Shown: positions 1 through 29,361 of the stretch, piece after piece
Layout: every line of letters begins with the position of its first letter
Position numbering within the stretch: position 1 is the first letter of the stretch
Origin: Candidatus Altarchaeum sp.
Lineage (GTDB): Archaea > Altiarchaeota > Altiarchaeia > Altiarchaeales > Altiarchaeaceae
Direction of reading: 5' to 3'
NCBI GenBank assembly: GCA_018260615.1
Contig: JAGWDQ010000110.1
Span: forward strand, 1-29,361
Length of the DNA: 29,361 bases
Made by a program: the position numbers and the translations under genes
The notes under the pieces: model-generated
Databases searched by the model: none
What the model saw: only the letters and a program-made list of their open reading frames with translations
What the model was told of the DNA's origin: nothing

Positions 1-123
1 ATCTGTTCTGTTCTGTTCACTCCGGTTAACACTTCACTTAACATTTTCATATAAAAAATTAATTTTTAAAACAAATTAATAAAAAACAACAAAGCGAAAT
101 CACCCAAATTTATATAAATTTAC

Positions 124-165
124 CTTAATAAAATTTATCTTAATAAAATTTATCTTTAATAAAAT
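124..165. repeat. 15-bp tandem repeat (CTTAATAAAATTTAT x2 plus partial) running into the mfnB ATG
   Basis: Read directly: 124-138 = 139-153; a partial third copy overlaps the start codon. Confidence 0.85.
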
Positions 166-886
166 GAAACTTTTAGTCAGTGTTCAGAACATAGTTGAAT
201 GTACAAACGCAATAGAAGGAAATGCGGCTATAATAGACATCAAAAATCCACGCGAAGGAGCGCTTGGTGCATGCACGCCAAAAACGATAAAGGAAATAGT
301 AAAAATTTCGCATAATTTTAATTCGTTATGTTCTGCTGCGATTGGTGATGTTCAGTATGCAGGAAATGCGTCTCTTGCTGCTTTGGGTGCGGCAATGTGC
401 GGTGTTGATTATATCAAAGTCGGATTACGGACTGAAAGTGCTTCAATTGCGGGTTCTATTATGAAAGAAGTGGTCAGGGAAGTCAGGAATTACAAAAATT
501 TTTACGGCGAAAAGATAAAGATTGTTGCCGTTGGATTTGCCGACTGGCAGAGAGCAAATACCTTTCCGGTTGAGGAATTATACGATATAGGATTAGCAGG
601 CAATTGTGATGTTTTAATGATAGATACGGCAATAAAAGACGGAAAAAATTTATTTGATTTCGTCAAAGAAAAAGAAATTTCAAATTTTGCCAAAACAGCC
701 AGGGAATTAAACTTTGAAGTTGGCGTTGCGGGCTCGTTGAGGAATAAAGAAATTTCAGTCCTCAAAAACATAAAAGAAATAGATGTAATTGGCGTTAGAG
801 GTGCTGTTTGTAAAAATTTTGACAGAAAGGGAGAAATAGATAAGGATATGGTAAAAGAGTTAAAGGAAATTTTAGAAAGAGAATGA
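164..886 (+). CDS. mfnB: (5-formylfuran-3-yl)methyl phosphate synthase (methanofuran biosynthesis, DUF556 family)
   Basis: N-terminus MKLLVSV...IIDIKNPREGALGA, SAAIGD, DYIKVGL, LMIDTAIKDGKNLFDF, GVAGSL and IGVRGAVC match the MfnB TIM-barrel family. Confidence 0.88.
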   Translation: MKLLVSVQNIVECTNAIEGNAAIIDIKNPREGALGACTPKTIKEIVKISHNFNSLCSAAIGDVQYAGNASLAALGAAMCGVDYIKVGLRTESASIAGSIMKEVVREVRNYKNFYGEKIKIVAVGFADWQRANTFPVEELYDIGLAGNCDVLMIDTAIKDGKNLFDFVKEKEISNFAKTARELNFEVGVAGSLRNKEISVLKNIKEIDVIGVRGAVCKNFDRKGEIDKDMVKELKEILERE

Positions 887-979
887 GAAAAAAGAAAAAA
901 TTTTATAACAAAACAAAAAAGAAAAATAAAAAAATAAAAAGATTTTATGTATCATAAGTGCTAAAAGTGTCAAAGGTGA

Positions 980-1008
980 TTTTTATCGTACAGGAAAGTT
1001 CGTTTTAT
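980..1008. repeat. 29-bp dispersed repeat TTTTTATCGTACAGGAAAGTTCGTTTTAT, copy 1
   Basis: Identical to 3957-3985. Confidence 0.9.
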
Positions 1009-1062
1009 CCAAATTATGAACTCTCATATTTTGATAATATCTGATATAATGTCTTATTTTTC

Positions 1063-1280
1063 TTAAAGATTGAAACCGACGGTTTCAGTATTTGTTTTTG
1101 AGATTTTATAAATGTAAATATGCAACAAGGATTAATCTGCTATTTTCAAAACGATGAGTTTTGAAAATCTCCGAGCAACGGCGAGGCGAAAAAAGTAAAA
1201 CGCAAAACTTCAGCAAAAATAGTTAAAAATACACTCACTCCGTTCGTGTATTTTTTAAAGTTCGTGAAACTTTAAAAAAT
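1063..1280. repeat. Mosaic palindromic repeat cluster (hairpins plus linker modules)
   Basis: Hairpins TGAAACC-gac-GGTTTCA, ATTTTCAAAAC-gatga-GTTTTGAAAAT and TTTTTTAAAGTT-cgtga-AACTTTAAAAAA; linkers CTCCGAGCAACGGCGAGG and CTCACTCCGTTCGTGTATTT are shared with the 19615-19814 and 27351-27763 clusters. Confidence 0.85.
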
Positions 1281-1399
1281 TGCATTGCCATTGCAAATAT
1301 TTTAAAAAACTTTGCAATACTATTGCAAATATTTGCAAATTTTAGAAATTTAACCCACATATAAGTTAAAAAATCGTAACTATTCAGAGGGTGTCAAAT

Positions 1400-1437
1400 T
1401 ACTGAAAATCTATAAGATTTTCAATCTTTAAAAATAC
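1400..1437. repeat. Hairpin repeat module A (TACTGAAAATCT-ata-AGATTTTCAATCTTTAAAAA)
   Basis: Reverse complement of the module at 8499-8535 and close to 27434-27472. Confidence 0.85.
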
Positions 1438-1662
1438 TTTGGTATTTTTAAATTACTTGTGAAATTTTCGAAAAAAATACAAAAATTAAAAATTTACATG
1501 TAATTTTTTATAGGGGTGGAATAGTTACAAAAATTCAATATTTTAATCCACTCACGAGTTAAAAATTTAGAAATTTAACCCGCATACAAGTCATTCAGGA
1601 AAAATTTAAAATCAATTAACAAAAATTTAAAAAAGCGCAACTTTTACCTTTGTTAAGTATAA

Positions 1663-1800
1663 CTAATGAACAAAGGTAAGATATACTGCATACACTGCAA
1701 CAAAGATGGCCACAAATCCTGCAATAACAGATAGATATATCAACCATTGCGGCGGTTTTTTTCCAAAAATTTTATACAAAGTTAATATAGGTACTCCCAT
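1663..1800 (-). CDS. Small single-TM membrane protein, 45 aa (MGVPILTLYKIFGKKPPQWLIYLSVIAGFVAIFVAVYAVYLTFVH)
   Basis: Hand-translated ATG to TAG; basic patch followed by a ~25-aa hydrophobic helix; shares a PxWLxY motif with the neighbouring ORF; below the ORF-track cutoff. Confidence 0.6.
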   Translation of the reverse strand: MGVPILTLYKIFGKKPPQWLIYLSVIAGFVAIFVAVYAVYLTFVH

Positions 1801-1929
1801 TTTTAATAGTTTGTTTTATTTTTACTTTATTATAGTGAAAATGCTAACCTTTGATACTAATACCGAACTCGTGCGCATTAAATTAAAGCATCAAAAGTTG
1901 ATATTTTGACTATAATTTAAATTTTAAAG

Positions 1930-2091
1930 TTAGATGATGCCCAGAACTTTTAACGCGATTATAAAACAGATTAGACCCATTAAAGCTCCAAAGTATGCTA
2001 ACCATTTTGGCTGATATGCTGTAAAAATATCATTATCCTTTGAATCATCCGAAACTTTTAAAATTTTTTTTAATGTTTTTTTTATTTCCAT
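1930..2091 (-). CDS. Small single-TM membrane protein, 53 aa (MEIKKTLKKILKVSDDSKDNDIFTAYQPKWLAYFGALMGLICFIIALKVLGII)
   Basis: Hand-translated ATG to TAA; charged N-terminus then a hydrophobic C-terminal helix; co-oriented downstream of Alba. Confidence 0.62.
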   Translation of the reverse strand: MEIKKTLKKILKVSDDSKDNDIFTAYQPKWLAYFGALMGLICFIIALKVLGII

Positions 2092-2208
2092 TTTGCATAT
2101 TTTTTATGTAATTTATCGTATTATTTCCATAAAACAAGTCAAACAAAACGGATAAAAATATGTCTTTGAATAAATAAATTTAGTTCCTAAATAATTATAT
2201 AAATAAAC

Positions 2209-2262
2209 AAATAAATAAATTTAAAAAAATAAATAAATTTAAAAAAATAAATAAATTTAAAA
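2209..2262. repeat. 18-bp AT-rich tandem repeat x3
   Basis: TAAATAAATTT recurs at 2212, 2230 and 2248. Confidence 0.75.
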
Positions 2263-2284
2263 TTTTCATCCGAAACTTATAGGT

Positions 2285-2596
2285 TTAGAAAGGTGGTTTT
2301 TCCATAGTTATTTCTATTGCAGATACCTTTGACGGACCTCTTTGCTTTGCATGCTCTTCTGTTTCTCCCTCTCTTGGTCTTGATGGTACTTCTTCTGTCT
2401 TAATCACAATATTTTTTATTACTGCATTTGGCAAATATCTGTTTCTTACAACCTCAACAATATCAATTGCTGTGCTCATTGACCTTCCTCTTGCTTTTAC
2501 TACAACACTGTTTGTTTTTGTAAATTGTGTCATTACTGCCAAAACATAAGCCATAAGTTCCTTCTTTCCGACAAATATTACATTGTGTTCTTCCAT
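2285..2596 (-). CDS. albA: DNA/RNA-binding chromatin protein Alba
   Basis: IFVGKKELMAYVLAV, VVVKARGRSMSTAIDIVEVVRNRY and VSAIEITM motifs. Confidence 0.93.
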   Translation of the reverse strand: MEEHNVIFVGKKELMAYVLAVMTQFTKTNSVVVKARGRSMSTAIDIVEVVRNRYLPNAVIKNIVIKTEEVPSRPREGETEEHAKQRGPSKVSAIEITMEKPPF

Positions 2597-2639
2597 CTTG
2601 CTTCATTAAGTTTTGTTTGTATCATTTATTCAATCCTGT

Positions 2640-2825
2640 TTAATCCTCAACAGTAATTGCTCCTTCCGGACAAGCACTTTCACATGCGTGACAACCTAAG
2701 CACTCACTCATATCTTTTGCTATTTTTGCCTTGTTTCCATTAAGTTCAAAAAGCCCTACCGGGCACGTATCTACACACTCGCTGCATCCCTTACACTTTA
2801 CCACATCTATTTTTACAGTCGCCAT
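2640..2825 (-). CDS. 2x[4Fe-4S] dicluster ferredoxin
   Basis: Two CxxCxxCxxxCP motifs (CKGCSECVDTCP, CLGCHACESACP) in 61 aa. Confidence 0.95.
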   Translation of the reverse strand: MATVKIDVVKCKGCSECVDTCPVGLFELNGNKAKIAKDMSECLGCHACESACPEGAITVED

Positions 2826-3030
2826 TTTTTCGTCGTTGATTTAATTTTTGTTTTGATATTTTGATAATTAGTATTTATATATTAAATAATTTTTATTATA
2901 TTTGTTAATTACATTTATATTAAATTTATCCGAACAATTGTAAAATTTCATAAATTTTAAAATACACGAACGATAGTGGGCTATAATATTAGAAGTAAAT
3001 TTCTAATATTTATTTACAATTTTTCAATTA

Positions 3031-3122
3031 TTAATCAGATAAAAATTAATCAGATAAAAATTAATCAGATAAAAATTTATAAATCAACAAGTAAAAAAAA
3101 ATTTATAAATCAACAAGTAAAA
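3031..3122. repeat. Tandem repeats upstream of mscL: 15 bp x3 then 26 bp x2
   Basis: TTAATCAGATAAAAA at 3031, 3046 and 3061; AAAAATTTATAAATCAACAAGTAAAA at 3071 and 3097, ending on the base before the ATG. Confidence 0.9.
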
Positions 3123-3924
<802 letters not shown>

Positions 3925-3956
3925 ATTTAAAAGTTTTGATAAATTTTACTGAAAGT

Positions 3957-3985
3957 TTTTTATCGTACAGGAAAGTTCGTTTTAT
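3957..3985. repeat. 29-bp dispersed repeat, copy 2
   Basis: Identical to 980-1008. Confidence 0.9.
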
Positions 3986-3989
3986 TATC

Positions 3990-4053
3990 CTCACACAGAG
4001 ACACCAAGACACAAAGGAGAAATATACTCTGTGACTTTGTGGCTTTGTGTGAG
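3990..4053. repeat. Imperfect inverted repeat with 27-bp arms built of 8-bp CACA(A/G)AGN units (module D)
   Basis: Left arm CTCACACAGAGACACCAAGACACAAAG, 10-bp spacer, right arm CTCTGTGACTTTGTGGCTTTGTGTGAG; relatives at 8382-8437, 19615-19814, 27398-27410 and 29310-29329. Confidence 0.85.
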
Positions 4054-4071
4054 CATTTTAAATTTTTTAAA

Positions 4072-5142
4072 ATGGATAAATTAAAAGTAGGAATTTTGGG
4101 AGCAACCGGACTGGTTGGACAAAGATACATACAATTTTTGCACGAGCACAAATTTTTTGAGATTGCATCATTAATGGCATCTGAAAAGAGTGCCGGAAAA
4201 AAATATAAGGAATGTGCAAAATGGTATCTTGACTTTGACATACCGGAAGAAATTTCCGACATGGTCGTTGATGAAATTTCCACAGACAATATCAAAAAAC
4301 ACAAACTTGATCTGGTATTTTCCGCCCTTCCGGGAGAAATTGCATCCTGGGAGGAAAAATTTGCCAGAGAAATTCCTTTATTCAGCAAGGTTTCAAAGCA
4401 CAGAATGGATAAAGATGTTCCGCTCATTGTCCCGGAAATAAATCAGGAACACTTTGAAATCATAAAACATCAAAAGAAGAACCGAAATTTTAACGGTTTT
4501 ATCGTCACCGCTCCGAATTGTTCAACGACAGGAATGGTTTTGCCTTTAAAGGTCTTACAGGATAAATTCGGAATAGAAAGCTTGCATGTTACAACATTTC
4601 AGGCATTAAGCGGTGCCGGCTATGACGGAGTTAAGTCAATGCAGATACTTGACAATATAATTCCATTCATCGGCGGGGAAGAGGATAAGATGGAAACCGA
4701 GGCGCTGAAAATTTTGGGAAAATACGAGGATGAAAGCAAACAAATAGCCAGTGCAAATTTTAAAATTTATGCATCCTGCAACAGGGTTAATGTGCTTGAC
4801 GGACATCTTGAAGTTCTGCATGTCAAACTAAAAAATGATTTTGATGTTGAAAAAGTAAAGGAGGAATTTGCAAAATTTAATCCGCTAAAGGATTTTTCAT
4901 TGCCTTCCGCTCCTGAAAATCCTATAACTGTGCTTGATGAAGAAGACAGGCCGCAGCCACGACTTGACAGAAACAGAGATAAGGGAATGACTATAAGTGT
5001 CGGCAGGATTGAAAAAAAGGATGAAAAAATTTTACGATTATATTCTTTAAGCCATAATACAATCAGAGGGGCAGCGGGGGAGAGTGTTCTTGAAGCAGAA
5101 CTGGCATTTCAAAAAGGAATTTTTGAAATCTCCGAACGGTAG
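4072..5142 (+). CDS. asd: Aspartate-semialdehyde dehydrogenase (archaeal type)
   Basis: KVGILGATGLVGQ Rossmann motif, catalytic PNCST, TFQALSGAG, CNRVNVLDGH and SHNTIRGAAG; start moved to ATG 4072. Confidence 0.95.
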   Translation: MDKLKVGILGATGLVGQRYIQFLHEHKFFEIASLMASEKSAGKKYKECAKWYLDFDIPEEISDMVVDEISTDNIKKHKLDLVFSALPGEIASWEEKFAREIPLFSKVSKHRMDKDVPLIVPEINQEHFEIIKHQKKNRNFNGFIVTAPNCSTTGMVLPLKVLQDKFGIESLHVTTFQALSGAGYDGVKSMQILDNIIPFIGGEEDKMETEALKILGKYEDESKQIASANFKIYASCNRVNVLDGHLEVLHVKLKNDFDVEKVKEEFAKFNPLKDFSLPSAPENPITVLDEEDRPQPRLDRNRDKGMTISVGRIEKKDEKILRLYSLSHNTIRGAAGESVLEAELAFQKGIFEISER

Positions 5143-5156
5143 TGAGGTGACACAAA
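5106..5156. repeat. Mosaic repeat module overlapping the asd 3' end
   Basis: Hairpin ATTTCAAAAA-ggaa-TTTTTGAAAT followed by linker CTCCGAACGGTAGTGAGGTGA, nearly the reverse complement of the linker at 8335 and 27351. Confidence 0.75.
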
Positions 5157-5174
5157 AAAGGGTTGTTTTAAATT

Positions 5175-5618
5175 TCAAAATCTTCTTTTCATTTCCTTCT
5201 TTAGACCTTTAACTGCTGCTGTGTAAATTACCCGATTTCTCTCTTTCATAAATTTTTGTAAATTTTTTTGTAAATTTTTACGGACCTCTCTCTTTACTGA
5301 TTTTGAAAGAGCTTTTAAAATTTCATCTGTGATGTCTTTGAGGTCTTTTTTGTTTGTTTTATTTGTTCTTTTTACCTCATTAAAAATTTCATCAGTATTA
5401 CTATCTGATTTGTCTCCGACATGAGAAATTAAGTAATTATATGCTTCGTTGAGCTGCTTAAATTTTTCTTCCGCATCACAGGAATGATTAACATCGGGAT
5501 GATAAATTTTTGCCAGTTCCCTGTATCTTTCTTTTATTTCCTGTCCGGAGGCACTTCTCTTTAAGCCCAGCATCAGATAGTGACTGCTGATACATTCGTT
5601 TTTTCCAACTCTCGCCAT
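5175..5618 (-). CDS. J-domain (type III DnaJ-like) protein
   Basis: HYLMLGL...EIKERYRELAKIYHPDVN...AEEKFKQLNEAYNYL with the HPD motif; no Gly/Phe-rich or Zn-finger region. Confidence 0.85.
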   Translation of the reverse strand: MARVGKNECISSHYLMLGLKRSASGQEIKERYRELAKIYHPDVNHSCDAEEKFKQLNEAYNYLISHVGDKSDSNTDEIFNEVKRTNKTNKKDLKDITDEILKALSKSVKREVRKNLQKNLQKFMKERNRVIYTAAVKGLKKEMKRRF

Positions 5619-6472
5619 TCTTTGTCAATCCCATCCTGGATTTCATCTATTTGTTGTTGTGTTAAATGCCTGAACCTTCCCTGTACCTTTAAATATTCCT
5701 CAACCTTTTTTCGTTTTGCCGGCTTATAATTTAAATTAAATTTTCCGTTCTCTATCTCAAAAACCTTATATATTCCAGTCTCAATTGCTAATTTTGTAAT
5801 TTTAATCGCATCTTTTTCCGGAATTCTCCAGCCGGTCGGGCAGGAGGCAAAAATTTGTATGTATTTCGCTCCTTTTATTTTTAGTGCTTTTCTGACCTTG
5901 TTTTCCAGATCCCTGAAATTATAAATTGTTGTTGATGCGGCATAAACATTGTGGGCTGCTGCGATTTCAACTAAATTTTTCTTTCTCTGTAAATTTCCCG
6001 GAATTGCCTTTCCCGACGGGGTTGTACTTGTACTGGCAAATTTTGGCGTTGAACCTGACTGCTGAACGCCCGTGTTCATGTACGCTTCGTTATCATAACA
6101 AATATATAAAACATCGTCATTTCTTTCTAACATTCCCGAAAGTGAACCAAAGCCAATATCAAATGTTGAACCGTCACCGCCAATAGCAATTATCTTTGGT
6201 TTCTCATTTTTATCATTTTCGCTTGTATATTCATACGCTGCATTTACTCCGCTTGCAACAGCAGAGACATTTTCAAATGCAACATGGATCCATGGAATTC
6301 TCCATGATGTTTCGGGATAAGGCGTAGTTGCCACTTCCATACATCCGGTCGCATTACAAACGATAAAATTTTTACCTACATCTTTCTGTATTGCCCTTAA
6401 AACCATCCTTATAGCAGTTGCTGCCCCACATCCGGCACATGTTCTCGTTCCCGGAGCAAGTAATTCTTCCAT
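5573..6472 (-). CDS. porB: Pyruvate (2-oxoacid):ferredoxin oxidoreductase beta subunit, ThDP-binding
   Basis: CAGCG, TGCMEV, GGDGSTFDIG, YDNEAYMNTGVQ and CPTGW motifs; substrate specificity (pyruvate vs 2-ketoisovalerate) not resolvable. Confidence 0.88.
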   Translation of the reverse strand: MEELLAPGTRTCAGCGAATAIRMVLRAIQKDVGKNFIVCNATGCMEVATTPYPETSWRIPWIHVAFENVSAVASGVNAAYEYTSENDKNEKPKIIAIGGDGSTFDIGFGSLSGMLERNDDVLYICYDNEAYMNTGVQQSGSTPKFASTSTTPSGKAIPGNLQRKKNLVEIAAAHNVYAASTTIYNFRDLENKVRKALKIKGAKYIQIFASCPTGWRIPEKDAIKITKLAIETGIYKVFEIENGKFNLNYKPAKRKKVEEYLKVQGRFRHLTQQQIDEIQDGIDKEWRELEKTNVSAVTI

Positions 6473-6482
6473 TTTAAAAATT

Positions 6483-6508
6483 TTTATTTAATAAATTTAT
6501 TTAATAAA
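6483..6508. repeat. 13-bp tandem repeat x2 just upstream of the porB start
   Basis: TTTATTTAATAAA at 6483 and 6496. Confidence 0.7.
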
Positions 6509-6560
6509 TTTACACAAATCTTATTTAAATTCATTAAGAATTAGGATTTAATATTAAAAA

Positions 6561-8228
6561 CTATTCAAATATCGCCCCCGTATTTGCAGATGTAACACTT
6601 GCTGCATATCTCTTTAATACACCGCTTAAAATTTTCTTTTTGATTTTTAAATTTTTTGTTCTTTCCTTAATCTCATCGTTGCTTATTTTTAAATTTAGCG
6701 ATCTCTTTGCCAAATCAATCTCTATAACATCTCCGTCTTTAACAATTGCTATTGTCCCTTTTTCTGCCGCTTCCGGTGAAACATGCCCGATTGCCATGCC
6801 TCTTGTTCCTCCTGAAAATCTTCCGTCTGTAATTAATGCAACCTTGTCAATTAATCCCTGCCCTGCCAACGCTGATGTGGCCTGAAGCATTTCTCTCATT
6901 CCGGGACATCCTTTTGGACCTTCGTATCTGATTACAACAACATCGCCAGCCATAATTTCTCTACGCATTATTGCATCATTTGCATCCTCTTCGCAGTCAA
7001 AAACCTTTGCCTTTCCGGAAAATTTCAACATTTTTTCATTAACCGCCCCTACTTTAACTACTGACCCATCGGGGGCTAAATTTCCCTTTAAAACAAAAAT
7101 TCCCCCTTCTTTGTGATACGGATTGCTCAAATCTCTTATAACCTCTCTGTTCTTTTCCGGATTTATAATCTTAAATTTCTCTAAATTTTTTCCCAATGTT
7201 TCACCCGTAACAGTCAGCACATCCAAATTTAACTGAGCCTTCAGTTTGGACATAACTGCCTGAATCCCACCCGCGCGCTCCAAATCCTCCATAAAATGAC
7301 TTCCCCCGGGACGAATCGAAACAATATGAGGAATTTTTCGGCTGATTTCGTCAAAAATTTCCAGATTTAAATTTATTCCGCATTCCTTTGCAATAGCAGG
7401 AATATGTAGGGCGGTATTTGTTGAGCCGCCTATTGCCATATCAATCATTATTGCATTTTCAAAGGCATCATAAGTTAGGATATCTCTACTTTTTATGTCG
7501 TTGTTGATTAAGTCAAAAATTTTCATTCCGCTTTCCTTGGCAATTCTATGTTTTTTGCTTTCAACTGCAAGAGCAGTTCCGCATCCCGGCAATGACATTC
7601 CAAGTGCTTCCGTAAGACAACCCATAGTATTGGCGGTAAATAAGCCCGCACAACTTCCTGCACCGGGACAGGCAAAATTTTCCAAAATTTTCAATTCATC
7701 TTCACTAATCTCATTAACATTATATTTGCCTACTCCTTCAAATAAAGAAATCAAATCAACTCTGTTGTCATTTGCAAATCCGGGACACATCGGACCTCCT
7801 GTAACTGCTATTGTGGGAATGTTGAGCCGTGCTGACGCCATCAAATGTCCGGGGGTAATTTTATCGCAGGAAGGAACTAACAACAAAGCATCCATCTGGT
7901 GTGCCTGAATCTGTAATTCAATTGAATCGGCAATCGTCTCCCTGCTTGGCAAAGAATATCTCATCCCTTCATGTCCCATTGCAATCCCGTCACAAATTGC
8001 AATAGTGTGAAACTCAAAAGGCGTGCATTTTGCATATCTTATTCCTGCCTTTGCGGATTGTGCCAACTTATCCAAATGTATATGCCCGGGAACATATTCA
8101 TTCCACGAATTTACAACACCTACAAACGGCTGGGAAATTTCCTCATCTGTTAATCCCATGGCTTTCATTAATGAGCGGTGCGGTGCCCTTGCTATACCTT
8201 TTTTTGTCTTATCCGAACGAAGATTCAT
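6561..8228 (-). CDS. ilvD: Dihydroxy-acid dehydratase
   Basis: [47 protein letters not shown] and TDGRFSGG; start reassigned to ATG 8228. Confidence 0.96.
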
Positions 8229-8334
8229 TTTGTATTGAATGATGTTTTTGTTTTCGAAATTAATTTTGAAGCAAATTACAATTATGAAGTGAGAGTAAGT
8301 GAGATAAAATTTAGGGTGAAAAAAATAAAAAAAA

Positions 8335-8535
8335 CTCACCTCACTTCGTTCGGAGATTTCAAAATCTGCAAGATTTTGAAATCACACAAAGCCACAAAAC
8401 ATAATTGTCCCTTTGTGTCTCTGTGTCTCCGTGTGAGGGTAACGAAATCAAATTTCTATTCGGATTTAAAATTTTTCAGTATTTAAAAACCTCGCAGGTT
8501 TTTAAAGATTGAAAATCTTATAGATTTTCAGTATT
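8335..8535. repeat. Mosaic palindromic repeat cluster (linker, hairpin, module D, module A)
   Basis: 8335-8393 matches 27351-27409 apart from a single substitution; 13-bp stem GATTTCAAAATCT-gca-AGATTTTGAAATC; module A at 8499-8535. Confidence 0.9.
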
Positions 8536-9556
8536 CCACACCAACACTTCTATATCCTTTGTGTAATTCTTTTTCAATATTCCACAAAGAAAGCAATCTT
8601 TTTGCCGTAAAAGGATGTGTTCTTAAAAATTCACCTCCAAGCATTTTCTTTTCATTTTCAATTGCTCTTTCTATTTCCCCGGCGTCTTTTGCATCTATTG
8701 CTCTTGCTATCTGGGAAATTGATTTCATATCACTGTCATTTGGATCTGCTATATAGAAACACCTTAATGCCTTGTCTGTGTTTTCTTCTTTCCCGCCTCT
8801 TTGTGCATGAACCCCCAGTCCATAAGTTATTTTGGCAAGTCCCGACATCAAAGCAACGGGATTTTTTGTGATATAAGCACTAAACGCATCTGCACAGTAT
8901 TCCCTCTTTCTTGAGAGCCATAAAACAAGCAATTGTCCGATAAACTGGGCGATCATCGCACCAATCCACATAGCAATAAAAGGAACTCCGCCCCTGTTAT
9001 TATCTCTGTCGCTGCCCAAGACAATAACTATATAAAAAAGCATTATCGGAATCATACTTGCCACGGTCATAACTGCAACATCCTTGTGTTTTATATGTCC
9101 GATTTCATGAGCAATTACACCTTCAACTTCTCTTTCATTTAATGTATTTAATAAACCGGTATGAAGTGCTATATTGCTGCTTGATTGTGTTCTTCCGAAT
9201 GCAAATGCGTTCGGTTCCGAATTGTAGACGATGTATAATTTTGGCACCGGAATTCCTGCATCCCGTGATATTCTTCTGACCATCGCAAAAATTTCAGGAT
9301 GTTCTTTTTCAGTCATTTCCCGCATATTTGTCATTCTTTTGATGAGTATAGGCCCCAGGTACCACTGAACCAAAACAATAACTGCTGAAAATAATATTGC
9401 TATGGAAATTCCTACAATTCCTCTGATATCCATATACCACAATACCAGTGCACCTATAAAGACAATAAATCCAAATACCATTAACATTGTCAAAAATACA
9501 ACTGTATTTAATTTTCCAAGGCCCTTAACTTTTGGATATTCTACGCTTGCTGCCAT
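8528..9556 (-). CDS. htpX: HtpX-family membrane zinc metalloprotease (M48)
   Basis: PNAFAFG, HEIGH (HExxH), SRKREYCAD and THP motifs; N-terminal TM helices. Confidence 0.92.
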   Translation of the reverse strand: MAASVEYPKVKGLGKLNTVVFLTMLMVFGFIVFIGALVLWYMDIRGIVGISIAILFSAVIVLVQWYLGPILIKRMTNMREMTEKEHPEIFAMVRRISRDAGIPVPKLYIVYNSEPNAFAFGRTQSSSNIALHTGLLNTLNEREVEGVIAHEIGHIKHKDVAVMTVASMIPIMLFYIVIVLGSDRDNNRGGVPFIAMWIGAMIAQFIGQLLVLWLSRKREYCADAFSAYITKNPVALMSGLAKITYGLGVHAQRGGKEENTDKALRCFYIADPNDSDMKSISQIARAIDAKDAGEIERAIENEKKMLGGEFLRTHPFTAKRLLSLWNIEKELHKGYRSVGVEY

Positions 9557-9557
9557 T

Positions 9558-9610
9558 TTTTATAAATTTTATATTTTATAAATTTTATATTTTATAAATT
9601 TTATATTTTA
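9558..9610. repeat. 16-bp tandem repeat x3 abutting the htpX start codon
   Basis: TTTTATAAATTTTATA at 9558, 9574 and 9590. Confidence 0.85.
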
Positions 9611-9625
9611 TTAATTGACATTTGT

Positions 9626-10912
9626 TTAAATTAAGTTGAAGGATTTTAAGTATTTCTTTCCTTCTGCGGCAGTAAAAAATGAACCTGCAATAACAATACA
9701 ATCCTTATTCATGTTTGTTTTATTTATCTCCATCGCCATCTCAATTGCATCCTTCACATTGCCAGTAGAAAATACATTTTTAAAATTTAAAAATTTATTC
9801 ATATCCTCGGGTTCTGCAGCCAGTTCGTAATTTGGCTTTGTAAGAATTGTCACACTTATCATATCCGAAAATTTTGAAACAACCTTAAAAATTTCTTCCA
9901 TATTTTTGTATTTTAAAATTCCGAGTATCAAAATTATCCGTTTAAAATTTCCCCCGTTTTTGATTTTTAACATTGTATTAAACAACGCTTCAAAACTTGC
10001 CTTGTTGTGGGCGACATCAATAATAATTAATAGCTGCCTGCTGAATACTTCAAGCCGACCTTCAATTTTTACATTCTTCAACCCGTTCTTAATTGCCTTA
10101 TCTGAAATTTCTATCCCTCTGTTTTTTAATTTTTCTATCGATTCTATTGTGCAGACCGCATTTTCAATCTGGTGTTGTCCCAGTAAAGGAATTGCGTATC
10201 GCCTGTTTTTATAAACAAATTCCTGAAATTTCAGATCTTTATATATTCCTTTCGGGAAAAAATTTAGGTGTATTAATTCGGAATTTTTTTGTCTGCATGT
10301 CTCACGATATAAATTTAAAATTTCGGGCTGATAAACACATGTAATTAACGGAACATTGTTTTTTATTATTCCTGCTTTTTCCTTTGCGATTGAAATTTCA
10401 TCATTCCCCAGAAATTCCTGATGGTCAAGTGAAATGTTAGAGATTATAGTGAGTATTGGATTTATCACATTTGTTGCATCGTATCTTCCGCCCATTCCGA
10501 CCTCAATGACAGCAATTTCAATTTTCTTTTTTTCAAAATATAAAAATGCCATTAAAGTAACTGCCTCAAAAAATGTCAGGTCAAATTTTTCTATTGTGTC
10601 TTTACATTCGTTAAAAATTTCGCAGACCTCTTTTTTTAAAATCTTCCTGTTATTTACCTGAATTCGCTCCCTAAAATCAGTTAAGTGCGGGGAAGTATAT
10701 AAACCAACATCGTAATCGCTTTCTTTTAATATTGATGCGAGCATTGTGCTTATACTTCCCTTTCCTTTTGTTCCGGCAATGTGAATTGTTTTAAATTTTT
10801 CCTGCGGATTGCCAGCGGCAGATAATGCGTCTTTTATTCTTTCAATGGTTAAGTCAATTCCTTTTGAACTTCTTAAATTATACAGGTATAAAATAATATC
10901 TTTATATTTCAT
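9626..10912 (-). CDS. folC: Folylpolyglutamate synthase / dihydrofolate synthase
   Basis: IHIAGTKGKGS P-loop, GLYTSPHL, ERIQVN, EVGMGGRYDATN, EKAGIIK, GRLE and DVAHN. Confidence 0.93.
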   Translation of the reverse strand: MKYKDIILYLYNLRSSKGIDLTIERIKDALSAAGNPQEKFKTIHIAGTKGKGSISTMLASILKESDYDVGLYTSPHLTDFRERIQVNNRKILKKEVCEIFNECKDTIEKFDLTFFEAVTLMAFLYFEKKKIEIAVIEVGMGGRYDATNVINPILTIISNISLDHQEFLGNDEISIAKEKAGIIKNNVPLITCVYQPEILNLYRETCRQKNSELIHLNFFPKGIYKDLKFQEFVYKNRRYAIPLLGQHQIENAVCTIESIEKLKNRGIEISDKAIKNGLKNVKIEGRLEVFSRQLLIIIDVAHNKASFEALFNTMLKIKNGGNFKRIILILGILKYKNMEEIFKVVSKFSDMISVTILTKPNYELAAEPEDMNKFLNFKNVFSTGNVKDAIEMAMEINKTNMNKDCIVIAGSFFTAAEGKKYLKSFNLI

Positions 10913-10937
10913 TTATTGGATAAAATTTTACAATTTT

Positions 10938-13900
10938 TTAATCTGCCTCATTCATTCCATCCTTGAAGTATTTGTCAAATGCACATTTCTCAAACTCTCT
11001 GAATTTACCTACATCCCCGGCACACATAGTAGCCATATATTCTTTATGTACCGGCTCACCGTGAATCTTGAAGAATTTTATTTCCAAATTCACATCAGAT
11101 AAATTTAACAATTCATCTATAAGCGGTTCTGTAGCGTAACATCCAGGGCACATTAGATCACTGAATTCGTAAATTAAAATTTTTCCATCTTTTTTGCATT
11201 CCATCTTATTGTTTATGGTTAAGCTCGCTTTACATACTGCTTTTTGTGTTGGAACCCTTGAACATACATCATCAATTGTCTTTTGGTCACATCCTATAAA
11301 TAATGAAGGGGTGTGGTCAAGTCCTAAATTTGTGGCCAATGCATATTCGGCATTTACAAGACCTTCTTTTTCCTTATTTTTGTAGCAGGTGTAGAACTTT
11401 GCTTTATCTTTTTCAGGAATTACTTCTTTCATACAAGCAGGAATAATTGCAGTTATATTCTCAAATTTAGTTAATTCATTATAAATTTCCGGTGAAAATT
11501 CTGCACATTTTCCATTTACACAGGCATTACTTTTGCATTCATTATTATTTTGACATGCCTCATTAACTTCTTTGAGATGTGTTACTCTACAAACACTATT
11601 TTCGCATATTCCGCTTGCACATTCCGTATTATTTGTGCATGTTTCTTTTTCTTTCTTTTTATCCACGCAGTGTTTTGTTTCATCGCAATATTGACTTGTC
11701 GTATCGCAGTCCTTATCGCTATCGCATTGCATTGCTAATTTCCATATTCTTAAAAATCCGTAGTTATTATCCCATACAAGTTTCCAGTTTTTCAGTCGTT
11801 CCGAAGGATTTTTACACCAGTCGGCATCACACAATCCGTACTGCGCATAACTGTCGGCATGCTCTCCCAAATATAACTTTGTGAACATGTGATTTTGAAA
11901 TTCATTCGGAGCATAAACAAATTCTCGCCACATAGGCAATCCGCAGACCGTTCCCGAAGTATCATCTTTCATAACACACATAATTACATCACCAAATGAC
12001 TGGATTCCGAGTAATGAACCATTGTGATTTTTCTTCCATTCATCCAAAGACATTTCTTCAGTAAGTACTGGAACATCTCGCCCATTATATGCACTGTATG
12101 TTTCTTTATCCGTGTATCCTTGAACAATTATTTTTTTAACATATATTTCTGTTTTATCTGGTTTATTTATATCAACACTACGTTTAGCAACATCAAATTC
12201 TATTTTTGCAAGATAATCAAGTCGTTGTGTTTTGTTCGGAGGATAACTGCAGTAACCAAAATACAATTTGCTAACCTCTTCACTACCTCCGGCGCTGCTT
12301 TTTTCAATTGTATCAACCTTTCCACCAAAACCACATACGCCTAATGCATTTTTGTTTGGATTCTCCGGATTTTTAAGCCATTCTTCGTACTCTTTATCCT
12401 CTTGTTTTGATAAATTTCCCTGTGCAATAAACCGCAGCGCATGATTCTTTCCGATTAATGTATAATCAGTAACAATATACTTTACATTTGGATACTCTTT
12501 TACTAATTTCATTGCTTCGTCTTCTGTCTGATATACTGTAAAGAATCTTGCTACTTCCTGAAGCTGCCAGTGAACTGCCTGTAAATTGTCAATCAATACA
12601 GGTCTTTCTGCTATTGGAGTGATCCAGTGTCCATAATCCCACCATGTTAAAACAATATCCTCTTTATCTGTATTTTCATTAAACCACTGCAATCCCGGCA
12701 TCCACCAGTTTATTCCGCTTCCTATATTCCAGTCACCATCAGCACCCTGATGAAGCATTGTTGTTGACGAATGGAATAAAGGTGAAAAGTAGGGAAGTAA
12801 TGTATTAGTGACCAGTTTGCCTGTAGAATCTGTTGATTGGTAGGTTATGTTATAAATATAAGGAAATACAAATAACGGGATTATAAGCACTGCAAATGTT
12901 CCGATAATTCTCACTCCGTTTAAGTTCTTTTTATTAATTCCTGCAATTAATCCCACAGTAGCACCTAACGCAATAATCCCCAGAACGGAATCAACCCCTC
13001 TTTGAGGTACATTATAATATGCCCACAATCCGGAAATTGCCAAAATTAAAATTATTGCGGCACCCATCTTTCCTCCTTCGGGAGAAAATTTAAGGGTAAG
13101 TAAAAATATAGCAATAATATCAAAAAAGACAAAAAGTATAAATATCAACCATGAATTTGTACTTCCAATCCATGATAATGAAGACGAACCCATCATAACT
13201 ATTACCAAATAATGGAGCAACACTGCTACTCCTATTGGAATTATTGTATGCAACGAAGGTTTTCCCTGCCTGCCTGCAATTAAATAAGAAAGCAATGGAA
13301 TCATTGCCAATCCGTATAAAAATAAAATTCCGTAAGTTGTAAAATCACCCTGGCCTATTTGTTCCGCAATTGTCTTAAAAACGACACCTGATGTAGTAAC
13401 TGATAATGCATCTAAAACAGGATCAAGGAACAGGTCATGGAGAGCAAAAATTCCTATTGCACCAATAACAATAATTCCCCCGCTTACGGCTCCCAAAACA
13501 TTTTTCGGAAGTTTGTTTAACGCATTTTCTATAAACAAATTTATCATTTCAAGTTTGCCATATTTCTTATCTTCATCATATTCTTCATTTGCTGTTATTT
13601 TATCTGACTTTATCAGGAACAATCTTAACATTTCAAGGATTAAAGGAACAACAATAACCGCAGATATGATAAGCATCGCGGTTTTTGAAGGTGAAAATAT
13701 CGGAAGCGCGTTATGTGCATGCAAAATCAGTCCGTTGAACAAAGGAAAAATCATCGGAATTACTATGTATGGCACATGCGAAAATGTATTTTCTTTGTTT
13801 AAAAATTTTGCCAGCGCGTACAAAACAGCAAACAAGCCAAGAGCATAAAGTGCATAAGCAGCATATCCGCTCCAGGCAACAGAGAAAAAGAAAAATGTGA

Positions 13901-14903
13901 TTCCTGCAAGTAATGTCCATTTTAATGACTTATTTTTAATCGCATTAAATATTACATACATCGTTGCAGCCATAAGCATTAGTCCCATTTCACTTGCTTC
14001 GTCACTTCCTGCAATTGACCTTGTACTGTAAAGATAATTAAATCCCAGACAAAACGCACCTATTAATCCGACTAATTTGTTATGCGGGGCATAAGCAGAA
14101 AAAATTTCCCTGAGGAATAAATACATAAAAAGTACTGCAAAGCCGGCCATCAGTCCGCCGAACAGCATCGCAGTATCATACTGGTTGATGCCAAGCGGTG
14201 ATAAAATTTTTGCCGTTGATGCCATAAATACTGCATGTAAATTGAAATTCGTTGAAAAATCAAGCCCGCCGGATGTTTTCCACTGACTTTCAGGAGTGCT
14301 CGCATAATAATCGGGGTCAGTTATTTTCGGATATGTTAAATTATCATAATCCATCACATGTTCGGTCGTATAAGTATTATTAACAATTTTATAATGCCAG
14401 TGACTGTCAAATGCATCACCGCTCGTTAAATAAGGATTTGTTGCTGGGACAAGATGAAATAAAAATACGGAAATAACAACAGCAATCACTGCTGCAACTT
14501 CCTTTGATAAAAATTTATGCACAGATAATACATAAAACAGCAGATAAATTCCAATCACAACTCCAAAAACATTAAAATCACCTGCCATCCATCCGACACT
14601 ATTCATCCCATGATAAGAAAATAATGCCTCTGTAAATATCAGAACAGGAACTCCCATAAGATAATAATTCTTAACTTTTCTGAAATACATATACACAAAA
14701 TAAGAGGACAATATGCCAAGTATTATAAATATGGCTGTAAAGACAATCGGAGGAATTTGATTTGCTCCGGAAACGAATGGTTTGATAATTGCCAGTATAA
14801 ATGTCAAGACCGAAATAATAAATAACGGCTCAATAATCCTCCCGCTAACACCCTCTACCCACTTGTCTAAATTTTTTGATGTTGATAAATTTACTCCTTG
14901 CAT
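10938..14903 (-). CDS. aglB: Oligosaccharyltransferase AglB/STT3 with C-terminal Cys-rich repeats and a DsbA/thioredoxin-like domain
   Basis: Multi-TM N-terminal region with DSHWH, RSIAGSDEASE and TIAEQ; WWDYG at 12630-12644 followed by IDN; about 260 extra C-terminal residues including EFSDLMCPGC. Confidence 0.9.
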   Translation of the reverse strand: MQGVNLSTSKNLDKWVEGVSGRIIEPLFIISVLTFILAIIKPFVSGANQIPPIVFTAIFIILGILSSYFVYMYFRKVKNYYLMGVPVLIFTEALFSYHGMNSVGWMAGDFNVFGVVIGIYLLFYVLSVHKFLSKEVAAVIAVVISVFLFHLVPATNPYLTSGDAFDSHWHYKIVNNTYTTEHVMDYDNLTYPKITDPDYYASTPESQWKTSGGLDFSTNFNLHAVFMASTAKILSPLGINQYDTAMLFGGLMAGFAVLFMYLFLREIFSAYAPHNKLVGLIGAFCLGFNYLYSTRSIAGSDEASEMGLMLMAATMYVIFNAIKNKSLKWTLLAGITFFFFSVAWSGYAAYALYALGLFAVLYALAKFLNKENTFSHVPYIVIPMIFPLFNGLILHAHNALPIFSPSKTAMLIISAVIVVPLILEMLRLFLIKSDKITANEEYDEDKKYGKLEMINLFIENALNKLPKNVLGAVSGGIIVIGAIGIFALHDLFLDPVLDALSVTTSGVVFKTIAEQIGQGDFTTYGILFLYGLAMIPLLSYLIAGRQGKPSLHTIIPIGVAVLLHYLVIVMMGSSSLSWIGSTNSWLIFILFVFFDIIAIFLLTLKFSPEGGKMGAAIILILAISGLWAYYNVPQRGVDSVLGIIALGATVGLIAGINKKNLNGVRIIGTFAVLIIPLFVFPYIYNITYQSTDSTGKLVTNTLLPYFSPLFHSSTTMLHQGADGDWNIGSGINWWMPGLQWFNENTDKEDIVLTWWDYGHWITPIAERPVLIDNLQAVHWQLQEVARFFTVYQTEDEAMKLVKEYPNVKYIVTDYTLIGKNHALRFIAQGNLSKQEDKEYEEWLKNPENPNKNALGVCGFGGKVDTIEKSSAGGSEEVSKLYFGYCSYPPNKTQRLDYLAKIEFDVAKRSVDINKPDKTEIYVKKIIVQGYTDKETYSAYNGRDVPVLTEEMSLDEWKKNHNGSLLGIQSFGDVIMCVMKDDTSGTVCGLPMWREFVYAPNEFQNHMFTKLYLGEHADSYAQYGLCDADWCKNPSERLKNWKLVWDNNYGFLRIWKLAMQCDSDKDCDTTSQYCDETKHCVDKKKEKETCTNNTECASGICENSVCRVTHLKEVNEACQNNNECKSNACVNGKCAEFSPEIYNELTKFENITAIIPACMKEVIPEKDKAKFYTCYKNKEKEGLVNAEYALATNLGLDHTPSLFIGCDQKTIDDVCSRVPTQKAVCKASLTINNKMECKKDGKILIYEFSDLMCPGCYATEPLIDELLNLSDVNLEIKFFKIHGEPVHKEYMATMCAGDVGKFREFEKCAFDKYFKDGMNEAD

Positions 14904-14984
14904 TTTAAAAAGTTTGTTTGGTTAGTTTATATAGTTTATAAATTTGGTTTATAAATTTACAATATAATATTAAATTTTAACTTT

Positions 14985-15019
14985 TGGTTTTTGGTTTTAT
15001 TCTGGTTTTTGGTTTTATT
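14985..15019. repeat. 18-bp-period tandem repeat x2 overlapping the uppS stop codon
   Basis: TGGTTTTTGGTTTTATT at 14985 and 15003. Confidence 0.75.
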
Positions 15020-15680
15020 TTCCAAAATTTCTTTTTGTTTTATTATAATCCTCCAGAATTTTGAGCAAATCGTCCTTTTCTAATTCGGGCCATAGTTTAT
15101 CAACAAAATAAATTTCCGAGTATGCCCCCTGCCACAGCAAAAAATTACTTATGCGATGCGCACCTGTCCTTATAAATATATCAGGATATTCTTTAATGAG
15201 CAATTTATTTCGCACATTTTCTTCATTAACCTCCTCATTGCTGTTCTTAAATTTTTTTATAACTTCCATAATTTCCTGCCTTCCCCCGTAAGCAACCGCT
15301 AAATTTACCTTATGTTTATCGTATTTTGCTGTCGCATCTTCCAGCTCCTTCAATTTCTCAACAAATTTTTTACTTTTTACCGCATCTAAATTTCCGCAGA
15401 TTTTTACACACACCTCATTTTTGTGAATTCTATCGTCGTTTATGGTTTTATCAATTTCCTTTATTAAAATTTTGTTTAAAATTTCCAGTTCCGCTGCACT
15501 TCTGTTCCGGATATTTTCCAGAGATAAAGCATACGCGGTGATACTCTCAACATCCATTTTGCTGCACCATTCAATAAAATCCCTGAATTTATTCATTCCG
15601 ATGGCGTACGCTTCTTCAAAGCCCTTTCCTTTCTTTTTTGCATACCTTCTGTTTCCATCAGGTGTTATAGCAATATGCAT
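15015..15680 (-). CDS. uppS: cis-prenyltransferase (polyprenyl diphosphate synthase, lipid carrier synthesis)
   Basis: HIAITPDGNRRYAK, YALSLEN, AVAYGGRQEI, RISNFLLWQGAYSE and RNFGK. Confidence 0.93.
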   Translation of the reverse strand: MHIAITPDGNRRYAKKKGKGFEEAYAIGMNKFRDFIEWCSKMDVESITAYALSLENIRNRSAAELEILNKILIKEIDKTINDDRIHKNEVCVKICGNLDAVKSKKFVEKLKELEDATAKYDKHKVNLAVAYGGRQEIMEVIKKFKNSNEEVNEENVRNKLLIKEYPDIFIRTGAHRISNFLLWQGAYSEIYFVDKLWPELEKDDLLKILEDYNKTKRNFGK

Positions 15681-15782
15681 TTTAAAATTTTAAATTATGA
15701 ATTTAGATTTTGAAATAAATTTAATTGATATATAATTCTTAAACCAATTATATTTAAATTTTTAAACATCTTACATTTAAAA

Positions 15783-17081
15783 ATGGAAATTTCTGAGATA
15801 AAGGAAAAAGACAAGAAAATAAACGCATTTATTGCATTTAACGAGAAATTTAAATCAGAGGAAGAAAAACTAAAAGGAAATTTAACTAACAGAGGAAAAT
15901 TAGAAGGTCTGAAAATAGGAGTCAAATCAAATATGAATGTTTCAGGACTAAAAATAACATGTGCTTCAAAAACACTTGAAAATTATGTTTCATTTTATGA
16001 TGCTACTGTTGTTGAAAGAGTAAAGCGGTCTCATGGATTGATTGTCGGAATGACAAATATGGATGAATTTGCATGCGGAAGTTCCGGAGAGACATCCTAC
16101 TTCAATCCGACACAAAATCCTTCTGCACCGGGACATATTCCCGGCGGTTCAAGCAGCGGGAGTGCTGCGGCGGTAGCAGCGGGCTTTGTTGATTGTGCGT
16201 TGGGAAGTGATACCGGCGGAAGTATAAGGAATCCGGCATCCCACTGCGGCATTGTGGGCTTTAAGCCGACTTATGGCGCTGTTTCAAGATACGGACTGAT
16301 TGATTTGGCAATGTCCCTTGATCAAATCGGGCCGATGGCAAGAGATGTGAAAACAGCGGCATTATTACTTGAAGTTATTGCCGGTCAGGACGGAAAGGAC
16401 GCAACATGTCTGAATTTAGACAAAAATTTTTACGCCTTTCACAAAAATTTAGACGGAAATTTAAAAAATTTAAAATTCGGATATGCAAAAGAGTTTGATG
16501 AACTGATAAGTGATGCCGGAATAAAGAATGTGATTCATAAAGGTATTGATAAAATTTCATCCGCAGGGGGTGAAATTGTGAATGTGTCGCTGCCTGACTT
16601 AAACATTGCCCTGCCGACTTATTACTTAAATGTATATGTTGAGTTTTTTTCCGCAACGAGAAAACTTGACGGAAGAAGATACGGGTATAAAATTGAAGAT
16701 GTATGCGGTGAAGAAGTGTTGAGAAGAATTATACTCGGGAAATTTATCTCTCAAAAAGAGAATGCCGGAAGATATTACAGGAAGGCGATAATGGCGAGAA
16801 CCCTGCTTAAAAAAGAAATTTCTGAAATTTTCACGAACATTGACATTTTACTTTCTCCGACAGTTCCGAAATTGCCTCACAAAATAGGAGAAAAAATTTC
16901 CGACCCGAGAGTTATGTATGCTTATGATATATTTACCGTTCTGGCAAATCTGGCGGGAATTCCTGCGGGTGTTGTGCCTGCGGGGAAGATTGAGGGGATT
17001 CCAACGGGATTGCAATTTATGGGAAAGGCGTTGGATGACCAGAAAGTATTGAATGCAATGTATGGATTTGAAAATTTATGA
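15783..17081 (+). CDS. gatA: Asp/Glu-tRNA amidotransferase subunit A
   Basis: Amidase signature GMTNMDEFACGSS, PGGSSSGSAAAVA and GSDTGGSIRNPAS; RYG...EEVLRRIILG. Confidence 0.92.
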   Translation: MEISEIKEKDKKINAFIAFNEKFKSEEEKLKGNLTNRGKLEGLKIGVKSNMNVSGLKITCASKTLENYVSFYDATVVERVKRSHGLIVGMTNMDEFACGSSGETSYFNPTQNPSAPGHIPGGSSSGSAAAVAAGFVDCALGSDTGGSIRNPASHCGIVGFKPTYGAVSRYGLIDLAMSLDQIGPMARDVKTAALLLEVIAGQDGKDATCLNLDKNFYAFHKNLDGNLKNLKFGYAKEFDELISDAGIKNVIHKGIDKISSAGGEIVNVSLPDLNIALPTYYLNVYVEFFSATRKLDGRRYGYKIEDVCGEEVLRRIILGKFISQKENAGRYYRKAIMARTLLKKEISEIFTNIDILLSPTVPKLPHKIGEKISDPRVMYAYDIFTVLANLAGIPAGVVPAGKIEGIPTGLQFMGKALDDQKVLNAMYGFENL

Positions 17082-17099
17082 AAATTAAAATTAAACAAA

Positions 17100-17495
17100 A
17101 TGGCCACAACAAACGAAATTGTCAGGGAAATTGACAAAGGAAAAATTGTTTGTATTGATAAAGAAGTGAATGCAAAAGATCTGGATTGGAATGCACACGC
17201 AAAATTTAAAGGTGTATTTTTGAAACATCTTGTGAAAGGAGAAGATACGGACGGCAAGTTCAGCTGTCATCTTGTTAAAGTAGAGTCCGACTGCGAGATT
17301 GGAGAGCATATCCACGATGATAAGTGGGAATTGCACGAAATAATCAGCGGAGAAGGTAAAGGTATGCTTGCAGGAAAGGAAATTTCCTTAAAGTCAGGTA
17401 TTTCTATGGTAATTCCCAAAGGAGTAAAGCATAAAGTTATTGCAGGCAAGGATGGTTTATATTTGCTGGCAAAATTTATTCCCGCATTAGTTTGA
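17100..17495 (+). CDS. Cupin-domain protein
   Basis: HIHDDKWELHEIISGEG and IPKGVKHKV cupin metal-binding motifs. Confidence 0.85.
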   Translation: MATTNEIVREIDKGKIVCIDKEVNAKDLDWNAHAKFKGVFLKHLVKGEDTDGKFSCHLVKVESDCEIGEHIHDDKWELHEIISGEGKGMLAGKEISLKSGISMVIPKGVKHKVIAGKDGLYLLAKFIPALV

Positions 17496-17527
17496 GAAAA
17501 TTTATTTGCAGGCAGAATGTAATAAAT

Positions 17528-17669
17528 TTAAAATTTCGGAATAATCTCTTTTAAAAATTTATACTTTTTTATAAGTGGTTTCAAATCATCAAGCAATTTC
17601 TTAAATGTTGAGCAAGTTCCTCTGTTTTGATATGTGCCTTATTAATTCAACACGCTCGTAAATCATTGA
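17528..17669 (-). pseudogene. Decayed duplicate of the last ~47 codons of the HD-domain gene
   Basis: Aligns with 18984-19127; translates as SMIYERVEL...TEELAQHLRNC/DDLKPLIKKYKFLKEIIPKF* with two 1-nt deletions (142 vs 144 bp). Confidence 0.9.
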
Positions 17670-18838
17670 GGTATCCACTTGACTATAAACTTACGATTTG
17701 CTTTTACTTCTCCGAGTTCAAATTTATATTGTGTGTAATTAATAGTATTCTCTTTTGAATATTTTTTTCTATCATTACGCAAAGGTATGGATCCTCCTTC
17801 ATGATACATCTCAATAGATGGTTCCTCCTCAAAATTGTAACCTCGCTCAAAATTTACAACAATTTCAAGATTATCATAGTCGTTTAGTGTCTCCCAGGTA
17901 TATGTGGCGCAATCTACATTTTCCTTGAGAGTTCCATTCTTTAATTGTTCTTTTTTAAATGGAAATACATTATCCGAACTCCATTCCCATCCGTATTTTA
18001 TGGTGGTGCCTTCTGGTATGTTCCCTTCACGACTCTTGAAACAGATGAAAAAATTTATTTTATCATCTGTCGTTTCATCATTTATAACTTCTACTTTGTC
18101 TACGAATATGTTGTCAGGTGACAAAACTCTCGCATAAAATGTTTCATCAAAAAATCTTTTTTTGTCAACAGCATCTGTGTAGTTTAATGATTTCAGTGGT
18201 TTCAGGTTTGTATCTTTAAAAGAGCATTTTTCTAACCAAAATCCTTGTTTTCTACATTTAAACTTATCTGATAATGTCTTAATTGTTACAGTTATTTCTT
18301 CAATTGCATGACCATTGTTATAAATAGTTAATTTTGATATATTATTTATAATTTTATGATATCCTTGAAAGATTGGTTTTTTATAAATGCTTTCTGCATA
18401 TTCTTTTATGCTGTTTCTCAATTTTTTAAGATATCCACCATCTTTATCTTTACCTATTATCTTTGATCTGTCAAATGGTACATAATTGTAATCTCTTGGT
18501 GTCATTCCAAAGTCCATTATATTATTCTCAACAAATATTAAATAGTCCTTATCAAGAGCGACTGCACTACCAATTTCACTGTATATCCACGGAGATGAAA
18601 TACACCCTTTATCAGTTTCGTATTTTTTAGTTAGAATAGCACAAAATATAGAATTTGCACTTATTTTTGGGATAATTTTTTTTATCAGAGAATTCGCTTC
18701 AGGTGATTCAGCATCTTCACATTCAAAATACTTTTTTAATTCATCAACAAACCACTTAATAATTTTTTCATCTTCCTCACTAAAACTATAACTCACAAAT
18801 ATTCCTTTTTTATTATTCTTCTGCAATTCCATAGTCAC
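17663..18838 (-). CDS. TIR-like / nucleoside deoxyribosyltransferase-like N-terminal domain fused to an unrecognised beta-rich C-terminal domain; candidate defence protein
   Basis: GIFVSYS at the N-terminus, IFCAILT, and SPWIYSEIGSAVAL with the Glu at the TIR/NDT catalytic position; 391-aa ORF. Confidence 0.65.
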   Translation of the reverse strand: MTMELQKNNKKGIFVSYSFSEEDEKIIKWFVDELKKYFECEDAESPEANSLIKKIIPKISANSIFCAILTKKYETDKGCISSPWIYSEIGSAVALDKDYLIFVENNIMDFGMTPRDYNYVPFDRSKIIGKDKDGGYLKKLRNSIKEYAESIYKKPIFQGYHKIINNISKLTIYNNGHAIEEITVTIKTLSDKFKCRKQGFWLEKCSFKDTNLKPLKSLNYTDAVDKKRFFDETFYARVLSPDNIFVDKVEVINDETTDDKINFFICFKSREGNIPEGTTIKYGWEWSSDNVFPFKKEQLKNGTLKENVDCATYTWETLNDYDNLEIVVNFERGYNFEEEPSIEMYHEGGSIPLRNDRKKYSKENTINYTQYKFELGEVKANRKFIVKWIPQ

Positions 18839-18983
18839 TATTTAATCAGTCTAATTAATATCCTCCTCCAACCATTTTTCTTTATTTAGCGTATTAAAAT
18901 TATAATTAAATAATTATATTTGTATAAAATTAAAATAAAAAGGAATTAAATTTAAACCATGAATAAATATATTTTGAATACAA

Positions 18984-19562
18984 TCAAAATTTCGGAATAA
19001 CCTCTTTTATAAATTTATACTTTTTAATAAACGGTTTCAAATCATCAAGGCAGTTTCTTAGATGTTGAGCAAGTTCTTCTGTTGCCATCCTTGTTCTTCT
19101 TATTTCAACATGCTCGTAAATCATTGAAAGGTAATCGGAAATTTCAATAATATCGCCTTCAACACTTCCTTTCTTTTTTTCTTTCCATAATTCAATATAT
19201 TTGTATATTCCTTCTATTTCTTTTATGTTTGCCCCGCTAAAAATTTCCTTTGCTATTTCCTCCTTTGCTTTACTTAAATCGGGAAGATACTTTTTGCAGG
19301 GATAAGGAATATCAGTAAGTACTGATTCTTCAATATCGTGAATTAATGCCGCCCTTAAAATTTTTTCTCCGTCAATTTCAAATCCGTTTTTTCTGAATAA
19401 GTCAGTTAGCAGCATTGAAATAACTGCTGTATCCAGGGTATGCTCGGCAACATTCTCAACTTCATTTAATTTGATTCCGCAGGAAATCCATCCGCTCCTC
19501 GGAATATCTCTTAAAATTTTATAATTTCTCAAAAAAGAAAGAAACGTGTGCATATTTTGCAA
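18984..19562 (-). CDS. HD-domain 5'-deoxynucleotidase (YfbR/HDDC2-like)
   Basis: IPRSGW, ENVAEHT, ALIHDIEESVLTDIP and EISDYLSM; true start may be Met4 (19553). Confidence 0.87.
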   Translation of the reverse strand: MQNMHTFLSFLRNYKILRDIPRSGWISCGIKLNEVENVAEHTLDTAVISMLLTDLFRKNGFEIDGEKILRAALIHDIEESVLTDIPYPCKKYLPDLSKAKEEIAKEIFSGANIKEIEGIYKYIELWKEKKKGSVEGDIIEISDYLSMIYEHVEIRRTRMATEELAQHLRNCLDDLKPFIKKYKFIKEVIPKF

Positions 19563-19614
19563 TATCAGGTTTATTTATTTGTTGTTTTATAATATCTGTG
19601 ATTTTCATTAGTTC

Positions 19615-19814
19615 CTCACACCAAGACACATTCACCTCGCTCTTACGCTCACTCCGTTCGTGTATTTCAAACAAGTTTGAAATCACCTCACAATCGTTCG
19701 GAGATTTCAACTTCGTTGAAATGCTCGGAGATTTTCAAAATCTATTGATTTTGAAAAAGACACAAAAGAGATTATACGAATCATACTTGGGTATACTTTG
19801 CGGCTTTGTGTGAG
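19615..19814. repeat. Mosaic palindromic repeat cluster: module D arms enclosing hairpin/linker modules
   Basis: CTCACACCAAGACAC...CTTTGCGGCTTTGTGTGAG arms; inner hairpins ATTTCAAAC-aa-GTTTGAAAT, ATTTCAAC-ttc-GTTGAAAT and TTTTCAAAATC-tatt-GATTTTGAAAA; linkers CACCTCACAATCGTTCGGAG and TCGCTCTTACGCTC. Confidence 0.85.
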
Positions 19815-19842
19815 TATTATTCTAATTTTATTCTATTTATTT

Positions 19843-20706
19843 TTACTTTTTTATCTCTCCGCATTTAACTAATGCATCTATTACTGCCTGTGCCAAATTT
19901 AAGGATGTTCTTGTATGTCCGGATGACCATGACCATACATCTTTTATTCCCGCTAATGACAACACCTTCTTTGTAACTTCTCCGGCAACTAATCCGAGAC
20001 CTCCTGCTGCAGGGACTAATTTAACACTTACACTTCCGCTGGTTCCAACCATTGTAATCGGAATAGTGTGTAACTTTCCGCAGTCACAAAACCAGCTTCC
20101 GCATCCTCTGTTTATTTTTTTAATGTTTAGTTTTGCGGCCCTGACTGCCTGAGCAATTGCTATCGGTACTTCTTTTGCCTTTCCCTGCCCCACTCCAATA
20201 TGCCCGTCTCCGTCACCAACAGCTACAATAACCTTGAACCTCATGACCCGGCCGTTCGTTGTCACTCTTTGTACTCTTTTATTCTCAAGTATTTCCTCAC
20301 CGAGATTCGGCAATAACTTCTCAATAATCTCCGGCTCTTTTATCCTGATATTTTTTTCTAAAATTTCATCTATTGATTTAATTTCACCATTCGCTACTTT
20401 TTTTCCGATTTCTGTTTTTGGCACCCATGCGGTTTTTTCCATATCAAATCTTCTCACTCTTCTTTTAAGGTCAACCACATTTCCTCTGCTTTCTCCTCTA
20501 AATCCACCGCTGCCAAATCCACCTCTTCCTCCGTATCCTCCTCTGCTCCTGCTATCTCCGCTTCTACTGCCACCTGCATATCCCCCTCTACTTCGGCTAT
20601 CTCCGCTTCTACTGCCACCCCCATACCTTCCTCTTGTAACACTCCCGGTAGTACTCCCTGCGGTTGTCTCTGCTTTTTTTTCCGTATTAACACTTGTTTC
20701 TGCCAT
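19843..20706 (-). CDS. rps5: 30S ribosomal protein uS5 (S5) with an RGG-rich N-terminal extension
   Basis: WVPKTEIGKKV, RVQRVTTNGRVMRFK, GKAKEVP, RGCGSW and SSGHTRTSLN. Confidence 0.96.
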   Translation of the reverse strand: MAETSVNTEKKAETTAGSTTGSVTRGRYGGGSRSGDSRSRGGYAGGSRSGDSRSRGGYGGRGGFGSGGFRGESRGNVVDLKRRVRRFDMEKTAWVPKTEIGKKVANGEIKSIDEILEKNIRIKEPEIIEKLLPNLGEEILENKRVQRVTTNGRVMRFKVIVAVGDGDGHIGVGQGKAKEVPIAIAQAVRAAKLNIKKINRGCGSWFCDCGKLHTIPITMVGTSGSVSVKLVPAAGGLGLVAGEVTKKVLSLAGIKDVWSWSSGHTRTSLNLAQAVIDALVKCGEIKK

Positions 20707-20709
20707 TCT

Positions 20710-21219
20710 TTACTTAGAAAATGAATTTTTTATATTATTTAATGTTTGTTCAAAAATTTTAACTGCTGATTCCGATATAGTTCCTCCTTTTAGTCGTTTT
20801 TCATCGGGTAAAATTTCATCAGATAACGGAATCTTCATTCCCGCATCAACAGCACCTTTTCCTGCCGCATAAATTTTACTGCCCTTTACGGACTTTTTGA
20901 TTCCTATATCAAGAATTGCGTCCGTATTTGAAATTTTTATTGCTTTTAATCCGCATAAAAACCCTGTTAAATATGCCGCGGGAGTATTTGAACAGGAAAT
21001 ATTCCACCCCTGTTTCTTTAATTCGTTTGAATTTGCAGAGACTAGAATTTTATCCCCGTCAGGATGAAACTCTACAAGCTGAGTAATAATATATTTATTT
21101 GTCGGCCTGATTACCATCCGGATATTTTTTGATTTTAACAAATTTAATCGTTTTTTATAATTTGTCCTGTTTTCTCTTCTTCGCCTGTATTTTATACTGT
21201 AATTTGTATCTGTTGCCAT
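20710..21219 (-). CDS. rpl18: 50S ribosomal protein uL18
   Basis: YRRRRENRTNYKKRLNLL, NTPAAYLTG and GAVDAG. Confidence 0.95.
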   Translation of the reverse strand: MATDTNYSIKYRRRRENRTNYKKRLNLLKSKNIRMVIRPTNKYIITQLVEFHPDGDKILVSANSNELKKQGWNISCSNTPAAYLTGFLCGLKAIKISNTDAILDIGIKKSVKGSKIYAAGKGAVDAGMKIPLSDEILPDEKRLKGGTISESAVKIFEQTLNNIKNSFSK

Positions 21220-21279
21220 TTTGAAAATTTGAAATTATGTTGTTTTTAAATTTTTAAAAATTTTATTTTTATTTTTACT

Positions 21280-21741
21280 TTATTTTTTCATCCCGGAAAC
21301 ATATTCCTGTAAATGTTTTTTATTCCTGAAAAAATTTCCTTTTGCACGAAGATATAGTGTTCCATAGTCAGAGATATCTATTTCTTTTTTATTGCGCATC
21401 TCTACAAGCACTTTTCTTAATGCCCTTATTTTTGTAATCCATGTTGTTTTCGGATCTGTTCTTGCCTTAAGTGTTCCTTTTCTGTTTCCGTGACCTCTTT
21501 GTCTGCCTTTTGCTCTTTGTATGTCCCTGTGTCTTGCTTTTGCCCTGCACACTCCGTTTTTTTGCTTTATCTCAATGGGTCTTCTCTCTCCGATATTTAC
21601 CTTTACATCAGTAAGTTTTTCCATATCCTTTCTTGTAATTGCCTTCTTTATTTCATCTAACTTTAAAGGATTAAAATATATCCTCTTCTTACCGACACCG
21701 AATAATCTCGCAACTAAATTTTTCTGATTTTTAACATTCAT
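21280..21741 (-). CDS. rpl19e: 50S ribosomal protein eL19
   Basis: QKNLVARLFGVGKKRI, GRQRGHGNRKG, WITKIRALR and LYLRAKGNFF. Confidence 0.93.
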   Translation of the reverse strand: MNVKNQKNLVARLFGVGKKRIYFNPLKLDEIKKAITRKDMEKLTDVKVNIGERRPIEIKQKNGVCRAKARHRDIQRAKGRQRGHGNRKGTLKARTDPKTTWITKIRALRKVLVEMRNKKEIDISDYGTLYLRAKGNFFRNKKHLQEYVSGMKK

Positions 21742-21791
21742 TTTAATTTCAAAAAATTAAATTTATTAAATTTTACAAATTATTTAAATTT

Positions 21792-22427
21792 TTAAATTTC
21801 TCCTTTTCTCGGATTTAATATTACTATGTTTAATTCATTTGCTCTCTTTATAATTTCGTTTCTTTTCTTCCTTCCAACCTGAGAGAATATGATTGCCGCA
21901 TGGGTCTCTTTATTTATATTTTCAAGTTCTTTTGTATTGGCAATATTGACTGTCCAGTATCCGGACGGATGAATCCCTCTGATACTTTCGGGTTTTTTGT
22001 AACCAATCTTAACTAAATGTCCCTGCCCTCTTTTTTCAACCTTCAGCTTGCTGTCTATTCCCCTTGGCTTTCTCCATACCTTATCCAATCGCATAACCAT
22101 CCCGTATTGCTGTCGTAAAAATTTCGGCTTTTTATCTCTTATACGAGCGGCAACTTTAAACAGGTGCTTTTCTTCTCCTTCAAGTTTTCTTTTAACTTTT
22201 ACATTCTTTATTTTTTCTACTGGCTTTGGTTTCTTTCCCTTTTTAATTTTTTTTACAGGTACTTCGGCAGGTAATTCGGATACTTTCTCCTTCTTTACTA
22301 CAGGACTCACTTCTGAAATTTCAGAATGAGGTGATGTGCCTTCTTCCATCATTACCTTTTCCTGCTTTATATCGCCAACATTCCCATCTCCTACATCGCT
22401 TTTATTCTTTTCCGTATTCTCCGCCAT
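21792..22427 (-). CDS. rpl32e: 50S ribosomal protein eL32 with a long N-terminal extension
   Basis: KPKFLRQ, WRKPRGIDSK, RGIHPSG and RNEIIKRA...ILNP. Confidence 0.93.
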   Translation of the reverse strand: MAENTEKNKSDVGDGNVGDIKQEKVMMEEGTSPHSEISEVSPVVKKEKVSELPAEVPVKKIKKGKKPKPVEKIKNVKVKRKLEGEEKHLFKVAARIRDKKPKFLRQQYGMVMRLDKVWRKPRGIDSKLKVEKRGQGHLVKIGYKKPESIRGIHPSGYWTVNIANTKELENINKETHAAIIFSQVGRKKRNEIIKRANELNIVILNPRKGEI

Positions 22428-22482
22428 CTTTTTAAAATGAAAATTTATTAAAATTTATTAATTGTTGATTATTTTACAGGTA

Positions 22483-23016
22483 TTATTTTATCAGTACTCC
22501 ATCCTTTTCAATTATGTATATTCCGTCCTGAAATACCCTCCTGTCTTTGTGTAAAATTTTTCCTGCCCACTCAATATTTGCTGCTGTTTGCGAGACCTTT
22601 TCTATATCCGCTCCTTCAACTGTCAAATCCTTTCCCTTGACCTTCACATCAACACCATCCAGAATTTTTGCTTTTCGCGGTGCTTTTTCACCCAAAAAAT
22701 TTTTAATTACCAGTTCGCTGCCTTTGGACTCAAGTGAAACGGGAAAATGTGAAAAGACCAGTTTTAATTTATAAATCACCTTATTATTTACTCCTTTGAG
22801 CATGTTGTTTATGTGGGAATAGTAAGTATTCAGCAATTTCTTTTCTCTTTTTTTATCTGTCTTTGCAGATATAATTACTTCCCCCTCATTTACATTTATC
22901 TGTAAATCATAAGGATTAAATTTTTTCTCAATAGTGCCAAATTTTCCTTTTACTTTTATTATATCATTTACGATTTCAACATTAGTTCCCTGCGGAATTG
23001 AAATTTTATCTTCCAT
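22483..23016 (-). CDS. rpl6: 50S ribosomal protein uL6
   Basis: KVKGKFG, HINNMLKGV, FSHFP, NFLGEK and DRRVFQDGIYI. Confidence 0.95.
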   Translation of the reverse strand: MEDKISIPQGTNVEIVNDIIKVKGKFGTIEKKFNPYDLQINVNEGEVIISAKTDKKREKKLLNTYYSHINNMLKGVNNKVIYKLKLVFSHFPVSLESKGSELVIKNFLGEKAPRKAKILDGVDVKVKGKDLTVEGADIEKVSQTAANIEWAGKILHKDRRVFQDGIYIIEKDGVLIK

Positions 23017-23050
23017 TTTAAAATTTTGTCAAATAAACGAATGAAATTAA

Positions 23051-23440
23051 TTAGTATATATAAGCCAGTAATGTTCCCCCGAGATTATTCTCTTTTGCTT
23101 CTTTATGGGTCATGATGCCTTTTGAAGTTGAGATAACCAGCAATCCGAAATTCATTGAAGGAAGATATCTCATCTCCCACTGCATAAGAGCACTATTTTT
23201 TGCATAAAATCTTGGCTTTACAACTCCGCAGTTATTTATTCTGTGGGCTAAATTTATTTTTATTTCTCCTCCCGGAACTGTCTCAATAACCTCAAAGTCG
23301 CCGATATAGTTATTCTTCTGAAAAATTTTCAGGACTTCTATTAATAACTTTGATGACGGCCTGATTGCACACCCTTCTTTTCCCAATACTTCATAATTTT
23401 TTATGGTTGATAATGCGTCGTTAAGCGTATCTCTGCTCAT
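23051..23440 (-). CDS. rps8: 30S ribosomal protein uS8
   Basis: DTLNDALSTI, INNCGVVKPR and STSKGIMTHKEA...GGTLLAY. Confidence 0.96.
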   Translation of the reverse strand: MSRDTLNDALSTIKNYEVLGKEGCAIRPSSKLLIEVLKIFQKNNYIGDFEVIETVPGGEIKINLAHRINNCGVVKPRFYAKNSALMQWEMRYLPSMNFGLLVISTSKGIMTHKEAKENNLGGTLLAYIY

Positions 23441-23572
23441 CTTAAAATTTATGTTTTTTATATTTTTTATTAGTTAATTGTTATTATTGTAATTTTTAAA
23501 TTTTCTAATGTTTACTTTTTCTTTCTTTTCGGAGTGTTTTCTTTCTTTTTTAAAGAAAGAAAAGTTCGCTTG

Positions 23573-23597
23573 CGTTAAGCGTATCTCTGCTCATCTT
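23573..23597 (-). repeat. Perfect 25-bp duplicate of the rps8 start region, opening a 14-aa upstream ORF (23550-23594)
   Basis: Identical to 23419-23443; translates MSRDTLNASELFFL*. Confidence 0.85.
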
Positions 23598-23641
23598 GAA
23601 AAATTTATAAATTTTTATTAATCGTATTTTATATTTTTTAT

Positions 23642-23803
23642 TTAACTGTATTTTTTAAATCCGATATTTGTTGCTACTTCTCTAAAGCATCGCCTGCATA
23701 TATTTAATCCGTGCTTATGGATTAGCCCCCTGCTATTTTTACATATTTCACATTTATCCTTTGCAAATTTTTTATTCTGCTTTTGATTTTTGGTTTTTTC
23801 CAT
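23642..23803 (-). CDS. rps14: 30S ribosomal protein uS14 (Zn-binding type), 53 aa
   Basis: Hand-translated [53 protein letters not shown]; CxxC...CRRCFRE motif; expected position between uL5 and uS8; missed by the ORF track. Confidence 0.95.
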
Positions 23804-23827
23804 TTTTAAGTGAAATGAAATTTTTAT

Positions 23828-24352
23828 TTATTCTTCTTTTGTTATGATACTTACATTAAATTTCTTTGTGATAAAATCCTCTGTTTCTTTACTTTTCACC
23901 CTGTGAGTATTTGAAATTGAGCGTTTTCTCCTTCTTCTCATAATGCTGTAGCCGTTCCTTTCAACTCTTGTACATAAATTCAGCCCGAAATTTCCAATCT
24001 CCATATTATATTTCATTCCGGGAATATCAATATATTCTTTGATTCCGAATGAAAAATTTTCTCCGTCAAAACATGTTGGCTTAACCTTCCTGTCTGCTGC
24101 TTCAAGACATTTTCGTAACATTTCTTCCGCCTCTTTCCCCCGTAATGTTACTTTTACGCCGATTGCTTCGTTCTTTTTAAGATTCCATGTGGGGATTCTT
24201 TTCCTGCTTATGGTCTTTACAAACTTTCTTTTTGTAAGCATATTAAGTAATTTTCCTGCTTTTTCTACCCTCTCGCCAGCCTGCCCGACACCAATATTAA
24301 GCACAACCTTTTCTATTTTCAGGTCTCTCATTGGATTTTGTTGTGTGTCCAT
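23828..24352 (-). CDS. rpl5: 50S ribosomal protein uL5
   Basis: NPMRDLKIEKVVLNIGVG, GVKVTLRG and NFSFGIKEYIDIPG. Confidence 0.96.
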   Translation of the reverse strand: MDTQQNPMRDLKIEKVVLNIGVGQAGERVEKAGKLLNMLTKRKFVKTISRKRIPTWNLKKNEAIGVKVTLRGKEAEEMLRKCLEAADRKVKPTCFDGENFSFGIKEYIDIPGMKYNMEIGNFGLNLCTRVERNGYSIMRRRRKRSISNTHRVKSKETEDFITKKFNVSIITKEE

Positions 24353-24363
24353 ATTATAAGTTA

Positions 24364-24394
24364 TTTAAGTAATAAATTTAAGTAATAAATTTAA
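24364..24394. repeat. 13-bp tandem repeat x2 upstream of the rpl5 start
   Basis: TTTAAGTAATAAA at 24364 and 24377. Confidence 0.7.
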
Positions 24395-24402
24395 AAATTT
24401 AA

Positions 24403-25110
24403 TTATTTGGTTTGTATTAACGGCTCTTCTTTGCCAATAACCAGCACATAGTCAGTTGATGTTTTAATATCTCCTACCTTTGTTGTTGAAAGAATGTCTT
24501 TGGTTCCCTTATCTATACGGGTAATTTTTCCTGTATTTCCTTTGTTTCTGCCTTGTGTTATCAAGACAGCCGCTCCTTCTTTGAATTTTAAAATTTCCCT
24601 GACTGCTCTCTTTTTTGCAGAAATGTCAAAAACAATCGTATCTTTTGTATTTATACCCTTATTTTCATCTTTATTAACCGAAAAAATATAACCATCACCC
24701 GTGGAAATCTGGATTTTGCCGTCTTTTATAACCTGTTTTTCAGTAACCTTTGCCAATTTAATTTTTGCACCATCTTCACTTATTTCTTTCGGGGATAAAT
24801 TTTTTGATTTTGTGGTTGAAGGCATCATCAGGTAATGCTTATTTATTTTTGGAAATGAAAGGACATCCATAAGACCAATCCCGAAATTTCCGTCTTTTAT
24901 TACTCTGCCATCTACAACTACATTCCCTTCCCGCAAAATTTTATCTGTTTCTCTGCTATTGTCTGCAAATTTTAACAAGTCCCTGATTACATAAGTCAAT
25001 GCGTAGGACTCATACTTTTTGTGTGGCCCTCTTGGCGTTACTAATTTTTTAGGATACTTGCCTAATCCAACCGCGATACGTTTTATGGTCATTTTATGAG
25101 GTATTTTCAT
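24403..25110 (-). CDS. rps4e: 30S ribosomal protein eS4
   Basis: PRGPHK, VVVDGRVIKD...GLMDVLS and GRNKGNTGKI; position between uL24 and uL5. Confidence 0.93.
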   Translation of the reverse strand: MKIPHKMTIKRIAVGLGKYPKKLVTPRGPHKKYESYALTYVIRDLLKFADNSRETDKILREGNVVVDGRVIKDGNFGIGLMDVLSFPKINKHYLMMPSTTKSKNLSPKEISEDGAKIKLAKVTEKQVIKDGKIQISTGDGYIFSVNKDENKGINTKDTIVFDISAKKRAVREILKFKEGAAVLITQGRNKGNTGKITRIDKGTKDILSTTKVGDIKTSTDYVLVIGKEEPLIQTK

Positions 25111-25132
25111 GAGGTATTTTAAATTTTTAAAT

Positions 25133-25528
25133 TTATTTTTTTGCTTCGGATTTTACTTCCGGCGATGTTCTTGATAAAATTTCCCTTCGCATTCTGTCTT
25201 CCAGATACATATCAGTGAGCATACAATTTGAAGGGTGAATCGGAACAAGTGCATCCTTTCCGTTACTCTTTCTGACAGTGATTCCGTTTATGTAAATTTT
25301 ATATTTTTTCGTATCTACTTTCGTAACTTCCCCTTCTTTTCCTTTATAGTCCCCCCTCATTATTTTTACAGTATCCTTCTTCCTGATAGGAAGTGATCTG
25401 CGGTCATATTTATTACTTAATTCTTCACTTAAATGTCCTGCGAGCATTCTGTGTCTCACATGTAATGAGGCATTGTATAAAAATTTCCTCTGCTTTCTCG
25501 GCTTGCTGCTCTTTATTGCTGTTACCAT
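25133..25528 (-). CDS. rpl24: 50S ribosomal protein uL24
   Basis: SSKPRKQRKFLYNASLH, DTVKIMRGDYKG and PIHPSN. Confidence 0.96.
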   Translation of the reverse strand: MVTAIKSSKPRKQRKFLYNASLHVRHRMLAGHLSEELSNKYDRRSLPIRKKDTVKIMRGDYKGKEGEVTKVDTKKYKIYINGITVRKSNGKDALVPIHPSNCMLTDMYLEDRMRREILSRTSPEVKSEAKK

Positions 25529-25689
25529 CTTTAAATGCTTGTTGAATTTTAAATCTTTAAATAAAATTTAATTTTGTTAATAAAATAAAATTGGGTTTAA
25601 TAATTAGAGGTATAAATTAAAAAGGTTAATAAAATTTTCACTTTTTCAAAGAAATAAAAAAATACTTTTAAATTTTTTCAAAAATTTTA

Positions 25690-25773
25690 TGCGGGAGAAG
25701 GGATTTGAACCCTCGAAGGCTTACGCACACAGGATCTTAAGTCCTGCCCCGTTGACCGCTTGGGTACCCCCGC
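25690..25773 (-). tRNA. tRNA-Leu(UAA)
   Basis: Reverse complement folds as a cloverleaf: acceptor GCGGGGG/TTCCCGC region with discriminator A, anticodon arm CAGGA-CTTAAGA-TCCTG, long variable arm, GTTCAAATC T-loop; no encoded CCA, no intron. Confidence 0.95.
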
Positions 25774-25794
25774 AATTTGTTTTTATCTTATTTT

Positions 25795-26637
25795 TTATCT
25801 TATCTTTTTAAATTCCTCTATAATCTTCATTGTAATTTCTCCCGGACAACTTTTTATTTTTCTTCCGTCAACTTCTCTTATCGGAATAATCTCTGCTGCC
25901 GTTCCGGTCATAAATGTTTCATCCGCGTTATAAACTTCAAGCAATGTTAATTTCCTTTCCTCAACTTCAATATTTAAATTTTTTGCTATATCCATAACTG
26001 CCTTTCTTGTTATTCCTAATAACATTGATGAACCCGCTGAAGGTGTTAAAATTTTTCCGCCTTTAACAACAAAAATATTATCTCCGGTTCCTTCGCTTAC
26101 AAATCCATCAACATCCAACATCAATGCCTCATCTGCCCGAACATCAAATGTCTCAATTTTCGCAAGTATGTTATTTAAGTAGTTTAGTGTTTTTGCCTTG
26201 ACATCAAGACACTGCGGAGGAATCCTTCTGGTTGAGGCGGTTATTACTTTGATACCTTTGCTGTACAAATCCCCGTACATTGCTCCCCAGTATGTTGCAA
26301 TTATAATTACTGTCGGCTTCGGGCATTTTCTCGGATCTAACCCCAAATCCCCGACACCTCTGCTTACAACTAATCGTACATAAGCATCCTTCAGAGCGTT
26401 TGCTTCAAGTGTTTTGTAAAGTGCTTCCTTAATTTCCTCCTTTGTCATTGGAATTTGTAATTTTATATATTGTGCCGACGCAAAAATTCTGTCAATATGC
26501 TCATCCATCCCGAAAATTTTCCCATTATATGCTCTTATTCCTTCAAACACACCGTCGCCGTATAAAAATCCATGGTCAAATACGGAAATTTTTGCATCTT
26601 CCTTGTCGTAAAATTTACCATCAATATATATTTTCAT
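25795..26637 (-). CDS. ilvE: Branched-chain amino acid aminotransferase
   Basis: HGFLYGDGVFEGIR, AKTLNYLNN, EGTGDNIF, LGITR and GTAAEI. Confidence 0.96.
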   Translation of the reverse strand: MKIYIDGKFYDKEDAKISVFDHGFLYGDGVFEGIRAYNGKIFGMDEHIDRIFASAQYIKLQIPMTKEEIKEALYKTLEANALKDAYVRLVVSRGVGDLGLDPRKCPKPTVIIIATYWGAMYGDLYSKGIKVITASTRRIPPQCLDVKAKTLNYLNNILAKIETFDVRADEALMLDVDGFVSEGTGDNIFVVKGGKILTPSAGSSMLLGITRKAVMDIAKNLNIEVEERKLTLLEVYNADETFMTGTAAEIIPIREVDGRKIKSCPGEITMKIIEEFKKIR

Positions 26638-26735
26638 TTTGCCAAATGAATTAAATTTATTATGCTAATTTTTGTGTTAATTATTAGGAATAGAATAATA
26701 ATTTTTTAAATTAAAAATATAAAAATATGTTTTAT

Positions 26736-26817
26736 GCCGAGGTCGCATAGTGGTAGTGCGCACGCCTGGAAAGCGTGTGGCTGAAAAGCCTCCAGAGTTC
26801 GAATCTCTGTCTCGGCG
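26736..26817 (+). tRNA. tRNA-Ser(GGA)
   Basis: Acceptor GCCGAGG/TCTCGGC, anticodon arm CACGC-CTGGAAA-GCGTG, variable arm GGCT-GAAA-AGCC, GTTCGAATC, discriminator G; no encoded CCA. Confidence 0.95.
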
Positions 26818-26949
26818 AAATTTTACACATAAAATCAGACACTTAAATTTTAAATTTAATGCAATATTTAATGCAATAATACAATAAAAGATAAATTTAT
26901 AAAACAGAAAAATTTATAATAACATTACCGGTTAAATTAAACAAATAAA

Positions 26950-27336
26950 ATGGCAGTCAAACAAATTGGCTTTAAATTAGTCATGAATGACGGGGAAAAC
27001 AAAAAAACATATCAGATAGCATTGGATGAAAAAAAGAGTGAAAATTTTATGAATTTCGGAATCGGGGATAAAGTTGATTGTTCCGTAATTGGAATTCCGG
27101 GATATGAAGTAAAAATTACCGGAGGGAGTGATATTGCCGGCTTTCCGATGAAAAAAGGAATACACCAGGAAAGAGCGGGAGTTATGGTCGGAGAAGGAAG
27201 AGACAGAAAGAGAAGGACTTATGCAGGAGAAAGAACTCATAAAAATACATCCCAGATAAATGCAAAAATCATTAAAAAAGGAGATGTTCCCATTGAGGAA
27301 ATTTTAGAAAAAATTTCTCCGAAAAAAGAAAAATAA
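26950..27336 (+). CDS. rps6e: 30S ribosomal protein eS6
   Basis: FKLVMND...KTYQ, IGDKVD...GYEVKITGGSDIAGFPM, RKRRTYAG and QINAKI. Confidence 0.93.
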   Translation: MAVKQIGFKLVMNDGENKKTYQIALDEKKSENFMNFGIGDKVDCSVIGIPGYEVKITGGSDIAGFPMKKGIHQERAGVMVGEGRDRKRRTYAGERTHKNTSQINAKIIKKGDVPIEEILEKISPKKEK

Positions 27337-27350
27337 AAGATAATAAAATA

Positions 27351-27763
27351 CTCACCTCACTTCGTTCGGAGATTTCAAAATCTGCAAGATTTTAAAATCA
27401 CACAAAGCCATAGGGTATTTAAAAATCAACAGATTTTTAAAGATTGAAAATCTCACAGATTTTCAGTATTTTAAAAATTTCGTAAATTTTTTAAATCTTC
27501 GAACAACATTGAGGTGATTTTCAAAACGCAGAGTTTTGAAAATATCCGAGCATTTTTAAATTATTTAAAATACATGAACGAAGTCCGCTCACTTTCGTTC
27601 GTGGATTTTTCAAACGAAATCGTTTGAAAAATGAGCGTAAGAGCGATGTGACCGTGTCTCGGTGCGATTTTAAAAACGCCGGGTTTTTTTAAATCTCCGA
27701 GCAAGAGCGAGGTGATTTTCAAAACGTAGAGTTTTGAAAATATCCGAGCGTTAGCGAGGTTAG
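27351..27763. repeat. Large mosaic palindromic repeat array (about 8 hairpins with recurring linkers)
   Basis: ATTTTCAAAAC-N5-GTTTTGAAAAT at 27517 and 27715; perfect 13-bp stem ATTTTTCAAACGA-aa-TCGTTTGAAAAAT at 27605-27632; linkers TCCGA(A/G)C..G(C/T)GAGGTGA; modules A and D. Confidence 0.9.
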
Positions 27764-27817
27764 ATGTCAATGAAAAACATATACTTTAACTTTATAGAAT
27801 AGTAAAAGATAAAAATA

Positions 27818-29161
27818 ATGGGAGAAAAAAATAAAAATAAAAAGGACATATCTAAAGAAGATATAAGTAAAAAAAATACTACCAAAACCACAGCGGTTAA
27901 AGAAATATCCGGGGAAAAGACAGATGAAAGAAAAATAGAAGAATGTACTGAAGAAAATACGCAGCCGGAATGGAATATCGGATTAATAGGACATGTGGAT
28001 CACGGAAAGACAACAATAGCAAAGGCGTTAAGTGGTGTCTGGACGAGTAAATATAGCGAAGAATTAGACAGAGGAATTACAATAAGAATAGGGTATGCTG
28101 ATTTCTCAATATATAACTGTCCGAAGTGTTCAGAGCCGGAATGCCTCACTTCAAAAAAAATATGCGAACATTGCAACACTAAAACAAAATTTTTAAGGAA
28201 AATTTCTATTGTTGATACCCCTGGACACGAAAGTTTAATGGCGGTAATGCTTTCAGGTGCTGCTGTAATGGATGGAGCAATTCTTGTTATAGGTGCAAAT
28301 GAAAAATGTCCGCAGCCGCAAACAGCAGAACACCTTACCGCTTTATCTGTATTGGGGATAAAAAATGTTATTATTGTTCAGAACAAAGTTGACCTCGTAT
28401 CAAAGGAAGAAGCAAAAGAAAATTATATTCAGATAAAAAATTTTGTCGGAGGGGTATTTCCAGAGGCGCCAATTATTCCGATTGCTGCAACATATAATGC
28501 TAATATAGATGTGCTGCTTAAAACAATTAAAGATATGGCAGAAAAACACATTGAAGAAAAAAGGACTAATGAAAGTCAACCGGTATATATGCATGTAATC
28601 AGGTCATTTGATGTTAACAGGCCGGGAAAAAATATTTCGGAACTAAACGGAGGAGTTATCGGAGGAAGTATATTGAGAGGACGGATAAATATCGGTGATG
28701 AAATAGAGATAGAACCGGGAATTGCAATAAAGAATAAATTTCATCCGCTTACTACAAAAGTTGTTGAACTGCACGCAGGAAATGTAAAAATTGACAGTGC
28801 AAAACCGGGGGGATTAATAAGTATAGGTACAACATTAGATCCGTCCATAACAAAAGGTGATGGAATTACAGGGAATGTTGTCGGATTAAAAGGAACATTA
28901 CCCGAAGCTGTCTATAAATTGAATGTAAAGATAAATTTATTCAAAAATTTAATAACTACCGGCGAGATAAAACCACTTGTTCAGAATGAAAATTTAATGA
29001 TAAGTGTTGGCACGGCGTTGCGTGTCGGCACCATAAAAAATGTTAAGAAAGGAGAAATAGAATTATCTCATCCGGTCAGTGTTGAAAAAGGTCAGAGAAT
29101 TGCAATCGGAAGGAGGTTTAAAACAACATGGCGACTGATTGGATATGGGATTGTGAAATAA
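27818..29161 (+). CDS. eif2g: Translation initiation factor aIF2 gamma subunit
   Basis: QPEWNIGLIGHVDHGKTT, EELDRGITIRIGYA, Zn-knuckle CPKC...CEHC, DTPGHESLMAVMLSGAA, NKVD and WRLIGYG. Confidence 0.97.
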   Translation: MGEKNKNKKDISKEDISKKNTTKTTAVKEISGEKTDERKIEECTEENTQPEWNIGLIGHVDHGKTTIAKALSGVWTSKYSEELDRGITIRIGYADFSIYNCPKCSEPECLTSKKICEHCNTKTKFLRKISIVDTPGHESLMAVMLSGAAVMDGAILVIGANEKCPQPQTAEHLTALSVLGIKNVIIVQNKVDLVSKEEAKENYIQIKNFVGGVFPEAPIIPIAATYNANIDVLLKTIKDMAEKHIEEKRTNESQPVYMHVIRSFDVNRPGKNISELNGGVIGGSILRGRINIGDEIEIEPGIAIKNKFHPLTTKVVELHAGNVKIDSAKPGGLISIGTTLDPSITKGDGITGNVVGLKGTLPEAVYKLNVKINLFKNLITTGEIKPLVQNENLMISVGTALRVGTIKNVKKGEIELSHPVSVEKGQRIAIGRRFKTTWRLIGYGIVK

Positions 29162-29259
29162 AAAATTGAGTGAAAAAATATCAAAAAATGAGAGACGATA
29201 TGTTAGTAGATGACCATGAACGACTTAATTATGACAACATTATAAAAAATGCTCACACA

Positions 29260-29361
29260 TACTGAAACCTTCGGTTTCAATCTTTAAAAAACTACAAGTT
29301 TTTTAAAAAGCCACAAAGTCACAGAGTATTTTAAAATCAATAGATTTTAAAAGATTGAAAA
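29260..29361. repeat. Mosaic palindromic repeat cluster, truncated by the window end
   Basis: TACTGAAACC-ttc-GGTTTCAATCTTTAAAAA (module A variant); GCCACAAAGTCACAGAGTAT identical to the reverse complement of 4024-4043; start of another module A. Confidence 0.85.

Follow-up and report, generated by a model that had tools for sequence, protein, structure and literature searches.

Oligosaccharyltransferases of the AglB/PglB/STT3 type (A. fulgidus AglB 3WAJ, 5GMY and 7E9S; C. lari PglB 3RCE; human STT3A/B 6S7O and 6S7T) share a multi-pass membrane part and an outer domain, together with the WWDYG, TIxE-type and DK-type motifs. To our knowledge, the characterized prokaryotic enzymes are single subunits without folding helpers. 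The eukaryotic precedent for such a helper is found in Ost3/Ost6 of yeast and MAGT1/TUSC3 of human, in which a thioredoxin-fold CxxC domain is held beside the catalytic subunit on the lumenal (outer) side (PMC7563561). Thiol-disulfide oxidoreductases of the DsbA/DsbG/BdbD type (Pfam families Thioredoxin_4 and DSBA) share a strand-CxxC-helix active site, a helical insert and a Thr-cis-Pro loop, and in the engineered E. coli permutant cpDsbA-Q100T99 (PDB 1UN2) the chain is opened within the helical insert. Lipoproteins that combine FKBP and thioredoxin domains have been noted in Altiarchaeota (PMC4975002). Here we describe an AglB of the groundwater archaeon Ca. Altiarchaeum that continues in frame into a thioredoxin-fold domain. 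We found no paper describing an AglB fusion of this kind in the open literature (subscription literature was outside the search), and it is unmentioned in the reviews searched.

The window is the whole stretch of 29,361 nucleotides that was analyzed, and the fusion protein encoded in it (Table 1) is the sole AglB found in the genome. It is a predicted oligosaccharyltransferase of the STT3/AglB/PglB family, with intact motifs and a homologous GT-C membrane part that matches STT3A and A. fulgidus AglB (3WAJ) in profile searches with E-values of 1e-56 to 1e-62. As the original prediction had it, the AglB is complete, with DSHWH at residue 166, TIAEQ at 511 and WWDYG at 754. The membrane part, with about 16 hydrophobic segments by hydropathy, carries the metal-binding acidic residues D166, D300-E301 and E514 (in TIAEQ), which align, as does the DK-type motif D813/K819 of the extracytoplasmic domain, with their counterparts in 16 AglBs. 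The WWDYG motif (12630-12644), also in this outer domain, is invariant across the alignments. Compared with the known AglB/PglB/STT3 proteins, the fusion has extra N-terminal helices and a C-terminal stalk and CxxC domain of 263 aa. Hydropathy revealed no hydrophobic segment beyond residue 690, and the tail is thus expected on the same side as WWDYG, in agreement with the proposed extracytoplasmic position facing the acceptor. The uppS gene, also brought forward in the original prediction, does lie directly upstream on the same strand; however, it adjoins aglB phylum-wide, with or without a tail, so this adjacency is uninformative on the tail and was dropped as an argument.

Table 1. Features of the aglB fusion locus (positions in the window)
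Feature	Positions	Strand	Basis
aglB fusion gene (P0001), 1321 aa	10938..14903	-	ORF without internal stop
AglB membrane part, residues 1-698	12810..14903	-	hydropathy, profile matches, motif columns
AglB extracytoplasmic domain, residues 699-1058	11730..12809	-	Pfam AglB_core-like over cut-off; invariant columns
Three 4-Cys repeats, residues 1059-1135	11499..11729	-	weak Pfam Dickkopf_N / DUF7107 matches
Predicted circularly permuted DsbA-like domain, residues 1136-1321	10941..11498	-	alignment to 4N30, model, fold search
Exchangeable cassette: CxxC domain with the third Cys repeat and the spacer ahead of folC	10915..11582	-	blastn breakpoints
uppS / cis-prenyltransferase, upstream neighbor of aglB	15015..15680	-	
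folC, downstream neighbor of aglB, conserved cassette flank	9626..10912	-	

The AglB and its CxxC tail form a genuine single chain. The ORF is uninterrupted before residue 1060 and over its whole length. ENA, NCBI (GCA_002841105.1) and Logan together supply five contigs with the identical protein, although these three assembly sources possibly share reads. Moreover, the same architecture of AglB, Cys repeats and CxxC domain was found in independent genomes (G001, P0002, P0008 and L277), and a misassembly or frameshift was rejected.

The three repeats contain 12 cysteines (residues 1060-1133) and probably form a disulfide-stapled stalk. For the domain that follows them, the prediction of an in-frame, DsbA-like module with an intact C1252-P-G-C1255 motif was borne out by a Pfam Thioredoxin_4/DSBA match over the cut-off (E 1e-7, residues 1135-1321), except that this DsbA is not an ordinary one. 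In the alignment to 4N30 the order of the two halves is reversed: the cis-Pro loop T1198-P1199 (11307-11315) stands ahead of CPGC (11139-11150), whereas in the canonical order the CxxC motif precedes the loop. The structural model (pLDDT 95.9) has the predicted thioredoxin fold with a helical insert, and DsbA-family chains top both fold searches. The engineered permutant 1UN2 is the top structural match, with Z 11.9 over 150 aligned residues (rmsd 3.7) and rank 1 in Foldseek, whereas wild-type DsbAs reach Z of 5.3 or less. Reversed halves and this match rule out an ordinary DsbA, and judging by the model the tail domain is a natural circularly permuted DsbA. It shares the element order of 1UN2 but is natural, only 15% identical, fused to an enzyme, and equipped with six additional invariant cysteines.

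Among nine permuted homologues, C1252, C1255 and the predicted cis-Pro P1199 are invariant in the alignment, and so are the six additional cysteines, which probably staple the fold. The permuted domains share 51-70% identity, and the tails are more divergent than the cores. With dN/dS of about 0.11-0.27, the permuted domain is under purifying selection. Isomerases commonly have a threonine ahead of the cis-Pro, as does S. aureus DsbA (PMC2665069). Permuted relatives occur as stand-alone proteins in Altiarchaeota and also in Patescibacteria clusters, thus the permutation is not unique to the aglB fusion.

CxxC tails were identified in three clades of Altiarchaeota (13 of 61 genomes), while about 40 other AglBs of the phylum are devoid of any tail, so glycosylation at large does not require one. 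Of 50 AglBs examined in other archaeal groups, none was seen to have such a tail, sampling outside Altiarchaeota being poor; a wide search for homologues had little depth (17 matches), and a feature search of the ESM Atlas returned ordinary STT3 clusters only. Three types of thioredoxin-fold module occupy the same position in AglB, namely the permuted DsbA, a plain thioredoxin (CPHC or CGFC), and a shorter permuted thioredoxin, and an FKBP is added in five of the seven genomes of one tailed family. Nothing other than these folding catalysts was found there. Both active-site cysteines are present in every complete tail; one family varies in the two residues between the cysteines, and two of its members have CxxxC instead. 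A single gain with losses and three separate gains are both compatible with the tree. Among Altiarchaeum alleles, the core tree requires no fewer than three changes of tail type (AU p 1e-74).

Comparison with contigs from public runs demonstrates that the tail is a swappable cassette. Strains that are 96-100% identical over most of the AglB core have a plain thioredoxin (CPHC) tail instead, and blastn places one breakpoint at 11568-11586 and the other at 10897-10915, the sequence on either side being 95-98% identical. In these close relatives the cassette is replaced by an unrelated thioredoxin cassette. The permuted-DsbA and plain-thioredoxin alleles, unrelated to each other, segregate between strains that are otherwise near-identical and, it appears, within a single sample. 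Every Altiarchaeum allele with a readable C-terminus has a thioredoxin-fold tail. The tail modules recur on FKBP lipoproteins, within a beta-helix surface protein and as anchored proteins on their own, which indicates that they are mobile. The FKBP and thioredoxin lipoproteins share their thioredoxin and permuted DsbA modules with the AglB tails but, unlike the fusion, have no glycosyltransferase part, and they are a plausible reservoir of tail modules.

Both Ost3/Ost6 and MAGT1/TUSC3 have their CxxC domain beside the catalytic subunit, as would the Altiarchaeum tail. In contrast to these separate subunits, built of an N-terminal thioredoxin domain and membrane helices of their own, the tail is a soluble C-terminal domain fused to the catalytic chain, lacks membrane helices, is permuted and exchangeable, and matches the DsbA families in Pfam rather than OST3_OST6. 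We therefore regard it as a functional analog of Ost3/Ost6 at most, and not a homolog. The idea of a separate, single-chain archaeal arrangement conserved in relatives agrees with this architecture, and the case for it is stronger than first thought, given that, across the phylum, this one position is filled by different CxxC modules as well as by FKBP.

The proposed role as an oxidative-folding machine is not supported in that form. Neither DsbB nor a VKOR over the cut-off was found in any of the 61 Altiarchaeota genomes, which are incomplete and in which a divergent oxidase could escape detection, so that the tail differs from DsbA, DsbG and BdbD not only in its permutation but also in having no such partner detected. 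Instead, the Ca. Altiarchaeum genome encodes a thioredoxin-CcdA protein (missed by Pfam DsbD_TM and recognized via an orthologue that passes the cut-off). This gene content is more readily reconciled with an isomerase or thiol-holding role than with oxidation of the DsbA type. MAGT1 is mostly oxidized when working, which counts against an Ost3/Ost6-like reading, as no oxidant pathway was found in Altiarchaeota.

We consider it fairly probable, by analogy with Ost3/Ost6, that the tail is a tethered periplasmic thiol catalyst for the acceptor proteins of AglB. A Cys-rich stalk would position a built-in thiol-disulfide catalyst beside the enzyme, on the periplasmic face of the inner membrane. Proteins rich in cysteines and dense in sequons would be met on emerging from the Sec channel by the tethered CxxC, which would form transient mixed disulfides with them, holding or reshuffling their cysteines and keeping sequons extended long enough for glycosylation before folding is allowed. 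Recycling by the thioredoxin-CcdA protein or by small-molecule redox partners would make the domain mainly an isomerase or a holdase, and in such a loosely tethered module the presence of a CxxC beside the enzyme may count more than the identity of the module. The exchange, in relatives, for other disulfide- or proline-folding domains likewise suggests a built-in folding helper. More tentative, though a serious possibility, is a wider reading in which Altiarchaeota have a single-chain counterpart of STT3B-MAGT1, whose plug-in catalyst (permuted DsbA, plain thioredoxin, or FKBP with permuted thioredoxin) would control glycosylation of Cys-rich proteins and, in an anoxic periplasm, depend on neither DsbB nor VKOR for its recycling, the strain-exchanged cassette tuning which surface proteins are glycosylated.

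It is less likely that AglB is a mere membrane anchor, keeping a general periplasmic foldase near the translocon with an active domain that has no effect on sequon choice. The stand-alone membrane-anchored proteins and FKBP lipoproteins with the same modules would suit such an arrangement, as would the recurrence of the permuted-DsbA/thioredoxin swap on an FKBP lipoprotein (P0010 vs G000 C44), and free exchange of modules speaks against a fixed docking surface. Yet the genome already has anchored catalysts while all readable aglB alleles of Altiarchaeum are tailed, and tails are found in three separate AglB clades. That the tail is a passenger of frequent domain shuffling among exported proteins, with no AglB-linked role, appears very unlikely: although unrelated surface proteins also contain the Cys repeats and the plain thioredoxin module, one relative has its aglB 3' end partially duplicated in tandem, and repeats offer sites for recombination, folding catalysts alone were found at the position, and the domain is under purifying selection and retains the CxxC, the cis-Pro and the six further cysteines.

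Even less probable is a tail that serves AglB itself, by making or repairing its disulfides or by redox regulation of the enzyme. The fusion has 28 cysteines after WWDYG compared with 2-7 in tail-less relatives; however, most of them are in the tail itself, the tails of families f2/f6 are devoid of a Cys stalk, and outside substrates explain the fused FKBP better. Lowest in our ranking is a variable recognition module, polymorphic through viruses, symbionts or changing surface substrates, with redox chemistry secondary. The segregating alleles and the greater divergence of tails than of cores are what such a module would show, but dN/dS is well below 1, the catalytic motif is kept by both alleles, and the domain is expected in the periplasm, since the Altiarchaeum cell has two membranes (PMC4460559).

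If the tethered thiol catalyst is the correct explanation, coupling of glycosylation to disulfide chemistry would have arisen again outside eukaryotes. A one-chain oligosaccharyltransferase with a CxxC domain would be far simpler than the eight-subunit complex for testing the effect of an oxidoreductase on site occupancy, and the natural alleles, with nearly the same core and different tails, could serve as ready-made controls. In the tail, moreover, nature offers a counterpart to a DsbA permutant made in the laboratory, and a tethered CxxC may be of use in bacterial glycoprotein engineering. A further question raised is how many surface disulfides are handled by an anaerobe in which neither DsbB nor VKOR was found.

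As for candidate substrates, the exported-looking ORFs of this one genome contain 2.28% cysteine (vs 1.31%) and 2.85 sequons per 100 aa (vs 0.64) and are thus rich in both. A cysteine lies near 24% of the sequons in these ORFs, about as expected from the Cys frequency alone, and no special clustering of cysteines around sequons was seen beyond composition. The 4-Cys repeat of the fusion also occurs in several further exported proteins of the Ca. Altiarchaeum genome.

The aglB gene of the window encodes a protein, P0001, that is an AglB by every feature testable here. The originally predicted motifs (DSHWH, TIAEQ, WWDYG and CPGC) are all in their places, the acidic and DK-type motifs align with those of other AglBs, and a profile comparison hits solved AglB and STT3 structures with E-values of 1e-56 to 1e-62. 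It is the sole AglB found in its genome, a bin of 2.2 Mb (33% GC, 87% complete) in which the window is one entire contig, and its nearest AglB relatives belong to Ca. Altiarchaeum. Since three assembly sources together supply five contigs with the identical protein and independent genomes carry the same architecture, misassembly is ruled out; the fusion is genuine, as anticipated, and present in relatives. The uppS gene adjoins aglB in tailed and tail-less cases alike among Altiarchaeota.

The four-cysteine repeats at the start of the tail are read as a stalk; further exported proteins of this genome have them too, often ahead of a membrane anchor. The domain behind them is DsbA-like with a CxxC, as predicted, but not in the ordinary order: in the sequence alignment the CxxC half follows the late DsbA half, which holds the Thr-Pro loop, so the domain is circularly permuted. 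Its predicted structure (pLDDT 95.9, pTM 0.90) is best matched among 48,161 solved chains by the engineered permutant 1UN2 (Z 11.9, 150 residues aligned, rmsd 3.7), whereas wild-type DsbAs align over about half, with Z 5.3 or less. The two share their element order, 1UN2 being laboratory-made and the P0001 tail natural. Because the alignment behind the model contained segments bridging adjacent domains of tandem DsbA proteins, the sequence order serves as the independent evidence for permutation. Tandem DsbA proteins dominate the profile-search matches, which suggests that the domain arose by duplication and trimming. Nine permuted homologues show no variation at eight cysteines, the cis-Pro position or the active-site Phe, and a dN/dS of about 0.11-0.27 (with dS near saturation) shows purifying selection on the domain. 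Permuted relatives are also found as stand-alone proteins, fused to FKBP, and in Patescibacteria clusters.

Features in the window, in its genome (G000, contigs C) and at other Altiarchaeota loci (L)
Location	Strand	Feature
Window 10938-14903	-	aglB (P0001), uninterrupted ORF of 1321 residues
P0001 residues 1059-1135		Three four-cysteine repeats
P0001 residues 1136-1321		Permuted DsbA-like domain
Window ~11582 to 10915		DNA replaced between alleles; both flanks 95-98% identical (blastn)
Window 10914-11582		Hot-spring contig of public run X3 spans both flanks with 726 different letters against 667; possibly a further cassette allele
Window 17663-18838	-	391-aa protein with a TIR_2-like domain at its N-terminus (below cut-off, E 4e-5); possibly defence-related
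G000:C24:4947-6758 (= L251:1948-3759)		Thioredoxin (CAHC), CcdA-like membrane domain, more helices
G000:C44:9051-10580 (= L160:4052-5581)		Lipoprotein, FKBP and two near-identical thioredoxin modules; orthologue P0010
G000:C68:19184-20980 (= L161:3185-4981)		Plain thioredoxin (CQHC) inside NosD/beta-helix surface protein; also in genome G001
G000:C94:2437-32496		10,015-aa exported protein, 519 sequons, 212 cysteines
G000:C121:2-10830 (L162)		Adjacent genes with Cys repeats; first two with PQQ beta-propeller and Ser/Thr kinase domain, receptor-kinase-like
L253:9043-10608 (GCA_017973855.1)	+	521-aa lipoprotein-like gene downstream of aglB, preceded by duplicated folC fragment; product has signal, duplicated AglB outer-domain part without WWDYG, Cys repeats, second thioredoxin (CPHC); possible intermediate step in the swapping of tails
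L058:803-1513 (genome G055)	-	Stand-alone membrane-anchored permuted DsbA (CPEC), another family; main AglB of G055 ends at contig edge
L055, L237-L240 (family f3)		Second protein with C-terminal short permuted thioredoxin adjoins tandem DsbA gene

According to hydropathy, the last hydrophobic segment of P0001 ends near residue 690, so the tail lies on the WWDYG side, in agreement with the proposed placement beside the catalytic outer domain. Given the two-membrane cell of this organism (PMC4460559), this side should be the periplasm.

Among the 61 Altiarchaeota genomes, which are incomplete, neither DsbB nor VKOR above cut-off was found in any, while CcdA/DsbD-type membrane proteins above cut-off were present in 23. 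One of the 23 has an orthologue in the host genome, a thioredoxin-CcdA protein in which both membrane cysteines are present; it was missed by Pfam and recognised via its orthologue in genome G029. The lack of DsbB and VKOR matches alongside this protein makes a putative role as isomerase or thiol holder more likely than oxidation of the DsbA/DsbB type, and the oxidative-folding role of the original prediction is not supported as worded. The Thr before the cis-Pro tempers this preference, though, as it also makes such thioredoxin-fold domains more oxidising (PMC2665069).

Likely clients appear plentiful, since exported-looking ORFs of the genome contain more cysteine (2.28% against 1.31%) and more sequons (2.85 against 0.64 per 100 residues) than ORFs without membrane segments, all figures being approximate as they come from six-frame ORFs. 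Many disulfides are presumed in this organism. Cysteines and sequons in the exported ORFs are no closer than composition predicts. The analysis establishes the structure, topology, conservation and module exchange of the tail. From these we infer catalysis, substrates and coupling, and consider it fairly probable that the tail is a tethered CxxC catalyst acting on AglB client proteins. AglB would glycosylate proteins emerging from the Sec channel, the CxxC domain would bond transiently to client cysteines, and the mixed bond would delay or correct disulfides, so that sequons remain accessible. MAGT1/TUSC3 act thus for STT3B (PMC7563561); the P0001 tail, however, falls outside the Ost3/Ost6 family. 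The main rival, in which AglB is a mere anchor for a general foldase near the translocon, seems to us rather unlikely beside a catalyst serving AglB clients. Neither AglB-thioredoxin nor AglB-FKBP fusions turned up in any paper of the searchable literature; the window contributes a redox-type AglB fusion, a natural DsbA permutant, cassette exchange at strain level and the finding of no oxidase partner.

Within Altiarchaeum, the module behind the same Cys repeats is the permuted DsbA in some AglBs and a plain thioredoxin (CPHC or CGFC) in others; the AglB in the type strain assembly CCXY01 is of the plain kind. Over most of the core, P0001 shares 97-99% identity with another AglB, P0005, but the two have different tails; the same holds for the AglB of genome G001 and P0006 (96-100%). 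The AglB core tree requires three tail-type changes, and a single plain-type clade is rejected (AU p 1e-74). In another sample from the same study, a contig bearing the permuted cassette has a depth of 188, where flanking contigs reach 2200-2500; this points to a minority allele there, with the caveat that contig depth is a coarse measure. Sequences of an RNA library from a different aquifer match the core and repeats, then diverge at the breakpoint and continue as the allele with plain thioredoxin, which is no proof of transcription. The FKBP lipoprotein is a second scaffold with this swap, ending in a plain thioredoxin in the host genome and in a permuted DsbA in P0010.

No tail was detected on 50 AglBs from other archaeal groups, nor on approximately 40 Altiarchaeota AglBs of families f4, f5, f7, f8 and f9, two more being cut by contig ends. 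Tailed AglBs occur in 13 of the 61 Altiarchaeota genomes, in three clades. Family f1 (4 genomes) combines Cys repeats with either module. In families f2 and f6 a simple linker leads to a plain thioredoxin; a scaffold gap (314-base overlap) interrupts the f6 gene. The tail in family f3 (7 genomes) is a permuted thioredoxin of shorter length that is homologous to the P0001 domain (hhalign 96%), again has 1UN2 as its best fold match (Z 8.0), and is preceded by FKBP in five of the seven genomes (E about 1e-22 to 1e-26).

Follow-up and report, generated by a model that had tools for sequence, protein, structure and literature searches.

A probable natural circular permutant of a DsbA-like domain at the C-terminus of an archaeal AglB oligosaccharyltransferase

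The window, the whole 29,361-nucleotide stretch of DNA that was analysed, contains a gene for an oligosaccharyltransferase of the AglB/STT3 type (Table 1). Its 1321-aa product matched Pfam AglB_core-like with 31.3 bits (cut-off 27). Residues 720-847 matched AglB and STT3 structures (3vu0, 6s7o, 3waj). The match to NCBIfam archaeo_STT3 was partial and limited to the core (52.8 bits vs. a cut-off of 450), and Pfam STT3 gave no match to the membrane part. No other gene of the 87% complete genome had an AglB_core match or a DSBA match. The upstream gene on the same strand encodes a cis-prenyltransferase of the UPPS/dolichyl-carrier type, a neighbour that places the AglB gene in an N-glycosylation context.

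The AglB has some 13-17 hydrophobic segments before residue 684 and no membrane segment after it; the highest Kyte-Doolittle value in this part is 0.93. Because no hydrophobic stretch follows residue 684, residues 685-1321 are expected on the external side together with the catalytic domain, whose own external position is assigned by homology to solved AglB, PglB and STT3. Three cysteine-rich repeats separate AglB from the DsbA-like module. They contain 12 cysteines in the pattern C-x5-C-x4-6-C-x4-5-C, are kept in same-genus orthologues (G001, G002 and G003) and show a weak similarity to Dickkopf_N (E 0.0055, below the cut-off). Together, the repeats and the DsbA-like module form a C-terminal extension with 22 cysteines.

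Table 1. Features of the AglB locus. Coordinates are positions in the window; residues refer to the 1321-aa protein.
Feature	Residues	Position	Strand	Basis
AglB/STT3-type oligosaccharyltransferase gene	1-1321	10938..14903	-	ORF call, Pfam AglB_core-like
WWDYG catalytic motif of AglB	754-758	12630..12644	-	read from sequence
Three cysteine-rich repeats between AglB and DsbA module	1056-1134	11502..11738	-	read from sequence
Predicted circularly permuted DsbA-like (Thioredoxin_4) domain	1135-1321 (last 187)	10941..11501	-
'Late' DsbA half, placed first	1135-1204	11292..11501	-	profile, Pfam and PDB matches
Predicted cis-proline loop	T1198-P1199	11307..11312	-	aligned to (T/V)-P of canonical DsbAs
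35-residue linker between old C- and N-termini	1205-1239	11187..11291	-	family alignment
'Early' DsbA half, placed last	1240-1321	10941..11186	-	profile and Pfam matches
CPGC active-site motif	C1252-P-G-C1255	11139..11150	-	CPxC/CxxC conserved in family
Cis-prenyltransferase (UPPS/dolichyl-carrier-type), upstream gene		15015..15680	-	Pfam Prenyltransf, E 1.7e-59

The C-terminal domain has the features of the DsbA family: a CxxC at the start of alpha1, a (T/V)-Pro loop and a helical insert with paired cysteines. Their linear order departs from the canonical one, in which beta-CxxC-alpha-beta is followed by the insert and then by cis-Pro-beta-beta-alpha. A profile of canonical DsbA-like domains was built from 24 single-domain relatives. 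Residues 30-73 of the C-terminal fragment, numbered from residue 1135, aligned with profile positions 145-188 (36.6 bits). They precede residues 94-177, which aligned with positions 41-127 (58.3 bits). The two halves cover the profile once, without overlap or gap. The break is located at profile positions ~127-133, within a single loop of the helical insert; in relatives, the later segment corresponds to positions 125-192.

Other searches gave the same arrangement. In the PDB sequence search, the structure 4n30 aligned in one chain with both halves, DsbA residues 47-129 with fragment 99-179 and residues 146-192 with fragment 28-73. Fragment 3-75 aligned with residues 100-173 of 4k2d (E 0.004). 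When the halves were scanned apart, the first matched positions 107-146 of the 165 positions of Pfam Thioredoxin_4 (E 0.012) and the second positions 13-85 (E 6e-4). The whole protein scored 25.7 bits against Thioredoxin_4 (threshold 23.2), with only positions 14-85 of 165 covered. Pfam DSBA remained below its threshold (17.3 vs. 25.6 bits; positions 2-54 of 191). On these comparisons, the swapped order of the DsbA halves in AglB is more than chance. The first-pass annotation, made from the letters alone, had described this order, and its positions and residue numbering proved correct. It had placed the late half about 50 residues ahead of an early half that ends the protein; 53 residues were measured from T1198-P1199 to CPGC, and 66 residues follow CPGC. 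The separate comparison of each half with DsbA-type HMMs that it proposed gave the Thioredoxin_4 matches above.

The late half comprises the helices alpha4-alpha6 of the insert with the connector, the cis-Pro loop and strand beta4. The sequence at the loop is H-T-P-SLFI (residues 1197-1203). The proline is invariant in six of six aligned family members and is preceded by T or V, or by L in P0045. The linker contributes beta1 and stands in for the greater part of beta5/alpha7. It bears four family-specific cysteines, C1205, C1214, C1224 and C1236. A longer beta5/alpha7-like stretch remains at this site in the stand-alone relatives P0156 and P0157. The early half consists of beta2, CPGC, alpha1, beta3, alpha2 and alpha3, and the chain stops in the alpha3/alpha4 loop. 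Strand and motif read ILIYEFSDLMC-P-G-C, and all 13 members of the family have a CPxC or CxxC (CPGC, CPYC, CPFC, CPEC, CQYC or CDHC).

A mis-assembled, frameshifted or truncated gene could mimic swapped halves. The draft genome consists of 148 contigs, and several database relatives (P0003, P0154) are fragments. An artefact is nevertheless extremely improbable. The AglB gene ends with TAA, and after a normal intergenic gap of 25 nt the next gene, a Mur-ligase/FolC-like ORF, begins; therefore, no frameshift hides a missing half. The same order and end point were present in the same-genus orthologue G001 from an independent genome (51% identity, 1322-aa frame), in P0002 (69% identity, on a 31-kb contig) and in proteins of other architectures.

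An AlphaFold2 model packed the two halves as one domain (pLDDT 87.2, pTM 0.74; four of the five models at 77 or above); this was a monomer run with five input sequences, and the training PDB includes 1UN2, an engineered DsbA permutant. In fragment numbering, the late half has helices at 4-14, 19-27, 30-41 and 46-58 and a strand at 66-69. The linker has helices at 73-81 and 87-93 and a strand at 94-96. In the early half, CPGC is located between a strand (107-114) and a helix (119-132), followed by a strand at 137-143 and helices at 152-162 and 167-180. The insert helices lie within 19-58 and 152-180, and pLDDT drops to 64 at ~141-150. Beta5 and alpha7 are strongly reduced in the AglB-fused form. 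The best Foldseek match of the model was 1UN2, with 193 aligned columns, a TM score of 0.53 and a probability of 1.0, whereas canonical DsbAs aligned over ~86 columns. A position of the T-P loop beside CPGC is implied by the full-length superposition of the model on 1UN2.

The halves might also pair between chains, in a domain-swapped dimer or oligomer in which the early half of one AglB complements the late half of another, or be inert leftovers from a tandem array that has decayed. The commonest long matches were tandem multi-DsbA proteins, whose domain junctions the query spans, and the AlphaFold2 run covered the monomer alone. Such an assembly or remnant is improbable all the same, as the halves are exactly complementary, with none missing or doubled. 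The 35-residue linker is long enough for pairing within one chain, the monomer packing is confident, and the engineered 1UN2 with the same connectivity has a folded structure of monomeric type. Decay is excluded by the conservation of the catalytic residues and ten cysteines over 31-70% identity and three protein settings.

Residues 1135-1321 of AglB are likely a thiol:disulfide oxidoreductase domain of the DsbA-like (Thioredoxin_4) type that has undergone circular permutation in nature. Each element occurs once, the segments are complementary, the termini have moved, the fold is kept in the model and the arrangement is conserved in homologues. One complete fold of a natural permutant was among the readings of the first-pass annotation and is supported by the single profile coverage and the AlphaFold2 scores. 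The chain would run from alpha4-alpha6 via the T-P (cis-Pro) loop to beta4 and into the four-cysteine linker, continue with beta1, beta2, the CPGC helix, beta3, alpha2 and alpha3 and stop in the alpha3/alpha4 loop. All catalytic elements are retained and would be brought together within a single domain. On the outer face of the membrane, the module would follow the catalytic domain of AglB and the cysteine-rich stalk.

The cysteines of the module are highly conserved. Both insert-domain cysteines, which had been noted as kept, are present (fragment C39 and C160, that is, C1173 and C1294; profile columns 154 and 110). These two columns covary in 453 domain units outside the family: 127 have both cysteines, 323 have neither and three have one alone. 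The module's ten cysteines are conserved across the family, with 12-13 of 13 members having a cysteine in the eight scorable profile columns. In columns 123, 140, 49 and 186, a cysteine occurs in 12-13 of 13 family members and in at most two of the 453 other units. The exception in the linker is P0022, in which both middle cysteines are absent and the outer two are kept. C1173-C1294, which corresponds to the structural disulfide of canonical inserts, would now link both chain ends. C1157 and C1307 flank the cut as a family-specific pair, and C1205 with C1236, together with C1214 and C1224, are placed across the new join. These pairs around the cut and the join are most likely stabilising staples, if the cysteines pair in this way. 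These family-specific pairs suggest how a permutant is stabilised after the rearrangement.

The module is part of a family of 13 sequences (family A), which forms a clade with an SH-aLRT of 100. Three settings are represented: fusions with AglB, fusions with FKBP that may or may not include a thioredoxin domain, and a module that stands alone on a membrane anchor. P0153 and P0004 have the architecture FKBP-Trx-FKBP followed by the permuted module, and P0045 that of FKBP and permuted module. P0156, P0157 and P0022 are the stand-alone, membrane-anchored members; P0003 and P0155 also belong to the family. The members end in the same loop as the AglB domain. Among 61 genomes of the phylum, the full permuted module was present in G000 and G001 alone, and a stand-alone copy in G041 was detected only via its early half. 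Species-representative genomes contained no close permuted relative outside the genus of the window; the matches were canonical and tandem DsbAs.

A second family (family B) consists of membrane-anchored permuted DsbAs of ~209 aa (P0117, P0160-P0167, P0170, P0183, P0187 and P0198). P0117 was taken as complete on the basis of 12 relatives of the same length, and 15 family B sequences stop in the same loop as family A. Unlike the AglB domain, these stand-alone proteins lack the extra cysteines and retain beta5/alpha7 in full. Among the matches, their canonical neighbours came mostly from candidate-phyla-radiation bacteria. Free trees placed the two families apart, and a single clade was not rejected (AU p 0.38). 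On account of this value, the claim of two independent permutation events was dropped.

Circular permutants usually evolve by tandem duplication followed by trimming. For the AglB domain, a tandem DsbA duplication and the subsequent loss of both outer halves is the most likely origin. The query aligned unbroken across the junctions of consecutive domains in tandem multi-DsbA proteins, and P0203, P0204 and P0206 have a full domain plus an early half ending in the same loop. A tandem ancestor trimmed at both ends, which the first-pass annotation had set against the permutant, thus stands as the route to it and falls as its rival; free-standing and tandem homologues, for which it had proposed a search, were both found. 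The high rank of tandem DsbA proteins in the searches was rejected as a sign of ancestry, because scores add over several domains.

The function was considered in the context of AglB orthologues. In the AglBs of G002 and G003 (same genus) and of G004 (another family), the corresponding C-terminal place is taken by a small thioredoxin-like domain with a CPHC motif, and this small CPHC-type module co-occurs with the permuted DsbA in P0153. The retention of a CxxC domain despite the change of its type suggests that an oxidoreductase on AglB seems to be under selection. By analogy and from this domain swapping, the permuted module probably exchanges disulfides with secreted proteins near the glycosylation site. 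Through the fusion, disulfide chemistry would be joined physically to protein glycosylation.

A permuted DsbA fold may also serve other purposes than the substrates of AglB, as a general tethered folding catalyst, as an oxidiser of the 12-cysteine stalk or of its own disulfides, or as a redox-inactive binding module. The settings on a membrane anchor alone (P0156, P0157, P0022) and together with FKBP prolyl isomerases (P0153, P0045) point to general protein folding rather than glycosylation. Homologues of DsbB, VKOR and DsbD/CcdA (DsbD_TM) were not found in the 87% complete genome, so no known route for recycling the active site is present, and the neighbouring genes of AglB encode nothing partner-like. 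The extension itself offers its many cysteines as targets. The habitat speaks against disulfide exchange by the permuted module as well: Altiarchaeales have been described from anoxic subsurface environments (PMC4975002), where extracellular disulfides are not expected to form routinely. On balance, a role apart from AglB substrates appears rather unlikely: a CxxC thioredoxin-fold domain is kept at the exact position in AglBs of at least two families though the domain type changes, and the strict conservation of the CPxC motif and the Pro loop speaks against inactivity of the module. That AglB has one or the other of two unrelated CxxC modules at one position suggests selection for a link of N-glycosylation with disulfide handling outside eukaryotes.

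Literature searches for permuted DsbA or thioredoxin folds occurring in nature yielded only engineered work and unrelated papers, and a search for AglB with a thioredoxin domain yielded nothing relevant. Domain annotation sees half a domain, and hence permuted DsbAs are under-counted; the only detectable DsbA-like protein of this genome would be missed or labelled partial. Canonical DsbAs (Pseudomonas aeruginosa DsbA2, 4N30; Corynebacterium diphtheriae DsbA, 4PWP; Bacillus subtilis BdbD, 3EU3) share the CPxC, the (T/V)-P loop, the insert with paired cysteines and sequence similarity in each half. The TRXL1 domain of UGGT is DsbA-like with a helical bundle ahead of the thioredoxin core (PMC7687155). 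Its order is four helices, beta-alpha-beta and alpha-beta-beta-alpha; the bundle has been relocated as a whole, which differs from a circular permutation through the insert. TRXL1 also lacks the CxxC and is non-catalytic and eukaryotic.

The closest counterpart is man-made. cpDsbA Q100T99, with the structure 1UN2, is an engineered permutant of Escherichia coli DsbA (library of Hennecke, Sebbel and Glockshuber 1999, J Mol Biol 286:1197, as cited in PMC13552848 and PMC9763678). Its termini are in or near the same alpha3/alpha4 loop as those of the AglB permutant. The AglB domain differs in being natural, in sharing only 16% identity and in belonging to the Thioredoxin_4 branch. Unlike 1UN2, with its short Gly-rich linker, it has a 35-residue linker with four cysteines as well as extra cysteine pairs around the cut, and it belongs to a membrane enzyme. 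It would be a natural counterpart to classic protein engineering, with DsbA cut in or near the 1UN2 loop in two sequence families. The use of the same loop in nature and engineering marks the alpha3/alpha4 loop as the permissive site.

A functional parallel is proposed for eukaryotes. Ost3p/Ost6p and TUSC3/MagT1 are thioredoxin-fold oxidoreductase subunits of the STT3B-type oligosaccharyltransferase (PMC8191290). In both systems, a CxxC thioredoxin-fold domain lies on the non-cytoplasmic side, beside the catalytic subunit (STT3 or AglB). No search gave a sequence match between the AglB domain and the Ost3/Ost6/TUSC3/MagT1 family, and no homology is implied. Each of the eukaryotic proteins is a subunit of its own, with a plain thioredoxin fold and a four-helix membrane anchor, whereas in AglB a permuted DsbA-type domain (or a CPHC domain) is fused to the C-terminus. 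It is a tentative proposal that AglB is a single-chain oligosaccharyltransferase with a built-in oxidoreductase, a permuted DsbA stapled at cut and join here and a CPHC thioredoxin in sister species, which might hold substrates with cysteines at the glycosylation site, or oxidise them there, in the manner of Ost3/Ost6/TUSC3. If true, this independently evolved system would be the first in prokaryotes to couple glycosylation with disulfide chemistry.

The DsbA-like module of AglB carries its two halves in swapped order. The first-pass annotation had read it as a circularly permuted DsbA, either one complete fold or what is left of a tandem two-domain ancestor trimmed at both ends; the positions it gave for T1198-P1199 and C1252-PGC-1255 are exact on re-reading the sequence. 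Three independent comparisons (PDB sequence search, Pfam and our own profile) agree that the late half precedes the early half. In module numbering (residue 1 is AglB residue 1135), the PDB search aligned residues 99-179 with residues 47-129 of Pseudomonas aeruginosa DsbA2 (4n30) and residues 28-73 with residues 146-192 of the same chain. Residues 3-75 matched residues 100-173 of Burkholderia pseudomallei DsbA (E 0.004). Scanned separately against Pfam Thioredoxin_4, the first half covered profile positions 107-146 of 165 (E 0.012) and the second 13-85 of 165 (E 6e-4). On a DsbA profile built from 24 canonical single-domain relatives, residues 30-73 correspond to positions 145-188 (36.6 bits) and residues 94-177 to positions 41-127 (58.3 bits). 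The two profile matches are complementary, with no part doubled or absent. The break lies at profile position ~127-133, the alpha3/alpha4 loop of the insert.

AlphaFold2, supplied with the module and four relatives, confidently modelled the module as one domain (mean pLDDT 87.2, pTM 0.74) with the order alpha4, alpha5, alpha6, beta4, short helix, beta1, beta2, alpha1, beta3, alpha2, alpha3. Foldseek superposition of this model on the engineered DsbA permutant cpDsbA Q100T99 (PDB:1UN2) implies that the TP loop is placed near CPGC. The natural module is opened within or close to the loop chosen for the crystallised engineered protein. Complementary profile coverage, the confident single-domain model and a conserved family bear out the earlier interpretation: circular permutation of DsbA in the AglB module is real, natural and conserved.

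Order of halves and end point recur in several protein settings. AglB-fused permutants are present in G001, a separate genome from the same genus (1322-aa frame, 51% identity), and in the database relatives P0002 (1220 aa, 69% identity), P0003 and P0155 (both fragments). P0153/P0004 are lipoprotein-like chains with the order FKBP, small thioredoxin, FKBP, permuted DsbA; P0045 combines FKBP with permuted DsbA. P0156, P0157 and P0022 are membrane-anchored permuted DsbAs without other domains, P0156 originating from another family of the same class (G041). In a tree computed on 'un-permuted' columns, the 13 permuted sequences form one clade (SH-aLRT 100). The permuted order is a property of a conserved family, not an accident.

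Circular permutants classically arise by tandem duplication and subsequent loss of the outer halves, and the permuted DsbA may have taken this route. The query spans, unbroken, the domain junctions of long proteins with several DsbA domains in tandem (e.g., P0005 residues 560-717). The high search rank of these proteins does not by itself point to ancestry, as scores sum over several domains. P0203, P0204 and P0206 (343-352 aa) combine a complete DsbA domain with a downstream early half ending at profile position 135, in the same loop as the permutant end, and could be intermediates. Both protein types are consistent with duplication and truncation. The linker of the stand-alone permutants retains a longer beta5/alpha7-like stretch, and these proteins look closer to a tandem-junction ancestor.

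The module has 10 cysteines, all conserved across the 13-member family: eight are in scorable profile columns and kept in 12-13 of 13 members, and the remaining two are aligned in the linker. Two are the CPxC cysteines. The columns of C1173 and C1294 co-occur almost perfectly across 453 other domain units (127 with both, 323 with neither, three with one only), a hallmark of the insert's known structural disulfide. After permutation, this disulfide would tie the N-terminal to the C-terminal segment. Six cysteines are family-specific; the four in profile columns are present in 12-13 of 13 members versus at most two of the 453 other units. C1157 lies shortly after the new N-terminus and C1307 shortly before the new C-terminus; C1205 and C1236 mark the linker ends, with C1214 and C1224 inside. 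P0022 lacks exactly the two inner linker cysteines and retains the outer two, which suggests the pairs C1205-C1236 and C1214-C1224. The family-specific pairs are predicted to staple both sites of altered connectivity.

The host protein exceeds the cut-off of Pfam AglB_core-like, carries the WWDYG motif (residues 754-758) and matches solved AglB and STT3 structures over residues 720-847. About 13-17 hydrophobic segments precede residue 684 and none follows, so the rest of the chain shares its side of the membrane with the catalytic domain. Going by the solved structures of the homologues AglB, PglB and STT3, this post-membrane part, the permuted module included, faces outwards. The cysteine-rich repeats (C-x5-C-x4-6-C-x4-5-C) form a stalk; their similarity to Dickkopf_N is weak and sub-threshold. 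This gene holds the sole AglB-core match and the sole DSBA-family match of the genome (87% complete). A Mur-ligase/FolC-like gene begins 25 nt after its TAA stop. Upstream on the same strand, a cis-prenyltransferase gene fits a glycosylation locus. Elsewhere in the window, a possible defence gene encodes a 391-aa protein whose N-terminal region matches TIR_2 at a sub-threshold score (E 4e-5). GC content is ~33%, against the 32-33% published for Ca. Altiarchaeum hamiconexum genomes (PMC4975002), which lends loose support to a placement in Altiarchaeum/Altiarchaeales.

Coordinates of the AglB gene, its modules and related loci
Feature	Position	Strand	Remark
AglB/STT3-type oligosaccharyltransferase ORF, 1321 codons	10938..14903	-	Permuted module at its 3' end
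Three cysteine-rich repeats, residues 1056-1134, 12 Cys	11502-11738	-	Between AglB core and DsbA module
Permuted DsbA module, 187 residues, 1135-1321	10941-11501	-	C-terminal to the cysteine-rich repeats
391-aa protein with TIR_2 domain	17663-18838	-	In the window
AglB small-thioredoxin orthologues	L174 928-1239 (G003); L175 (G002); L176 (G004)	- (L174)	Small CPHC domain at the AglB C-terminus
Small CPHC modules, own genome	C44 9540-10580; C68 20306-20602		Two in a 510-aa frame, one in a 599-aa frame
Late Thioredoxin_4 part only, 261 aa	L001 1459-2244	-	Own genome, contig C100
DsbA-cyclophilin protein, 858 aa	L090 130-2706	-	G060, same phylum

The cysteine-rich stalk is shared by the AglB proteins of G002 and G003, two further species of the genus. 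In these, directly after the third repeat, a thioredoxin-like domain of ~100 residues with CPHC and a G-I-P loop (G-I/V-P-Q-F) replaces the permuted DsbA. AglB of G004, from a different family, terminates in the same small domain, which occurs in 38 of 61 genomes of the phylum, mostly in ~250-aa proteins, and adjoins the permuted DsbA in P0153. AglB retains an oxidoreductase at its C-terminus although the type of domain differs between species; this points to selection acting on the fusion as such, which looks like a lineage trait. Small CPHC modules are also encoded elsewhere in the own genome, so the cell would have external thioredoxin-fold proteins other than the permuted DsbA. The similarity of the membrane-anchored L001 protein to Thioredoxin_4 is confined to the late part of the profile (81-165), and CxxC is absent; its gene is flanked by a glycosyltransferase-like gene and one for a large membrane protein containing GGCENK repeats.

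All catalytic elements of DsbA are present in the permuted module and the domain is located outside the membrane; we infer a catalytic role. DsbB, VKOR and DsbD/CcdA were not found in the genome (87% complete), and the Altiarchaeales lineage was described from anoxic subsurface environments (PMC4975002). Together with the prolyl isomerase partners, this speaks against a simple oxidase. A general folding role would also fit, as the other fusion partners of the module are prolyl isomerases. The phylum has a further disulfide enzyme/proline isomerase fusion in the L090 protein, whose canonical DsbA domain is joined to a cyclophilin-type isomerase at the C-terminus. We propose, with moderate confidence, that the permuted DsbA on AglB may couple disulfide handling to glycosylation, much as in its nearest functional counterpart, the STT3B-type complex of eukaryotes. 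There, Ost3p/Ost6p (TUSC3/MagT1) are thioredoxin subunits oriented towards the active site; they are thought to delay oxidative folding, keeping sequons accessible (PMC8191290).
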